IMG/VR virus record: IMGVR_UViG_2718217897_000002
Strand: one strand, 5' to 3'
Source of the DNA: a virus
Lineage: Duplodnaviria > Heunggongvirae > Uroviricota > Caudoviricetes
Length of the DNA: 11,367 nucleotides
In this document: in pieces, positions 1 to 11,367 of the stretch
Numbering within the stretch: the stretch's first letter is position 1
How the letters are laid out: every line of letters starts with the position of its first letter
The notes under the pieces: model-generated
What the model was told of the DNA's origin: nothing
The model's database searches: none
The model's input: the letters and a program-made list of their open reading frames with translations, nothing else
Program-made: the position numbers and the translations under genes

Positions 1-192
1 TTAGTTGCTACGCGATTCGGCTATACGTTGATCGATCCAGTCATCGATCTCGCTTTCAATAAAAGCTATTGCGCGAGAACCAATCTTGACTGATTGGGGG
101 AATTGTCCTCGGCTCATCAGAGCATATACCCACGCCTTGCTATAGCCAGTGCGTTTCAAAACGTCAGATAGCCGAATCAGCGACTTTTTCAT
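1..192 (-). CDS. alpA: AlpA-family HTH regulator of prophages/integrative islands (excisionase-like), 63 aa
   Basis: Complete ORF (ATG at 192, TAA at 3-1). Small basic protein with the AlpA pattern (LIRLSDVLKRTGYSKAWVYALMSRGQFP...IAFIESEIDDWI). Lies beside an integrase fragment, as in P4/CP4-57-type islands. Family assigned from recalled homology. Confidence 0.75.
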   Translation of the reverse strand: MKKSLIRLSDVLKRTGYSKAWVYALMSRGQFPQSVKIGSRAIAFIESEIDDWIDQRIAESRSN

Positions 193-293
193 ATCTACCT
201 CGTAATACGTTGCTTGACTATGTGAGATAGTAAATCATTGTTTTTTTAAGTTTTCTGTGAATTTGGAGAAAAAGTTTTCGGGAAAGGAATTGT

Positions 294-335
294 CCCAAAT
301 TGGGCGTTTGTTTTCGTCTCTCCAGCCAATTTGGG
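294..335. promoter_or_regulatory. Pair of near-palindromic boxes CCCAAATTGGG (294-304) and CCAATTTGGG (326-335) upstream of alpA; candidate operator
   Basis: Seen directly: the two boxes are reverse complements of each other, each nearly self-palindromic, about 21 bp apart, in the 156-bp gap between the orf246 stop and the alpA start. Confidence 0.25.
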
Positions 336-348
336 AACATCAATTATT

Positions 349-1089
349 TTACTTGGTTATCTTTCCCAAAAAATTGGGTGCGTGCCGCTGCAAAGTCTTT
401 TTTAGAAGCGTTCTTAGATTATCCATGGTCATGCCAGCATCATTGTATTCTTCACTGTACTTTGCGATGTTGTTTGCTGCTTTCTCGCACACCGCGGACT
501 GGTTGAGCTTTCCATTCTTTCTAACGTCCTCGCTGGATTCATATAAAGCAATCGCCAGCCCAGCAATCATTTTCCAGGCGGTGTTTTTGCCGCGCCAGTC
601 ACTGGGGAGCGACCCACTTTCTGTTTCCTCTGCTATCGGTTCATCAATGTTGTGATCTTCCAGTTCTGGGAAGAAGCTCACAAGCTCGGACCGCTTGAAA
701 TAAAACGAATCGTAAGACCCATACCAATCATCCTCATCATCGTGATATAAAAAGTCTTCTCCTTTCCTAACGTTGAAAGTCCCTTCTTCCCCCGGTATCG
801 GGCTCTCCCTGTATTCATGCCCCATAGCCAGAAGACCTAAAAACTCCACACACTGCTTTTCAAAGTCTTCATTAGTCGTAAAACCAGATACCCAATCGAA
901 CTGATAAAAGCCCAGCCCCCCTAAAGTATCTGGTTTAGTCTTGCTCAATCTGTAGTTACTTAAGATAGCGGCAGCTATCATTCTTTCATTTTCATTGTTT
1001 AGTCTTGCCAGTTCGCTGATCAGATTACCAAACCAGATTTTATCTTCTGACTCGTTATAAAACGCATCTAGTCCTGTCATCTTAGTCAC
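349..1089 (-). CDS. Hypothetical acidic protein, 246 aa, between the integrase fragment and alpA
   Basis: Long ORF with GTG start at 1089 preceded by SD GGAAGGAGA (6-nt spacer). Overlaps the integrase-fragment stop by 8 bp. No motif I recognise; Asp/Glu-rich central region. Confidence 0.6.
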   Translation of the reverse strand: MTKMTGLDAFYNESEDKIWFGNLISELARLNNENERMIAAAILSNYRLSKTKPDTLGGLGFYQFDWVSGFTTNEDFEKQCVEFLGLLAMGHEYRESPIPGEEGTFNVRKGEDFLYHDDEDDWYGSYDSFYFKRSELVSFFPELEDHNIDEPIAEETESGSLPSDWRGKNTAWKMIAGLAIALYESSEDVRKNGKLNQSAVCEKAANNIAKYSEEYNDAGMTMDNLRTLLKKTLQRHAPNFLGKITK

Positions 1090-1813
1090 GGCGTGTTCTC
1101 CTTCCGAACTCGTAAGGGCTTATGTGTATTTCTCGATTGGCGTCCAGATAATCTGCCCACCATTGAAGCATTAGTTTGCGCTCTTCTAAGTAATCAGCCT
1201 TGTGCTTGTAGGCTCTTTTAACGTCTTTATATTCTTTGTGGCTCATCTGGCGCTCTACTGCGTCCTCCTGCCACAAACCGGACTCCATCAGGGAACTACA
1301 GGCTGTGGCACGGAATCCATGTCCAGTTACGTCCTCTTGCGTGTTATAGCCCATTAAGCGTAATGCCTTGTTTACCGTGTTTTCACTCATCACGCCTTTG
1401 GTGTTTCTTTCATTCGGAAACACAACATCGTAGCTTCCGCTTAGTTCTCTCAACTGCTTTACAATAGAAACAGCCTGACGGCTAAGAAGCACGATATGTT
1501 CGTCTTTTCCCGTCTTTGTGCCACGGGTGGAAAACCTCACACCATCGATAGGCTCTCTTTTTTTAGGGATAATCCACTCAGCCCGATCAAGGTCAAACTC
1601 TTTCCAACGGGCAAACCTTAACTCGCTTGAACGAACAAAGGTCAACATGGTTAGCTCAATGGCAAGGCGGGTAAGAGGATTACCTTTAAAGCTGCCCAAT
1701 CGAGTGAAAAAGTCTGGTAAATCTCTGGGATGTAGTGCGGCATGATGCTTAGTTTCATATTGCATTAGCCGATATTCCTCAGAGCTTGGAAGAATTGCTG
1801 ATGCATATGGCAC
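1082..1813 (-). pseudogene. 5'-truncated P4-type tyrosine integrase (C-terminal catalytic domain only, 243 codons)
   Basis: Translation aligns with the C-terminal half of P4-family integrases (HGFRATACS...KRAYKHKADYLEERKLMLQWWADYLD, parallel to the IntS C-terminus at 6680-7837). The frame is closed by a stop only 8 codons upstream of the first possible start (1838-1840), and no N-terminal arm/core-binding domain is encoded upstream in any frame. Confidence 0.7.
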
Positions 1814-1829
1814 TCTTGCAAGAGCAGCT

Positions 1830-2270
1830 GTGAAACCTCAGCAGTATATTGAAAGAACAGGGAGAACTGCCAATGTACTACGCGATCTTGATGCTGGTTT
1901 ATCCAACGTTACATCAACAGTGTTAAATGCAATTGCCAACTCAACATCAGGTGCCATTGTTGGTGGAGCAGGAGGCGGGGGCGTTGCTGGCGCTGCCGCA
2001 GGTGCTTTAATTGGCGCCGGGTTAAAAGGCGCTGTATCTAAAATTGCCACCACACGTAGTGGTCGGTATGCGATAGAGAAAGCAGTTCAGGAAGCAACTA
2101 AAGCAGTAAGAGCAGGCGGAAGCAAAGAAGCATTAGTGGCGGCTGAACGCAGATTTATGGCAAATAAAGCTGCCGTAAAAGCAATACGTGATACAGTCGG
2201 AAACGAAGAGTTCAATCGCTTAGCGAGGGCTGGCATTGTAGCGTCGCTAAGCGGAATAGCACAGGAGTAA
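1830..2270 (+). CDS. Gly/Ala-rich glycine-zipper protein (146 aa); possibly the 3' remnant of a larger gene
   Basis: ORF with GTG start at the deletion junction. Central segment AIVGGAGGGGVAGAAAGALIGAGLKGAV is a glycine-zipper-like hydrophobic stretch flanked by Ala/Lys/Arg-rich helices. More GC-rich than the neighbouring cassette. Minus-strand ORFs here are Pro/Ala-rich antisense artefacts. Function unknown. Confidence 0.4.
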   Translation: MKPQQYIERTGRTANVLRDLDAGLSNVTSTVLNAIANSTSGAIVGGAGGGGVAGAAAGALIGAGLKGAVSKIATTRSGRYAIEKAVQEATKAVRAGGSKEALVAAERRFMANKAAVKAIRDTVGNEEFNRLARAGIVASLSGIAQE

Positions 2271-2594
2271 TTAATCATCCATGGATGGATTGAGCTTATC
2301 TCGTGTTGATGTGGCGATTTGTCCTACATTTCTAAGCCAAGATTTCAAATCCTTGATATTGTCATTGATTTCATGAATATCTTCTTTTTTTAATCTGTTA
2401 ACATTATTTTCAATAATTTCAATGGATTGCTCAATATCAGATATAGTGAATGATAGTTTGTTCTTCTCATCTTTTATTGAGTTTTTAAGTGCTTCGTTCT
2501 CAGTCTTGAGGTCAGATATCTTTTGTTTTAAAGATGCCAGTTGGTACTGAACCACAATGAGTGCGATAGCTATCACGATAACTGTTGTATACAC
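2271..2594 (-). CDS. N-terminally membrane-anchored coiled-coil protein (about 107 aa)
   Basis: GTG at 2594 is preceded on the minus strand by a strong SD AAGGAGG (plus 2602-2608) with a 5-nt spacer. Product begins with a hydrophobic helix (YTTVIVIAIALIVVQY) followed by a heptad-like Lys/Glu/Asn-rich region. The longer ORF reaching 2810 would overlap the divergent gene and has no SD, so the short start is preferred. Confidence 0.5.
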   Translation of the reverse strand: MYTTVIVIAIALIVVQYQLASLKQKISDLKTENEALKNSIKDEKNKLSFTISDIEQSIEIIENNVNRLKKEDIHEINDNIKDLKSWLRNVGQIATSTRDKLNPSMDD

Positions 2595-2624
2595 ACCAAC
2601 CTCCTTAGTTTTGCGCAGGATACC

Positions 2625-2990
2625 ATGAAAAAAGTTAACATTGGAAACGTACCAAAGATGCTCGTTCCGCTCTTTGAGAGCGGTACAATTGTGTTTTGTA
2701 GAGACTTTCCAGAATGGCAACGCCTGCATCAAAAACTTGGCGTTGACGTGCATGACTCGGACGCCAACGGAGCGTCTCATACAATGAGTAGCGAGAATGG
2801 TGTTTTGCATGTGATAGGCGTGTTCAATGGCAAACTATCTACTATTGCCCATGAGTGCGCTCACATGGCATTCGATATCTGCTCAAGGGTAGGTGTTGAT
2901 GTTGAACCAGGAAGAGCCAACGAGACTTACTGCTACTTAATGAGCAGGCTTGTTGAGTTCTGCGAGCGACATATCAAAAAGCCGGAGTGA
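2625..2990 (+). CDS. Small HExxH-motif protein, possible minimal Zn-metallopeptidase (ImmA/IrrE-like motif), about 121 aa
   Basis: ATG at 2625 with AGGA at 2617-2620. Motif STIAHECAHMAFD (HECAH encoded at 2850-2864) with Glu 19 and 25 residues downstream. The ORF-track start at 2541 would overlap the divergent gene. Stop lies inside a hairpin (2979-2998). Fold and activity unverified. Confidence 0.5.
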   Translation: MKKVNIGNVPKMLVPLFESGTIVFCRDFPEWQRLHQKLGVDVHDSDANGASHTMSSENGVLHVIGVFNGKLSTIAHECAHMAFDICSRVGVDVEPGRANETYCYLMSRLVEFCERHIKKPE

Positions 2991-2998
2991 CCCGGCTT
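2979..2998. terminator. Hairpin between the convergent HExxH gene and the small basic protein gene; candidate bidirectional terminator
   Basis: Stem AAGCCGG (2979-2985) / CCGGCTT (2992-2998), 6-nt loop. On the minus strand it is followed at once by a T-run (plus 2971-2978 is an A-run); on the plus strand it is followed by T-rich GATTATTACTTTTT. Confidence 0.4.
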
Positions 2999-3003
2999 GA
3001 TTA

Positions 3004-3183
3004 TTACTTTTTGCTGTCTGGAGTTCGCTTATCTAATACCCAGCCATGACCTGGCTTTGTTGTTGGTGGAAGCCTTTCGTTGTCCTTGACGGTGGCAAAA
3101 TTGTCTTTCTTACCGCCGCGTGGGCCAACTTCTTGGTATATTCCGCCGTTTTTTCCTGTGTTTTCACCTGGTTTTTTCGCCAT
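3004..3183 (-). CDS. Small basic Gly/Lys/Pro-rich hydrophilic protein (about 59 aa)
   Basis: ATG at 3183 preceded by SD GAGGT (6-nt spacer). Product MAKKPGENTGKNGGIYQEVGPRGGKKDNFATVKDNERLPPTTKPGHGWVLDKRTPDSKK, no hydrophobic segment. It loosely recalls small uncharacterised YjzC-like proteins, but I cannot verify that. The overlapping plus ORF 3046-3240 is judged antisense. Confidence 0.5.
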   Translation of the reverse strand: MAKKPGENTGKNGGIYQEVGPRGGKKDNFATVKDNERLPPTTKPGHGWVLDKRTPDSKK

Positions 3184-3275
3184 GATATACCTCAACATAC
3201 ACCCGTTATTGGGCGATTAAATATTGATCTCATTTTATAAGTAGTCAATATGGCCCAGGTAAATGCAAAAATTAA

Positions 3276-3297
3276 CCCACCGTCAGGTGGTTTTTTT
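3276..3297 (+). terminator. Rho-independent terminator-like hairpin (CCACC-GTCA-GGTGG followed by T7)
   Basis: 5-bp GC-rich stem 3277-3281 / 3286-3290, tetraloop, seven T at 3291-3297. An A-run precedes it, so it could work in both directions. Confidence 0.5.
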
Positions 3298-3348
3298 GTA
3301 CAAATCCTTCAGCCAGTACATAACTACTGACAGATAACCAACGCAACG

Positions 3349-3372
3349 ATCCAGCTTCGGCTGGGTTTTTTT
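3349..3372 (+). terminator. Rho-independent terminator (stem with TTCG tetraloop followed by T7)
   Basis: Stem ATCCAGC (3349-3355) / GCTGGGT (3360-3366), TTCG loop, then T-run 3366-3372. Confidence 0.55.
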
Positions 3373-3561
3373 ATGCCCAAAATTCACCGTAGCCATGCTG
3401 CGGAGATTCCTTGTATCTGGAGCAAATTAAATGACAGATATTATAAATGGGAATTGTTATTTAATAATGTTTGAAAATAAAAATCATGGACGATAGGAAT
3501 AAAGGTATTACTTGTTTTTATTTTTGTAAGTGACGCATTAAGCGCATAAATAATATGCCTG

Positions 3562-3590
3562 TTGATCAAGATTCTTGAGTATTGTAAAAT
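3562..3590 (+). promoter_or_regulatory. Candidate sigma70 promoter for the tailspike operon
   Basis: TTGATC (3562-3567), 17-bp spacer, TAAAAT (3585-3590), in an AT-rich leader about 125 bp upstream of the tailspike start. Confidence 0.4.
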
Positions 3591-3714
3591 AATCGTTTTG
3601 TTCATGTTGCATGGTTTTTAAATGAATAGAAGGTTATTTTTCAAAACAATTGCATCTTTGTCTGCAGTCATTCCGTTTTCTTCAATATCTAAATCTTCAA
3701 ACAGGATGACTAAT

Positions 3715-6300
3715 ATGCCTGATATAACCCCAAATGTTGTGATAGGTATGCCATCGCAACTCTTCACAATGGCTAGCTCTTTTAAAACCGTAGCAAATGG
3801 AAAAATTTATATCGGTAAGATTGACACAGATCCGGTAAATCCAGAAAACCAGATTCCAGTATATCTGGAACGAGAAGATGGTACTTATGTTCAGGTGCCA
3901 CAGCCAATCGTTATCAATGCTGCTGGATACCCGGTATACAACGGACAGATTTCCAAATTCGTTACCGTGCAAGGCCATTCTATGGCTGTTTACGATGCAT
4001 ATGGTACGCAGCAGTTCTATTTTCCGAATGTGCTTAAGTACGATCCTGATCAATTAAGACAACAATTAGAAGACCCGGAAGGTGCTAAAAAATATCATGA
4101 ATTGCAGATGTCTCGGTGGCGTGATGACGCTGACCCTCGCGGATGGGGAGCAAAAGGTGATGGCATCACCGATGACACATTATCTTTTCAAGAGTTAGAA
4201 AAACAAATCACAGGAAGGATTGTTGATCTAAGGGGTAATACATATATAACAGATCAAGTTTATGATGGAAATAAGTATATAAATGGCTATTTTCGCACAG
4301 AGAATCGATTACTGCCAGATGCTGATTTTACTGAAAAAAGAATACAAACTATAAAAAAGGGGATGTATACAGGTTTCAGATCTTCTACTCCTAATCATGT
4401 TAAGTCAGGGTTGCGACTGGCAACAATTAAAAATACTGTCATACAAGGTGCTGTTCTTGATTATTATGACAGTGTTCTTTATTGCTTGGTAAATGTGAGT
4501 GGCAGCGTTAGTTCTGGTGATGAAGTTAATAAAGTTGTTGCTTATAATTGGTTTGGGAATGAAGAGTTAACTCCTCTTTGGGAGACTAAAGGTAGTAGAG
4601 AATTAGGACATCAATGTCTTGGTTTAACCATAGGGCGCGTTGGTTTTCGTAACACAAGAGGCCAGTTACAGATATGGGGGTTAGCTGGCACAACTAAAGG
4701 AGAGGATCGCGCAAAGTATATCACCAGATTCACCCCTACTGATGGTGGTGAAATTGAACCAGAGTTTTTTCTCATATGGGAAGATGGTTACGAGAATCAG
4801 GTAAATGTTTTATGCACCGACCCTATGAGTCGATGGCTGATTACTACAGCAAAACGTTATGTTGGCCCAGGTGAGAGCCCATCAACACCAGATCAAATTC
4901 GCTATTATGTAAAAGTATTTGATACCAGTAAATTTATTAACCCGCAGGCGTACAATTACGATTATCGTAATGAAGCAACTTTTGAATTTGAAATTGCTGA
5001 TTTTGTGAGGGATATGCAAACAGTTGCGTGTGACGGTACTGCTATTTATTTTTGTCAGGCTGGATCTGCATATTCTTCAACCAGAAAATATTTGCATCAG
5101 TACACACTTGATGGTGTTTATCTTGGGGTGCAGCAAATACAGGCAGGTGCAGGAAGAGCCTATGAAATAGCAGATCCAAATGATACCGGAACGCCAGATG
5201 TTAGCAATCTTACATATGAACCAGAAGCAATGTTTTTCCGTATGATTGCAGGTGGGTATGACCTTGTAATGGGGAATACAAATGGCATACCAGATGGTGA
5301 TAGTGGGCGAGAAACTACATTTTACACATTAATGCCACAACAGGTAATGCATGTAAAAACAACATCAAGAAATCAGCCTGGTATTATCATTGATTCAACC
5401 CATGATATTGTCACTAACTCTGGTTTGTTAAGCCTTGGTAAAATTATGCCTGGTGGTGAAGTCATAGAGCAGGCAAACCTTGATGACAAAGGATTCACTG
5501 TTTCGAGGGCAACAACACAAGCCGCCCGTTATGATGCAAAGAATACGTTACGGAATGTAACTTTTCATGTTAGTGAAAAAGGTGATACCGGTATTTATGA
5601 CTTTACCAATGCTCAATGGATATTTAAATCTCCCTTATCAACATCTTCATATTCGTATATCGGTCAGTCAGCGGAGGTTAATGGCTATATAAGTGCTAAT
5701 AAAGATAATACGTCATCATGTGGGACATCATCTAAACGGTGGACGCAAGTATATGCAACTAATGGGGCAATAAATACTTCAGACCAGACATTGAAAACAA
5801 AGCCACTGACAGTAGAGCAACTTTCAGAAATCATGGAGGTGGATCAGGATGCAATTCTTGACGCATGGGGTGACGTAAATATTATCGTTTACCAGTGGTT
5901 GTCCGATATTAAGGCTAAAGGTTCGGATACTGCTCGTTGGCATTTCGGAGCAATTGCACAGCAGGTAAGAGATGCGTTTCTTGCAAAGGGGATAGATGGA
6001 ACAAGATTTGGCTTGCTATGTCATGATAAATGGGATGATGAGTACCAACCTGTAATGGCACAGCGCAAGGTGTCATTTATAGCTAAATCCCCTGAAGGAG
6101 AAGACATCGTTCACGAATACTTTGAAGAATACGATACTGGTGACACGGAACTGGTTGTACATGCTGGTGAGCGTTGGGGATTGCGTCCAGATGAATGTTT
6201 GTGGTTGGAGGCTGCATTCCAGCGAAGAAGGTGTGAACGTATTGAATCTCGTTTAACAGAGCTTGAATTGATAATTAAAAAAGCAAAAGAGATAGAGTAG
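3715..6300 (+). CDS. Phage tailspike protein: P22/Sf6-type N-terminal head-binding domain, central beta-helix (pectate-lyase-like) receptor-binding/depolymerase domain, C-terminal intramolecular chaperone (peptidase S74-like) domain
   Basis: N-terminus [18 protein letters not shown]...[27 protein letters not shown]...[15 protein letters not shown]...NVLKYDPDQ closely matches the P22/Sf6 tailspike particle-binding domain as I recall it. [13 protein letters not shown] (4141-4179) is the usual start of a right-handed beta-helix. C-terminal SDQTLK...[12 protein letters not shown] resembles the auto-cleaving chaperone domain of endosialidase and T5 L-shaped fibres. Start chosen at the ATG with AGGA 8 nt upstream; the ORF stays open back to 3622, with 3706 as an alternative start. 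Confidence 0.9.
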
Positions 6301-6588
6301 ATGGATAAAACCCCAATTCATCACGCACTTTGCGCTGTGGTCGCACAGGTACTGGTTGGTCTTTTTACCGGAAACTGGGCTTACGGAGCGATAGCCGGTT
6401 GTACATTCTTCATCGCTCGTGAACATACCCAGGCAGAATATCGCTGGATTGAAATGTTCGGACATGGCAAGCGAATGAATATGCCGTGGTGGGGCGGTTT
6501 TGATCCGCGCGCTTGGGATGTGGCAAGCCTGATGGATTTTTCTTTCCCAATTATCGGATGCTTATTGGTATGGATTCTTGCATCGTAG
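6301..6588 (+). CDS. Small integral membrane protein (95 aa), co-transcribed with the tailspike gene; unknown function
   Basis: ATG at 6301 directly follows the tailspike TAG (6298-6300). Hydrophobic N-terminal segment (ALCAVVAQVLVGLFTGNWAYGAIAGCTFFIA) and C-terminal segment (FPIIGCLLVWILAS) with a Trp-rich loop between. Sits where P22-like phages carry O-antigen modification genes. Confidence 0.55.
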   Translation: MDKTPIHHALCAVVAQVLVGLFTGNWAYGAIAGCTFFIAREHTQAEYRWIEMFGHGKRMNMPWWGGFDPRAWDVASLMDFSFPIIGCLLVWILAS

Positions 6589-6622
6589 TTAACACAGAGT
6601 TACCTATGAGACAAAACTAAGG

Positions 6623-6659
6623 TACACAAAGCTTTGCACTGGATTGCAAGGCTTTGTGT
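6623..6659. terminator. Long imperfect hairpin (about 15 bp stem) between the convergent membrane-protein and integrase genes; candidate bidirectional terminator
   Basis: ACACAAAGC-T-TTGCA / 6-nt loop CTGGAT / TGCAA-G-GCTTTGTGT (6624-6659). On the minus strand it is followed by TTAGTTTTG. No clean T-run on the plus strand. Confidence 0.3.
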
Positions 6660-6679
6660 CATTCGATAGTTAAGGTGGA

Positions 6680-7837
6680 TCACTCCACCTTTTCATCAAG
6701 CCAATCCGCCCACCACTGCATCATTTCTCTGCGCTTATCGAGATACTGAGCGTGGTTGTAAATTCCACGCACAGAACCGCCGTTGGCATGTGCCAGTTGC
6801 ACTTCAATAGCATCAGCAGGCCATTCGTGCTCGTTCATAATCGTGCTGAATTCATGCCTGAATCCGTGACCGCTTTCCAGACCTTCATAGCCGATTTGTT
6901 TGATCACAAGCAATACCGCGTTCTCGCAGATTGGCTTCTTCTTATCGTTGCGCCCGGAAAAAACAAACTCTGATACTGGTTTAGTGATTGAGCTTAGTGT
7001 AGTGAGAAGTTCAACCACCTGGTCTGACATCGGGACAACATGAATTTTGCGTCCCTTCATCACACTGGCGTCGATGGTGATAATCCTGTTTTCAAAATCG
7101 ACGTTCTTCCATAGCATGGAACGAAGCTCTTTTGTTCTTAGGGCTGTGTAGCGTAAAATTTTGGTAGCAATGAGCGATACGATACTTCCTGAAAATGTTG
7201 CAAGTGCTTTGTTGAATGCCGGGATCTGGTCGGCAGGTAAAAATGGGAAGTTCTTCTTGCGGTATCCCTTCATGGCGTCAGCAAGGTCAGGTGCCGGGTT
7301 ATATTTAGCCCTTCCGGTGACAATAGCGTAACGGAAAACCTCGCCGCATCTTCTGCGGGCTTTGTTGGCTCGCTCCATTGCACCGCGATCTTCAAATCTG
7401 CGGATTACTTCCAGAAGTTGCATCGGCTCAATATCCTGAATTTCAAGGGCGCCGATGATAGGTAAAATGTCGTCATCAAACATTTTGGCAAGTTCATTTG
7501 CATAGCCTACTGACCAGACTTGCTTCTTGTGCTCGTACCATTCCTTGTAAATCGCACAAAAGGAATTGTTGTTAGACGAAGCCTTTTTCGCCTTTACCGG
7601 ATCGATGCCAACCGAGATGTCTTTCCTCGCAGTCCATGCTTTATCCCTTGCCTCCTGCAAAGTCATAAGCGGATATTTTCCGACGGTCAGGATTTTCTCC
7701 TTACCGTCAATCTTGTAGCGAAGCTGCCAGACCTTTTTTCCGGATACAGGGACATAAAGGTACAGGCCATTACCATCGAGAAGGCGGTATGGTTTTTCTT
7801 TCGGCTTTGCTGCTTCAATCTGCTTAACGGTGAGCAT
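6680..7837 (-). CDS. intS: P4-type tyrosine integrase, IntS-like (385 aa)
   Basis: Translation from the internal ATG (MLTVKQIEAAKPKEKPYRLLDGNGLYLYVPVSGKK...) through ...HAQYLDKRREMMQWWADWLDEKVE matches prophage integrase IntS as I recall it. Gene starts 161 bp downstream of the argW 3' end in the same orientation, the classic tRNA-int arrangement. The ORF track extends 12 codons further to a GTG at 7873. Confidence 0.9.
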   Translation of the reverse strand: MLTVKQIEAAKPKEKPYRLLDGNGLYLYVPVSGKKVWQLRYKIDGKEKILTVGKYPLMTLQEARDKAWTARKDISVGIDPVKAKKASSNNNSFCAIYKEWYEHKKQVWSVGYANELAKMFDDDILPIIGALEIQDIEPMQLLEVIRRFEDRGAMERANKARRRCGEVFRYAIVTGRAKYNPAPDLADAMKGYRKKNFPFLPADQIPAFNKALATFSGSIVSLIATKILRYTALRTKELRSMLWKNVDFENRIITIDASVMKGRKIHVVPMSDQVVELLTTLSSITKPVSEFVFSGRNDKKKPICENAVLLVIKQIGYEGLESGHGFRHEFSTIMNEHEWPADAIEVQLAHANGGSVRGIYNHAQYLDKRREMMQWWADWLDEKVE

Positions 7838-7998
7838 GGGTAAAAATCCGGTGGGTAAAATTATTTTATCCACTTTTTACCCGTCATGGTGTGCGGCTGT
7901 CAACGATCTGACGCGAACCATGCCGAACTGTGAATCTAAGGAAGGCTTGATATTCAAGGGATTTTGCGGACTGGTACGGATGGGAGCGAACTGATAAA

Positions 7999-8073
7999 TG
8001 GTGTCCCCTGCAGGAATCGAACCTGCAATTAGCCCTTAGGAGGGGCTCGTTATATCCATTTAACTAAGAGGAC
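7999..8073 (-). tRNA. argW: tRNA-Arg (anticodon CCU)
   Basis: Minus-strand 75-nt sequence GTCCTCTTAGTTAAATGGATATAACGAGCCCCTCCTAAGGGCTAATTGCAGGTTCGATTCCTGCAGGGGACACCA folds as a cloverleaf: 7-bp acceptor stem, D stem GTTA/TAAC, anticodon stem AGCCC/GGGCT with loop CTCCTAA (anticodon CCT), T stem GCAGG/CCTGC with loop TTCGATT, encoded CCA. Confidence 0.9.
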
Positions 8074-8084
8074 AATGCGGCATG

Positions 8085-8113
8085 AGTATACCCGCTAATG
8101 GAGTGCGGGGTAA
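8085..8113 (-). promoter_or_regulatory. Candidate argW promoter
   Basis: On the minus strand: TTACCC (plus 8108-8113), 17-bp spacer, TATACT (plus 8085-8090), then a GC-rich discriminator (CATGCCGC) typical of stable-RNA promoters, 11 nt before the mature tRNA 5' end. Confidence 0.35.
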
Positions 8114-8148
8114 GTACGCTGCCGCTCGATTGCTTAAACCCTCGCCAT

Positions 8149-9081
8149 TTATGCCGGGTTTTTATAATTTTTCTTAATGTTTTCCGCACGTTCTGCTTTT
8201 TGGCGTGCTTCTGCTTTACGCTTATTGCTCATGTCGTTACGAATCTGTGCATGACTCATTAACGCGAAGATAAAGGTGCCGCCGCAGATGTTCCCCGCTA
8301 AAGTAGGTAGTGCGAAGGGCCAGATGAAATCGCTCCAGTGCAGCGTGCCGTTAAACACCAGATAGAGGATTTCAACAGAACCGACCACGATATGGGTGGT
8401 GTCACCCAGGGCAATAAGCCAGGTCATCAATATAATCACCACAATCTTTGCCGCACCCGCTGCAGGAAACATCCAAACCATAGTGGCGATCAGCCAGCCG
8501 GAAATGATCGCGTTGGCAAACATCTCGCTGGGGGTGTTCTTCATCACATCCATGCCGATTTTGACAAATGCATCGCGAGTTTCTTCATTGAAGATAGGCA
8601 TATATTCAAATGCCCACGCCGCAATACCTGTCCCGAGAATATTACCCAGCAGCACGACGCCCCATAACCGTATAAGTAAGCCGACGTTGCTCATTGTCGG
8701 TTTTTGCATGACGGGTAGTACCGCAGTCACGGTATTTTCGGTAAATAATTGCTGGCGGGCCATAATGACGATAATAAAACCAAAGGTATAACCGAGATTC
8801 TCCAGCAAGAAGCTGCCCGGCACACCTTCCAGTTCGACATGAAATATCCCTTTTGCCAGTAACGAAGCGCCCATCGACAGACCCGCCGCAATGGCTGACC
8901 ACAGTAGCGCCATTGCGTCGCGTTCCAGCTCTTTTTCACCATCCTGGCGGATATGCTCATGAATTGCCATCGCCCGGGAGGGGAGTCGGTCTTCATCTAT
9001 TTCTATTTTTTTGCCGCGCTCTTTTTCTTCGCTCTCAACTTCAATTTCGTCGCTGTGTTGATCAATTTTGTCGTTGTCCAT
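8149..9081 (-). CDS. yfdC: Formate/nitrite transporter (FNT) family inner-membrane protein YfdC, 310 aa
   Basis: Acidic N-terminal tail followed by multiple hydrophobic helices. Sequence and position (between argW and mlaA) match E. coli YfdC as I recall it. Confidence 0.85.
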   Translation of the reverse strand: MDNDKIDQHSDEIEVESEEKERGKKIEIDEDRLPSRAMAIHEHIRQDGEKELERDAMALLWSAIAAGLSMGASLLAKGIFHVELEGVPGSFLLENLGYTFGFIIVIMARQQLFTENTVTAVLPVMQKPTMSNVGLLIRLWGVVLLGNILGTGIAAWAFEYMPIFNEETRDAFVKIGMDVMKNTPSEMFANAIISGWLIATMVWMFPAAGAAKIVVIILMTWLIALGDTTHIVVGSVEILYLVFNGTLHWSDFIWPFALPTLAGNICGGTFIFALMSHAQIRNDMSNKRKAEARQKAERAENIKKNYKNPA

Positions 9082-9262
9082 GGTCTCTTCTCTTGAATTA
9101 GCACGTATAGCTAAAGCGTAGCGGCTTTTTTGCTCGCAACTGACGGGAGTTACTCTGAAAATGTAGAAAAGGCTGCGTTTGCCTTTTTCTGTTTCTATAA
9201 AATCAAGTAGCCTACAGGGCGGCGATTACCAGGCTATGATCAAATCAGCAAATCAGGGCGTC

Positions 9263-9290
9263 TGGACATCAGTTGACGTGCTGTTACAAT
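9263..9290 (+). promoter_or_regulatory. Candidate sigma70 promoter for mlaA with extended -10
   Basis: TGGACA (9263-9268), 16-bp spacer, TGtTACAAT (TG at 9282-9283, hexamer 9285-9290), about 85 bp upstream of the mlaA ATG. Confidence 0.35.
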
Positions 9291-9374
9291 CGCCCACACC
9301 TAAACAGGCGGATACGGTATCGTTCCGTCATGGATGGCAAACTGCATAAGCCATAAAAAAACAGGGAGACATTT

Positions 9375-10130
9375 ATGAAGCTTCGCCTGTCGGCGCTTGC
9401 TCTGGGAACTACGCTTCTGGTGGGGTGTGCGAGTTCCGGTACAGATCAGCAAGGGCGTTCTGACCCGTTAGAAGGGTTCAACCGCACCATGTACAACTTC
9501 AACTTCAATGTATTAGACCCGTATATTGTTCGACCGGTCGCTGTCGCCTGGCGTGATTATGTTCCGCAACCGGCGCGTAACGGTTTGAGCAACTTTACTG
9601 GCAACCTTGAAGAACCTGCGGTGATGGTTAACTACTTCTTGCAGGGCGACCCTTATCAGGGGATGGTCCACTTTACCCGCTTTTTCCTGAACACCATTTT
9701 GGGGATGGGCGGTTTTATTGATGTTGCAGGGATGGCGAACCCGAAACTGCAACGGACTGAACCTCACCGCTTCGGTAGTACGCTTGGTCATTATGGCGTG
9801 GGTTATGGGCCTTACGTCCAGTTACCGTTCTACGGTAGCTTCACGCTGCGTGATGACGGTGGTGATATGGCGGATGGTCTTTACCCGGTTCTTTCCTGGC
9901 TGACCTGGCCGATGTCTGTGGGTAAATGGACGCTTGAAGGGATAGAAACTCGTGCGCAGTTGTTGGATTCCGATGGTCTGCTGCGTCAGTCGTCCGATCC
10001 TTATATTATGGTGCGCGAAGCGTACTTCCAGCGTCATGATTTCATCGCTAATGGCGGCGAACTCAAACCGCAGGAAAATCCGAACGCACAAGCGATTCAG
10101 GATGATTTAAAAGATATTGATTCTGAATAA
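9375..10130 (+). CDS. mlaA: Outer-membrane lipoprotein MlaA (VacJ), phospholipid-asymmetry maintenance, 251 aa
   Basis: SD GGGAGA 6 nt before the ATG. Signal peptide with lipobox LLVGC. Sequence matches MlaA/VacJ as I recall it. Confidence 0.9.
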   Translation: MKLRLSALALGTTLLVGCASSGTDQQGRSDPLEGFNRTMYNFNFNVLDPYIVRPVAVAWRDYVPQPARNGLSNFTGNLEEPAVMVNYFLQGDPYQGMVHFTRFFLNTILGMGGFIDVAGMANPKLQRTEPHRFGSTLGHYGVGYGPYVQLPFYGSFTLRDDGGDMADGLYPVLSWLTWPMSVGKWTLEGIETRAQLLDSDGLLRQSSDPYIMVREAYFQRHDFIANGGELKPQENPNAQAIQDDLKDIDSE

Positions 10131-10144
10131 GAAACAAATAAAAA

Positions 10145-10172
10145 AGGTGAGTCGCAAAACTCACCTTTTTTG
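10145..10172. terminator. Bidirectional rho-independent terminator after mlaA and the convergent interrupted gene
   Basis: AAAAA-AGGTGAGT-cgcaaa-ACTCACCT-TTTTTTG: 8-bp stem 10145-10152 / 10159-10166, flanked by an A-run upstream and a T-run downstream. Confidence 0.6.
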
Positions 10173-10311
10173 TTGTTATCCCTCAATTACCACAAGTAAA
10201 AGGAGATAAACCGACAATGACCCGGACGTAATGATGTAAAAATACTGATGTTCGTCACTGACTATTTCCGATATTCAGGCGTTGAAAAATCAAAAAACTG
10301 GAAAAATAATT

Positions 10312-10614
10312 TTAAATATCATCAAAATTAACACCTGGCGCAGATAGTTGATTAATTTCATTTTGATATTTCGCCTGGCGATTTTGAAGTCTTTTTTCAA
10401 CGTTATCTTCGAGATCCTTAAAGTCTTTGTATTTATTTTCAGGATGGTCAACGTCAACTTTGTTAGCGAATAAATTAGAAATTATTTCTTTTACATTATC
10501 GCGTCTAAATTTTGCATCGTCCACTTGAAAATCATATCTTATTGCTCGACCATAACGTTTAAAAACGTCGTTTGGTTCTCTCAGTCTTTCCCCGTTGAGC
10601 TCGTTTACAACCTG
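10312..10614 (-). pseudogene. 3' fragment of a gene interrupted by IS1 (position matches yfdF of E. coli K-12; identity unverified)
   Basis: The minus-strand frame is open from the IS1 left end (10614) to the stop at 10312-10314 (101 codons), with the only upstream stop lying inside the IS1 inverted repeat. The ORF-track start at 10524 is an internal GTG. Lys/Asn/Asp-rich, AT-rich coding sequence. Confidence 0.5.
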
Positions 10615-10669
10615 GGTGATGCTGCCAACTTACTGATTTAGTGTATGATGGTGTTTTTGAGGTGCTCCA

Positions 10670-10945
10670 GTGGCTTCTGTTTCTATCAGCTGTCCCTCCT
10701 GTTCAGCTACTGACGGGGTGGTGCGTAACGGCAAAAGCACCGCCGGACATCAGCGCTATCTCTGCTCTCACTGCCGTAAAACATGGCAACTGCAGTTCAC
10801 TTACACCGCTTCTCAACCCGGTACGCACCAGAAAATCATTGATATGGCCATGAATGGCGTTGGATGCCGGGCAACTGCCCGCATTATGGGCGTTGGCCTC
10901 AACACGATTTTACGTCACTTAAAAAACTCAGGCCGCAGTCGGTAA
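10670..10945 (+). CDS. insA: IS1 InsA (transposition repressor / N-terminal part of the InsAB' transposase), 91 aa
   Basis: GTG start. Product contains the zinc-finger CPSC...CSHC and matches IS1 InsA. Confidence 0.9.
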
Positions 10946-11367
10946 CCTCGCGCATACAGCCGGGCAGTGACGTCATCGTCTGCGCGGAAATGGACGAACA
11001 GTGGGGCTATGTCGGGGCTAAATCGCGCCAGCGCTGGCTGTTTTACGCGTATGACAGGCTCCGGAAGACGGTTGTTGCGCACGTATTCGGTGAACGCACT
11101 ATGGCGACGCTGGGGCGTCTTATGAGCCTGCTGTCACCCTTTGACGTGGTGATATGGATGACGGATGGCTGGCCGCTGTATGAATCCCGCCTGAAGGGAA
11201 AGCTGCACGTAATCAGCAAGCGATATACGCAGCGAATTGAGCGGCATAACCTGAATCTGAGGCAGCACCTGGCACGGCTGGGACGGAAGTCGCTGTCGTT
11301 CTCAAAATCGGTGGAGCTGCATGACAAAGTCATCGGGCATTATCTGAACATAAAACACTATCAATAA
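10864..11367 (+). CDS. insB: IS1 InsB reading frame (catalytic part of the InsAB' transposase made by -1 frameshifting), 167 aa
   Basis: Product matches IS1 InsB. Frame is -1 relative to insA and overlaps its 3' end. The stop codon is the last three bases of the window. Confidence 0.9.
10921..10927 (+). other. IS1 programmed -1 ribosomal frameshift motif (A6C)
   Basis: AAAAAAC lies in the insA/insB overlap, where IS1 is known to shift frame to make InsAB'. Confidence 0.6.

Follow-up and report, generated by a model that had tools for sequence, protein, structure and literature searches.

Our study reports on a nucleotide-precise breakpoint in the integrase gene of a mobile island at the argW locus of Escherichia coli, recognized in a DNA stretch of 11,367 nucleotides (the window) in which the island is fused to the end of a P22-like prophage. 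Taken alone, this fusion is ordinary, routine genome decay. The island-side endpoint is non-random: eight independent junctions fall on one TA dinucleotide. Because the endpoint is a recurrent hot spot, fixed to the nucleotide, the deletion seen in the window was probably no random accident. We consider it likely that the deletion history at argW and a site-specific hot spot are, jointly, as described below; this judgement concerns the history and the site, and the enzyme is weighed separately. The fusion explains how a strain can carry a phage tailspike and an integrase but no phage, with neither element mobile, and the TA marks a position in the integrase gene at which DNA has repeatedly been broken and rejoined in natural populations.

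Organization of the argW locus

The window comes from an E. coli strain and represents its argW locus. The tRNA gene (tRNA-Arg CCU; positions 7999 to 8073, minus strand, called by ARAGORN) is followed by yfdC and mlaA, and the stretch ends, as context only, in an IS1 within yfdF (10615-11367, plus strand, with InsA and InsB open reading frames). The homology of most genomes ends at 10614 and that of AST19, E100341 and EC0026B runs through to 11367; the IS1 marks a lineage common with AST19. Positions 1-1771 correspond to 6001-7771 of the island of E. coli AST19 (L001) at 99.94% identity, with one mismatch, and positions 1763-3299 to 12001-13533 of a P22-like phage (L003) at 98.3% identity. The intact island of AST19, of ~8 kb, directly adjoins argW and encodes an integrase of 428 residues. 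AST19 and its relatives carry this island alone at argW, and their flanks are 99.9% identical to those of the window, the same IS1 in yfdF included.

Intact islands comprise genes for a P4-type integrase, orf246, AlpA, small open reading frames, a HUH Rep, variable cargo and a serine recombinase, the cargo slot being occupied by defence-like genes (SIR2, PIN-TPR-GreABC with HetE-N, HNH). Along with the integrase and AlpA, profile searches show a HUH-type replication gene, not pri-rep, and no primase-helicase, capsid-redirection or packaging genes were recognised in the island with Pfam, PHROGs or NCBIfam. The window retains, on the minus strand, the 63-aa AlpA-family HTH gene (1-192; Pfam PF05930, 65.6 bits), which is collinear with L001:6001-6192 and has a PHROG match to 'excisionase and transcriptional regulator', and the conserved gene orf246 (349-1089, minus strand), an open reading frame that overlaps the integrase stop codon. 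orf246 is a gene of 246-251 aa in all related islands examined and has no match in Pfam, PHROGs or NCBIfam. An earlier account made from the letters of the window without database searches (the sequence-only reading) had already described a truncated integrase followed by these two genes, and we find the same arrangement.

That reading had also noted two integrase genes in the same orientation and had given the loss from the second as its N-terminal third. The pair is as described, both genes lying on the minus strand, with intS complete and adjoining argW and the open reading frame at 1082-1813 holding a catalytic domain only; the truncation is likewise real, and its extent was underestimated. 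Since integrase sequence is confined to 1082-1767 (minus strand, 99.94% identical to L001:7082-7767), 201 of the 428 residues (47%) are missing. The remnant corresponds to nt 602-1287 of the gene, that is Met202-Asp428 and the stop codon, the full gene spanning L001:7082-8368. Pfam places Arm-DNA-bind_3 at residues 9-96, Phage_int_M at 106-196 and Phage_integrase at 233-392 of the full-length protein; the 243-aa open reading frame at 1082-1813 matches PF00589 only (63.7 bits, profile positions 24-170), and the arm-binding PF13356 and core-binding PF22022 domains that Pfam finds in the L001 allele are absent from the window copy. Its translation shows VRSSELR, HGFRAT and a C-terminal Tyr-containing segment, which in our own reading would be the catalytic Arg, His-x-x-Arg and Tyr. 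The window copy is a remnant and no functional member of the family.

The 5' extension of the mechanically called frame (1768-1813, minus strand) is not integrase: its first 16 codons are antisense to the phage gp16-like gene. The stop codon eight codons upstream of its GTG is present, as the sequence-only reading had it, and upstream there is no N-terminal integrase coding sequence. Gene callers working on identical contigs start at the ATG at 1765 and give a 227-aa product; in an exact look-up this ATG-start form was found, and the 243-aa GTG-start form was not on record. The short integrase is not the normal state, because in 222 of 237 complete genomes with the island integrase the match covers at least 80% of a query that spans the gene, which also argues against a naturally short variant. 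Other, unrelated truncations of the island integrase occur, namely IS insertions at other positions of the reference segment (820, for example), a frameshift, an int172::rep fusion and a break at 760 of the reference segment. The numerous N-terminal 'integrases' of 224 aa were set aside as frameshifted CP4-57-like genes unrelated to the TA site.

The phage part of the window is the last 6.2 kb only: the end of a gp16-like gene, small genes, a tailspike gene, a 95-aa open reading frame and intS. Its P22-like character follows from a P22-type head-binding tailspike preceded by a gp16-like fragment collinear with L003. What had been taken for a gene of 1830-2270 beginning at the junction is the 3' fragment of a gene for a P22 gp16-like DNA-transfer (ejection) protein (1764-2270, plus strand, codons 536-703), whose 5' end is deleted; the frame is open from 1764 and represents the last 168 codons. 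The fragment is 98.3% identical to L003:12001-12505, within a CDS (10394-12505) annotated 'DNA transfer protein', and Pfam PF26808 (Phage_P22_gp16) is precomputed on an identical 146-aa product. The higher GC content ascribed to this gene does exist, at a marginal level (0.47-0.485 against 0.45-0.47). There follow small genes between gp16 and tailspike in the region equivalent to immI (2271-3621; collinear with L003:12506-13533 at 98.3% and called on contig L013) and the tailspike gene (3622-6300, plus strand), which combines a P22-type head-binding domain (Pfam Head_binding, E = 4.5e-61) with a C-terminal S74 chaperone domain (Peptidase_S74) and has PDB matches to the Sf6 and P22 tailspike N-domains. 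The tailspike is 99% identical in 13 complete genomes, and the close relative E100341 has the same region at a different locus. The 95-aa frame (6301-6588, plus strand) is called as a gene on L013 and has no Pfam match. intS (6680-7837, minus strand) encodes a complete prophage integrase of 385 aa from a KplE1/HK620/Sf6-type module, with arm-binding, central and catalytic Pfam domains; the annotation at the homologous position in many genomes is 'prophage integrase IntS'.

Attachment sites and tandem arrays

Both elements use the 3' end of argW (7999-8013/8021) as a common att core, and in related loci the att repeats measure 15 nt for the IntS prophage and 23 nt for the island. The intact relative of the island is flanked by direct repeats, a 23-nt (26-nt) argW 3'-end repeat lying at L001:420 and L001:8533, as befits an island that targets a tRNA gene; in the window the proximal repeat is deleted and the distal one lies outside. 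The argW 3' segment accordingly occurs once in the window, even with three mismatches allowed, and the earlier statement that it holds no direct repeat of this segment is borne out. intS adjoins argW, both on the minus strand, and reads away from it, with the core TGGTGTCCCCTGCAG at 7999, in the arrangement of the KplE1, HK620, Sf6 and CUS-3 module described in PMC2951348. In KplE1, intS likewise reads away from the tRNA gene and a 16-nt core is duplicated (PMC2951348). torI and the second core (attR) are absent from the window, in which prophage homology ends within the gp16-like gene; intact relatives carry torI at the corresponding position.

A comparison of related argW loci, which the sequence-only reading had recommended, yielded the intact island of AST19 and intact tandem arrays. 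The order island integrase, att core, torI end of the prophage, intS, argW is found in at least 20 complete genomes (L006 and L007 are examples), strains with an intact array include SCEC020023 and PEC011, NCTC9064 has the opposite tandem order, and the parent-like tandem states H139 and H140 were found among complete E. coli genomes, free of junctions. The island alone, the tandem array and the direct junction are thus all exemplified, in agreement with the earlier suggestion of tandem integration followed by a deletion from the prophage into the island integrase.

The junction in the window and its history

With both parental sequences to hand, the junction could be placed exactly by a three-way alignment of the window with the island (L001) and the phage (L003). 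Island homology (1-1771) and phage homology (from 1763) overlap in CATTA at 1763-1767 (plus strand), a microhomology of 5 bp, or of 9 bp with one mismatch, in which TA (1766-1767) serves as the crossover dinucleotide. The junction therefore lies within the frame at 1082-1813 and not at 1813-1830, where it had been put. At integrase nt 602 the sequence passes directly into the interior of a phage structural gene, and neither an IS nor filler DNA intervenes. The same junction sequence is carried by two other independent metagenome contigs, L013 and L022, from different samples, so that it is no chance feature of the window.

We propose that the ~8-kb island was already resident next to argW when a P22-like phage with an IntS/TorI module inserted at the argW att core and came to lie between the tRNA gene and the island. 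A single deletion would then have run from the torI end of the phage to codon 535 of the gp16-like gene, and the att site in the middle, the spacer of 164 nt and nt 1-601 of the island integrase gene would have gone with it; we infer its size (~34 kb) and the order of arrival. The product is a 6.2-kb prophage stump welded to an island without a working integrase. Having lost torI and attR, the stump is unable to excise normally, and the same holds for the island because its proximal att site and the arm- and core-binding domains of its integrase are gone.

A recurrent breakpoint in the island integrase gene

Public assemblies contain eight different junctions with their crossover at one and the same TA, nt 602-603 of the integrase gene. 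This TA forms the second and third bases of Leu201, just before Met202, and the intact site reads CCGGT/TA/ATGC; in intact integrase genes TAATGCAATATGAAACTAAG is preceded by CCGGT and GATGTCCGGTTA is followed by ATGCAAT, the sequence carrying the hot-spot site being CCGGTTAATGCAAT. Seven of the eight junctions retain the 3' half of the integrase, joined to different phage genes. The remaining one, found in a protein search with the N-terminal part, retains the 5' half: residues 1-201 are fused at the same TA to the interior of orf246, in a strain that has no IntS prophage at argW. The 227-aa product from Met202 led to contigs on which six different sequences lie upstream, each joined to TAATGCAAT, and the intact partner sequences read TA, TA, TAA, TA, TA and TAATG in register. 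A TA stands in register in both partners at 8/8 junctions; six of the seven junctions other than that of the window share just 2-3 bp with the partner, and the partner sites have nothing in common beyond the TA and some weak preferences for G. Each of the eight events is a deletion, of 1 to ~35 kb (the upper figure being inferred).

A scan with a 28-mer, independent of gene calls, returned 25 intact copies and two junctions, both at the TA and one of them with a new partner, the portal gene. Two of the three routes by which junctions were found required TAATGCAAT or a Met202 start and would therefore have overlooked any junction displaced rightward from the TA by a few bases. The window junction and five other junction types were found in none of 5,426 complete E. 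coli genomes; all eight junctions come from short-read or metagenome assemblies, several in multiple independent samples.

Several familiar routes to such junctions were examined and rejected. IS-mediated deletion does not fit, as no IS stands at any TA junction and the IS insertions lie elsewhere in the reference segment. Integron-type G/TT cleavage is not compatible with the T preceding the TA, which is never retained. Integration of a phage into a secondary site in the integrase gene would require attP, whereas the junctions lead into interior genes of the phage; given how the core-like sequence is oriented, intS would moreover come to lie beside the 3' half of the integrase. Eight junctions at one TA suggest that the DNA is cut at a specific site, by a site-specific nick or crossover rather than through random illegitimate recombination. 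A site-specific enzyme would nick or cut at the TA, and strand transfer would rejoin the end to another TA.

Alternative explanations and the candidate enzyme

The simplest account of the window, implicit in the sequence-only reading, is a one-off microhomology deletion between CATTA in the integrase and CATTA in the gp16-like gene, the site having nothing special about it. Microhomology of 5 bp (9 bp with one mismatch) is typical of RecA-independent deletions, and unrelated truncations exist elsewhere in the same gene, but recurrence contradicts this account and leaves it very improbable: the same TA reappears in seven more junctions with differing partners, six of them with just 2-3 bp in common, and with 70 TA dinucleotides in the integrase gene the chance of seven further events at the same one is ~1e-13. 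A contig chimera of the island and a prophage from elsewhere in the genome is barely credible. Although the junction is in no complete genome and E100341 has the same tailspike region at another locus, 5 bp at the joint is far under any assembler's overlap, common sequence of 2-5 bp cannot mislead an assembler, the identical junction in L013 and L022 comes from different samples, and the stump is unbroken through intS into argW, yfdC and mlaA.

Explanations that accept a fixed site differ in what they predict for its sequence and for the side retained. A serine recombinase, the island's own 208-aa resolvase/invertase or another, could make a 2-bp stagger at a central TA and exchange with quasi-sites; this would suit a crossover of exactly 2 bp in most junctions, the TA in both partners at all eight and the fact that either side of the site can be kept. 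Such an enzyme is encoded on the island (Pfam Resolvase, PHROG 'DNA invertase'), and the 8 nt 5' of the TA, TGTCCGGT, fit together with it TGTCYNNNTA, a pattern which presumably resembles resolvase half-sites and which recurs in a repeated motif upstream of the recombinase gene. We hold this unlikely all the same. Dyad symmetry around the TA reaches 5/12 positions in our own count, which is chance level, so no dimer-binding site is visible; apart from the TA and some weak preferences for G the partners are not alike; inversions, which a palindromic TA should also permit, are not among the eight events, all of them deletions; and enzymes of the resolvase and invertase type normally depend on an enhancer or on accessory sites. 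Acting at a secondary core-type site, a tyrosine recombinase (IntS with TorI, or the island integrase) might carry out the first strand exchange only, over 2-3 bp of identity, with replication resolving the product, and a 2-bp homology requirement is known for some enzymes of this class. Immediately 5' of the break, the decamer GATGTCCGGT agrees with the argW core GGTGTCCCCT at 8/10 positions, the agreement stopping at the break, and the TorI-type motif GTCCG lies 2 nt 5' of it (motif list in PMC2951348). Against this, the 8/10 match is borderline given the number of registers tried, the partner sites are unlike any core site, the site lies 765 bp from the real att, beyond any plausible intasome, it lacks the T-arm-type core (TGCAGG/CCTGCA) that the island integrase should use, and the int::orf246 junction arose in a strain without an IntS prophage at argW; we rate this reading as improbable. 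We give no better chance to a fixed replication-arrest point or DNA end, set by a bound protein or Ter-like sequence, with subsequent end joining or template switching over 2-5 nt of terminal homology. The microhomology blocks all begin at the same T and run rightward as TA, TAA or TAATG, which fits the annealing of a fixed 3' end; the 23 nt beginning at the break match what we take to be the TerE sequence at 17/23 positions, and terB was, reportedly, documented as a deletion hot spot by Bierne, Ehrlich and Michel in 1991. Aligned with the Ter sequences as we assume them to be, however, the site has three mismatches within the 12-bp core. This core is strictly conserved and single changes weaken arrest (PMC8707476). 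By its polarity such a barrier should leave the 5' side of the integrase in place, whereas 7/8 junctions keep the 3' side, and this together with the core mismatches led us to reject a Tus-Ter fork barrier at the TA; a one-sided end would not easily yield the single junction in which the 5' half survives at this TA, and free ends are degraded in E. coli.

Our leading candidate for cutting at the TA, put forward tentatively, is the island's own HUH Rep/relaxase-like endonuclease, whose covalent 5' intermediate would be joined to pseudo-sites. Rolling-circle origins and relaxase nic sites provide known cases in which HUH covalent 5' intermediates are joined to pseudo-sites. The island Rep, encoded outside the window, has an HVHAII (HUH) motif and a YMAK motif in its translation, a match to PF23343 of 29.7 bits (cut-off 27.8) and a weak match to PF03432 Relaxase (E = 0.006); a sequence search gave no PDB relative. 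The rep gene is intact in every island examined, so that setting its integrity against integrase status was uninformative, and the 215-aa 'replication protein' entries reflect annotation starts. No second copy of the hot-spot site was found in the island, nor among the terminal and internal repeats of L008, and one 10-nt match in AST19-specific cargo is probably due to chance. A single-stranded DNA hairpin at the TA was not significant (z = -0.6 and -1.0), and one base of a small stem 5' of the site varies between alleles. Distant relatives offered no basis for following co-variation of site and Rep, close integrase homologues being present in E. albertii and one Citrobacter only: among the scanned loci, Rep and orf246 matches occur only in the Citrobacter locus L030, and integrases of 58% identity are accompanied by neither.

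Combining site and enzyme, the integrase gene of this island family might contain a cis-acting cleavage and strand-transfer site at Leu201/Met202, used by the island HUH Rep/relaxase or the serine recombinase. Wherever a prophage adjoins the island, the enzyme would repeatedly join this site to TAs in the phage, so that the phage loses its early and morphogenetic genes and what remains of it is welded to the island; in this complete form the proposal is rather doubtful. Positions at which DNA is broken and rejoined with such precision are usually the footprints of enzymes, for example an origin of replication or transfer, or the site of a recombinase. Should the island HUH protein be the enzyme, the TA would locate the origin of a widespread mini-island that carries defence genes and would show how neighbouring elements at a tRNA hot spot become fused and fixed, and PCR of the junctions with a fixed primer would be a simple in vivo assay of illegitimate strand transfer. 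If Leu201/Met202 is indeed a cleavage site, prophages would be inactivated and elements fused in a site-specific manner, perhaps as part of a conflict among mobile elements in which the island pays with its own mobility.

Relation to known systems

The closest parallel to the stump is the KplE1/CPS-53 remnant at argW of E. coli K-12, which shares the att site and the IntS/TorI module and is likewise a prophage reduced to a stump. KplE1 retains attL, attR, intS and torI and can still excise (PMC2951348), whereas the window prophage lacks torI, attR and the middle att site, and its deletion reaches the integrase of the neighbour, leaving the two elements fused and immobilised. As in other tandem elements at one tRNA gene, the two have one att core in common.

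The island resembles P4-like elements and PICIs in its P4-type integrase by a tRNA gene, AlpA-type regulator, replication gene and defence-like cargo, and in often lying beside a prophage; it differs from them in having a HUH-type replication protein and a serine recombinase, with no recognised primase-helicase, capsid-redirection or packaging genes.

For the breakpoint itself two comparisons offer themselves. Iida and Hiestand-Nauer are said to have found in 1987 that the quasi-cix sites used by Cin are selected by their central dinucleotide. The 2-bp crossover, the identical dinucleotide in both partners and the otherwise poorly conserved partner sites are shared with that system; the fixed TA site, in contrast, has no dyad symmetry, gives deletions only and has no evident natural partner site or invertible segment. 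Deletions with one endpoint at the nick site were reportedly described by Michel and Ehrlich in 1986 for the M13 and pC194 origins, and TrwC-mediated oriT recombination is the relaxase counterpart at nic sites. Our events differ in being chromosomal rather than plasmid-borne, at 1 to an estimated ~35 kb, and in using a TA inside an integrase gene, with no hairpin or second copy of the site found. They agree with the nic-site events in that they are deletions with one endpoint fixed to the nucleotide and the other variable, with a few bases in common around the cut, and that a HUH enzyme is encoded nearby.

The composite argW locus and its parents

The window is an E. coli argW locus, in which argW itself (tRNA-Arg CCU; 7999-8073, minus strand) has yfdC, mlaA and an IS1 element within yfdF to its right. 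To its left lies a complete intS-type integrase gene (6680-7837, minus strand) encoding arm-binding, central and catalytic domains, followed leftward by a plus-strand 95-aa ORF (6301-6588) with no family match and no assigned function, a plus-strand tailspike gene encoding a P22-type head-binding domain, a few small genes, ORF 1830-2270 (plus strand) and ORF 1082-1813 (minus strand), which matches the tyrosine recombinase catalytic domain only; orf246 and then an AlpA-family gene occupy the left end. The 95-aa ORF sits in the slot where related phages have O-antigen-modifying genes (acyltransferase or gtr).

None of 5,426 complete E. coli genomes searched by megablast has the whole arrangement of the window; in strains AST19, E100341 and EC0026B, window 1-1771 adjoins 7999-11367 at 99.9% identity and with the same IS1 insertion. 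This insertion (10615-11367), common to the three strains and missing from most E. coli, marks a lineage. In E100341, a prophage at a different locus has the same tailspike region as well (99%). The stretch forms an island of ~8.1 kb in AST19, with dsdC on one side and argW on the other, which encodes a 428-aa integrase adjoining argW, orf246, an AlpA-like gene, small ORFs, a replication gene, an HNH gene and a serine recombinase, and at both ends of which the argW 3' end is directly repeated over 23 nt (26 nt). Between rep and the recombinase gene, related islands (L001, L002, L006, L007, L008, L010, L112) have a cargo slot of variable, defence-like content, with an HNH endonuclease, ParA, a SIR2-family protein or PIN-TPR-GreABC with HetE-N according to strain; a gene pair encoding 821-826 aa and 330 aa is also seen there.

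The AST19 locus (L001:6001-7771) differs from window 1-1771 by a single mismatch. From 1763 on, the window corresponds to L003:12001 onward (98.3%), which lies inside a gene for a 703-aa 'DNA transfer protein' in a P22-like prophage at argW of strain 19KM2326N; identical 146-aa products of other contigs fall in Pfam family Phage_P22_gp16. Base-by-base comparison of the island (...TTGCATTA, then ACCGG), the phage (...AGCCATTA, then GCCGA) and the window (...TTGCATTAGCCGA) places the junction within CATTA at 1763-1767, a 5-bp microhomology with no inserted DNA. The sequence-only reading had described this region accurately in outline, and domain searches and parent alignments corrected its coordinates. 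It had the integrase lacking its N-terminal third; the truncation stands, but 201 of 428 residues are missing, and integrase DNA spans only 1082-1767 (gene nt 602-1287). ORF 1082-1813, taken to be integrase throughout, begins with 16 codons that are antisense of phage DNA, and translation confirmed the stop 8 codons upstream of its GTG. ORF 1830-2270, thought to begin at the junction, proved to be the 3' end of the gp16-like gene (codons 536-703), in frame from 1764. The argW 3' segment is indeed present as a single copy, without a direct repeat in the window.

Probable order of events at argW

The argW repeat is 23 nt for the island and 15 nt for the IntS prophage, so both elements use the same core; the KplE1 core is 16 nt (PMC2951348). 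A search with the predicted tandem joint (island integrase 5' end, spacer, core and the phage end carrying torI, the directionality factor gene) found it contiguous in at least 20 complete genomes. In SCEC020023 a lambdoid prophage of ~41 kb, apparently complete, separates the full-length island integrase from intS/argW. In GPEC1292 (L006:15622-17028) the tandem-array prophage is internally deleted, with a partial ral joined to an ejection-protein gene and the island integrase intact. A similar ral/gp16 arrangement occurs in locus L008, with a deletion at the integrase hot spot in addition. The reverse order is seen in NCTC9064 (L002:6004-7372), where a frameshifted intS remnant (distal), a 23-nt argW repeat, the island and argW follow one another; the island inserted here separates argW from an older IntS prophage remnant, and either element is thus able to arrive second. 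Near-identity to the AST19 lineage, together with a prophage adjoining the intact tRNA gene, suggests that in the window strain the island was resident before the prophage.

These intact parents and tandem arrays, recovered by the comparison of related argW loci that the sequence-only reading had proposed, support its account of sequential integration at argW followed by a deletion from the prophage into the island integrase. The deletion would have taken 601 nt of the integrase gene together with the 164-nt spacer, the middle core and torI, as well as phage early, lysis and head genes through gp16 codon 535, and by comparison with intact relatives its size was probably roughly 34 kb. The remaining composite lacks the phage torI and attR, the proximal att site of the island and the DNA-binding domains of the island integrase, and with these losses neither the prophage part nor the island part should be able to excise.

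A recurrent breakpoint in the island integrase gene

A gene-position index was searched for the 227-aa product starting at ATG 1765, and the contigs were each mapped against the full-length integrase gene. In the collection the product is recorded in 45 blocks, whose upstream neighbours differ, and six different junctions were found, in each of which foreign DNA is joined to exactly TAATGCAATATG. The partner is the gp16-like gene in the window, L013 and L022; an ASCH-like early gene in L008; the intergenic region between a cI-like repressor gene and N in L009 and L014; a gp20-like gene in L015; the lysis region in L016 and L017, on an island allele with a retained integrase remnant that is only 98.7% identical; and an early-left ORF in L028. 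The intact copy of each partner has a TA in the same register as the integrase TA, and the blocks common to the integrase and the six partners (TAATG, TA, TAA, TA, TA and TA) start at the identical T. Truncations at other integrase positions comprise IS insertions, a frameshift, an int172::rep fusion and a break at position 760 (reference-segment numbering).

Two further searches were independent of the gene call at Met202. Scanning for exact matches to the 28-mer that lies right of the break gave only intact copies in IMG/VR (14/14), and in the metagenome collection 11 intact copies and two junctions, both at the TA; one of the junctions has a new partner, a portal gene, in which a TA again lies in register. 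Upstream of the portal/TA junction, that metagenome contig (L139, 3x coverage) passes from the portal gene (reverse) to scaffold/capsid genes (forward), a switch that reflects either an inversion or chimeric assembly at low coverage and of which the TA junction is independent. The N-terminal 215 residues of the integrase, used as a protein query, identified a 354-aa product in which integrase residues 1-201 are fused to the interior of orf246, with the DNA CCGGT-TA-CCGGGG where intact orf246 has CCCGA-TA-CCGGGG; either side of the same TA can thus be joined, and with no prophage at argW in this strain, the event does not require phage enzymes. The same protein search material includes two different truncated N-terminal fragments (P0018, P0019; one from a 94%-identical allele) that both break directly past ...SFKGNPL (~residue 232) with different tails, a position that may be another recurrent breakpoint or else an IS target.

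Altogether there are eight independent junctions, all deletions, and in every one the crossover falls at integrase nt 602-603 (window 1766-1767), the second and third bases of the Leu201 codon right before Met202, at the boundary of the central and catalytic domains; two of the three search routes are blind to a crossover shifted a few bases rightward. With 70 TA dinucleotides in the integrase gene, the probability of coincidence is ~1e-13. Partner preferences are weak, with G at -2 in 5/8, A at -1 in 5/8 and G at +3 in 6/8. Several junction types recur across multiple independent samples, and an overlap of 2-5 bp is insufficient to cause misassembly. The 5,426 complete E. coli genomes contain no hot-spot junction, and 222 of the 237 that have this integrase retain at least 80% of the gene. 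The 224-aa 'integrases' of Klebsiella, Salmonella and others (P0025, P0026, P0034, P0044 and ~20 more) are a frameshifted CP4-57-like integrase unrelated to the hot spot, and owe their equal length to a common out-of-frame stop.

Candidate enzymes and mechanism

The fixed crossover, the obligatory partner dinucleotide, the little else held in common and the retention of either side speak for site-specific cutting followed by conservative rejoining rather than for breakage and random repair. The island encodes three candidate enzymes, an HUH endonuclease, a serine recombinase and a tyrosine recombinase, of which we tentatively favour the first, Rep. HUH enzymes nick one strand, hold the 5' end and can join it to pseudo-sites, and deletions with one endpoint fixed at the nick are known from the M13 and pC194 origins and from relaxase-mediated oriT recombination. 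Island Rep (350 aa, with HVHAII and YMAK motifs) scores above the Pfam threshold for REP_ORF2-G2P, its resemblance to MobA/VirD2 relaxases is weak, and its gene is intact in every island examined. Against Rep, its origin is not mapped, a hairpin at the site is not significant and the site has no second copy. RefSeq enters the protein (L001, L002, L006) as a 215-aa 'replication protein', from a start that hides the catalytic domain, although the open frame has 350 codons and includes the HUH motif.

A serine recombinase acting at the TA would account for the strict 2-bp crossover, but the site is without dyad symmetry and there are no inversions among the junctions, so that we regard this as unlikely. 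Action of a tyrosine recombinase at a secondary site seems less probable still: the 10 nt before the break match the argW core at 8/10, yet the partners are unlike core sites and the real att lies 765 bp away. Replication arrest at a fixed point is likewise improbable; the break-site sequence matches TerE at 17/23 positions, which suggested a Ter-like barrier. Such a barrier is rejected, as there are three mismatches in the Ter core, which is strictly conserved (PMC8707476), and the polarity is wrong for 7/8 junctions.

Upstream of the serine recombinase gene of the AST19 island (L001:1204-1340), a 13-17-nt motif, GTCTCAAT(A/T)GGGT(TGT), occurs three times, two copies being inverted and 54 nt apart and the third 42 nt further on. 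These motifs may represent a res site, or else an operator or origin, and the sequence ATTGTCTCAATAGGG also resembles IncW/IncN nic regions.

Relation to known systems

A full-text literature search on related terms found no description of a recurrent, nucleotide-precise crossover in an island integrase gene, which as far as we have found has not been described previously; we file the hot-spot junctions as illegitimate recombination anchored at the presumed cleavage site of an enzyme. Elements arrayed in tandem at a tRNA gene are well known, as are prophage stumps, of which KplE1 at argW is one (PMC2951348); the fusion in the window, which the sequence-only reading interpreted correctly, is an ordinary example.

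Follow-up and report, generated by a model that had tools for sequence, protein, structure and literature searches.

A two-domain protein encoded between integrase and alpA in an E. coli argW island is a candidate regulator of the alpA switch in phage satellites

What is the function of the gene that lies between the integrase and alpA genes in a P4-type island? The question is raised by the window (the whole stretch of DNA that was analysed, 11,367 nt), in which an open reading frame, here called X, is located between a truncated integrase and alpA. An earlier note on this DNA had described the ORF at 349-1089 as an unannotatable acidic protein of 246 aa in a position of variable cargo, possibly an anti-phage gene, which was probably co-transcribed with the integrase.

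Gene X and its overlap with the integrase

The genes of the region are as follows:

1..192, minus strand: alpA, 63 aa (PF05930, E 3.7e-18)
349..1089, minus strand: gene X, encoding a two-domain protein of 246 aa (GTG start at 1089, stop codon at 351-349)
1082..1813, minus strand: truncated P4-type tyrosine integrase (homology only at 1082-1771)

The ORF was confirmed on the minus strand, and an identical 246-aa CDS is present in RefSeq as the hypothetical protein WP_001461314.1. A Shine-Dalgarno sequence, GGAAGGAG, is located 8 nt 5' of the GTG, and the Erwinia and Klebsiella homologues (MDRVTG...), which have no internal Met-4, support this upstream start. Both Asp/Glu-rich stretches, YHDDEDDWYGSYDSFYF and EDHNIDEPIAEETESG, are present in the translation, which is 99% identical to cluster P0001. 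The gene was found in 225 of 5426 complete E. coli genomes, and the window allele in only 44 of these 225.

The description of the protein as unannotatable holds. The X sequence had no match in Pfam, PADLOC, PHROGs, NCBIfam or PDB sequences, and none in phage and plasmid collections searched with tblastn. No family of PADLOC-DB 2.0 was matched at E<=1, and no Phage_AlpA, HTH_17 or Xis-type Pfam match was found at E<=0.1. Fold searches returned no convincing match, and the search of BFVD was empty.

The start of X overlaps the stop of the integrase fragment, as previously pointed out, by 8 nt (GTGACTAA). An overlap of identical length occurs in the Erwinia and Klebsiella islands. Since this arrangement suggests translational coupling, co-transcription of X with the integrase is plausible.

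Architecture of the X protein

The protein can be divided into three parts:

655..1089, minus strand: N-module, residues 1-145 (pI 4.35; mixed alpha/beta, predicted)
598..654, minus strand: acidic disordered linker, residues 146-164 (net charge -6; pLDDT <50 at residues 152-160)
352..597, minus strand: C-domain, residues 165-246 (pI 9.67, net charge +6; predicted helical bundle)

The acidic character reported in the earlier note applies to the whole protein (pI 4.72, net charge -16), but not to the C-domain, which is basic. In the structural model the N-module appears to comprise a winged-helix-like core (residues 17-90) and a beta subdomain bearing the DDEDD loop; the module ends at the junction motif FYFKRSELVSFFPEL. 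The C-domain family is defined by the motif W..F.GKDTALMLIAGLAIALEKSGGKY.RGGKLNKSAVA.AA..AIN.YG.G..VT..AL..LL..AL..HA.K, and most of its members have a pI of 8-9.7. No Pfam family was found for 20 C-domains at E<=5 and a profile search of the PDB was empty; neither fold nor profile searches place the domain among DNA binders.

Relatives of the entire protein were restricted to 11 clusters among 5.8 billion proteins. An exhaustive profile search of 1.84 billion representatives found X domains in 42 clusters, with the N-module in ~8 and only the last ~85 residues in ~30. The C-domain is found behind at least eight mutually unrelated N-modules and also stands alone in ORFs of 78-141 aa. Every profile-search match whose source or context was checked came from Enterobacterales. 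One candidate relative, P0028 (879 aa, with seven 'stretches'), is a repetitive protein whose match was judged spurious. The proteins of the X family have no Pfam or PADLOC family; nine of the ten other members had no PADLOC match at E<=0.01, and the exception was at chance level (E 0.0038).

Genomic context of the C-domain

ORFs with the C-domain were collected by two context-blind pattern scans, of IMG/VR (58 loci) and of JGI/ENA metagenomes (41 loci), and ~15 loci were fetched by other routes, giving about 110 overall. Wherever the contig was long enough, alpA starts less than 500 nt downstream and a P4-type int is found upstream, on the same strand; in the metagenomes this amounted to alpA downstream at 39/39 loci and int upstream at 34/34. 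X is co-directional with int and alpA at all loci, and every individually fetched locus has the order int-X-alpA too. The context-blind scans found no C-domain outside the int-alpA interval, and no X relative was seen in a phage, plasmid or defence island. X belongs to a hitherto undescribed family of two-module proteins, linked to the int/alpA control region in phage satellites.

Many of the loci are classical Gram-negative PICIs at thrW/proA, which also carry Ash, DUF4222, a D5-type primase and a TerS-like gene. In these classical PICIs a gap of 69-147 nt separates int from X, with no coupling. The order int-X-alpA-small ORFs-Rep(REP_ORF2-G2P)-...-resolvase recurs in Citrobacter, E. albertii, Klebsiella and Erwinia, at the chromosomal site used in E. 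coli and with the 8-nt int/X overlap retained. The variable part of the argW-type islands is a distal slot, which between Rep and the resolvase contains AriA and AriB (PARIS) or a 470-aa unknown, or HNH in strain AST19, and beyond the resolvase a patatin effector or a pentapeptide and NYN pair. X is syntenic across these islands while the distal slot varies, indicating that it is a backbone gene of the argW island family.

The view of X as variable cargo thus stands only in part. The int-alpA interval is indeed replaceable among Gram-negative PICIs, as in EcCIMP1, where it is occupied by an unrelated 466-bp filler, but X itself is fixed and syntenic in E. coli, Citrobacter, E. albertii, Klebsiella and Erwinia. 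The proposed anti-phage role found no support: PARIS and patatin sit elsewhere, the PADLOC and Pfam searches were empty, and X is bound to its context and coupled to an array of DNA boxes (see below). The check that had been suggested, a search for known defence genes at the homologous position, found none in related argW islands, in which the defence cargo is distal. Context and array coupling fit better with X being part of an int/alpA control module than with an autonomous defence gene.

A phased array of boxes between X and alpA

The end of X and the spacer up to alpA contain a series of short repeated sites in the window:

365..378, minus strand: box 1, CCCAATTTTTTGGG, half-sites CCCAA/TTGGG, inside the last X codons
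326..336, minus strand: box 2, TCCCAAATTGG, inverted pair I2, 11 nt, 100% complementary to box 3
294..304, minus strand: box 3, CCCAATTTGGG, palindromic
274..282, minus strand: box 4, CCCGAAAAC, degenerate
260..268, minus strand: box 5, CTCCAAATT, degenerate, abutting or overlapping a -35-like hexamer
234..261, minus strand: promoter-like site for alpA, TTCACA-16-AATGAT, from a consensus scan only

An alternative alpA -10 hexamer, TACTAT, can be read from the sequence at 232-227. The boxes start at 378, 335, 304, 282 and 268, with spacings of 43, 31, 22 and 14 nt, and those of boxes 1-4 (43, 31 and 22 nt) are all near multiples of 10.5. Three of the boxes are short palindromes of the form CCCAA-N-TTGGG. 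The motif CCCAAWTT has four matches in the 11.4-kb window, all of them within 294-378.

Comparable arrays were found in the other spacers with the C-domain: from the last X codons to the alpA promoter, a ~9-bp motif is repeated 4-9 times on the coding strand. Its sequence depends on the type: the PICIs have (C/T)TTC(C/T)AAA, the window type has TTCCCAAAT/CCCAAWTT and two further E. coli alleles have TTACCAAAC, with a CCAAA core common to all variants. In most spacers examined the first box lies inside the ORF, 10-27 nt before the X stop (types L025, L030, L044, L045, L011, L069, L071, L073 and L017). In most PICI types the last box, YTTCCACA, begins 70 nt upstream of the alpA ATG, as calculated from the box positions, which would place it at or over the -35 region.

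In nine divergent spacers, 48 YTTCYA boxes were found on the coding strand and five on the other, against an expectation of 3.7 ± 1.9 from shuffled sequences, and their density was 22.9 per kb in the spacers compared with 1.23 per kb across the loci. The box spacings in these nine spacers cluster at 20-24, 30-33, 43, 53-54 and 65 nt. The mean cosine at a period of 10.5 was 0.75, a value reached in 0 of 5000 random placements (-0.01 ± 0.11), so that the sites lie on one face of the helix.

Other roles for the boxes were considered and rejected. As integrase arm sites they would be ~2.2 kb from att, and EcCIMP1 has a closely related int and no boxes. As replication iterons they would be misplaced, with the replication genes well downstream and PICI origins reported downstream of pri. 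An action of the array at the RNA level would be allowed by the strand bias, but the 10.5-nt phasing points to DNA.

Exchange of the C-domain together with the boxes

Comparison of the E. coli argW islands revealed one hypervariable segment:

245..680, minus strand: hypervariable cassette, running from about codon 138 of X through its end and the first ~100 nt of the X-alpA spacer, boxes included (approximate boundaries)

The cassette, which is sharply bounded, measures ~430 bp and has at least four alleles, while its flanks (int, X codons 1-138 and alpA) are 97-100% identical among the E. coli argW islands by sliding identity. Across the E. coli alleles of the protein, residues 1-138 are 95-98% identical, and residues 139 to the end only 23-55%. 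The type of box corresponds to the subtype of the C-domain: CCCAAWTT is found with the C-domains of the window and of cluster P0002, and TTACCAAAC with those of P0004 and P0006. The AlpA proteins of the window and of locus L071 are 97% identical while their boxes differ.

Natural comparisons outside this set were also informative. EcCIMP1, a characterised PICI (PMC11773190), lacks X, and TTCCA does not occur in the 427-nt spacer between its int and alpA. Its AlpA is 80% identical to that of the box-bearing locus L044, with an identical recognition-helix (HTH) segment, and its int shows 84% DNA identity to that of L045. The published occupant of the slot, EcCIMP1_002, mis-annotated as 'UvrB', was considered as a possible remnant of the C-domain; hmmsearch of all spacer frames detected nothing. 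The AlpA of locus L011 shares only 24-33% identity with the others, yet both the C-domain and the boxes are present at this locus. Locus L074 again has a window-type N-module in the int-alpA interval, but with another C-terminus, and here the boxes are missing from the spacer, which instead contains 3-4 phased copies of a ~21-bp palindromic unit, ATTACCCTCAACCCTGAGGGTAA.

These comparisons point to boxes that follow the C-domain, and not the AlpA or Int allele. The exchange of C-domain and boxes has the pattern of an immunity-type cassette, in which a putative recognition domain is swapped together with its candidate sites, although part of this co-variation could be due to linkage within one recombination tract.

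A possible regulator of the alpA switch

The explanation that we favour, at slightly under an even chance, is that X could be a modular, sequence-specific DNA-binding regulator of the satellite's alpA switch. X would be made constitutively together with Int, as the conserved 8-nt overlap suggests. We infer that the basic helical C-domain would bind the one-faced box array, which in the window comprises the five boxes from 378 to 260 on the minus strand and extends from the end of X's own ORF (first box) to the alpA -35 region (last box). Acting jointly, several bound copies of X would decide on the production of AlpA, which in Gram-negative PICI-type satellites is the master activator/excision factor; binding would thus control PalpA, with X as either a repressor or an activator. 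The acidic N-module would be a swappable input domain and could be regarded as a sensor, presumably of a helper-phage or host signal. The nearest counterpart described so far is IOLG, the 'integrase overlapping gene' of Vibrio PICMI satellites, which has the same position and is required for satellite excision (PMC10803314). X is best classed as an enterobacterial gene of the IOLG type, to which a domain, a candidate DNA target and naturally occurring specificity variants can be assigned.

A wider version of this proposal is more doubtful. The X family would then be the missing control element of a large class of Gram-negative PICI-type satellites: a constitutively made protein whose N-module senses the helper and whose C-domain reads allele-specific phased operators at PalpA, with the cassettes serving as immunity types that keep co-resident satellites independently regulated. 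EcCICFT073 and EcCIMP1 are helper-induced and both lack X, so X cannot be a universal switch and is at most one solution among several for satellite control. The CCAAA core shared by all box types also weakens the argument for box specificity. The route by which the helper activates alpA, and the existence of a master regulator in Gram-negative PICIs, have been stated as open questions (PMC6092414; PMC10803314).

Alternative explanations

X could also be an accessory gene with an anti-phage or host-benefit function in the 5' slot of PICI-type satellites, with the N-modules acting as sensors or effectors and the C-domain as a shared effector or anchor, but this is considered unlikely. According to the Penades group, one or the other end of a PICI, 5' or 3', carries immune systems (PMC11364771), and the 5' accessory (immune) region corresponds to the same int-alpA interval as X and is replaceable between related elements. 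The high diversity of the N-modules would agree with such a role, constitutive co-expression with int would suit a defence gene, and the spread of C-domain alleles might be the outcome of an arms race. X may even be identical to one of the tested 5' immune genes of Fillol-Salom et al. 2022. Against this, the X family matches no PADLOC model, and its relatives are absent from phages, plasmids and any context other than int-X-alpA, in contrast to Tai, which moves between phages, P4 elements and PICIs. In the argW islands X belongs to the backbone, while the recognisable defence genes occupy another slot. X appears to differ from the 5' immune genes in its lack of a defence-model match, its fixed context and its ever-present promoter-proximal boxes. 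The phased boxes and their co-variation with the C-domain would be left unexplained by a defence function.

A cofactor of excision or integration, making protein contacts with Int and AlpA, while the boxes are architectural or belong to another protein, would be comparable to IOLG and has a similarly low probability. IOLG is a diverse, unannotated gene between int and alpA in Vibrio PICMIs, which is needed for excision and transfer in PICMI115, where delta-iolg abolishes both helper-induced processes and is complemented in trans (PMC10803314). Like X, it is on the same strand as its neighbours and its start overlaps the int stop, by 1, 4 or 13 nt as against 8 nt in X, an overlap that in the argW islands is conserved as far as Erwinia and Klebsiella. 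It is small, constitutively expressed with int, and represented by 13 unrelated families in PICMIs, a diversity that X shares. The likeness is one of position and description, and neither a common C-domain nor an array of boxes has been reported for IOLG. As for a purely protein-mediated cofactor, the coordinates place the boxes ~2.2 kb from the tRNA-side att, too far for an intasome arm; X of the classical PICIs is uncoupled from int; and PICIs without X excise normally. Finally, the boxes could be autoregulation sites of AlpA or of a host factor, X having an unrelated function and co-occurring with them through inheritance as a single block. Phased direct repeats are the usual binding sites of excisionase-family proteins (lambda Xis, P2 Cox, 186 Apl), and one AlpA could tolerate all the variants, given their common CCAAA core. 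AlpA is also known to activate its own promoter (PMC6092414). However, the EcCIMP1 AlpA shares the L044 recognition helix without any boxes, the very different AlpA of L011 has the same boxes, the boxes of L074 change along with the C-terminus of X, and the E. coli alleles swap boxes under a nearly invariant AlpA. On these comparisons the reading of the boxes as AlpA sites is disfavoured, and the autoregulation explanation as a whole appears very improbable. X is not an orphan cargo gene, but a candidate satellite regulator or IOLG-type gene from a previously undescribed family.

Comparison with known regulators

If X is a DNA-binding regulator, a functional parallel would be found in the Stl/Rpr master repressors of Gram-positive PICIs (SaPIs), which are also modular, encoded next to int and placed at the switch that starts the satellite cycle. 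Stl/Rpr proteins combine a conserved DNA-binding part with a highly variable one, and in SaPIs it is the variable part that binds the different proteins of helper phages. X is related to them neither in sequence nor in fold. Stl is transcribed divergently from the genes that it represses, whereas X is co-directional with alpA, and the candidate DNA-binding part of X is C-terminal, unlike in Stl/Rpr. In the place of Stl/Rpr-type operators, X has the phased boxes that extend into the alpA -35 and co-vary with the C-domain, which are candidate operators. It is of interest that Gram-negative PICIs have been described as lacking an Stl-like repressor (PMC6092414).

The cassette exchange also recalls other phage systems with which X shares no fold, being unrelated to lambda CI or Cox/Apl. 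The imm regions of lambdoid phages exchange the repressor and its cognate operators as one block. Similarly, a candidate recognition part of X and the adjacent sites are swapped jointly between otherwise identical backbones, but only the C-terminal half of the gene is exchanged and not the whole regulator. The array itself resembles the sites of P2 Cox and 186 Apl in consisting of multiple short repeats on one helical face, overlapping a promoter.

With the present comparisons, an anonymous ORF becomes a testable candidate, defined by a protein domain, an array of DNA sites, natural allele swaps and natural controls that lack either. If the regulator reading is true, Gram-negative satellites would gain a counterpart of the SaPI Stl logic, and the presence of X in several cassette alleles in ~4% of complete E. 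coli genomes would be explained. If it fails, the box array would still need an explanation.

Origin of the window

The window is the E. coli argW locus: a tRNA-Arg(CCT), the sole Rfam match in the window, is located at 7999-8073, and yfdC and mlaA come after it. The truncated island integrase is separated from argW by a remnant of a P22-like (HK620/Kapi1-type) prophage. Recognisable in this remnant are an IntS-like integrase, a tailspike bearing the P22 head-binding domain and the 3' end of a gene-16 DNA-transfer protein. The intact island in E. coli AST19 spans ~8 kb; its genes run int (428 aa), X, alpA, three small ORFs, Rep, HNH endonuclease, a small ORF and resolvase, and dsdC comes next. 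X is located there at 2546498-2547238 of NZ_AP043612.

Homology of the window to intact islands stops at 1771, indicating that the integrase is missing ~199 N-terminal codons, and its Pfam match covers the catalytic domain only. A deletion that ends at 1771/1772 removed these ~199 codons of the island integrase, along with the hybrid att site and the remaining prophage DNA; the 1771/1772 junction was found in 0 of 5426 complete E. coli genomes. The island in the window cannot excise by its own integrase. With these ~199 residues and the tRNA-proximal att deleted, X in the window may be a still-intact relic of a crippled island.

Junction motif and module exchange

The 246-aa protein carries a short motif, (Y/F)GF(K/R)(K/R)xE(I/L)xxxFPEL, at residues 128-149 (window 643-708), just before its acidic linker. 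This junction motif is common to several N-modules that are otherwise unrelated (alignment A2), and the recombination breakpoint of the protein in E. coli coincides with its end. The N-module and the C-domain can exist as separate polypeptides, since the int-alpA slot of one PICI (L011 7278-8405) is composed of two ORFs of 237 aa and 134 aa, separated by 9 nt, with the C-domain on the second, and since in another locus (L064) a frameshifted N-module is followed by an 86-aa C-domain ORF.

A different combination was found in L074 (6001-7119), where an N-module of the window type is fused to an unrelated C-terminus, in a protein also located between int and alpA. Downstream of it there is a different phased repeat, with a palindromic unit of ~21 bp (ATTACCCTCAACCCTGAGGGTAA) at spacings of 32/33/50. 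The unrelated C-terminus and the different repeat suggest a second, non-homologous DNA-recognition module in the same role. The int-alpA slot of the published PICI EcCIMP1 is filled by an unrelated 427-bp spacer (L070 18858-19284), which includes 'EcCIMP1_002', mis-annotated as UvrB, and has its own short direct repeats as read by eye, e.g. GTTCTTTAA and CTTTTATAAA, each present twice.

Cargo in the argW islands

Islands of the argW family have their cargo slot either in the interval from Rep to the resolvase or directly past the resolvase.

Contents and locations of the cargo slot
L071 14130-15988: AriA and AriB (PARIS)
Klebsiella: patatin-type effector
Erwinia: pentapeptide and NYN proteins
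AST19: HNH endonuclease
Coordinates of the other slots: L008 15825-17786; L004 15008-17996; L001 10985-12172

Prophages at argW

Prophage contigs of 40-55 kb repeatedly end in the argW island (L012-L024, IMG/VR; e.g. L014 4641-5831), often with an integrase on the opposite strand immediately upstream of it, and therefore tandem prophage-island arrays at argW seem to be common. P22-like argW phages are candidate helpers; one such phage, Kapi1, is the proven helper of another PICI (PMC11773190).

The window itself contains a P22-like (HK620/Kapi1/Louie-type) prophage remnant integrated at argW, which was joined to the truncated island integrase by a deletion with its junction at 1771/1772. This junction was absent from all 5426 complete E. 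coli genomes compared.

Prophage remnant (window 1772-7873)
1830-2270: 3' fragment of the gene-16 DNA-transfer gene
3622-6300: tailspike, with P22 head-binding domain and S74 chaperone domain
6680-7873: IntS-like integrase
Elsewhere within the remnant: immI-region ORFs; a 95-aa PHROG-1443 ORF

Beyond mlaA, an IS1 element with InsA/InsB reading frames (10670-11367) continues past the right end of the window, and the annotation of strain AST19 carries the same insertion.

Follow-up and report, generated by a model that had tools for sequence, protein, structure and literature searches.

A glycine-zipper ORF at the argW locus of E. coli is a 3′ fragment of a P22 gene-16-family ejection gene

An 11,367-nt stretch of DNA recorded as a tailed phage in IMG/VR (IMGVR_UViG_2718217897_000002; hereafter the window) carries, ahead of a tailspike gene, an ORF of striking composition. 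We asked whether this ORF encodes a complete membrane-active protein or is what remains of a larger gene. The ORF (1830..2270, plus strand) has a GTG start and a stop codon at 2268-2270 and encodes 146 aa, of which 20.5% are Ala and 13.7% Gly. A first-pass annotation, made from the letters alone, had described it as compositionally distinct from the AT-rich cassette downstream, and GC content is indeed 0.49-0.52 over the ORF versus 0.33 at 2251-2550. It had also placed the ORF upstream of the tailspike in the same orientation, and the tailspike ORF (3622-6300), identified by its Head_binding domain, lies as described. From these features the ORF had been proposed to be the 3′ remnant of a P22-like ejection (DNA-transfer) gene, with a stand-alone membrane-active protein as the alternative. 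The analysis below favours the first of these: the ORF is very probably an inert pseudogene consisting of the last 169 codons of a gene-16-type ejection gene from a CUS-3/epsilon34-type P22-like prophage.

The ORF is the 3′ end of a gene-16-family ejection gene

The ORF product matches PHROG 770, 'DNA transfer protein', at profile positions 558-666 of 668 (E 4.1e-23), which is the C-terminal end of a long family, and precomputed Pfam tables assign PF26808 (Phage_P22_gp16) to an identical protein. Local Pfam and NCBIfam scans of both the fragment and full-length gp16 proteins gave no relevant match; these local libraries are without a gp16 model, and P22 gp16 itself scores nothing there. The family assignment is accordingly based on PHROGs, the precomputed Pfam tables and direct identity. 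A match of the fragment to CmpA (17 bits against a cut-off of 300) was set aside as compositional noise.

Direct identity is extensive. Megablast against complete E. coli genomes matched 577 records, the best of which annotate the matched feature as 'DNA transfer protein' or 'P22-gp16 family phage DNA ejection protein'. Compared with the intact gene 16 of E. coli A3 (nt 1620-2427, running past the end of the gene), the window is 99.75% identical over 808 nt, and DNA identity of the remnant to the 3′ end of this intact 708-codon gene is 99.1-99.8% across the comparisons made. As delimited by the A3 identity and the PHROG 770 match, the remnant occupies 1763..2270 on the plus strand and comprises codons 540-708 of 708, plus the stop codon. 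Only two differences from the A3 copy fall within the gene, both synonymous, and there is no frameshift. This lack of decay fits a recent deletion, yet is no proof that the fragment is unselected. Full-length members of the family are about 600-890 aa long with this module at their C terminus, and the window holds codons 540-708 only. The ORF is thus a fragment of a P22 gp16-family member and not a functional member. It is also already known in kind, being a fragment of a known family that is nearly identical to annotated genes.

At the protein level, the fragment is 97% identical to gp16 of CUS-3, 65% identical to gp16 of HK620 and about 20% identical to gp16 of P22. All tblastn matches were confined to gene-16 homologues, in epsilon34, CUS-3, SEN22, three related coliphages, HK620 and Sodalis phiSG1. 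A comparison with the ejection proteins of P22-like phages had been suggested as the check on the remnant proposal. It came out positive for gp16 of the CUS-3/epsilon34/HK620 type, whereas P22 gp16 shows only the ∼20% identity given above and is without the Gly/Ala block; overall, PHROG 770, PF26808, the DNA identity to A3 and the protein identities to CUS-3 and HK620 all bear out the proposed origin.

The closest known counterparts are CUS-3 gene 16, epsilon34 gene 13 and the A3 gene (WP_187197779.1), whose last 169 codons match the window. They share with it the same Gly/Ala block, the same near-invariant motif TRSGRYAIEKAVQEATKAV and the same stop codon abutting hkcB. What sets the window apart from them is a deletion of the N-terminal 539 codons, of the gp7 and gp20 genes and of the late promoter; with these went the native start and 77% of the protein. 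HK620 gene 16 has the same C-terminal module, a Gly-rich hydrophobic block and hkcB and hkcC downstream, but it is a diverged allele with megablast-level DNA similarity to the window only from ∼2058 onward. P22 gp16 (609 aa) and Sf6 gp13 belong to the same PHROG/Pfam family, and their genes likewise follow genes 7 and 20 and precede the immI region and the tailspike gene. The difference from P22 gp16 is larger: BLASTP aligns a 37-residue patch only (E 0.003), tblastn with the window region at a threshold of 1e-5 did not find it, and its highest 19-residue hydropathy, 1.18, lies in its N-terminal part.

Gene order, as far as it is preserved, agrees with this identification. In E. coli A3, a gp7-like protein (230 aa), a gp20-like protein (491 aa) and the 708-aa DNA transfer protein are followed by a convergent 107-aa gene, small genes and the tailspike, and the order in HK620 and CUS-3 is the same. 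The window keeps the downstream half of this arrangement (hkcB, hkcC, an orf59a homologue and the tailspike), and the upstream half is replaced by an integrase remnant from a genomic island.

The convergent gene following the ORF is a homologue of hkcB of HK620 and CUS-3 (2271..2594, minus strand; PHROG 5962, E 1.7e-58). It encodes 107 aa, corresponding to residues 73-179 of the long ORF, rather than the 179-aa ORF given by a mechanical scan; the 107-aa version is the one annotated next to gene 16 in A3, CUS-3 and HK620. The protein has an N-terminal hydrophobic helix followed by a coiled coil. The first-pass annotation had pointed out that the two stop codons abut, leaving no room for a terminator, and the ORF's stop at 2268-2270 does touch the minus-strand ORF beginning at 2271. 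The same stop-to-stop contact is found in the intact phages (6508/6509 in A3, 5504/5505 in CUS-3 and 5513/5514 in HK620), so the abutting stops are their normal arrangement and not a product of the deletion. In P22, late transcription must run on through the region after gene 16 to reach the tailspike gene, and the lack of a terminator at the abutting stops is consistent with this. The first terminator-like hairpin in the window is bidirectional, lies at 2979-2998 and is the counterpart of a terminator that HK620 has annotated downstream of hkcC.

At the place and in the orientation of hkcB, 22 nt away from gene 16, P22 carries sieA (PMC2629481). Because it sits directly after gene 16, where P22 has this superinfection-exclusion gene, the hkcB homologue is, by analogy, a candidate for a prophage-expressed membrane protein acting on incoming ejection proteins. 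PADLOC on the fragment and its small neighbours, and Pfam on the hkcB homologue, gave nothing beyond coiled-coil noise, which in the PADLOC scan fell on the hkcB homologue.

The deletion junction and the history of the argW locus

The left end of the remnant was placed by a three-way comparison of the window with the island in E. coli AST19 and the prophage in A3, for which megablast set limits of 1..1771 and of 1763 onward, respectively. Identity to the island runs through 1767, or to 1771 with one mismatch, and identity to the prophage begins at 1763. As these two stretches overlap, the deletion lies within the shared 5-bp microhomology CATTA (1763..1767), which connects an island integrase gene to gene 16. 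The junction is therefore 63-67 nt upstream of the GTG at 1830, and the ORF does not begin exactly at the deletion junction, as had been stated. Its reading frame is open from 1746, with no ATG, GTG or TTG between there and 1830, and the ORF starts at 1830 because this GTG is the first start codon 3′ of the junction; in the parent gene it is an internal Val codon (563 of 708). An unrelated deletion in another E. coli, which joins dsdC′ to gene 16 at nt 1534, gives rise to an identical 146-aa gene call. The boundary of the ORF is hence set by the position of a start codon and not by the junction.

A junction of this kind might be an assembly chimera, and it was absent from complete RefSeq E. 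coli genomes and, in an exact-match scan, from species-representative genomes. However, the same junction is present in seven contigs from independent ENA and Logan samples, and its partners share only 5 bp, too little for a graph mis-join. Three of these junction loci that we fetched are 99.98-100% identical to the window and share its neighbours. We consider a chimera extremely improbable.

The junction also bears on whether the ORF could be a complete, independent small glycine-zipper membrane gene that merely resembles the end of gene 16. Gene callers report it as a 146-aa gene in contigs from metagenomes and Logan, and it carries a glycine-zipper motif, both of which would suit such a gene. 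Yet the match to gene 16 at the DNA level reaches 67 nt 5′ of the GTG and breaks off at the very point where identity to the island integrase gene sets in, and in every full-length homologue (670-885 aa) the module is C-terminal. A profile search of 1.84 billion representatives for a free-standing small gene found none: among its 20 hits, the long proteins carry the module at the C terminus, and the short ones are either cut off by a contig end, fused by a deletion or frameshifted. The stand-alone membrane-active protein offered as the alternative to a remnant thus finds no counterpart, the module occurring only at the C terminus of 670-885-aa proteins or in fragments. A word-indexed protein search had returned only relatives of 82-248 aa and no full-length gp16, a length distribution that should not be taken as biological; the intact 708-aa gene 16 is common in E. 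coli, and the profile search recovered members of 672-885 aa. An independent gene therefore deserves next to no credence, and the ORF is best described as the end of gene 16.

The sequence on the other side of the junction belongs to an island at argW. Positions 1-1771 are 99.9% identical to the island in AST19, which is also found in 45 other genomes. In AST19, it comprises an AlpA-like regulator, a 246-aa protein and a 428-aa tyrosine integrase and adjoins tRNA-Arg(CCT), yfdC and mlaA; it lies directly beside argW, with no P22-like prophage. In the window, the AlpA-like regulator (1-192) and the 246-aa protein, which has no family match (349-1089), are both on the minus strand and are followed by the 3′ remnant of the integrase gene (1082..1767, minus strand), which encodes the C-terminal catalytic part (Pfam Phage_integrase, E 2.4e-17). 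About 601 nt of the 5′ end of this gene are missing; intact in AST19, it measures 1287 nt and lies beside tRNA-Arg. The left argW element resembles a satellite- or phage-like integrative element. Related contigs carry, in addition, a rolling-circle Rep-like protein in the island (weak PF23343 match), and the AST19 island also has an HNH endonuclease and a Pin-like recombinase.

On the right, 7998-11367 (tRNA-Arg, yfdC, mlaA and IS1) is 99.94% identical to AST19, with the tRNA-Arg gene at 7999-8073 and an IS1 copy (insA/insB frames; 10670-11367, plus strand) at the edge of the window. Next to IS1 is a truncated AT-rich ORF (about 10290-10530, minus strand). AST19 has the same IS1 arrangement, and its annotation lists the neighbours as a disrupted yfdF and a hypothetical gene that is incomplete. 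Between the remnant and the tRNA gene lie the tailspike gene (3622-6300, plus strand), whose product combines a P22 head-binding N terminus with a C-terminal Peptidase_S74 intramolecular-chaperone domain, a conserved 95-aa gene directly after it (6301-6588, plus strand; PHROG 1443) and a P22-like/CUS-3-type integrase gene (6680-7873). Gene callers start the tailspike at ∼3715 (861 aa), and the protein also shows an endosialidase N-terminal extension below the Pfam cut-off. The CUS-3 prophage map reads attL, int, tailspike and so on to gene 16, so the integrase and the tailspike belong to the same end of a CUS-3-type prophage; alignment of the window to CUS-3 resumes at coordinate 30777 of 40207.

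The simplest history of the locus, as we infer it, has three steps. A small island with the AlpA-like regulator, the protein of 246 aa and the integrase would have come first, occupying argW, the tRNA-Arg(CCT) gene; next, a P22-like phage would have integrated into argW beside the island; and one illegitimate recombination at CATTA, from the island integrase gene into gene 16, would have removed about 31 kb of prophage along with the hybrid att site and the ∼601 nt of the island integrase 5′ end. On the prophage side, this would have left only the end of gene 16 together with hkcB, hkcC, the orf59a homologue, the tailspike gene, the 95-codon gene and the phage integrase gene beside argW.

Glycine zipper, helical domain and prospects of expression

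The compositional signature of the ORF comes from a Gly/Ala block, SGAIVGGAGGGGVAGAAAGALIGAGLKGA (1947..2033, plus strand; ORF residues 40-68), in which 12 of the 29 residues are Gly and 9 are Ala. ORF residues 41-62 contain six overlapping GxxxG and seven [GAS]xxxGxxx[GAS] motifs. Gly residues at fragment positions 63, 67, 71-73, 76, 80 and 84 are invariant or nearly so in homologues, and since these homologues are only 44-66% identical, the spacing of the glycines is more than chance. SGAIVGGAGGGGVAGAAAGALIGAGLKGA thus shows the repeated small-xxx-small pattern in conserved register that characterizes a glycine zipper. Its best Kyte-Doolittle mean over 19 residues is 1.52, the maximum of the 708-aa parent but below the usual cut-off of 1.6; the same block is also the hydropathy peak of HK620 gp16, at 1.65. 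Ala, Lys, Arg and Glu abound in the flanks, which are predicted to be helical, in agreement with the earlier description of a Gly/Ala zipper between helices.

The block is followed by a helical domain with the near-invariant motif (2022..2258, plus strand), delimited by AlphaFold2 and by invariant alignment columns. In the AlphaFold2 monomer, which was built from an 18-sequence alignment and has a mean pLDDT of 54.5, with confidence limited to the last ∼80 residues, this domain is all helical with pLDDT 70-91 at fragment residues about 87-165; the zipper has pLDDT 24-25 and no helix. A Foldseek search of the model against the PDB gave nothing at E ≤ 0.001. A sequence search of the PDB with the full-length parent returned coronavirus S2 heptad repeats at a non-significant E of 0.07, which we took as chance.

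In P22, the virion ejects gp16, which then builds the portion of the DNA-delivery channel that crosses the cytoplasmic membrane (bioRxiv 10.64898/2026.09.03.749273). With its virion genes deleted, the prophage remnant in the window could no longer package or eject such a protein. Given this literature, the segment kept in the window would in the intact phage be the C-terminal module of a protein that completes the channel across the cytoplasmic membrane. The zipper is the likeliest candidate for the membrane-inserting or helix-packing element of gp16 of the CUS-3/HK620/epsilon34 type, and the helices that follow it probably serve in assembly or in contacting gp20.

Such features raise the question of whether the fragment might be expressed from fortuitous signals, either as a small membrane-active protein or as a truncated gp16 with a dominant-negative effect, spoiling the channels that incoming P22-like phages assemble and so causing superinfection exclusion as a by-product. 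The ORF is intact, is preceded by a weak Shine-Dalgarno-like AAGAG and is predicted by gene callers, and it keeps both the most hydrophobic segment of its parent and the confidently folded helical domain. In P22, escape from SieA exclusion arises through mutations in the C-terminal region of gp16 (PMC10461980), and gp16 can, according to the P22 literature, act in trans outside the cytoplasm. Truncated 3′ ends of gene 16 are, moreover, kept in many E. coli genomes.

Other observations speak against such a product. The search for a Shine-Dalgarno sequence that the first-pass annotation called for turned up, by reading the sequence, a weak AAGAG (1820..1824, plus strand) 5 nt before the GTG and no other translation signal; in the intact gene this AAGAG is coding sequence, and its position here is fortuitous. 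As for a transcription start, promoter signal upstream of the ORF was not above chance: four promoter-like sites were found against 6.0 expected from shuffled sequence, none of them within 250 nt upstream on the plus strand. The start is the internal Val codon of the parent, no signal peptide is evident that would take the product to the periplasmic side of the membrane, the site of gp16 action, and there is no stand-alone family. Other remnants of the region are frameshifted or randomly fused to unrelated sequence, which argues against selection for a product. Judged from these signals, the ORF is probably not expressed, and we regard an active fragment as unlikely, leaving an inert remnant as the preferred reading.

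A recurrent breakpoint within gene 16

Remnants of the same kind occur elsewhere. In E. coli, for instance in MB06232 and 2017.18.04CC, PGAP annotates pseudogenes as 'DNA transfer protein, incomplete; missing N-terminus', and these too are 3′ ends of gene 16 beside hkcB and the tailspike gene in a decayed P22-like prophage. They differ from the window in where they end: their junctions fall at a recurrent site equivalent to window position 1900, whereas the remnant in the window ends 137 nt further upstream, with another partner.

The recurrent site is a TA dinucleotide (1900..1901) that is intact in the window, with native sequence on both sides, in the context GGTT/TATCCAACGT. It first appears at the protein level, where homology search returns short proteins with unrelated N termini that all switch to gp16 at the same residue, immediately before SNVTSTVLNAIAN. 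At the DNA level, seven different left partners are joined exactly at the start of TATCCAACGT in other E. coli (CUS-3 gene 16 nt 1793, window 1900). They are dsdA (locus L009, junction L009:6152), codon 40 of cro (L011/L012, junction L011:6119), a small gene after the coat gene (L013/L014, junction L013:6116), a site near ea8.5 (L015, junction L015:660), gene 16 itself at nt 427 (L010/L038, junction L010:5981) and at nt 1474 (L066, junction L066:5001), and a spacer next to a thrW-type integrase (L065, junction L065:5001). In all six partners whose undeleted sequence was recovered, the TA at the crossover is native. The other deletion junctions in these decayed prophages fall at unremarkable positions and do not recur.

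One of these fusions has acquired a name of its own. At L011:6001-6486 (P0004), the first 40 codons of a 434-type cro are fused in frame to the gene-16 C-terminal module, and the GenBank name 'helix-turn-helix transcriptional regulator' for this protein is an annotation artefact of the chimeric ORF.

Several explanations for the shared end-point were tried and rejected. A DNA hairpin is not indicated, as the fold at the site is weaker than that of shuffled sequences (z = +2.06), and no terminal inverted repeat of a transposon end was found there. Selection for an in-frame product does not account for the site, two of the junctions being out of frame (deletions of 1369 and 320 nt), nor does a mosaic boundary in intact genes, as native sequence precedes the site in 48 of 49 IMG/VR loci. 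An assembly artefact is contradicted by partners that share 2-4 nt only and by two cases in complete genomes. Matches to dif (XerD arm only), Hin/Gin half-sites, P22 pac, Chi and the integron core, compared by eye only, were too weak or in the wrong register.

A fixed, nucleotide-precise end together with a shared TA suggests a site-specific break or a recombinase. On this footing, the TA at 1900-1901 could be a specific cleavage or recombination site and may betray a site-specific nuclease or recombinase, so far undescribed, that acts on P22-like prophages, a reading we put forward tentatively and with more doubt than confidence. The site might be cut by a homing-type endonuclease that leaves ends of 2 nt or recombined by an enzyme that resembles serine recombinases and has TA as its core; a strong gyrase site is a further candidate. 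The junction in the window, at 1763-1767, is a different event from this breakpoint.

That an ORF of striking composition turns out to be a pseudogene fragment is in itself of very little significance, although the true end-points of the deletion clarify the history of the argW locus. Of wider bearing is the conserved glycine zipper, the only candidate membrane segment in gp16 of the CUS-3/HK620/epsilon34 type; it is absent from P22 gp16, the experimental model, and this difference is relevant to the construction of the channel through the cytoplasmic membrane. Should the TA breakpoint be the work of an enzyme, it would imply a specific process by which P22-like prophages are taken apart and gene-16 remnants repeatedly generated.

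Follow-up and report, generated by a model that had tools for sequence, protein, structure and literature searches.

The HK620-type ant moron of a P22-family prophage remnant and its two modules, hkcB and hkcC-orf59a

The ant moron of P22/HK620-type phages and its state in the window

In P22/HK620-type phages, the slot that separates gene 16 from the tailspike gene is called the ant moron (Villafane et al., 2008; PMC2629481), and the genes hkcB, hkcC and 59a appear by name in the same paper. This slot, bounded by a gene-16 homologue and the tailspike gene, has the same arrangement in HK620, P22 and CUS-3. P22 carries sieA, hkcC, orf59a and immI together, and HK620 carries hkcB-hkcC-hkcD (GenBank AF335538). 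SieA proteins of types A-C, which act against DNA injection by P22-like phages, span the membrane with three or four helices and carry the motif FxRYPxEAxxFNK on the cytoplasmic side, and an 85-bp upstream fragment with PsieA is enough to make a single-copy sieA functional (Leavitt et al., 2024; PMC10883804). Elsewhere, operons containing DUF3892 have regulators of the CapH/CapP type on their upstream side, in the opposite orientation (bioRxiv 10.1101/2022.04.27.489752). We found no experiment or functional study on hkcB, hkcC or orf59a in the searchable literature, and likewise none on YjzC, the family to which orf59a is related below.

The window is the whole analysed stretch of 11,367 nucleotides (IMG/VR record IMGVR_UViG_2718217897_000002). 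A first-pass annotation had read three small genes, lying between a Gly-rich gene remnant and the tailspike gene, as an uncharacterised AT-rich cassette in the place of P22's sieA and immI. The features discussed here are as follows.

1764-2270, plus strand: 3' remnant of gene 16 (P22-type ejection protein), phrog_770; the Gly-rich ORF was called from 1830
2217-2226/2244-2253: perfect inverted repeat of 10 bp around a 17-nt loop, immediately past the end of hkcB and within the gene-16 remnant
2271-2594, minus strand: hkcB (CUS-3/epsilon34 allele), GTG start, 107 aa; phrog_5962, 1.3e-58
2595-2684, minus strand: upstream region common to hkcB and P22 sieA, with the Shine-Dalgarno sequence at 2600-2606 and the equivalent of the annotated PsieA at 2625-2655
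2625-2990, plus strand: hkcC, 121 aa; phrog_1365, 1.7e-39; weak Shine-Dalgarno sequence AGGA
2979-2998: bidirectional intrinsic terminator hairpin, common to the convergent hkcC and orf59a
3004-3183, minus strand: orf59a (HK620 hkcD), 59 aa; phrog_3202, 7.3e-31; Shine-Dalgarno sequence GAGG
3220-3248, minus strand: sigma-70 promoter-like site TTGACT-17-AATATT upstream of orf59a, a consensus match only
3283-3399: immI deletion scar, in which the 3'-terminal 31 nt of mnt (3283-3313) run straight into the final 17 nt of ant, followed by tANT
3712-6300, plus strand: P22-type tailspike gene; Pfam Head_binding, 4.5e-61, and Peptidase_S74, 4.5e-10

The three small reading frames are intact. PGAP/RefSeq calls genes of the same lengths (324, 366 and 180 nt) in the corresponding locus of E. 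coli CUVM3, and this agreement, together with the strong PHROG family matches listed above, indicates that the ORFs are genuine genes rather than chance ones. The first-pass protein descriptions were also borne out: an N-terminal hydrophobic segment with a coiled-coil-like region in HkcB, a HECAH motif in HkcC and a basic orf59a product, none of them resembling Mnt, Arc or Ant in the tblastn classification. Each gene has a Shine-Dalgarno sequence and signals of its own, as expected of moron-like units, and these signals point to separate transcription of the three genes. Only hkcB, however, deserves to be called AT-rich (32.7% GC); hkcC has 46.2% GC and orf59a 46.7%, against a window mean of 44.5%.

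Of the hairpins proposed at the convergent ends, the one between hkcC and orf59a stands, and it is annotated as 'bidirectional terminator; tORF59A' in HK620 and as the mnt terminator in P22. At the other end, where the hkcB stop (2271) abuts the gene-16 stop (2270), the inverted repeat at 2217-2253 is a candidate hkcB terminator that lacks a clear T-run. Scanning positions 1800-3800 returned six terminator-like sites, versus 1.6 +/- 1.2 in shuffled sequences. The promoter scan found no consensus-grade promoter for either hkcB or hkcC. The promoter-like site of orf59a lies between mnt and orf59a, within a stretch that is 98.5% identical to P22. Scans against Pfam, NCBIfam and PADLOC assigned no family, giving just coiled-coil noise for HkcB and a sub-threshold YjzC match for orf59a. 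The PADLOC-DB v2 defence models matched only the HkcB coiled coil (E >= 6e-4) and gave nothing for HkcC or orf59a. In the Rfam scan only the tRNA was detected; the moron yielded neither a sar-like RNA nor any other known one.

By its sequence, the region is the HK620 form of the ant moron, carried by a CUS-3/HK620-like P22-family prophage remnant at argW. Positions 2200-3449 are 95.1% identical in nucleotide sequence to HK620 hkcB-hkcC-hkcD, and positions 2591-3313 are 98.5% identical to P22 DNA (13827-14549). An intact prophage of E. coli CUVM3 has a 96.6% identical locus with all three genes contiguous. The HK620 locus is like that of the window in position, in its three genes and their orientations, in the bidirectional terminator and in the mnt and ant remnants. 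It differs in belonging to a complete phage, whereas the locus of the window sits in a truncated prophage remnant, and in its hkcB, the window having the allele of CUS-3/epsilon34 type, 58% identical to that of HK620. The presumed novelty of the three genes is thereby lost: they are already known and named in P22/HK620-type phages, and the locus in itself is textbook P22-family genome architecture, to which the window adds nothing new. The first-pass placement of the slot, at the sieA/immI position of P22 and between gene 16 and the tailspike of a P22-type module, is correct.

The Gly-rich gene proved indeed to be a remnant, and it can now be identified as the 3' end of the ejection-protein gene 16 (phrog_770 'DNA transfer protein', 4.1e-23, profile positions 558-666 of 668). 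The match to 'DNA transfer protein' genes of E. coli prophages begins at 1763-1764 and the left-hand island homology stops at 1771; the break in gene 16 falls at about 1764-1771, where the remnant has become fused to the truncated integrase gene of another island. None of 5,426 complete E. coli genomes has this exact junction of integrase fragment and gene 16. On the other side of the moron, the tailspike ORF is open from 3622 and its head-binding domain begins MPDITPNV. The gene order int, tailspike, moron, gene 16 is that of the left end of the CUS-3 prophage, and a tRNA-Arg(CCT) gene lies at 7999-8073. The surviving part of the prophage is only the int-proximal portion of about 6 kb, at the tRNA-Arg gene (argW).

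The fate of immI can be read at the right-hand side of the moron. In terms of the P22 locus of our survey (L002), window positions 2591-3313 correspond to 2501-3223 and positions 3314-3399 to 4651-4736. The immI region (mnt-arc-sar-ant) was lost by a clean deletion, which left the mnt end, the ant end and tANT abutting. One hairpin, at 3277-3290, goes with the mnt remnant, and another, at 3348-3367, with the ant terminator. Apart from these end remnants, the mnt, arc and ant genes are absent from the window. HK620 has the same mnt and ant remnants, annotated there as tMNT and tANT.

A prophage so reduced raises the question of whether the genes are mere relics, left intact by the recency of the decay and useless to the cell, with hkcC and orf59a possibly dispensable passengers even in phages. 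The extent of the truncation and the foreign integrase fusion speak for this reading, as does the lack in the remnant of anything to drive hkcC, be it a late promoter, the Q gene or an upstream promoter-like site. Moreover, many P22-like phages in an 80-locus survey lack all three genes, and the region was reported as unneeded for morphogenesis or lysis (Villafane et al., 2008; PMC2629481). Yet none of the reading frames is shortened, and each is 96-100% identical to its closest copy in functional phages (the morons of epsilon34, CUS-3, P22 and HK620). The region upstream of hkcB and the promoter-like site of orf59a have likewise been preserved, and in each family specific residues are under purifying selection over deep divergence. 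We therefore regard the relic reading as rather doubtful. Since the late promoter and the Q gene are gone, hkcC is probably silent in the remnant, and hkcB and orf59a could still be expressed.

hkcB at the sieA start codon and its assortment with hkcC-orf59a

The 90 nt upstream of the hkcB start match those of P22 sieA at 89 of 90 positions, and the identity stops one base past the GTG. The hkcB frame substitutes for the sieA frame exactly at the start codon and retains the sieA ribosome-binding site, AAGGAGG, 5 nt upstream of the start (CCTCCTT on the plus strand). PsieA is annotated at P22 13861-13891; its equivalent in the window coincides with the first 31 nt of hkcC, on the opposite strand, and its hexamers fall below the consensus threshold of our promoter scan. 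The P22 sieA-hkcC-orf59a-mnt segment is alike in hkcC, in orf59a and in the whole sieA upstream region, which are 98.5% identical to the window.

This junction is used well beyond hkcB and sieA. Anchoring on the Shine-Dalgarno sequence and start codon, we counted 35 sites with the motif CTAAGGAGGTTGGT[G/A]TG in the scanned loci; at least seven unrelated ORF families stand behind it, each with at least one hydrophobic segment. The junction-linked proteins, found in different phages, are small and carry a transmembrane segment or a signal peptide. The sieA position behaves like a start-codon-anchored exchange site at which one promoter and Shine-Dalgarno junction serves at least seven unrelated small envelope proteins, SieA being the sole one with a known function. 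Among the 80 IMG/VR loci, sieA (6 loci) and hkcB (5 loci) never occur together.

HkcB and P22 SieA are alike as small membrane proteins whose genes are convergent with gene 16 and use the same start codon. In contrast, SieA has 162-164 aa and three transmembrane segments, and HkcB has 107 aa with one transmembrane segment and a coiled coil. The two share no sequence similarity, fall into separate BLAST clusters, and HkcB lacks the motif FxRYPxEAxxFNK. By sequence, helices and motif HkcB stands outside the SieA proteins, and by locus it occupies the place of SieA. Within its own family the length of 107 aa is kept and the C-terminal tail WLxNVGxIAxSTRDKxNPS is conserved; identity is 98% to epsilon34 gp14, 96% to CUS-3 hkcB and 58% to HK620 hkcB. 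The N-terminal hydrophobic segment scores 1.94 on the Kyte-Doolittle scale over residues 1-19 and is followed by the coiled-coil-like region, from which we infer an inner-membrane-anchored coiled-coil protein. For both alleles the positive-inside rule favours an N-out/C-in topology, in which the coiled coil would be cytoplasmic.

From its position and promoter, the argument available here, it is plausible that hkcB encodes an exclusion protein, and an exclusion or conflict function is a reasonable suggestion for hkcB and, by association, for orf59a. The expression context of hkcB varies, since in CUS-3 the gene is placed after other genes in the mnt operon.

The first-pass annotation had taken all three genes for a single cassette. 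In its strongest form this reading holds that they are co-selected in place of immI and sieA and jointly encode a new exclusion, abortive-infection or anti-defence system. The genes do lie side by side in the window, HK620 and intact E. coli prophages (that of CUVM3 is one), and cargo for lysogenic conversion is known from this slot. However, hkcB occurs without hkcC and orf59a in CUS-3 and in three further loci (L012, L013 and L041), and likewise in the epsilon34 moron; only two of its five occurrences among the 80 loci are together with the pair. Conversely, hkcC and orf59a are found with sieA, or with neither sieA nor hkcB, and the pair also appears without hkcB in siphovirus tail operons. 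Their coexistence with sieA and immI in P22 argues against a replacement of these two by all three genes, and the visible scar shows that immI went by simple deletion. The survey rules out the three genes as a linked cassette, and a joint system is improbable. On these distributions the locus is instead composed of two independent modules, hkcB as a swap-in for sieA and hkcC with orf59a.

The linkage of the second module is tight. The orf59a gene was present in all 11 IMG/VR loci having hkcC, a count that includes highly identical P22-group copies, so that many of the linked occurrences are not independent. In all contexts examined, close relatives of hkcC (at least about 60% identity) are accompanied by a convergent orf59a at a distance of 5-14 bp; for one distant Xenorhabdus relative the distance is 22 bp. 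The pair is found also in Morganella P22-like prophages, siphoviruses of Rosenbergiella and Klebsiella, metagenomic contigs and Xenorhabdus, and further in Proteus penneri and at a second Xenorhabdus locus. The two genes move as a fixed convergent pair among the late operons of unrelated phages.

A predicted minimal zincin and a YjzC-like mini-protein

HkcC is 99.2% identical to its P22 and HK620 copies and carries HECAH at residues 76-80. Among 80 relatives at 23-44% identity, the only invariant columns are H76, E77, H80 and E100, and the three motif residues H76, E77 and H80 are invariant also in 19 closer relatives. E100 lies 20 residues past H80, at the start of a predicted helix (residues 100-116). 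The same spacing separates H146 from E166 in thermolysin. The AlphaFold2 model (pLDDT 89.3) has a beta-sheet together with helices at 71-88 and 100-116, and gives weak zincin fold matches; its BFVD matches include proteins named SprT-like, metalloprotease and IrrE. A phmmer search aligned the HExxH...E of HkcC with thermolysin, weakly (E = 0.09), and PDB sequence searches returned matches to the thermolysin-type HExxH at E about 0.1-1. The family is large, with 514 clusters (at 50% identity) matching at E <= 0.001. With HExxH present family-wide and, on the next helix, an invariant Glu, E100, as the putative third zinc ligand, HkcC is, as judged from sequence and model, a 121-aa cytoplasmic minimal zincin of the HExxH...E type.

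In its predicted architecture HkcC resembles minigluzincins, SprT-like/Wss1 proteins and M78 proteases (ImmA/IrrE/CapP), which likewise combine an HExxH helix, a Glu helix after it and a small beta-sheet within some 110-120 residues. C78, C86 and C103 are conserved cysteines close to the site; Wss1 and CapP are known to have a cysteine switch. No Pfam family matched HkcC, including PF06114 (Peptidase_M78); the SprT-like family PF10263 did not match the HkcC of the window and matched three of the 80 relatives, at best with 1e-4. A remote M78 (ImmA/IrrE) homologue was considered and rejected, as hhalign of the family profile against 14 M78 proteins gave a probability of 21%, through the motif only.

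The hkcC gene points in the same direction as the flanking late genes in every context examined (gene 16 and the tailspike in the window). Such an orientation is more in keeping with a gene of the lytic cycle than with an exclusion gene expressed from the prophage. Paralogues of hkcC lie between lysis and terminase genes, and the distant paralogues ST64T orf-129 and mEp021_49 have no orf59a partner.

The orf59a product, 98-100% identical to P22-group copies, has 13 K+R versus 7 D+E and is predicted to form three beta-strands (AlphaFold2 pLDDT 87). It scores 19.4 bits against Pfam YjzC, whose cut-off is 25. Relatives at 47-59% identity carry PF14168, UniRef calls close relatives 'YjzC family protein', and a continuous chain of homologues leads from orf59a to PF14168 proteins. 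YjzC proteins have the same size and a common core, G-x-Y-x-E-V-G-P-R-G-G ... L-P-P-T ... G-x-x-W/Y. We consider orf59a YjzC-like, a probable divergent branch of this family, a name that adds no mechanism.

Outside enterobacterial phages, orf59a relatives adjoin XRE-HTH and Peptidase_M78 regulators (CapH/CapP-, ImmR/ImmA-like) or S8 proteases. A Peptidase_M78 gene lies within 3 kb in 23 of 55 species loci, mostly divergent, and in the scanned examples it has an XRE HTH either as a partner or as a fusion. In nine of these 23 loci the orf59a relative directly follows a DUF3892 gene, in some cases within one operon, and six other loci of the 55 have a Peptidase_S8 gene nearby. Relative to CapH/CapP, ImmR/ImmA and DdrO/IrrE switches, the mostly divergent orf59a relatives are in the position of cargo. 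The window differs from CapH/CapP-type switches in having neither an HTH partner nor M78; a zincin of another family is convergent with orf59a. In 53 of the 55 species loci there is no hkcC-type partner, and the copy in a Salmonella bongori prophage lacks any neighbouring protease gene, so that orf59a does not require HkcC.

These regulators bring up a further possibility, that HkcC serves the immI circuit as an anti-repressor protease resembling ImmA/IrrE, cleaving an RHH repressor (Mnt or Arc) or the main one and so controlling Ant or induction, with orf59a as an accessory of the switch. The order mnt, orf59a and convergent hkcC in P22 and the Morganella prophages fits this idea, as do the repressor and M78 protease pairs adjoining orf59a relatives elsewhere, and repressor cleavage by a protease is established for ImmA, IrrE and CapP. 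The pair, however, lives without mnt, arc and ant in the window, in HK620 and in siphovirus tail operons. The HkcC profile meets M78 at the HExxH motif and nowhere else, the HTH-like linker and GAF domains of CapP/IrrE are missing from HkcC, and the orientation of hkcC is that of late genes, not of regulatory ones. We judge such a role quite improbable.

A role in virion production, with hkcB as a spanin/holin-like lysis accessory and hkcC as a protease of maturation or as a factor modulating read-through into the tailspike gene, is very improbable: the weak PHROG matches of HkcB to Rz-like spanins (E about 1e-3), the placement of the hkcC paralogues and the effect of the P22 moron on late read-through into gene 9 (PMC2629481) suggest it, but the spanin matches reflect the same generic likeness of a transmembrane segment plus coiled coil as those to SMC, FtsL and DivIC, many viable P22-like phages do without the genes, the region has no part in morphogenesis or lysis (PMC2629481), and the orientation of hkcB, antisense to the late operon, its promoter, the prophage promoter PsieA, and its position rule it out as a spanin or lysis gene.

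Proposed roles of the two modules

The best overall explanation, and one we hold to be fairly probable, is that the locus is a remnant of an HK620-type ant moron made of the modules hkcB and hkcC with orf59a. Under this explanation hkcB would be expressed from the prophage in the manner of sieA, and its role would most likely be superinfection exclusion at the DNA-entry step, with a specificity unlike that of SieA. The orf59a product may be a prophage-expressed conflict or stress factor, carried on the Pmnt transcript in P22 and, here, presumably made from its own promoter-like site. HkcC would be a late-expressed metallopeptidase acting on orf59a or on its pathway. Because the two genes are convergent, we propose that their expression is reciprocal.

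A bolder version, which we offer tentatively and consider unlikely, holds that hkcC and orf59a form an undescribed mobile two-gene conflict module in which the zincin would cleave, neutralise or activate the YjzC-like protein, and that hkcB is one of several interchangeable injection-blockers. The YjzC-like protein would come from the prophage strand and the zincin only together with the late genes. The module would then be a protease-gated switch for exclusion or self-immunity, a phage counterpart of the CapH/CapP-like repressor/protease units next to orf59a relatives in other bacteria, and the interchangeable injection-blocking membrane proteins, hkcB among them, would be plugged into the sieA start codon. 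If the other junction-linked proteins do block DNA entry, they offer a ready panel with which to follow the passage of podovirus ejection proteins through the envelope.

For the second module, proteins of the orf59a/YjzC family stand repeatedly beside proteases and are also found in the cargo position of DNA-damage-responsive CapH/CapP-like regulators. This protease and regulator neighbourhood gives a first functional handle on the very widespread family of YjzC-like mini-proteins. PDB sequence searches with orf59a returned designed 'Cake' proteins, at E about 0.1-1.

A P22-like prophage remnant at argW

The window, part of the E. coli chromosome at argW, contains a P22-like prophage whose genes follow the order of the CUS-3 prophage left end (attL, int, tailspike, moron, hkcB, gene 16); this prophage is a remnant with about 6 kb left. 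Gene 16, encoding an ejection protein, is cut at approximately 1764-1771, where it abuts a truncated integrase gene from another island; the window's two integrases are 31% identical to each other. Positions 1-1771 show 99.9% identity with other E. coli genomes, and the exact integrase/gene 16 junction is absent from all 5,426 complete E. coli genomes.

Features of the window
1-192: AlpA-like gene, following the second integrase gene together with the next entry
349-1089: 246-aa gene, family match not found
1082-1813, minus: second tyrosine integrase gene, reduced to its C-terminal 243 codons; the fusion partner of gene 16
2217-2253: perfect 10-bp inverted repeat beyond the hkcB stop
2271-2594, minus: hkcB (gene A), 107 aa; GTG start, AAGGAGG 5 nt upstream
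2625-2990, plus: hkcC (gene B), 121 aa; HECAH at residues 76-80
2979-2998: bidirectional terminator hairpin between hkcC and orf59a
3004-3183, minus: orf59a (gene C; hkcD in HK620), 59 aa; 13 K+R against 7 D+E
3622-6300: P22-type tailspike (Head_binding, 4.5e-61; Peptidase_S74, 4.5e-10)
6301-6588: 95-aa hydrophobic protein gene (phrog_1443, 5.8e-55), starting at the base right after the tailspike stop codon
6680-7873, minus: P4-type integrase gene
7999-8073: tRNA-Arg(CCT)
Beyond the three genes, last in order: gene 16, 3' end (phrog_770)

The tailspike comprises a P22 head-binding domain, a weak match to the endosialidase N-terminal extension and, at its C-terminus, a self-cleaving chaperone domain of the Peptidase_S74 type; no family match was found for its central receptor-binding part. 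Within 10200-11367, an AT-rich stretch (32-36% GC) contains a 70-aa ORF (10312-10524, minus). From the translations, we take this stretch to be flanked by a putative mlaA/vacJ-like gene and putative IS1 genes (InsA-like, 10670-10945; InsB-like, 10864 to the window end).

The first-pass annotation had described three small genes, with hairpins at gene ends, as an AT-rich moron-like cassette of candidate exclusion or anti-defence function. Its observations hold, and its interpretation does so in part. All three genes are found in the ORF listing and by direct reading, recur with the same lengths in the PGAP annotation of the E. coli CUVM3 locus (96.6% identical), and match one PHROG family each, none with an assigned function (hkcB, 1.3e-58; hkcC, 1.7e-39; orf59a, 7.3e-31). 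The hairpins correspond to the terminator and the inverted repeat. AT-richness applies to hkcB only (32.7% GC), as hkcC and orf59a lie at 46-47% and the window averages 44.5%.

The feature was known before, its sequence being on record and the region having a name. HK620 shares 95.1% identity with positions 2200-3449 and has the genes annotated as hkcB, hkcC and "HkcD, similar to P22". Moreover, 2591-3313 is 98.5% identical to P22 13827-14549. This P22 segment holds the DNA upstream of sieA and an ORF, not annotated there, that is identical to hkcC; it also includes orf59a and the 3' end of mnt. The 86 bases that follow position 3313 match the last 17 nt of ant and its terminator. Hence, one clean deletion, 1,427 bp in size when set against P22, has taken out immI (mnt/arc/sar/ant); the scar is the same in HK620. 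Villafane et al. (PMC2629481) named the region the ant moron and distinguished ten types of it across sixteen genomes; they counted hkcC and 59a among the P22 genes of unknown function and noted an hkcB homologue in epsilon34. The locus is ordinary as a genomic feature and of moderate follow-up value. Three candidate leads are new here: a promoter-anchored allele series in the sieA slot, a mobile hkcC-orf59a pair, and an orf59a family found with proteases and CapH/CapP-like regulators.

A start-codon swap in the sieA slot

The main result on hkcB concerns its start junction. Upstream of their GTG start codons, hkcB and the P22 superinfection-exclusion gene sieA share 89 of 90 bases, in a stretch that includes the Shine-Dalgarno sequence and the annotated promoter PsieA. 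This identity ends one base past the start codon. Of note, sieA with 85 bp of upstream DNA confers full exclusion in single copy (Leavitt et al., PMC10883804). Among the 80 IMG/VR loci compared, sieA (6 loci) and hkcB (5 loci) never occur together, so hkcB is an allele of the sieA slot.

Scanning the IMG/VR loci (L006-L085), P22 (L002), L001, L005, L086 and the window turned up the shared motif of Shine-Dalgarno sequence plus start codon, CTAAGGAGGTTGGT[G/A]TG, at 35 sites. Behind it lie seven families of small ORFs that are unrelated to one another, all of them encoding a transmembrane segment or signal peptide: SieA; HkcB and its relatives; a signal-peptide protein of 129 aa; and proteins of 62, 75, 106 and 149 aa that span the membrane once or twice. 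The sieA slot resembles an exchange site for envelope proteins that is anchored at the start codon.

The hkcB family is small (21 clusters, every one of 107 aa). Its members carry a hydrophobic segment at the N-terminus, are rich in heptads in the middle and share the conserved tail WLxNVGxIAxSTRDKxNPS. The copy studied here is 98% identical to epsilon34 gp14, 96% to CUS-3 hkcB and only 58% to HK620 hkcB. In both alleles, the hydrophobic segment is preceded by no positive charge or by a negative one and followed by lysines or arginine, which favours an N-out/C-in topology by the positive-inside rule. HkcB and SieA have nothing in common but the slot and its junction. We infer that hkcB is expressed from the prophage and that HkcB acts at the envelope, most likely as a phage exclusion protein. 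A role of the genes in lysis or morphogenesis is a less likely reading.

The conserved hkcC-orf59a pair

All 11 IMG/VR loci with hkcC carry a convergent orf59a, whatever the sieA-slot occupant or immI state. The two genes also occur, convergent and 5-22 bp apart, in several other settings.

Other settings of the hkcC-orf59a pair (with hkcC and orf59a identities)
Morganella P22-like prophages: ant moron; hkcC 60-61%, orf59a 80%
Siphovirus prophages of Rosenbergiella and Klebsiella oxytoca, and a metagenomic contig (L087-L091): flanked by tail-tube/YdaY genes and the tape-measure gene; hkcC 60-63%, orf59a 76-81%
Xenorhabdus prophages: past the lysis cassette; hkcC recognised by profile alone (hhalign 96.8%), its HECVH followed 19 residues later by a Glu; orf59a 76%

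Because the pair sits as a moron within siphovirus tail operons, it moves between unrelated phage types. The proposal that all three genes form a single cassette is accordingly less likely, as hkcC and orf59a stay together independently of what fills the sieA slot.

Close relatives of hkcC form 32 clusters, and a profile search yielded 514 at 50% identity, almost all stand-alone proteins of 110-130 aa. Only H76, E77, H80 and E100 are invariant in 80 relatives (23-44% identity), and we consider it less likely that the three genes are inert relics. In the AlphaFold2 model (pLDDT 89.3), a four-stranded sheet accompanies HExxH on helix 71-88, and E100 opens helix 100-116. HkcC conforms to the sequence definition of a gluzincin, and is predicted to be a minimal zinc protein of this type, probably a peptidase. 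None of HkcB, HkcC and Orf59a groups with the SieA, M78 or SprT-like proteins or with any PADLOC family. An ImmA-like anti-repressor role is less likely, since the hkcC and M78 profiles have only the motif in common.

Some P22-group genomes have two hkcC-family copies. Paralogues with 36-40% identity lie between the lysis genes and the small terminase gene in ST64T (L003, orf-129), phage L (Orf129), epsilon34 (gene 70) and mEp021 (L004, mEp021_49), and have no orf59a partner. In every context examined, hkcC is oriented as the late genes are. A promoter scan found no promoter-like site upstream of hkcC, and PsieA covers its first 31 nt on the opposite strand. HkcC may be a peptidase that is made late and linked in function to orf59a; in the present remnant, hkcC is probably silent. 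Since the two genes are convergent, their expression would be reciprocal.

Protease neighbourhoods of orf59a

In P22, the annotated mnt terminator sits downstream of orf59a, so the gene would be part of the mnt transcript; in the window, a promoter-like site (3248-3220) alone remains. Orf59a has a strongly conserved core (G6, G14, E18, G20-P21-R22-G23, P39). Its model has three beta-strands and gave no informative structural match. Relatives extend to proteins with Pfam YjzC, the window protein itself being under the Pfam threshold.

A motif search of GTDB species genomes provided 55 species-representative loci (L100-L154). A hkcC-type zincin was present at only 2 of them, and the pairing is thus one-way. 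A Peptidase_M78 gene lies within 3 kb at 23 of the 55, mostly immediately divergent; in the examples scanned, it either pairs with an XRE HTH or is fused with one. At nine of these 23, a DUF3892 gene directly precedes the orf59a relative, and six other loci have a Peptidase_S8 gene immediately upstream. Regulators of the CapH/CapP type are described upstream of, and opposite to, cargo operons that include DUF3892 operons (bioRxiv 10.1101/2022.04.27.489752), with DNA damage as their signal (bioRxiv 10.1101/2022.04.27.489752; PMC13228613). Orf59a may be a conflict or stress factor.

Several loci of the family are near type I restriction-modification methylase genes. In Xenorhabdus and Salmonella bongori prophages (L095-L099), orf59a relatives lie within accessory regions full of conflict genes. 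In Xenorhabdus, these are Tad2-like, GhoS, KilA-N and N6/N4 methylase genes. The S. bongori copy, near which no protease gene lies, shares its region with a DNA methylase and with GmrSD and HEPN proteins.

Follow-up and report, generated by a model that had tools for sequence, protein, structure and literature searches.

P22 SieA is, to our knowledge, the only exclusion protein of a short-tailed phage with a mapped target, the gp16/gp20 DNA conduit. Its gene is carried by only about one third of the sequenced P22-like phages. SieA proteins comprise 164–212 amino acids (164 in P22), are multi-pass membrane proteins with the motif FxRYPxEAxxFNK and occur as types A, B and C. Their function was shown experimentally. 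In single copy, P22 sieA with only 85 bp of upstream DNA gave an at least 10^7-fold exclusion, and mutations leading to escape from SieA lie in the C-terminal parts of the two proteins gp16 and gp20 (PMC10883804). The stretch from gene 16 to gene 9 has been named the "ant moron" or immI region (PMC2629481). Further small exclusion proteins, whose function has likewise been shown, are HK97 gp15, Sie2009 and Ltp, which act on long-tailed phages. HK97 gp15 is an inner-membrane protein encoded beside the tape-measure gene (PMC3594210).

The gene described here, hkcB, shares several features with these systems. Like P22 sieA it is located in the slot just behind gene 16, towards which it is transcribed, has the orientation of mnt and follows the same region of promoter, leader, Shine-Dalgarno sequence and GTG. 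Both products are predicted inner-membrane proteins of P22-like prophages and their genes were mutually exclusive in the loci examined. In contrast to SieA, HkcB has 107 amino acids, a single membrane helix plus a long helix, and a conserved motif of its own, WxxNVGxIATSTRDK; there is no detectable homology between the two proteins, and exclusion by HkcB is proposed by analogy. With HK97 gp15, Sie2009 and Ltp the protein has in common that it is a small prophage moron product with a predicted membrane location, encoded in a virion-structure operon beside the DNA-delivery gene on which such proteins apparently act. The sequences, however, are unrelated.

The hkcB gene in a prophage remnant at argW

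The window, i.e. the whole analyzed stretch of 11,367 nucleotides, represents the E. coli chromosome around argW. The following features were assigned.

1763–2270, plus strand: 3' remnant of gene 16 of the HK620/epsilon34 type (last ~500 nt), from PHROG 770 "DNA transfer protein" (E=4e-23) and alignment to full-length gp16
2271–2594, minus strand: hkcB-family coding sequence of 107 amino acids with GTG start and TAA stop (2271–2273), from the ORF list and translation
2274–2339, minus strand: most conserved part of HkcB, residues 86–107 (W-x-x-N-V-G-x-I-A-T-S-T-R-D-K-L-N-P-S-M-D-D), from alignments and a dN/dS of 0.14
2385–2391, plus strand: T7 run (A7 on the coding strand), codons 68–70 (L-K-K), exact coordinates
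2532–2591, minus strand: predicted transmembrane helix, residues 2–21, YTTVIVIAIALIVVQYQLAS, from hydropathy and within the AlphaFold2 helix 2–101
2595–2655, minus strand: control region shared by sieA and hkcB, with Shine-Dalgarno sequence (2600–2606), TGGTATCCT (2617–2625) and PsieA equivalent (2625–2655)
2625–2990, plus strand: hkcC, the 121 amino acid "HExxH" gene (HECAH at 2850–2864), from PHROG 1365 (E=1.7e-39); annotated as hkcC in HK620
2979–2998, either strand: hairpin resembling a bidirectional terminator, located where hkcC ends (named tORF59A in the HK620 record), from a terminator scan of both strands and the HK620 annotation
3004–3198, minus strand: orf59a/HkcD homologue, a small conserved moron gene, from PHROG 3202 (E=1.3e-31); a 180-nt coding sequence in relatives
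3622–6300, plus strand: tailspike gene
6680–7873, minus strand: IntS-like integrase gene
7999–8073, minus strand: tRNA-Arg(CCT)
8149–9081, minus strand, and 9375–10130, plus strand: probably yfdC and mlaA, judged from the translations

In a related genome yfdC directly follows argW. The part to the left of the integrase gene stems from a decayed P22-like (Lederbergvirus) prophage, of which it represents the right end. Homology to intact prophages begins at position 1763, and the structural genes and mnt have been lost from the remnant. In intact relatives the gene order is 7-20-16-[hkcB]-hkcC-orf59a-mnt-(arc-ant)-tailspike. P22 possesses orf59a at the equivalent place, and its homologue in the window is co-oriented with hkcB. 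The TAA stop of gene 16 directly abuts the stop of hkcB (TAA followed by TTA, 2270/2271). Searches with the hkcC product in Pfam, NCBIfam and PADLOC gave no matches.

Based on its sequence the gene belongs to the hkcB family, which includes hkcB of HK620 and CUS-3, epsilon34 gene 14 and PHROG 5962 ("unknown function"; E=1.3e-58 over residues 1–107). Full-length similarity, the abutment to gene 16 and the combination of a membrane helix with a C-terminal W-x-x-N-V-G were all found. A tblastn search of phage genomes revealed 98% identity to epsilon34 gene 14, 96% to CUS-3 hkcB, 93% to a gene of Salmonella phage SEN22 and 58% to HK620 hkcB. The HK620, CUS-3 and epsilon34 genes have the same length and the same position; apart from the survival of the window gene in a truncated prophage remnant, it shows no material difference from them. 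The encoded protein is identical to WP_065273934.1, and hkcB is present in 154 of 5,426 complete E. coli genomes (~3%).

The family is small and confined to P22-like prophages. In a set of 5.8 billion proteins it accounts for 21 clusters (90% identity). A profile run against 1.84 billion representative proteins yielded ~5 true clusters, so that remote homology provides no functional lead. Two distant members with 35% and 25% identity retain the membrane helix and W-x-x-N-V-G. No relatives were found in a contig scan with one genome per species; such prophages are evidently missing from the representative genomes. Pfam, NCBIfam and PADLOC scans of HkcB resulted only in sub-threshold coiled-coil noise. 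The gene has had an entry as hkcB since the HK620 genome record, and hundreds of genomes carry it as a hypothetical gene. In the epsilon34 genome paper gene 14 is described as an hkcB homologue and left without an assigned function (PMC2629481), and the searchable literature yielded neither a functional study nor an experiment with a gene of the hkcB family.

The median pairwise dN/dS of hkcB was 0.23 (505 pairs), with a regional minimum of 0.14 in the C-terminal 22 residues. Consequently, hkcB is a real, constrained protein-coding gene. A Shine-Dalgarno sequence AAGGAGG (CCTCCTT on the plus strand, 2600–2606) is located 5 nt 5' of the GTG at 2594, and the same 324-nt coding sequence is called in the NCBI PGAP annotation of other E. 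coli genomes. The divergent hkcC starts with an ATG at 2625 preceded by AGGA, and exactly 30 nt (2595–2624) separate the two starts. The spacing and the two Shine-Dalgarno sequences agree with the description in an earlier note on this DNA. That note had named a start at 2810, giving a 179 amino acid ORF, together with an untranslated HExxH ORF as one outcome that would overturn its own assignment. Indeed, the frame of 179 amino acids is unbroken and longer starts are chosen by some automatic gene callers. However, the N-terminal extensions from different genomes are unrelated to each other beyond the translated Shine-Dalgarno region, and the extension would run antisense over the conserved hkcC. 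In contrast, the strong Shine-Dalgarno sequence and the downstream start are kept in all loci; the start position is common to all 34 distinct family proteins, and strain A3 has an ATG in place of the GTG. It is thus extremely improbable that the 179 amino acid ORF is the true product or, in view of the dN/dS of 0.23, that the ORF is not a gene.

The GC content of hkcB is 30–33% compared to 46–51% in the flanks, which makes the gene AT-rich and moron-like; morons are usually AT-rich. The coding sequence contains the A7 run mentioned in the earlier note, the coordinates of which (2384–2390) have to be shifted by one base to 2385–2391. The run codes for Lys-Lys, and each of the 27 loci with such a run has it in intact form. 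HK620-type hkcB genes carry an A8 run elsewhere in the gene which is likewise always intact. Phase variation at the A7 run was rejected, as no length variants occurred across the loci compared.

Membrane anchor, long helix and the spanin reading

Residues 2–21 of HkcB are strongly hydrophobic (Kyte-Doolittle mean 2.2) and constitute the sole hydrophobic segment. AlphaFold2, run with a 14-sequence alignment, predicted one continuous helix from residue 2 to residue 101 with a mean pLDDT of 81. The hydrophobic periodicity was 3.6, and its observed power was reached by none of 2000 shuffled sequences. Three heptad blocks were recognized, between which the register changes near residues 50 and 80. 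According to the model, HkcB is composed of an N-terminal membrane anchor and one long amphipathic, heptad-rich helix. Hydropathy, predicted helix and periodicity thus agree with the transmembrane helix and heptad-like coiled coil which had been noticed before. A Foldseek search of the model against the PDB gave no matches, as is expected for a single helix. W86, N89, V90 and G91 are invariant, even when the homologues with 25–35% identity are included.

None of the 34 distinct family proteins has a Lys or Arg before the membrane helix, and 2–4 such residues occur in the 15 positions after it. By the positive-inside rule, which is well established and is applied here by inference, this charge distribution makes a cytoplasmic location of the long helix more likely. 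HkcB therefore probably has its N-terminus outside and its long helix in the cytoplasm. For a protein blocking a periplasmic conduit, the cytoplasm is not the obvious side for such a helix, which speaks against a role in exclusion.

A single N-terminal membrane helix followed by a coiled coil is also found in i-spanins such as lambda Rz and P22 gp15, which like HkcB are phage proteins of ~100–150 amino acids with a coiled-coil-prone helix, and in cell-division proteins of the FtsB/DivIC type. The earlier note had proposed the Rz architecture. Weak matches to Rz-like spanin PHROGs (E about 1e-3), to Pfam DivIC (20.6 bits at a cut-off of 28.9) and to NCBIfam FtsL (E=0.01) were indeed obtained, yet all of them are far below threshold and stand among dozens of other coiled-coil families. 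BLASTP against P22 gp15/Rz gave no alignments and hhalign a probability of 0.3%; with a hand-entered sequence of E. coli FtsB the hhalign probability was 0.9%. No Rz1-like gene is embedded in or adjacent to hkcB: the other two frames are full of stops without any lipobox ORF, so the search for an Rz1-like lipoprotein frame came out empty, and the neighbours are gene 16 and hkcC. The lack of a nearby lysis cassette, recorded in the earlier note, holds for the window. In intact relatives Rz/Rz1 are located in a distant late lysis cassette (beside genes 13 and 19 in P22), so that P22-like phages have their own spanins, and hkcB lies in the ant moron on the strand opposite to the late operon. The proteins differ as well. 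P22 Rz begins with MSRIK and has several cysteines, among them two in the periplasmic domain, whereas HkcB lacks a basic N-terminus and the protein encoded in the window is free of cysteine. With Lys and Arg only after the membrane helix, the predicted orientation of HkcB is probably inverted relative to an i-spanin. Similarity, partner gene, location and N-terminus all argue against the Rz reading, and we consider an i-spanin or another lysis or cell-division effector very unlikely. Mimicry of FtsB, with Q16-Y17 at the corresponding FtsB position, was tried as a separate idea and dropped because of the hhalign value and the lack of conservation of the Gln in the HK620 subtype and in distant members.

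The comparison with SieA gave a divided result. The SieA-like reading of the earlier note fails as homology, since hhalign returned a probability of 0.6% and BLASTP only a chance match of 18 residues, and the SieA motif FxRYPxEAxxFNK is not present in the HkcB protein. It holds for the slot, the orientation and the upstream region. With regard to exclusion, it should be mentioned on the opposite side that HkcB shows no similarity to SieA or to PADLOC defence models beyond coiled-coil noise.

The sieA control region and the slot behind gene 16

The 126 nt 5' of the hkcB GTG and the 126 nt 5' of the P22 sieA GTG are identical at 125 positions. This stretch takes in the annotated PsieA and the Shine-Dalgarno sequence up to the GTG, immediately after which the sequences diverge. 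PsieA is an annotated feature of the P22 record NC_002371, corresponds to 2625–2655 of the window and is called "putative" in the literature. Promoter activity of the window equivalent is inferred from the P22 work (PMC10883804). A leader of ~32 nt in front of hkcB is conserved across many differing upstream contexts, and in other prophages the gene of a 161 amino acid lipoprotein shares this leader as far as the Shine-Dalgarno sequence. Judged from these alignments, hkcB is a cassette that replaced sieA behind the sieA control region. Because it stands behind the promoter region, leader, Shine-Dalgarno sequence and GTG of sieA, hkcB is most likely transcribed from the prophage.

A scan with the strict sigma-70 consensus gave no promoters on either strand within 2271–2990. 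This result upstream of hkcB, together with the rating of PsieA as only "putative", counts against an exclusion function. The extended -10-like TGGTATCCT is another promoter candidate and is conserved in most contexts; its conservation is ambiguous since it is also the complement of the Shine-Dalgarno sequence of the divergent gene.

The earlier note had deduced from the 30 bp between the starts that the promoter of either gene must be located within the other one. This is correct for the PsieA equivalent, which occupies the first 31 nt of hkcC (2625–2655). For hkcC no promoter inside hkcB is required, because hkcC runs in the direction of the late operon and can be reached by read-through, and the strict scan found none there. 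Late transcripts are believed to run across the moron and on into the tailspike gene (PMC2629481). Mutually exclusive expression of hkcB and hkcC, as suggested by the earlier note, is plausible for this other reason: hkcC would be read through from the late operon, and transcripts of hkcB would start in the PsieA region and run against this direction. The hairpin at 2979–2998 should isolate hkcB from leftward transcripts begun further upstream. Between hkcB and gene 16 the terminator scan detected no terminator. A dedicated divergent pair of hkcB and hkcC was rejected, for either gene occurs without the other: of 34 sieA loci 14 contain hkcC, and of 78 hkcB loci likewise 14. The pair with its 30 bp is thus one arrangement among many.

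In all 76 loci which could be located, hkcB is convergent with gene 16 at a distance of 0–4 nt, exceptionally ~20 nt. On its other side at least 15 different genes were found as upstream neighbours, in both orientations. P22 sieA and the type-B sieA of E. coli HS occupy the same slot in the same orientation, and hkcB and sieA did not co-occur in any of 112 loci, which had been selected by the presence of either gene. The repressor gene mnt, which is expressed in lysogens, precedes hkcB in the same orientation in CUS-3, UTI89 and a distant relative. The adjoining gene 16 always encodes the long gp16 (700–870 amino acids) of the HK620/epsilon34 type, the C-terminal ~500 residues of which are unrelated to P22 gp16, and the homologues with 25–35% identity also adjoin a gp16-like gene. 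This constant link to one type of gp16 could be mere physical linkage, a point to be set against exclusion.

The invariant stop-to-stop adjacency without a terminator in between, and a divergence of hkcB that parallels that of the C-terminal two-thirds of gp16, would also fit a role in the lytic cycle. HkcB might act with gp16 as a membrane-anchored helper or regulator in the production, assembly or membrane insertion of ejection proteins, or hkcB might tune gene 16 and the tailspike gene by convergent transcription; for P22 the moron is believed to influence how much late read-through reaches the tailspike gene (PMC2629481). However, hkcB is antisense to the late operon and was present in only ~35 of 80 sampled phages with a long gp16, 7 of which have no moron at all. 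The function of gp16 thus does not require hkcB. P22 hybrids with ejection genes of HK620 or CUS-3 and without hkcB gave normal infectious yields (PMC10883804). In view of these hybrids and of the many phages with a long gp16 that lack hkcB, a role in the lytic cycle is unlikely.

The 80 sampled loci with a long-type gp16 had the following occupants in the slot.

Full-length HkcB: 33 loci
Truncated HkcB: 2 loci
161 amino acid lipoprotein: 15 loci
None, tailspike gene directly next: 7 loci
140 amino acid protein without predicted membrane helices: 6 loci
Small proteins with 2 transmembrane helices: 3 loci
78 amino acid lipoprotein: 2 loci
Unrelated 88 amino acid protein with transmembrane helix and coiled coil: 2 loci
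SieA-like protein: 1 locus
Others: ~9 loci

Only a short 3' scar of hkcB was left in ~8 further loci. Most of the occupants are envelope proteins. In P22-like phages as a whole, at least six unrelated envelope proteins would occupy the slot (SieA, HkcB, the 161 and 78 amino acid lipoproteins, the 2-TM proteins and the protein with transmembrane helix and coiled coil), of which at least three (SieA, HkcB and the 161 amino acid lipoprotein) would have been swapped behind one conserved promoter and leader. A strict one-to-one coupling of the type of exclusion gene to the type of gp16 was rejected, because the long gp16 is also found with a lipoprotein, with a SieA-like gene (L178) or without a moron. 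As an indication of function a variable moron slot is circumstantial and its 140 amino acid occupant is not envelope-like, and both observations weaken the case for exclusion.

A candidate exclusion function of HkcB

Since hkcB has the same place and the same promoter region as P22 sieA, we propose HkcB as a candidate exclusion protein against related, P22-like phages, a tentative assignment to which we would give somewhat less than an even chance. The points counted in its favor are the slot, the control region, the absence of co-occurrence with sieA in the 112 loci, the link to gene 16, the lipoproteins and other membrane proteins found in the same slot, the mnt context, the low GC content, the purifying selection and precedents such as HK97 gp15. 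In the proposed mechanism hkcB would be transcribed from the repressed prophage, here the decayed remnant at argW, and HkcB would insert into the inner membrane. By analogy with SieA it would then most likely disturb the assembly or working of the gp20/gp16 conduit through which infecting P22-like phages deliver their DNA, and phages with the long gp16 of the HK620/epsilon34 type would be its likely targets. The component which crosses the cytoplasmic membrane is gp16 (bioRxiv 10.64898/2026.09.03.749273), and the conserved motif of SieA is also predicted to be cytoplasmic. A mechanism at the cytoplasmic face is therefore possible.

Alternatively, HkcB could be an envelope protein expressed from the prophage for a lysogenic conversion unrelated to exclusion, for example affecting a membrane process, stress tolerance or host fitness, with the moron slot being simply permissive. 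The region between genes 16 and 9 is in rapid flux, with differing and probably non-identical functions (PMC2629481). The heterogeneous occupants of the slot agree with this, as do the lack of matches to defence families in PADLOC and the presence of a YafO-family toxin gene directly upstream in UTI89 and CUS-3, which illustrates that unrelated cargo accumulates there. On the other hand, an exclusion gene is the only one in this slot that has been characterized, and hkcB uses exactly the control region of this gene. Furthermore, every hkcB found adjoins a gene 16 of one and the same type, and its family is restricted to P22-like prophages. Lysogenic conversion of this kind is the main rival, to which we would give a somewhat lower chance than to exclusion.

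The exclusion reading can be extended to the slot as a whole. It would then be a site of cassette exchange, and HkcB would represent a new, non-homologous class of single-pass exclusion proteins with the N-terminus outside and the helix in the cytoplasm, which would block the inner-membrane channel of the long-type gp16. At present we regard this extension as doubtful.

Three observations do not appear in the searchable papers: the exact sharing of the sieA promoter and leader by hkcB, the mutual exclusivity of hkcB and sieA in the loci examined, and the position of hkcB as one of several envelope-protein cassettes at the slot. They will be of little surprise to specialists for P22-like phages and constitute a well-defined lead that can be tested cheaply. 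If HkcB has no exclusion activity, hkcB is an ordinary moron gene. If, however, HkcB and the lipoproteins sharing its leader are alternative exclusion proteins, P22-like phages would have found several independent molecular solutions to one problem, and a hypothetical gene present in ~3% of the complete E. coli genomes would obtain a provisional functional label. Each of these proteins would then be a probe of the ejection-protein channel that crosses the inner membrane, and their action would account for genes 16 and 20 ranking with the most variable genes of the virion.

Junctions and remaining genes of the prophage remnant

At the left junction of the prophage remnant the ejection-protein gene 16 is truncated at approximately position 1763-1771 of the window and fused there to the C-terminal fragment of a tyrosine integrase. 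This fragment originates from another element, to which two further genes belong.

Genes of the foreign element
1-192, minus strand: small helix-turn-helix regulator gene
349-1089, minus strand: 246-aa ORF without family match
1082-1813, minus strand: tyrosine integrase C-terminal fragment

Among 5,426 complete E. coli genomes, not one carries the fusion of gene 16 to the integrase fragment as a contiguous sequence. Its two halves each matched these genomes separately at 99-100%.

The gene block between genes 16 and 9 (the moron) was compared with that of E. coli A3. This comparison revealed that the Arc-family gene mnt is absent between orf59a and the tailspike gene (3199-3621). Since mnt is missing, the moron of the window has lost not only arc and ant but also its immI repressor. 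Two features follow further to the right.

Features of the right part of the window
6301-6588, plus strand: gene for a hydrophobic protein of 95 aa (PHROG 1443, unknown function)
10670-11367, plus strand: putative IS1 copy cut off by the end of the window, with ORFs resembling InsA and InsB

The 95-aa gene begins immediately behind the stop codon of the tailspike gene, with no base in between, and the same gene pair is also present in E. coli A3.

hkcC and the upstream neighbours of hkcB

2625-2990, plus strand: hkcC, 121 aa, HExxH motif (HECAH, encoded at 2850-2864), PHROG 1365, unknown function

HkcC gave no match in Pfam, NCBIfam or PADLOC. It is a conserved protein encoded alongside either sieA or hkcB, the latter being the gene of a 107-aa protein with a transmembrane (TM) segment and a long helix. 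P22 also possesses hkcC, for which NC_002371 carries no annotation.

In relatives other genes are found upstream of hkcB.

Upstream neighbours of hkcB in related loci
CUS-3 (L004) 2975-3978 and UTI89 (L114) 3975-4978, same strand as hkcB: 199-aa hypothetical gene and 139-aa gene, directly upstream
epsilon34 (L006) 3463-3882 and E. coli C4 (L007) 9464-9883, divergent from hkcB: gene 15

The 139-aa gene is labeled as a YafO-family toxin in RefSeq, and the pair is preceded by two mnt-like genes in both CUS-3 and UTI89. Possibly, the 199-aa and 139-aa genes form a toxin-antitoxin module within a lysogen-oriented gene string shared with hkcB. In the epsilon34-type arrangement a remnant of hkcC, its first ~15 nt, lies between gene 15 and hkcB. 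The gene 15 product looks like a lipoprotein because its N-terminus in related loci reads MEIDMKRII...LSGC.

Varying gene content of the slot after gene 16

The position directly after gene 16, filled by sieA or hkcB, also harbors other genes.

Other occupants of the slot
L142, L151, L161, L177 and others (IMG/VR), directly 3' of gene 16: lipoprotein of 157-161 aa, MKKSLLIIPLLLVGC..., with a Gln-rich helical middle
L185, L187: TM-plus-coiled-coil protein of 88 aa
L180, L181: lipoprotein of 78 aa
L183, L193, L194: two-TM proteins of 64-71 aa
L186: three-TM protein
L178: SieA-like protein adjoining a long-type gp16

The 157-161-aa lipoprotein gene occupied the slot in 15 of the 80 loci with the long (HK620/epsilon34-type) gp16. 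In the loci checked it shares with hkcB the leader up to the Shine-Dalgarno sequence, and its product is another candidate exclusion protein. The 88-aa protein is unrelated to HkcB (hhalign probability 11%).

For gp16 of HK620 (L003) and CUS-3 (L004) an identity of only 26% has been reported (PMC10883804), which is at odds with the 76.7% over 725 residues obtained by BLASTP of the deposited proteins.

In a number of prophages in which the rest of hkcB is replaced, its last ~20 nt (encoding ...NPSVDD and the stop) are kept beside gene 16. This scar is located in the first ~25 nt after gene 16 in L127, L130, L140, L149, L163 and L188-L192. Its persistence in prophages with a replaced hkcB suggests that the gene 16/hkcB junction is a recombination boundary.

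What the first reader, a model, noticed from the sequence alone, without database searches (positions are those of the whole stretch)
3715..6300. Tailspike combining a P22-type head-binding domain, a beta-helix enzyme domain and a C-terminal self-cleaving chaperone
The N-terminal 120 or so residues are P22/Sf6-like, which defines the phage type. The centre starts with the pectate-lyase-like [13 protein letters not shown] signature. The last 173 or so residues carry the intramolecular-chaperone signature, with a predicted autocleavage Ser encoded at 5779-5781 (SDQTLK). The gene has its own sigma70-like promoter (3562-3590) and sits next to the integrase in a remnant lacking other virion genes, so it may be maintained as a surface-glycan depolymerase or receptor-binding module of unknown specificity.
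Basis: partly seen in the sequence, partly recalled or inferred. Interest (0 to 1): 0.5.

Follow-up and report, generated by a model that had tools for sequence, protein, structure and literature searches.

The report
Prophage tailspike with five-bladed propeller

Summary
The ORF at 3715-6300 is real and intact (861 aa). Two of the three domain calls hold. Residues 1-113 are a P22/Sf6 head-binding domain (Pfam E 4.5e-61). Residues 689-861 are an endosialidase-type self-cleaving chaperone, with Ser689 (nt 5779-5781) and Lys694 aligned to the endoNF Ser911/Lys916 dyad.

The protein is the CUS-3 tailspike scaffold with its central module swapped.

It does sit in a remnant: a deletion fused a gp16 fragment to a truncated integrase of a neighbouring element. 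That deletion is very recent (0-2 differences in 9 kb from the undeleted form), so nothing shows selective maintenance. Lying next to the integrase is normal for argW-integrating P22-like prophages.

Near-identical copies occur in O7, O15 and O120 strains, so the receptor is unknown and is not evidently serogroup-specific.

The parts
3715..6300 (+). Tailspike gene, 861 aa plus stop (96.8 kDa precursor; predicted mature protein aa 1-688, 76.8 kDa)
   Evidence: ORF and translation. Pfam hits. Masses. The exact protein is found on 13 public contigs. 99.5% nt identity to copies in other E. coli prophages, with 9 synonymous and 3-4 non-synonymous differences.
3715..4053 (+). P22/Sf6-type head-binding (virion-attachment) domain, aa 1-113
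   Evidence: Pfam PF09008, E 4.5e-61. Sf6 gp14 chain 7sg7, aa 1-118, E 1.7e-58; P22 chains E 1e-41 to 1e-47. 69% identity to the CUS-3 tailspike over aa 1-197.
4054..4293 (+). Helical linker plus endosialidase-type N-terminal cap, aa 114-193; includes [13 protein letters not shown] at 4141-4179
   Evidence: Pfam End_N_terminal, E 2.3e-5, below the curated cut-off. The same motif is in the CUS-3 endosialidase. The family profile matches endoNF residues 2-57 and also the N-caps of beta-helix proteins. Many unrelated tailspikes share only this stretch.
4411..5328 (+). Five four-stranded blades of a beta-propeller, aa 233-538 (three more strands from about aa 187). Predicted receptor-binding and possibly catalytic module
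5428..5631 (+). All-beta domain after the propeller, aa 572-639 (tower-like)
   Evidence: Seven strands, pLDDT about 71-88 in the model. No sequence family assigned.
5632..5778 (+). Stalk segment preceding the cleavage site, aa 640-688; homologous to the end of the endoNF stalk
   Evidence: Match to chain 3gw6 starts at aa 648. 35% identity to CUS-3 from aa 656. Disordered in the monomer model, as expected for a trimeric intertwined stalk.
5779..6297 (+). C-terminal intramolecular chaperone domain (Peptidase_S74), aa 689-861, 20.0 kDa. Predicted nucleophile Ser689 (5779-5781) and Lys694 (5794-5796)
   Evidence: Pfam PF13884, E 4.5e-10, above the cut-off. 3gw6, E 2.7e-33, with S689 aligned to position 911 and K694 to K916. 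GA-1 gp12 chaperone 3gud, E 1.4e-14.
3444..3714 (+). Conserved AT-rich leader that travels with the cassette. Contains a promoter-like TTGATC-17-TAAAAT at 3562-3590 and an AGGA ribosome-binding site at 3703-3706
   Evidence: Present at 86-99% identity upstream of different tailspikes in 43 E. coli genomes. Both hexamers are invariant while the spacer varies. The match count is at chance level.
3431..3443 (+). Vestigial first codons (ATGACAGATATTA, MTDI) of an earlier tailspike gene, joined to the CUS-3-type bsq1 boundary sequence; marks the left edge of the cassette
   Evidence: Window 3314-3443 matches CUS-3 L003 5884-6013 at 96%, running 13 nt into siaK1.
6301..6588 (+). orf95, a small membrane protein translationally coupled to the tailspike (TAG ATG). 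It occupies the slot where CUS-3 carries neuO
   Evidence: Translation. phrog_1443, function unknown, E 5.8e-55. Found after tail-fibre or tailspike genes in lambdoid and P22-like phages. Cassette similarity ends at 6657.
6680..7873 (-). IntS-type tyrosine integrase (longest ORF 397 aa; called as 385 aa on public contigs)
   Evidence: NCBIfam PRK09692, E 2.3e-70. 96% nt identity to the CUS-3 int-attL region. Gene calls.
7999..8073 (-). tRNA-Arg(CCU) argW, with the 16-bp CUS-3 attL core at 8013-8028
   Evidence: ARAGORN. Rfam. Exact match to the core, the only copy in the window.
1764..2270 (+). 3' fragment (168 codons) of the gp16 DNA-transfer (ejection) protein gene; the only other virion-gene remnant
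   Evidence: phrog_770 positions 558-666 of 668. 99.2% identical to strain A3 gp16. Frame check.
1763..1771 (.). Deletion junction between the truncated integrase of a P4-like element and gp16, through a CATTA microhomology
   Evidence: blastn overlap of the two parental alignments. Three-way comparison. The same junction occurs in three independent assemblies.
1082..1771 (-). 3' part of the integrase of the neighbouring P4-like element (690 of 1287 nt remain)
   Evidence: 99.9% identical to E. coli AST19, where this integrase is full length and directly abuts argW. Pfam and NCBIfam match the C-terminal half only.
2271..3198 (.). Three small P22-like accessory ORFs between gp16 and the tailspike (phrog_5962, phrog_1365, phrog_3202). 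The immI genes (mnt/arc/ant) are missing
   Evidence: PHROGs. Comparison with A3, MLI114 and CUS-3.
3277..3367 (+). Two terminator-like hairpins (3277-3290 and 3348-3367) upstream of the leader
   Evidence: Terminator scan: 8 found, 3.2 expected. The position corresponds to the ant-tailspike boundary of CUS-3.

Best explanation
The gene encodes the tailspike of a P22-like (Lederbergvirus, CUS-3-type) temperate phage of E. coli.

Inferred mechanism, from homology to characterised parts:
- Three chains are brought together by the C-terminal intramolecular chaperone (aa 689-861), which nucleates folding of the trimeric stalk.
- The chaperone then cuts itself off at Ser689, using Lys694 as the base. 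This leaves a 77-kDa mature subunit.
- The N-terminal head-binding domain (aa 1-113) plugs the trimer onto the tail hub.
- The distal receptor module is not a beta-helix. It is one five-bladed beta-propeller per subunit, of the type that forms the platform of the staphylococcal phage phi11 receptor-binding protein, followed by a small all-beta domain.

Overall, the protein is the CUS-3 endosialidase tailspike scaffold (head-binding domain, cap, stalk end and chaperone) with the sialidase propeller replaced by an unrelated propeller.

I infer that the propeller binds a surface glycan through a pocket lined by the family-invariant residues H299, Q300, E502 and E504. I lean (about 55:45) towards it also cleaving or modifying that glycan, as the characterised P22-like tailspikes do. 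The receptor is unknown and does not track one O serogroup.

In this window the gene is a passenger. A P22-like prophage integrated at argW next to a P4-like element, and an illegitimate deletion from inside gp16 to inside the neighbour's integrase removed the gp14, gp7 and gp20 genes, the 5' part of gp16 and the remaining early-region genes of an already defective prophage. The head, lysis and regulatory genes were already gone in the immediate progenitor. What is left is the attL-proximal end: integrase, orf95, tailspike and a few small ORFs.
For: Shown:
- The ORF is intact with no decay: 9 synonymous and 3-4 non-synonymous differences from prophage copies.
- Head_binding, E 4.5e-61; Sf6/P22 structures match aa 1-118.
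- Peptidase_S74 is above its cut-off, and the Ser/Lys pair aligns with endoNF S911/K916.
- CUS-3 tailspike: 69% identity over aa 1-197, 35% over aa 656-851, nothing in between.
- The AlphaFold2 model of the centre (pLDDT 79.6) has five four-stranded blades.
- Relatives found at E 1e-22 to 1e-41 pass the Pfam cut-off for PF21311, Phage_RBD_prop.
- The central module is attached to P22-type, T7-type and Tail_spike_N (PF18668) adaptors in other proteins.
- Context: the CUS-3 prophage has the same order gp16, small ORFs, (immI), tailspike, moron, int, attL.
- Junction mapping. The junction is present in three assemblies, and contigs without the deletion are 99.98-100% identical.
- The same protein (WP_032229949.1, three residues different from the window's) occurs in an O7 strain and an O120 strain, and a near-identical one in an O15 strain.

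Inferred: trimerisation, cleavage, attachment to the tail, glycan binding and catalysis.
Against: - The window's central domain gives no direct Pfam hit, even at E 10. A profile of the family does not reach phi11 Gp45 by sequence. The propeller assignment therefore rests on a predicted structure plus transitive homology.
- The blade count was read from secondary structure and fold matches, not from coordinates. Three extra N-terminal strands leave a six-blade reading possible.
- The full-length model was poor (pLDDT 48.6), so the domain arrangement in the trimer is not modelled.
- No enzymatic activity is reported for the closest structural relatives.
- Carriage in O7, O15 and O120 hosts could reflect O-antigen switching after lysogeny rather than serogroup-independent recognition. 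Two of the three carrier prophages examined are defective.
Confidence: 0.78

Rival explanations
1. One reading: the centre is a right-handed beta-helix (pectate-lyase-like) depolymerase, and the gene is kept by selection in the remnant as a surface-glycan depolymerase.
For: - The GAKGDGxTDD motif weakly matches the N-terminal caps of beta-helix proteins: polygalacturonase 7b8b E 1e-4, HK620 tailspike 2vbe E 0.015, phiAB6 tailspike 6e-5.
- The ORF is intact, and its promoter-like site has conserved hexamers.
Against: - No beta-helix Pfam family hits.
- The confident model shows long antiparallel four-strand blades, and every top fold match is a propeller.
- The same motif precedes the propeller of the CUS-3 and K1F endosialidases.
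- The deletion that made the remnant is too recent for retention to be informative.
Confidence: 0.04
2. The propeller is a pure adhesin, a lectin-like receptor binder as in phi11 Gp45, with no depolymerase or esterase activity.
For: - The closest structures (phi11, 80alpha, P68, NF5) are receptor-binding proteins with no reported enzymatic activity. Phi11 is proposed to bind GlcNAc in a cavity lined by Gln/Thr residues.
- Identical protein in hosts of different O types fits binding to a conserved ligand.
- Phages with propeller-type modules tend to have broader capsule range in Klebsiella (PMC12491483).
Against: - The characterised P22-like tailspikes seen here are receptor-destroying enzymes: the P22 chain is deposited as an endorhamnosidase and the CUS-3 tailspike is an endosialidase. 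That this holds for all characterised P22-like tailspikes is general knowledge, not tested here.
- E502, E504, H299 and D440 are conserved across 22-40% identical relatives.
- Five-bladed glycoside hydrolases are the next-best fold matches. This is also true for phi11, so the argument is weak.
Confidence: 0.4
3. It is a K1-specific endosialidase tailspike, like that of CUS-3.
For: - It shares the head-binding domain, cap, stalk end and chaperone with CUS-3 and K1F, and a weak End_N_terminal hit.
- Foldseek lists endoNF at E 3e-9.
Against: - No sequence similarity to the endosialidase catalytic region.
- TM-score to endoNF is only 0.25.
- No End_tail_spike Pfam hit for the window protein.
Confidence: 0.02
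4. Domesticated or exported form: translation from the in-frame ATG at 3622 adds a twin-arginine-like signal (MNRRLFFK...), sending the protein to the envelope for a host function.
For: - The 31-codon extension is open in three diverged leader variants, with RR and FFK kept.
- The promoter-like site lies 32 nt upstream of it.
Against: - No Shine-Dalgarno sequence precedes 3622, whereas 3715 has AGGA at the right spacing.
- Substitutions in the extension are mostly non-synonymous.
- The same leader sits in intact prophages, where the protein must be a virion part.
- An open 31-codon stretch is not improbable by chance.
- RefSeq and other gene callers start at 3715 or 3706.
Confidence: 0.02

Closest known systems
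CUS-3 endosialidase tailspike (siaK1; E. coli K1 prophage at argW)
   Same: - Same prophage type, same integration site and same gene order: gp16, small ORFs, tailspike, moron, int, attL.
- 69% identity over the head-binding domain and cap, including the GWGAxGDGxxDDT motif.
- 35% identity over the stalk end and self-cleaving chaperone.
- A documented example of whole-module exchange on a P22-type N-terminus (PMC5380687).
   Different: CUS-3's centre is an endosialidase module specific for polysialic acid (its K1F relative is annotated as an endosialidase beta-propeller). Here the centre has no sequence similarity to it and is predicted to be a five-bladed propeller of a different family. CUS-3 has neuO downstream; this locus has orf95.
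Staphylococcus phage phi11 Gp45 receptor-binding protein (PDB 5efv) and its relatives in 80alpha, P68 and NF5; Pfam PF21311 Phage_RBD_prop
   Different: About 14% identity and no direct sequence hit. Gp45 belongs to siphophage and podophage baseplates of a Gram-positive host, binds wall teichoic acid GlcNAc, has a coiled-coil stem, and has no self-cleaving chaperone.
K1F endosialidase endoNF and its C-terminal intramolecular chaperone (PDB 3gw6, 3gvj)
   Same: The chaperone domain matches at E 2.7e-33, with the Ser/Lys cleavage dyad aligned. The N-terminal cap is shared.
   Different: T7-type N-terminal adaptor and a different catalytic propeller.
P22 gp9 and Sf6 gp14 tailspikes
   Same: Head-binding domain (E 1e-41 to 1e-58) and the same position in the genome.
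   Different: The P22 and Sf6 chains match the window protein only in the head-binding domain and none of them matches the chaperone region. That their receptor modules are right-handed beta-helix endoglycosidases without a cleaved chaperone is established knowledge, not tested here.
Bacillus phage GA-1 neck appendage protein gp12
   Same: Best match among predicted viral structures (E 7e-20). Its C-terminal chaperone (PDB 3gud) also matches (E 1.4e-14). It appears to have the same propeller-plus-chaperone design.
   Different: phi29-like phage of a Gram-positive host, 15% identity, different adaptor.
Tail spike protein of N4-like Escherichia phage Pollock
   Same: The only phage isolate with a relative of the whole distal part (31.5% identity over aa 114-835).
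   Different: Different virion adaptor, and no reported receptor (one search found only the genome announcement).

Membership tests
P22-like tailspike (Lederbergvirus gp9 type) | N-terminal head-binding domain (Pfam PF09008) | tested here: met
   E 4.5e-61, full-length match 1-113 of 113. Sf6 and P22 structures.
P22-like tailspike (Lederbergvirus gp9 type) | Gene located after the ejection-protein genes at the end of the late operon of a P22-like prophage | tested here: met
   A gp16 fragment lies upstream in the window. Full gp14-gp7-gp20-gp16 lie upstream in identical contigs, and a complete late region in MLI114.
P22-like tailspike (Lederbergvirus gp9 type) | Assembles as a trimer on the virion tail | not testable with these tools
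   Needs protein biochemistry or virion proteomics.
Endosialidase-type C-terminal intramolecular chaperone (Peptidase_S74) | Pfam PF13884 match above the curated cut-off | tested here: met
   40.1 bits against a cut-off of 22. 3gw6 E 2.7e-33.
Endosialidase-type C-terminal intramolecular chaperone (Peptidase_S74) | Catalytic Ser and Lys five residues apart at the domain start | tested here: met
   S689/K694 align with position 911 (Ala in the 3gw6 mutant) and K916. The motif is conserved in seven of the eight close relatives; P0007 lacks the chaperone region.
Endosialidase-type C-terminal intramolecular chaperone (Peptidase_S74) | Autoproteolytic release of the domain after trimer folding | not testable with these tools
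   Requires expression and SDS-PAGE or mass spectrometry.
Right-handed beta-helix depolymerase (pectate-lyase-like) | Beta-helix fold or a Pfam beta-helix family in the central region | tested here: not met
   No such Pfam hit. The model and fold searches give a propeller. Only the N-cap motif matches weakly.
Phage five-bladed propeller receptor-binding platform (Pfam PF21311, phi11 Gp45 type) | Direct profile match to PF21311 | tested here: not met
   No Pfam hit for aa 176-562, even at E 10.
Phage five-bladed propeller receptor-binding platform (Pfam PF21311, phi11 Gp45 type) | Homology through intermediates that pass the curated cut-off | tested here: met
   P0015 (E 2.2e-41 to the window centre), P0016 (6.2e-29) and P0019 (1.3e-22) score 28.6-31.0 bits against a cut-off of 23.7.
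Phage five-bladed propeller receptor-binding platform (Pfam PF21311, phi11 Gp45 type) | Five-bladed propeller fold most similar to Gp45 | tested here: met
Endosialidase (GH58) | Catalytic endosialidase propeller domain (Pfam End_tail_spike and related families) | tested here: not met
   No similarity to CUS-3 between aa 197 and 656. No Pfam hit. TM-score 0.25 to endoNF.
Five-bladed propeller glycoside hydrolases (GH32/43/62/68) | Acidic catalytic residues in the central funnel | not tested

The most novel reading that the evidence does not exclude
The propeller module defines a rare family of enterobacterial tailspikes that recognise, and perhaps degrade, a surface glycan common to many E. coli serogroups, such as enterobacterial common antigen, LPS core or colanic acid. 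This would give P22-like phages serogroup-independent adsorption. In addition, the cassette's own conserved promoter would let remnants such as this one still express the protein.
Probability: 0.12. Interest if true: 0.55.

Novelty: new variant of a known kind. Interest (0 to 1): 0.3.

Why it matters
P22-like tailspikes are the textbook case of beta-helix O-antigen endoglycosidases, and prophage tailspikes are used to predict host serogroup. This one shows the same virion adaptor and the endosialidase-type chaperone carrying a phi11-type five-bladed propeller. That module is known structurally only from phages of Gram-positive bacteria, and its chemistry in phages is still unclear.

If its ligand were a conserved glycan, it would be useful for broad-range phage or tailocin engineering. 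It would also be a caution for serogroup prediction from prophage tailspikes.

As it stands, the finding is an ordinary example of module exchange and prophage decay.

Tried and rejected
- **Full-length AlphaFold2 model:** with the 9-sequence alignment it gave pLDDT 48.6, too poor to use.
- **Pfam on the propeller alone:** nothing, even at E 10.
- **Family profile against PDB sequences:** it reached only the cap and the chaperone, not phi11 Gp45.
- **Receptor from host serogroup:** carriers are O7, O120 and O15, so no assignment was possible. The O7 wzy search listed only 60 of 96 genomes, so three carriers (A26, MLI121, SW070919) remain untyped.
- **Literature:** searches for a characterised relative found none. 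Pollock has only a genome announcement.
- **Exact-protein look-up:** the 864-aa start variant was not on record.
- **Rfam:** only argW in the window.
- **Promoter scan:** the 3562-3590 site is not statistically distinguishable from background.
- **Twin-arginine-like upstream extension:** considered and set aside. There is no ribosome-binding site, the changes are non-synonymous, and the same leader occurs in intact prophages.
- **Assembly artefact at the junction:** rejected, because the same junction is present in three independent assemblies.
Full report
**The observation**

The window has one long ORF on the plus strand ending at 6300.
- An AGGA lies nine bases upstream.
- The product aligns residue for residue with the N-termini of the Sf6 and P22 tailspikes.
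- RefSeq annotates near-identical genes from the same codon.
- The exact 861-aa protein is on record on 13 public contigs.

Pfam finds the head-binding domain over aa 1-113 (E 4.5e-61) and Peptidase_S74 beginning at the Ser encoded at 5779-5781. It also gives a sub-threshold End_N_terminal match over the [13 protein letters not shown] region. The coordinates and two of the three domain calls are therefore correct.

**The chaperone**

The last 226 residues match the K1F endosialidase stalk-plus-chaperone fragment 3gw6 (E 2.7e-33). In that alignment, SDQTLK lies on ANGERK of the S911A mutant, so Ser689 and Lys694 occupy the positions of the endoNF cleavage dyad. Cleavage would leave a 76.8-kDa mature chain and release a 20.0-kDa fragment. 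The cleavage itself is inferred, not shown.

**The centre is a propeller, not a beta-helix**

- No solved structure matches aa 200-640 by sequence.
- Among 50,697 phage records, only the N4-like phage Pollock has a relative of the whole distal part, at 31.5% identity. CUS-3 and K1F match only the two ends.
- The word-indexed search of 5.8 billion proteins found eight close relatives, at 61-99% identity.
- The exhaustive HMMER search found 216 hits, about forty of which span the centre at 22-41% identity.
- An AlphaFold2 model of aa 119-692, built with a 28-sequence alignment, reached pLDDT 79.6 and pTM 0.69. It shows five successive sets of four antiparallel strands (aa 233-538), then a small all-beta domain.
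- Foldseek against the PDB ranks the receptor-binding proteins of staphylococcal phages phi11, 80alpha, P68 and NF5 first (E about 1e-12), then endoNF, then WD40 propellers.
- Among predicted viral structures, the best match is the neck appendage protein of Bacillus phage GA-1, whose chaperone domain also matches by sequence.
- The window's centre gives no Pfam hit of its own. Three relatives detected at E 1e-22 to 1e-41 do pass the curated cut-off of PF21311, [quoted passage not shown].

I conclude that the central module is a five-bladed propeller of that superfamily. The caveat is that this rests on a predicted model and transitive homology.

BLASTP against the CUS-3 endosialidase tailspike gives:
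- 69% identity over aa 1-197, including RGWGAIGDGVHDDT;
- 35% identity over aa 656-851, including the cleavage motif;
- nothing in between.

A profile of the family matches this cap in endoNF residues 2-57 and, weakly, in the N-caps of genuine beta-helix proteins. The motif is thus a shared cap, and many unrelated tailspikes share only this stretch. The protein is best described as the CUS-3 scaffold with its central module exchanged. The same central module is fused elsewhere to T7-type and Tail_spike_N (PF18668) adaptors. This is the well-documented modular evolution of tailspikes (PMC5380687).

**Genomic context**

The window is E. coli DNA at the argW tRNA locus.
- From 7998 onward it is 99.9% identical to strain AST19: argW, yfdC, mlaA and an IS1 in yfdF.
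- Positions 1-1771 are 99.9% identical to the P4-like element that in AST19 directly abuts argW with a full-length integrase.
- Positions 6647-8028 are 96% identical to the CUS-3 integrase-attL end, and the 16-bp attL core sits in the tRNA.
- The CUS-3 prophage has the same order: gp16, small ORFs, (mnt, ant), tailspike, neuO, int, attL. A tailspike converging on the integrase is therefore the normal layout for this phage group.

What makes this a remnant is the left junction. At 1763-1771 the 3' 690 nt of the neighbour's integrase are fused, through a CATTA microhomology, to the last 168 codons of gp16.

The identical junction occurs in an NCBI assembly, an ENA metagenome and a Logan assembly, at 99.98-100% identity over up to 10.6 kb. 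Other contigs are 99.98-100% identical from 1763 onward but still carry full gp16, gp20, gp7 and gp14. Two of those progenitor contigs (L008 and L009; the third, L013, is too short to tell) are themselves deletion derivatives, because kil and erf abut gp14.

The deletion seen in the window is therefore very recent. The intact state of the gene says nothing about selection for it. The 9 synonymous and 3-4 non-synonymous differences from other copies reflect its history in phages.

**Expression signals**

The TTGATC-17-TAAAAT site at 3562-3590 is a 9-of-12 match of a kind no more frequent here than in shuffles. It lies, however, in a 271-nt leader (3444-3714) found at 86-99% identity upstream of different tailspikes in 43 genomes. 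In the three variants, both hexamers are invariant while the spacer varies. A cassette-borne promoter is plausible but untested.

Immediately upstream, at 3431-3443, lie the first codons of an older tailspike gene attached to the CUS-3 "bsq1" boundary sequence. Similarity to other carriers ends at 6657. The mobile cassette is therefore 3444-6657: leader, tailspike and orf95.

**Receptor**

Thirteen complete E. coli genomes carry the gene at about 99.5% identity.
- AST19 and EC0026B have an O7 gene cluster. E100341 and AST205 appear among the O7 wzy hits.
- A3 has an O120 cluster.
- MLI114 has an O15 cluster.
- AST19 and A3 encode the very same protein accession.

Host serogroup thus gives no specificity. 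Either the ligand is not the O unit, or the O-antigen changed after lysogeny. The A3 and AST19 prophages are defective, while the MLI114 late region looks complete.

Whether the propeller only binds or also cleaves is open. Phi11-type propellers have no reported enzymatic activity, and propeller modules in phages are acknowledged to be poorly understood (PMC12491483). On the other side, characterised P22-like tailspikes such as those of P22 and CUS-3 are enzymes, and H299, Q300 and E504 are invariant, with E502 and D440 nearly so, across distant relatives.

**Verdict**

This is a real, intact, modular prophage tailspike. The head-binding and chaperone calls are right, the beta-helix call is wrong, the remnant call is right, and the maintenance idea is unsupported. 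It is a new domain combination within a well-known kind, of modest interest.

Noticed in passing
window 6301-6588 (+): orf95 is a 95-aa protein with two or three hydrophobic segments. Its ATG directly follows the tailspike stop (TAG ATG). It belongs to phrog_1443 (function unknown). Copies at 81-89% identity sit right after tail-fibre or tailspike genes in lambdoid phages (phage 21, ev017) and in P22-like JEP4. It occupies the lysogenic-conversion slot where CUS-3 has neuO.
   Followed up: partly
window 3622-3714 (+): An in-frame upstream extension, [31 protein letters not shown], resembles a twin-arginine signal peptide. It stays open (ATG or GTG start) in three diverged copies of the leader. 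It has no ribosome-binding site, and its substitutions are mostly non-synonymous.
   Followed up: partly
window 3431-3443 and 3314-3443: A vestigial start (ATGACAGATATTA, MTDI) of an earlier P22-type tailspike gene is still attached to the CUS-3-type bsq1 boundary sequence. It marks where the present leader-tailspike-orf95 cassette recombined in.
   Followed up: yes
window 1-1771: Part of a P4-like integrative element (AlpA regulator at 1-192, a 246-aa unknown protein, truncated integrase). It is 99.9% identical to the element that abuts argW in strain AST19, showing tandem occupancy of argW before the deletion.
   Followed up: yes
L016 (E. coli AST19, dacD-sbcB) and L008/L009 (argW): The same tailspike-orf95 pair survives in two other, independent deletion derivatives of P22-like prophages: a truncated DNA-transfer gene (gp7 by position) abutting a truncated exonuclease gene in AST19, and kil abutting gp14 in L008/L009. 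The late-operon end seems to be what remains when these prophages decay. I did not test whether this exceeds expectation.
   Followed up: partly
window 3199-3443: The immI region (mnt/arc/ant) present in MLI114, A3 and CUS-3 is absent. About 250 nt are missing relative to A3. Two terminator-like hairpins (3277-3290, 3348-3367) remain.
   Followed up: no
window 10864-11367 (+): An IS1 transposase gene runs off the right end of the window. In AST19 the same IS1 interrupts yfdF.
   Followed up: partly
P0015 (1678 aa): A distant relative combines an End_N_terminal cap, the five-bladed propeller and a C-terminal GDSL esterase-like domain (the GDSL hit is below the Pfam cut-off). In some relatives the propeller may therefore be paired with a separate enzymatic domain.
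   Followed up: no

Follow-up and report, generated by a model that had tools for sequence, protein, structure and literature searches.

A small three-helix membrane protein of the PHROG 1443 family, encoded behind the tailspike gene of a P22-like prophage remnant at argW

Gene content of the tailspike-intS interval

The window, an 11,367-nucleotide stretch of viral DNA (Caudoviricetes; IMG/VR record IMGVR_UViG_2718217897_000002), carries a 95-codon open reading frame (ORF) that fills the tailspike-to-int slot of an argW-integrated P22-like prophage remnant. The features of this interval are as follows.

3622..6300, plus strand: tailspike gene, an 892-codon ORF; translation probably starts at M32 (3715), the first residue of the head-binding domain (Pfam, RefSeq homologue)
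6286..6297, plus strand: Shine-Dalgarno-like purine-rich stretch AAAGAGATAGAG, including AAAGAG at 6286-6291, within the last tailspike codons (sequence)
6301..6588, plus strand: coding sequence of the 95-aa small inner-membrane protein, PHROG 1443 family (ORF list, sequence, PHROG profile, dN/dS)
6624..6659, plus strand: perfect 15-bp hairpin at which the transcription unit probably ends (RNA fold, z = -5.15 for 6586-6700)
6672..6695, no strand assigned: 8-bp GC-rich hairpin followed by UUUU, over the intS stop codon at 6680-6682, a candidate bidirectional terminator (RNA fold)
6680..7873, minus strand: intS-type tyrosine integrase gene, which bounds the slot (Pfam Phage_integrase, Phage_int_M and Arm-DNA-bind_3; intS in homologous E. 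coli loci)
7999..8073, minus strand: tRNA-Arg(CCT), i.e. argW, the prophage attachment site (ARAGORN, Rfam tRNA)

The tailspike gene ends with TAG at 6298-6300 and the ATG of the small gene follows at 6301 with no intergenic base, just as an earlier note on this DNA had read it from the ORF list and the sequence; the stop codon of the small gene is TAG at 6586-6588 on the plus strand, and 92 nt separate it from the convergent intS. Other copies of the family have stronger Shine-Dalgarno sequences (AAAGGAGG, AAGGAG) located 6-8 nt 5' of the ATG. The upstream product is a P22-type tailspike with an S74 intramolecular-chaperone domain in its C-terminal part (Head_binding at residues 32-144, 4.5e-61; End_N_terminal at 177-224; Peptidase_S74 at 720-786), and a 97%-identical homologue is annotated as 861 aa in RefSeq. 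The 15-bp hairpin is conserved at seven related loci, whose sequences diverge directly beyond it, and it travels with the small gene in P22-like prophages at three different integration sites; Rfam holds no family for it. The 8-bp hairpin was not scored by a consensus terminator scan.

Near-identical argW/intS prophages that share the flanks of the window hold an acyltransferase, a CatB-type O-acetyltransferase or gtrA-gtrB-gtr(type) in exactly this slot, which bears out the earlier assignment of the interval to lysogenic conversion. No acyltransferase, O-acetyltransferase or gtr gene stands beside the small gene at the enterobacterial loci examined, where a single weak acyltransferase-like match (Leclercia L020) lies 3-5 kb from it. 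The small gene is intact in strain SCZE5 though IS1 splits the tailspike gene there, and it is also intact in the present prophage remnant. Genes 13 and 14 of prophage Gally, considered as homologues of the window ORFs at 2271-2990, were rejected on comparison.

The small protein and its family

The 95-aa ORF is an intact gene, far beyond a chance ORF, since its product matches PHROG 1443 with an E value of 5.8e-55 (protein residues 1-94 against positions 1-94 of 97), has 566 homologues at E <= 1e-3 and shows a dN/dS of 0.13 across 41 Escherichia alleles. It shares with PHROG 1443 members the full length of the profile, the core residues and the typical position (here with a gap of 0 nt), and the family is under purifying selection. 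The homologues fall into 461 clusters at 50% identity; an identical protein is present in E. coli records (e.g., ANP33345.1), copies in E. coli phages are 85-87% identical, and ORF19 of the Halomonas phage phiHAP-1 is 38% identical. DNA matching the gene was found in 2,066 of 5,426 complete E. coli genomes (38%), often in several copies per genome. Named members are gp24 of phage 21 (CPT_21_24, 'putative membrane protein'), GALLYPH_17 of Gally, PERCE_24 of Perceval and phiHAP-1 ORF19, all of which resemble the window protein in length, three-helix layout, motifs and position after a receptor-binding gene. The suggestion that the protein is new needs qualifying: it belongs to an unnamed but very common family already in the databases.

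The earlier note had also allowed for a remnant. The enclosing prophage is itself a remnant, cut within a DNA-transfer-protein gene at about 1830, and homologues are annotated as 'hypothetical protein' at most, as might be expected of the N-terminal fragment of a broken larger gene or of a spurious ORF. This reading fails and is given practically no weight: the profile is matched from end to end, the relatives stand alone at mostly 90-110 aa (146 aa for the longest among those listed), the gene evolves under the constraint given above, the structural model has a pLDDT of 95 and close orthologues give RNA-seq signal. Family members shorter than this range appear truncated, and when fusions to larger proteins were looked for, every protein retrieved stood alone.

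Searches for a relative of established function were negative. The best Pfam match, to PhoR (E 0.073), fell under the cut-off, NCBIfam gave no match, no family among the PADLOC-DB defence profiles was hit at E <= 1, and a census of weak Pfam matches across 51 distant members showed no recurring family. A sequence-profile search of the PDB returned nothing specific (best E 0.67); Foldseek returned PsaL-like three-helix subunits from the PDB (best E 3.6) and, from BFVD, a 42-aa fragment of Escherichia phage anhysbys with 49% identity over part of the query (E 0.56). The motif strings of the family were found in no paper, and the literature on phage 21 yielded nothing on it. Other leads were discarded: 'ybl63', the name on one NCTC record, gave no lead on function, GiPD474 is an ATPase-domain protein, and svsR sits in cI.

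The gene product is a three-helix integral membrane protein of about 10 kDa. Hydropathy gives an N-terminal hydrophobic block at about residues 8-38 and a C-terminal one at about 77-95, in agreement with the two segments described previously, and the AlphaFold2 model (helices 4-23, 26-53 and 74-94; pLDDT 95.4) splits the first block into a hairpin. Its parts, all on the plus strand, are listed below.

6310..6369: helix 1, residues 4-23, transmembrane, with invariant H8 and Q16 (AlphaFold2, alignment columns, hydropathy)
6376..6459: helix 2, residues 26-53, with a hydrophobic half (26-39) followed by a polar segment (AlphaFold2, alignments)
6466..6516: Trp-rich conserved interfacial loop G-K-R-x-N-M-P-W-W-G-G-F-D-P-R-x-W, residues 56-72 (alignments)
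6520..6582: helix 3, residues 74-94, transmembrane, with S76, D79 and P83 conserved at its start (AlphaFold2, alignment, hydropathy)

The Trp-rich loop MPWWGGFDPRAW pointed out earlier is present as residues 61-72. The polar segment of helix 2, A-R-E-H-T-Q-A-E-Y-R-W-I (residues 39-50, nt 6415-6450), is near-invariant, and R40, E41, Q44, A45 and E46 are at least 90% conserved even in relatives of 30-45% identity. The core set of the family (H8, R40, E41, Q44, A45, E46, Y47, W49, R58, P62, W64, G66, F67 and D79) is complete in the window protein; these residues are invariant or at least 90% conserved in an alignment of 81 sequences and mostly so in the 51 distant sequences. Used as family-specific retrieval probes, the patterns TQAEYRW(I) and MPWWGGF returned 70 genome loci and 434 viral loci. 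A positive-inside count places the conserved loop on the cytoplasmic side, and the TMHMM run of the phage 21 annotators places it outside. The protein has a 34-residue conserved loop, and the C-terminal tails have on average 5 residues and 0.56 K+R. Two forms of the gene can be told apart by their ends: P22-type copies encode 95 aa ending in ILAS and carry the 15-bp hairpin, and lambda-type copies encode 97 aa ending in VNRG and are followed by a tfa fragment.

Genomic linkage, expression and possible roles

Podo-, sipho- and myoviruses of Proteobacteria carry the family as the last cistron of their tailspike or tail-fibre cassettes. At 79 of 80 Escherichia loci in IMG/VR, the upstream ORF is a tailspike, an S74 tail fibre or a 92-aa ORF after the side tail fibre, at a distance of 0-91 nt. 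The gene also lies behind a receptor-binding-protein gene in phage 21, Gally, phiHAP-1 and Carin-5, in a Chelativorans prophage (L166) and in the metagenomic phages L158, L160, L162, L168 and L170, and tail or fibre PHROG matches were found upstream of it at 7 of 10 gamma- and beta-proteobacterial loci outside Escherichia; this arrangement spans P22-like, lambda-like and P2-like phages as well as one large phage. The gap to the upstream gene is 0 here and 10-12 nt in most lambda-like copies, and there is a 4-nt overlap in phiHAP-1, L162, L166 and L168. Although the tailspikes and fibres upstream differ greatly, the small proteins share 85-100% identity, and DNA homology breaks at the start codon. 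An S74 chaperone domain is frequent upstream, but it is missing from several tailspikes and from LamG-type fibres and so is no constant partner. The earlier question of whether homologues always follow tailspike genes can thus be answered with nearly always, provided that tail fibres are counted; exceptions include L169, ACP1 and Sphingomonadales. Likewise, the association with the P22 conversion slot holds in the window but is not the only one, as the link to receptor-binding genes persists where no att or int is nearby.

Relative to the lysis cassette, the small gene is adjacent in L158, L160, L162 and L168 and remote in the window and in lambda-, P22- and P2-like phages. In L171 it has a neighbour with a coiled coil and a transmembrane segment, and no endolysin was identified at that locus. 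The family extends to large phages (Carin-5, ACP1) and was seen once between terS and terL. Among chromosomal copies in alphaproteobacteria, ligA is the sole recurring partner (3-4 loci), and distant members in Sphingomonadales have a plain housekeeping context in the order ligA - small gene - prmA; other apparent partner 'clusters' of these copies were dismissed as antisense-ORF artefacts of high-GC DNA.

Expression has been recorded in the adherent-invasive E. coli strain LF82. RNA-seq (PMC9928086, S1 Table) there finds the 87%-identical Gally copy no higher than the prophage background in LB but induced about 20-fold inside macrophages, and the same data show its induction in cell-culture medium. 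In macrophages it exceeds the Gally tailspike gene, while terL and the portal and injection genes do not leave the background level; the Perceval copy shows an 8-fold increase (q 1.9e-5). The Tritos copy is silent in all conditions, and in LB the authors' cut-off for morons excludes all three LF82 copies. A terminator and a 240-nt gap lie between the Gally tailspike gene and the small gene. The junction in the window is gap-free, with no promoter above chance and a strong hairpin 3' of the small gene; consensus scans for promoters and terminators stayed at chance level both here and in phage 21. Co-expression with the tailspike, as proposed earlier, is therefore plausible for the abutting arrangement of the window but is not the sole mode, given the terminator, the gap and the stronger transcription in the Gally lysogen inside macrophages. 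Transcription starts within the tailspike gene have been reported for BTP1.

Our preference, tentative and held at less than even confidence, is that the small protein is a putative non-enzymatic conversion or exclusion factor at the level of the envelope, acting from the inner membrane on surface-glycan display. It would insert into the inner membrane and present an invariant polar and aromatic face (H8, R40-E41, Q44-A45-E46-Y47-R48-W49, R58, P62-W63-W64-G65-G66-F67-D68 and D79) at one membrane interface. This face might bind a conserved part of the undecaprenyl-phosphate-linked glycan pathway, either a lipid-linked intermediate or machinery of the Wzx/Wzy/WaaL type, and binding would alter or lower the polysaccharide receptor displayed on the cell. 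Glycan-binding phages would then infect lysogens or late-infected cells poorly, and debris would trap less of the progeny. The gene would be expressed by read-through of the abutting receptor-binding-protein transcript and, in some phages such as Gally, from a condition-dependent promoter of its own.

We favour an action on glycan display because the gene is linked to receptor-binding-protein genes, because the same slot holds gtr or acetyltransferase genes in sister prophages, because the Gally and Perceval copies are expressed outside the lytic programme, because the gene is retained in decayed prophages and because small non-enzymatic O-antigen modulators, Gnarl1-3 and D3 Iap, are known. 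The near-identity of the protein behind very different tailspikes and fibres suggests a generic target. A Wzy- or Wzx-specific partner fits poorly with the high conservation of the protein in hosts whose O-antigen machineries are unrelated. Arguing against an action on glycan display are the silence of the Tritos copy and the failure of the LF82 copies at the moron cut-off in LB, the conflicting placements of the conserved loop relative to the membrane, and also the occurrence in large phages, at the terS-terL site and in Sphingomonadales, which are not known to make LPS. A more sweeping version, which we consider improbable, would make the family a universal 'receptor shut-off' module, a 10-kDa inner-membrane protein that remodels O-antigen, capsule or exopolysaccharide display without a transferase. 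Its H/RE/QAEYRW/PWWGGFD/D site would bind or chemically act on an undecaprenyl-phosphate-linked intermediate, and it would be co-inherited with receptor-binding cassettes by podo-, sipho- and myoviruses of alpha-, beta-, gamma- and delta-proteobacterial hosts. If true, it would be a third, enzyme-free route of phage seroconversion or exclusion, with cellular relatives in Sphingomonadales.

Two other roles, each rather unlikely in our judgement, compete with an action on glycan display. One is exclusion of the Imm/SieA kind, in which the protein would block genome entry, at channel formation or through an inner-membrane factor, and leave surface glycans untouched. The small size, inner-membrane location and invariant interfacial face of the protein suit this role, as does a cargo gene at the prophage end that is kept in remnants and transcribed in lysogens under some conditions; a generic target would explain the independence from the type of receptor-binding protein, and T4 Imm, HK97 gp15 and P22 SieA (the last in PMC10883804) are precedents. 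Yet the PDB and BFVD searches showed no likeness in sequence or fold to anything characterised, and exclusion cargo of P22-like phages sits between the ejection-protein genes and mnt, where the window has other small genes (2271-3198), whereas the known occupants of the tailspike-int slot all modify the receptor and not entry. It is also hard to name an entry route shared by podo-, sipho- and myoviruses of alpha-, beta- and gamma-proteobacteria, and chromosomal copies in Sphingomonadales do not fit. The other is a late lytic helper, i.e. a holin accessory, a lysis-timing factor or a factor for maturation or release of the fibre or tailspike, which would belong to the late operon and be irrelevant to lysogens. 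Where the start codon touches or overlaps the preceding gene, for a receptor-binding protein or a chaperone, and promoter scans stay at chance level, a late lytic gene fits too. In the four phages where the small gene directly precedes the lysis cassette, L158, L160 and L168 continue with a protein combining a coiled coil and a C-terminal transmembrane segment and then the endolysin, and L162 has two holin-family genes (Pfam Phage_holin_8 and Phage_holin_3_7) before the endolysin. The size and three helices resemble those of class I holins, the family occurs in large phages, the fibre upstream often has an S74 chaperone domain, and the gene does not behave as a moron in LB. Against a late function, lambda-like, P22-like and P2-like phages and Carin-5 keep the gene by the receptor-binding protein and away from the lysis genes, the long invariant polar loop and the near-uncharged short C-terminus are unlike those of holins, transcription of the Gally copy, downstream of a terminator, does not follow that of the late genes, and non-phage copies exist. 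The gene also appears dispensable for fibre or spike assembly, because lambda, P22, Sf6 and HK620 presumably do without it.

Less probable again is a cargo gene unrelated to receptor-binding proteins, whose product, a small enzyme or regulator in the membrane, would serve a conserved envelope or lipid process to the benefit of the host, for example in intracellular life or under stress. Its place after receptor-binding genes would then merely reflect that such junctions are recombination hot spots where cargo gathers; the P22 tailspike-att interval, the lambda stf-b region and the P2 G-FI interval are classic cargo slots. The invariant constellation of H, R-E, Q-x-E, R, D and D resembles a binding or catalytic site, and the housekeeping context of chromosomal copies, the induction in macrophages and cell-culture medium and the linkage exceptions L169 and ACP1 point the same way. 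However, the gene keeps this linkage within tail operons and, in a large phage, between tailspike genes, at sites not known as general cargo slots. An enzyme of 95 aa would also be very small, and no chemistry is supported by a fold or family match.

Whichever role applies, a family with matching DNA in about 38% of complete E. coli genomes has been given no name and is covered by no structure or paper. The rigid way in which it is linked to receptor-binding genes and its interchange with gtrABC and O-acetyltransferases in one prophage slot both suggest a general answer to re-adsorption, superinfection or display of the phage's own receptor. If the protein alters polysaccharides or blocks entry, then serotyping, the prediction of host range in phage therapy and views on the domestication of prophage remnants would be affected, and the induction in macrophages in adherent-invasive E. 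coli hints at a role during infection.

Comparison with known systems

Class I holins such as lambda S105 and P22 gp13 are likewise phage-encoded, with about 100 aa and three transmembrane helices. They have a charged C-terminal tail and a dual-start motif, both missing from the small-protein family, whose long polar loop and weakly charged tail depart from the short loops and charged cytoplasmic tail of holin architecture. Neither the window protein nor its 51 distant relatives matched holin families in Pfam or PHROGs, and in coliphages the small gene is far from the S-R-Rz cassette.

Cor (phi80, N15, T1) and Llp (T5) are linked to the receptor-binding-protein gene and prevent re-adsorption or superinfection. 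They are FhuA-specific and co-vary with the receptor-binding protein, whereas the small protein is near-invariant behind unrelated ones. Llp is an outer-membrane lipoprotein; the small protein has no lipobox ([LVI][ASTVI][GAS]C), since H-A-L precedes Cys11 and position 11 is not conserved in the family. T4 Imm, HK97 gp15 (a moron within a tail operon) and P22 SieA (PMC10883804) are, like the present protein, small phage inner-membrane proteins; their action is generic and not receptor-specific, as would be that of the small protein. These three are not known to be linked to receptor-binding genes or to have REHTQAEYRW and MPWWGGFD, and the PDB and BFVD searches brought up no reference sequence or structure for them.

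The closest counterparts in position are gtrA-gtrB-gtr(type), the Oac-type acyltransferase and the CatB-type O-acetyltransferase, which occupy the same tailspike-intS interval at argW between the same two flanks. The gtr and oac products are associated with the membrane, and their target is the receptor of the tailspike encoded next to them. These enzymes have 120-490 aa, whereas the small protein has 95 aa and no recognisable catalytic fold, and its gene also occurs in phages with no att or int nearby. Tblastn found no sequence relationship to the acyltransferase and CatB proteins of the slot. GtrA proteins (PF04138) have about 120 aa and four transmembrane helices; the small protein has three helices and no such Pfam match at E <= 0.1, and homologues of gtrB or gtr(type) were found beside it at none of the enterobacterial loci examined. 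Nor does it match, in Pfam or NCBIfam, the AT3 profile of Oac/OafA or the CatB hexapeptide profile, both of proteins above 180 aa, so that the lack of likeness to GtrA and acetyltransferases remarked on in the earlier note stands.

In kind of protein, a comparison can be made with Gnarl1-3 and D3 Iap (an inhibitor of Wzy-alpha), stand-alone phage proteins of about 31-90 aa that alter the O-antigen and are not transferases (PMC12373910). Gnarl-type proteins occur in lytic and temperate phages, and Gnarl3 is reported to bind cytoplasmic GalU (PMC12373910). Homology to them was rejected, as the family motifs are missing from the supplementary data of that paper, and Gnarl genes have no reported linkage to receptor-binding-protein genes, whereas the small gene is so linked. 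Gnarl1-3 and D3 Iap are our favoured working model for the small protein.

The small gene and its family

The small gene downstream of the tailspike is a real, intact member of a large unnamed family. The earlier note described it correctly as a 95-aa ORF that abuts the tailspike stop and carries the loop MPWWGGFDPRAW (residues 61-72). No spacer separates the two genes: the tailspike TAG occupies 6298-6300 and the ATG begins at 6301, with a purine-rich AAAGAG (6286-6291) 9 nt 5' of it. Judged by its domains, the upstream protein is a P22-type tailspike; besides Head_binding it has Pfam End_N_terminal and a C-terminal Peptidase_S74 intramolecular-chaperone domain, and several tailspike PHROGs match the ORF. 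The head-binding domain is preceded by a 31-codon N-terminal extension (3622-3714); the RefSeq start of a 97%-identical homologue (861 aa) is the Met equivalent to window 3715.

Features from the tailspike to the right end of the window
ends 6300, +, tailspike ORF, 892 codons (Pfam Head_binding from residue 32, E 4.5e-61)
6301-6588, +, small gene, 95-codon ORF
6624-6659, perfect 15-bp hairpin downstream of the small gene
6672-6695, 8-bp hairpin with UUUU, straddling the intS stop
6680-7873, -, intS-type integrase (Pfam), ending 92 nt downstream of the small gene
7999-8073, tRNA-Arg(CCT) gene argW, beyond the integrase
10641-11367, IS1 copy (insA 10670-10945, insB frame from 10864), running off the window end

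Along its whole length the small protein fits PHROG 1443 ("unknown function"; E 5.8e-55). Among 5.8 billion proteins searched there were 566 relatives; every named one is labelled "hypothetical", and Pfam domains are absent from all of them. When 1.84 billion cluster representatives were searched exhaustively with a profile, 461 clusters came up at E<=1e-3, the best 150 of which are all stand-alone proteins of 58-146 aa, none fused to a larger domain; another profile, made from distant members, brought up 1,703 proteins. E. coli records include the identical protein (e.g., ANP33345.1), and dN/dS is 0.13 across 41 distinct Escherichia alleles. Together, the family match, stand-alone relatives, E. 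coli records and dN/dS exclude the suggestion that the ORF is an N-terminal fragment or remnant. Of 5,426 complete E. coli genomes, 2,066 contain DNA that matches window 6200-6680, at a median of two places per positive genome, and the majority of these matches begin within a few bases of the ATG. The gene is already known, but only as a hypothetical protein, and its motifs appear in none of the papers searched.

The small protein is an integral membrane protein: a very confident AlphaFold2 model (pLDDT 95.4, pTM 0.78), with hydropathy, places helices at residues 4-23, 26-53 and 74-94. Both previously noted hydrophobic segments are present; the N-terminal one is really a helical hairpin, making three helices. 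Among 81 relatives, H8, Q16, G29, R40, E41, Q44, A45, E46, Y47, W49, R58, P62, W64, G66 and F67 are invariant, and 25 further columns, including D68, R70, W72, S76, D79 and P83, are at least 90% conserved. Relatives of 30-45% identity keep H8, R40, E41, Q44, A45, E46, R58, D79, P83 and a Trp (putatively W72). In the model one side of the membrane takes in all the conserved residues, which sit where helix 1 begins, where helix 2 ends and runs on as an amphipathic extension, in the loop and where helix 3 begins; they form an invariant interfacial site of polar and aromatic residues. The K+R counts (loop 5.4, N-tail 0.5, hairpin turn 0.14, C-tail 0.56) predict an N-in, loop-in, C-out topology, whereas the TMHMM result reported by the phage 21 annotators places the loop outside. 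The protein lacks a lipobox, and Pfam, NCBIfam and PADLOC searches gave no family. Nothing specific was found by a PDB sequence-profile search (best E 0.67) or by Foldseek against PDB (best E 3.6) and BFVD (one short related fragment).

Linkage to receptor-binding-protein genes

The upstream same-strand ORF was tallied in 80 Escherichia prophage contigs from IMG/VR.

Upstream neighbour, gap to the small gene and number of loci
92-aa acidic ORF (PHROG 1361); 12 nt; 37
S74-bearing tail-fibre ORFs; 10-42 nt; 30
other Head_binding tailspikes; 34-91 nt; 8
the window's 892/912-aa tailspike; 0 nt; 4
IS1; no gap given; 1

The 92-aa ORF encodes an acidic soluble protein listed in PHROG 1361 as of unknown function (gp23 of phage 21, 4710-4988 in its locus L001; 5710-5988 in locus L091; PERCE_23 in Perceval, a prophage of E. 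coli LF82) and is the commonest upstream partner in lambda-like prophages. In both phage 21 and Perceval it comes directly after the side tail fibre, overlapping the fibre stop by 4 nt, and it is co-induced with fibre and small gene in LF82 inside macrophages. It might serve as a chaperone for the fibre or pair with the membrane protein.

P22-like prophages at three att sites (bioA/ybhB, torT and argW) all end with tailspike, small gene, att. In the P2-like Halomonas phage phiHAP-1 the order is fibre-assembly gene, small gene (4-nt overlap), sheath, and the receptor-binding-then-small-gene order recurs in a P2-like metagenomic contig. A Chelativorans prophage has a LamG tail protein gene, the overlapping small gene and more tail genes; the 154-kb Cobetia phage Carin-5 has tailspike, small gene, appendage protein, tailspike; and lambda-like and podovirus-like metagenomic contigs have an S74 fibre or tailspike, the small gene and a lysis cassette. 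Tail PHROGs lie upstream in 7 of 10 Aeromonas, Comamonas, Pantoea, Leclercia, Acidovorax and Pigmentiphaga loci. The gene is thus linked to receptor-binding-protein genes of all tail types, also where att or int is not nearby, and the sequence of the small protein is independent of receptor-binding-protein specificity.

There are exceptions. The gene lies between terS-like and terL-like genes in one contig and between terL and a tail fibre in the Aeromonas jumbo phage ACP1, and more distant members occupy a housekeeping context in Sphingomonadales. In Sphingomonas arvum (9001-9279 of its locus) the order is ligA, small gene, prmA, with no phage gene within 9 kb; other chromosomal members come from Sphingomonadales and related alphaproteobacterial MAGs (L052, L060, L073). 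Because such copies recur directly 3' of ligA with phage genes absent nearby, the family is not exclusively viral; it travels chiefly, though not solely, with receptor-binding-protein cassettes.

Lambda-type copies are followed immediately by a 3' fragment of a tail-fibre-assembly (tfa) gene (...EAWKKYRVLLNRVDTS...; 5295-5400 in L001; also L007, L008, L121, L126, L141 and L155), which suggests that part of an older stf-tfa module gave way, through recombination, to a cassette of fibre tip, 92-aa ORF or S74 domain, and small gene. In four unrelated metagenomic phage contigs (L158 6267-6500; L160 6353-6601; L168 5267-5542; L171 1077-1364) the gene immediately after the small gene specifies a protein of 77-95 aa that starts with a coiled coil and ends in a transmembrane anchor, and which we take to be XhlA-like; in three of the four, an endolysin, a two-TM holin-like gene and a spanin-like gene come next.

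The conversion slot and its decayed prophage

The argW/intS prophage backbone of the window recurs in other E. coli strains, which have the DNA-transfer protein, the pre-tailspike small genes, intS, argW and yfdC in common. What separates the receptor-binding-protein gene from intS varies: strain 19KM2326N has a 369-aa acyltransferase, PK8276 a CatB-related O-acetyltransferase, LR-31 gtrA-gtrB-gtr(type), and the window and SCZE5 the small gene. Because of this allelic replacement in sister prophages, the earlier placement in a lysogenic-conversion slot holds, and the small gene is interchangeable there with O-antigen modifiers. In the enterobacterial loci examined, many ending at the prophage edge, no gtr, oac or catB homologue lies beside the small gene, itself the last gene at that edge; the sole hit, weak and acyltransferase-like, lies 3-5 kb from it in a Leclercia locus.

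The P22-like prophage in the window is only a remnant (1-2270).

Features left of the tailspike
1082-1813, -, 3' part of a second tyrosine integrase, catalytic half only, fused 16 nt from the ejection-protein fragment
1830-2270, C-terminal fragment (146 aa) of a DNA-transfer (ejection) protein, PHROG 770 positions 558-666 of 668
within 2271-3198, -, TM and coiled-coil protein (PHROG 5962), likely start near 2594
within 2271-3198, +, 121-aa-core protein (PHROG 1365), likely start near 2625
3004-3198, -, 64-aa YjzC-like protein (PHROG 3202)

Beyond the second-integrase fragment lie a 246-aa ORF and a 63-aa ORF, the latter presumably AlpA-like from its appearance. Strains AST19 and E100341 match both window ends at 99.9% but have no middle part, pointing to tandem elements at argW and a subsequent deletion. 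The three small cargo genes at 2271-3198, flanked by the ejection-protein fragment and the tailspike, occupy the slot that in P22 is that of sieA/immI. They show no homology to genes 13-15 of Gally, another LF82 prophage, which are located at the equivalent place and respond with strong induction in macrophages. Past argW, ORFs align with yfdC and mlaA as annotated in homologous E. coli loci. The terminal IS1 copy (insA/insB-type ORFs, annotated as IS1 under 99.9%-identical matches) lies where those loci have yfdF after mlaA, and probably disrupted yfdF.

The independently decayed argW P22-like prophages of PK8276 and the window still have one right-hand block in common, which runs from an ejection-gene stump through small cargo genes, the receptor-binding-protein gene and the slot cargo to intS. 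The small gene itself is retained in decayed prophages. A positionally equivalent block, with non-homologous small cargo genes, is transcribed in Gally lysogens inside macrophages, and the block may be selectively retained.

Expression and proposed function

The window leaves no space for a promoter ahead of the small gene, a consensus scan being at chance level, and co-transcription with the tailspike is the simplest reading. The 15-bp hairpin accompanies the gene in P22-like prophages at different att sites, the sequences diverging just past it. In Gally, where the small protein has 87% identity, the tailspike gene has a canonical terminator behind it and a 240-nt AT-rich gap lies 5' of the small gene.

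Expression of the three LF82 paralogues in published RNA-seq, log2(fpkm+5), as possibly blurred by multi-mapping (PMC9928086, S1 and S4 Tables); LB stationary; culture medium 1 h and 6 h; macrophages
GALLYPH_17 (Gally); 3.75 / 4.53 (prophage background); 6.0-7.0; 7.9-8.7
PERCE_24 (Perceval); 3.19 / 3.79; 4.2-4.4; 5.6-6.4
TRITO_22 (prophage Tritos); 2.82 / 3.79; 3.0-3.6; 3.2-3.8

In macrophages GALLYPH_17 exceeds the tailspike (7.8) while terL, portal and injection genes remain at 3-4; PERCE_24 increases together with its fibre and 92-aa ORF (log2FC 3.0, q 1.9e-5); and TRITO_22 is flat (log2FC 0.2) although its own upstream fibre genes rise (PMC9928086). In LB all three fall short of the threshold that the authors set for a moron (PMC9928086). 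As a precedent, lysogens of the P22-like prophage BTP1 transcribe the tailspike region, which contains seven transcription start sites (PMC7067206). The small gene can therefore be transcribed in lysogens apart from the late programme, and this expression is conditional and copy-dependent.

We infer that the small protein acts at the inner membrane on something common to all these hosts, with the pay-off in receptor display or entry. The reading we favour, tentatively, is that it would be a non-enzymatic modulator of an undecaprenyl-phosphate-linked surface-glycan pathway, acting as a conversion or exclusion factor. An Imm/SieA-like block of entry by the small protein is a less likely reading. 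A late lytic helper tied to the receptor-binding protein or to lysis would account for the overlapping start codons, the position ahead of lysis cassettes in four contigs and the presence of the family in large phages; we consider it about as likely as the entry block. The chromosomal Sphingomonadales copies speak for unrelated envelope cargo or a mini-enzyme, which we regard as the least probable of these.

The small gene fits a known category, that of phage accessory membrane proteins in a conversion or exclusion slot, within which universal receptor-binding-protein linkage, extreme conservation and the lack of an enzymatic fold would set it apart. The gene is common and well defined, and the function that we infer is cheaply testable. 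The nearest functional precedents for the favoured surface-glycan modulator, though not homologous to it, are Gnarl1-3 and D3 Iap (PMC12373910).
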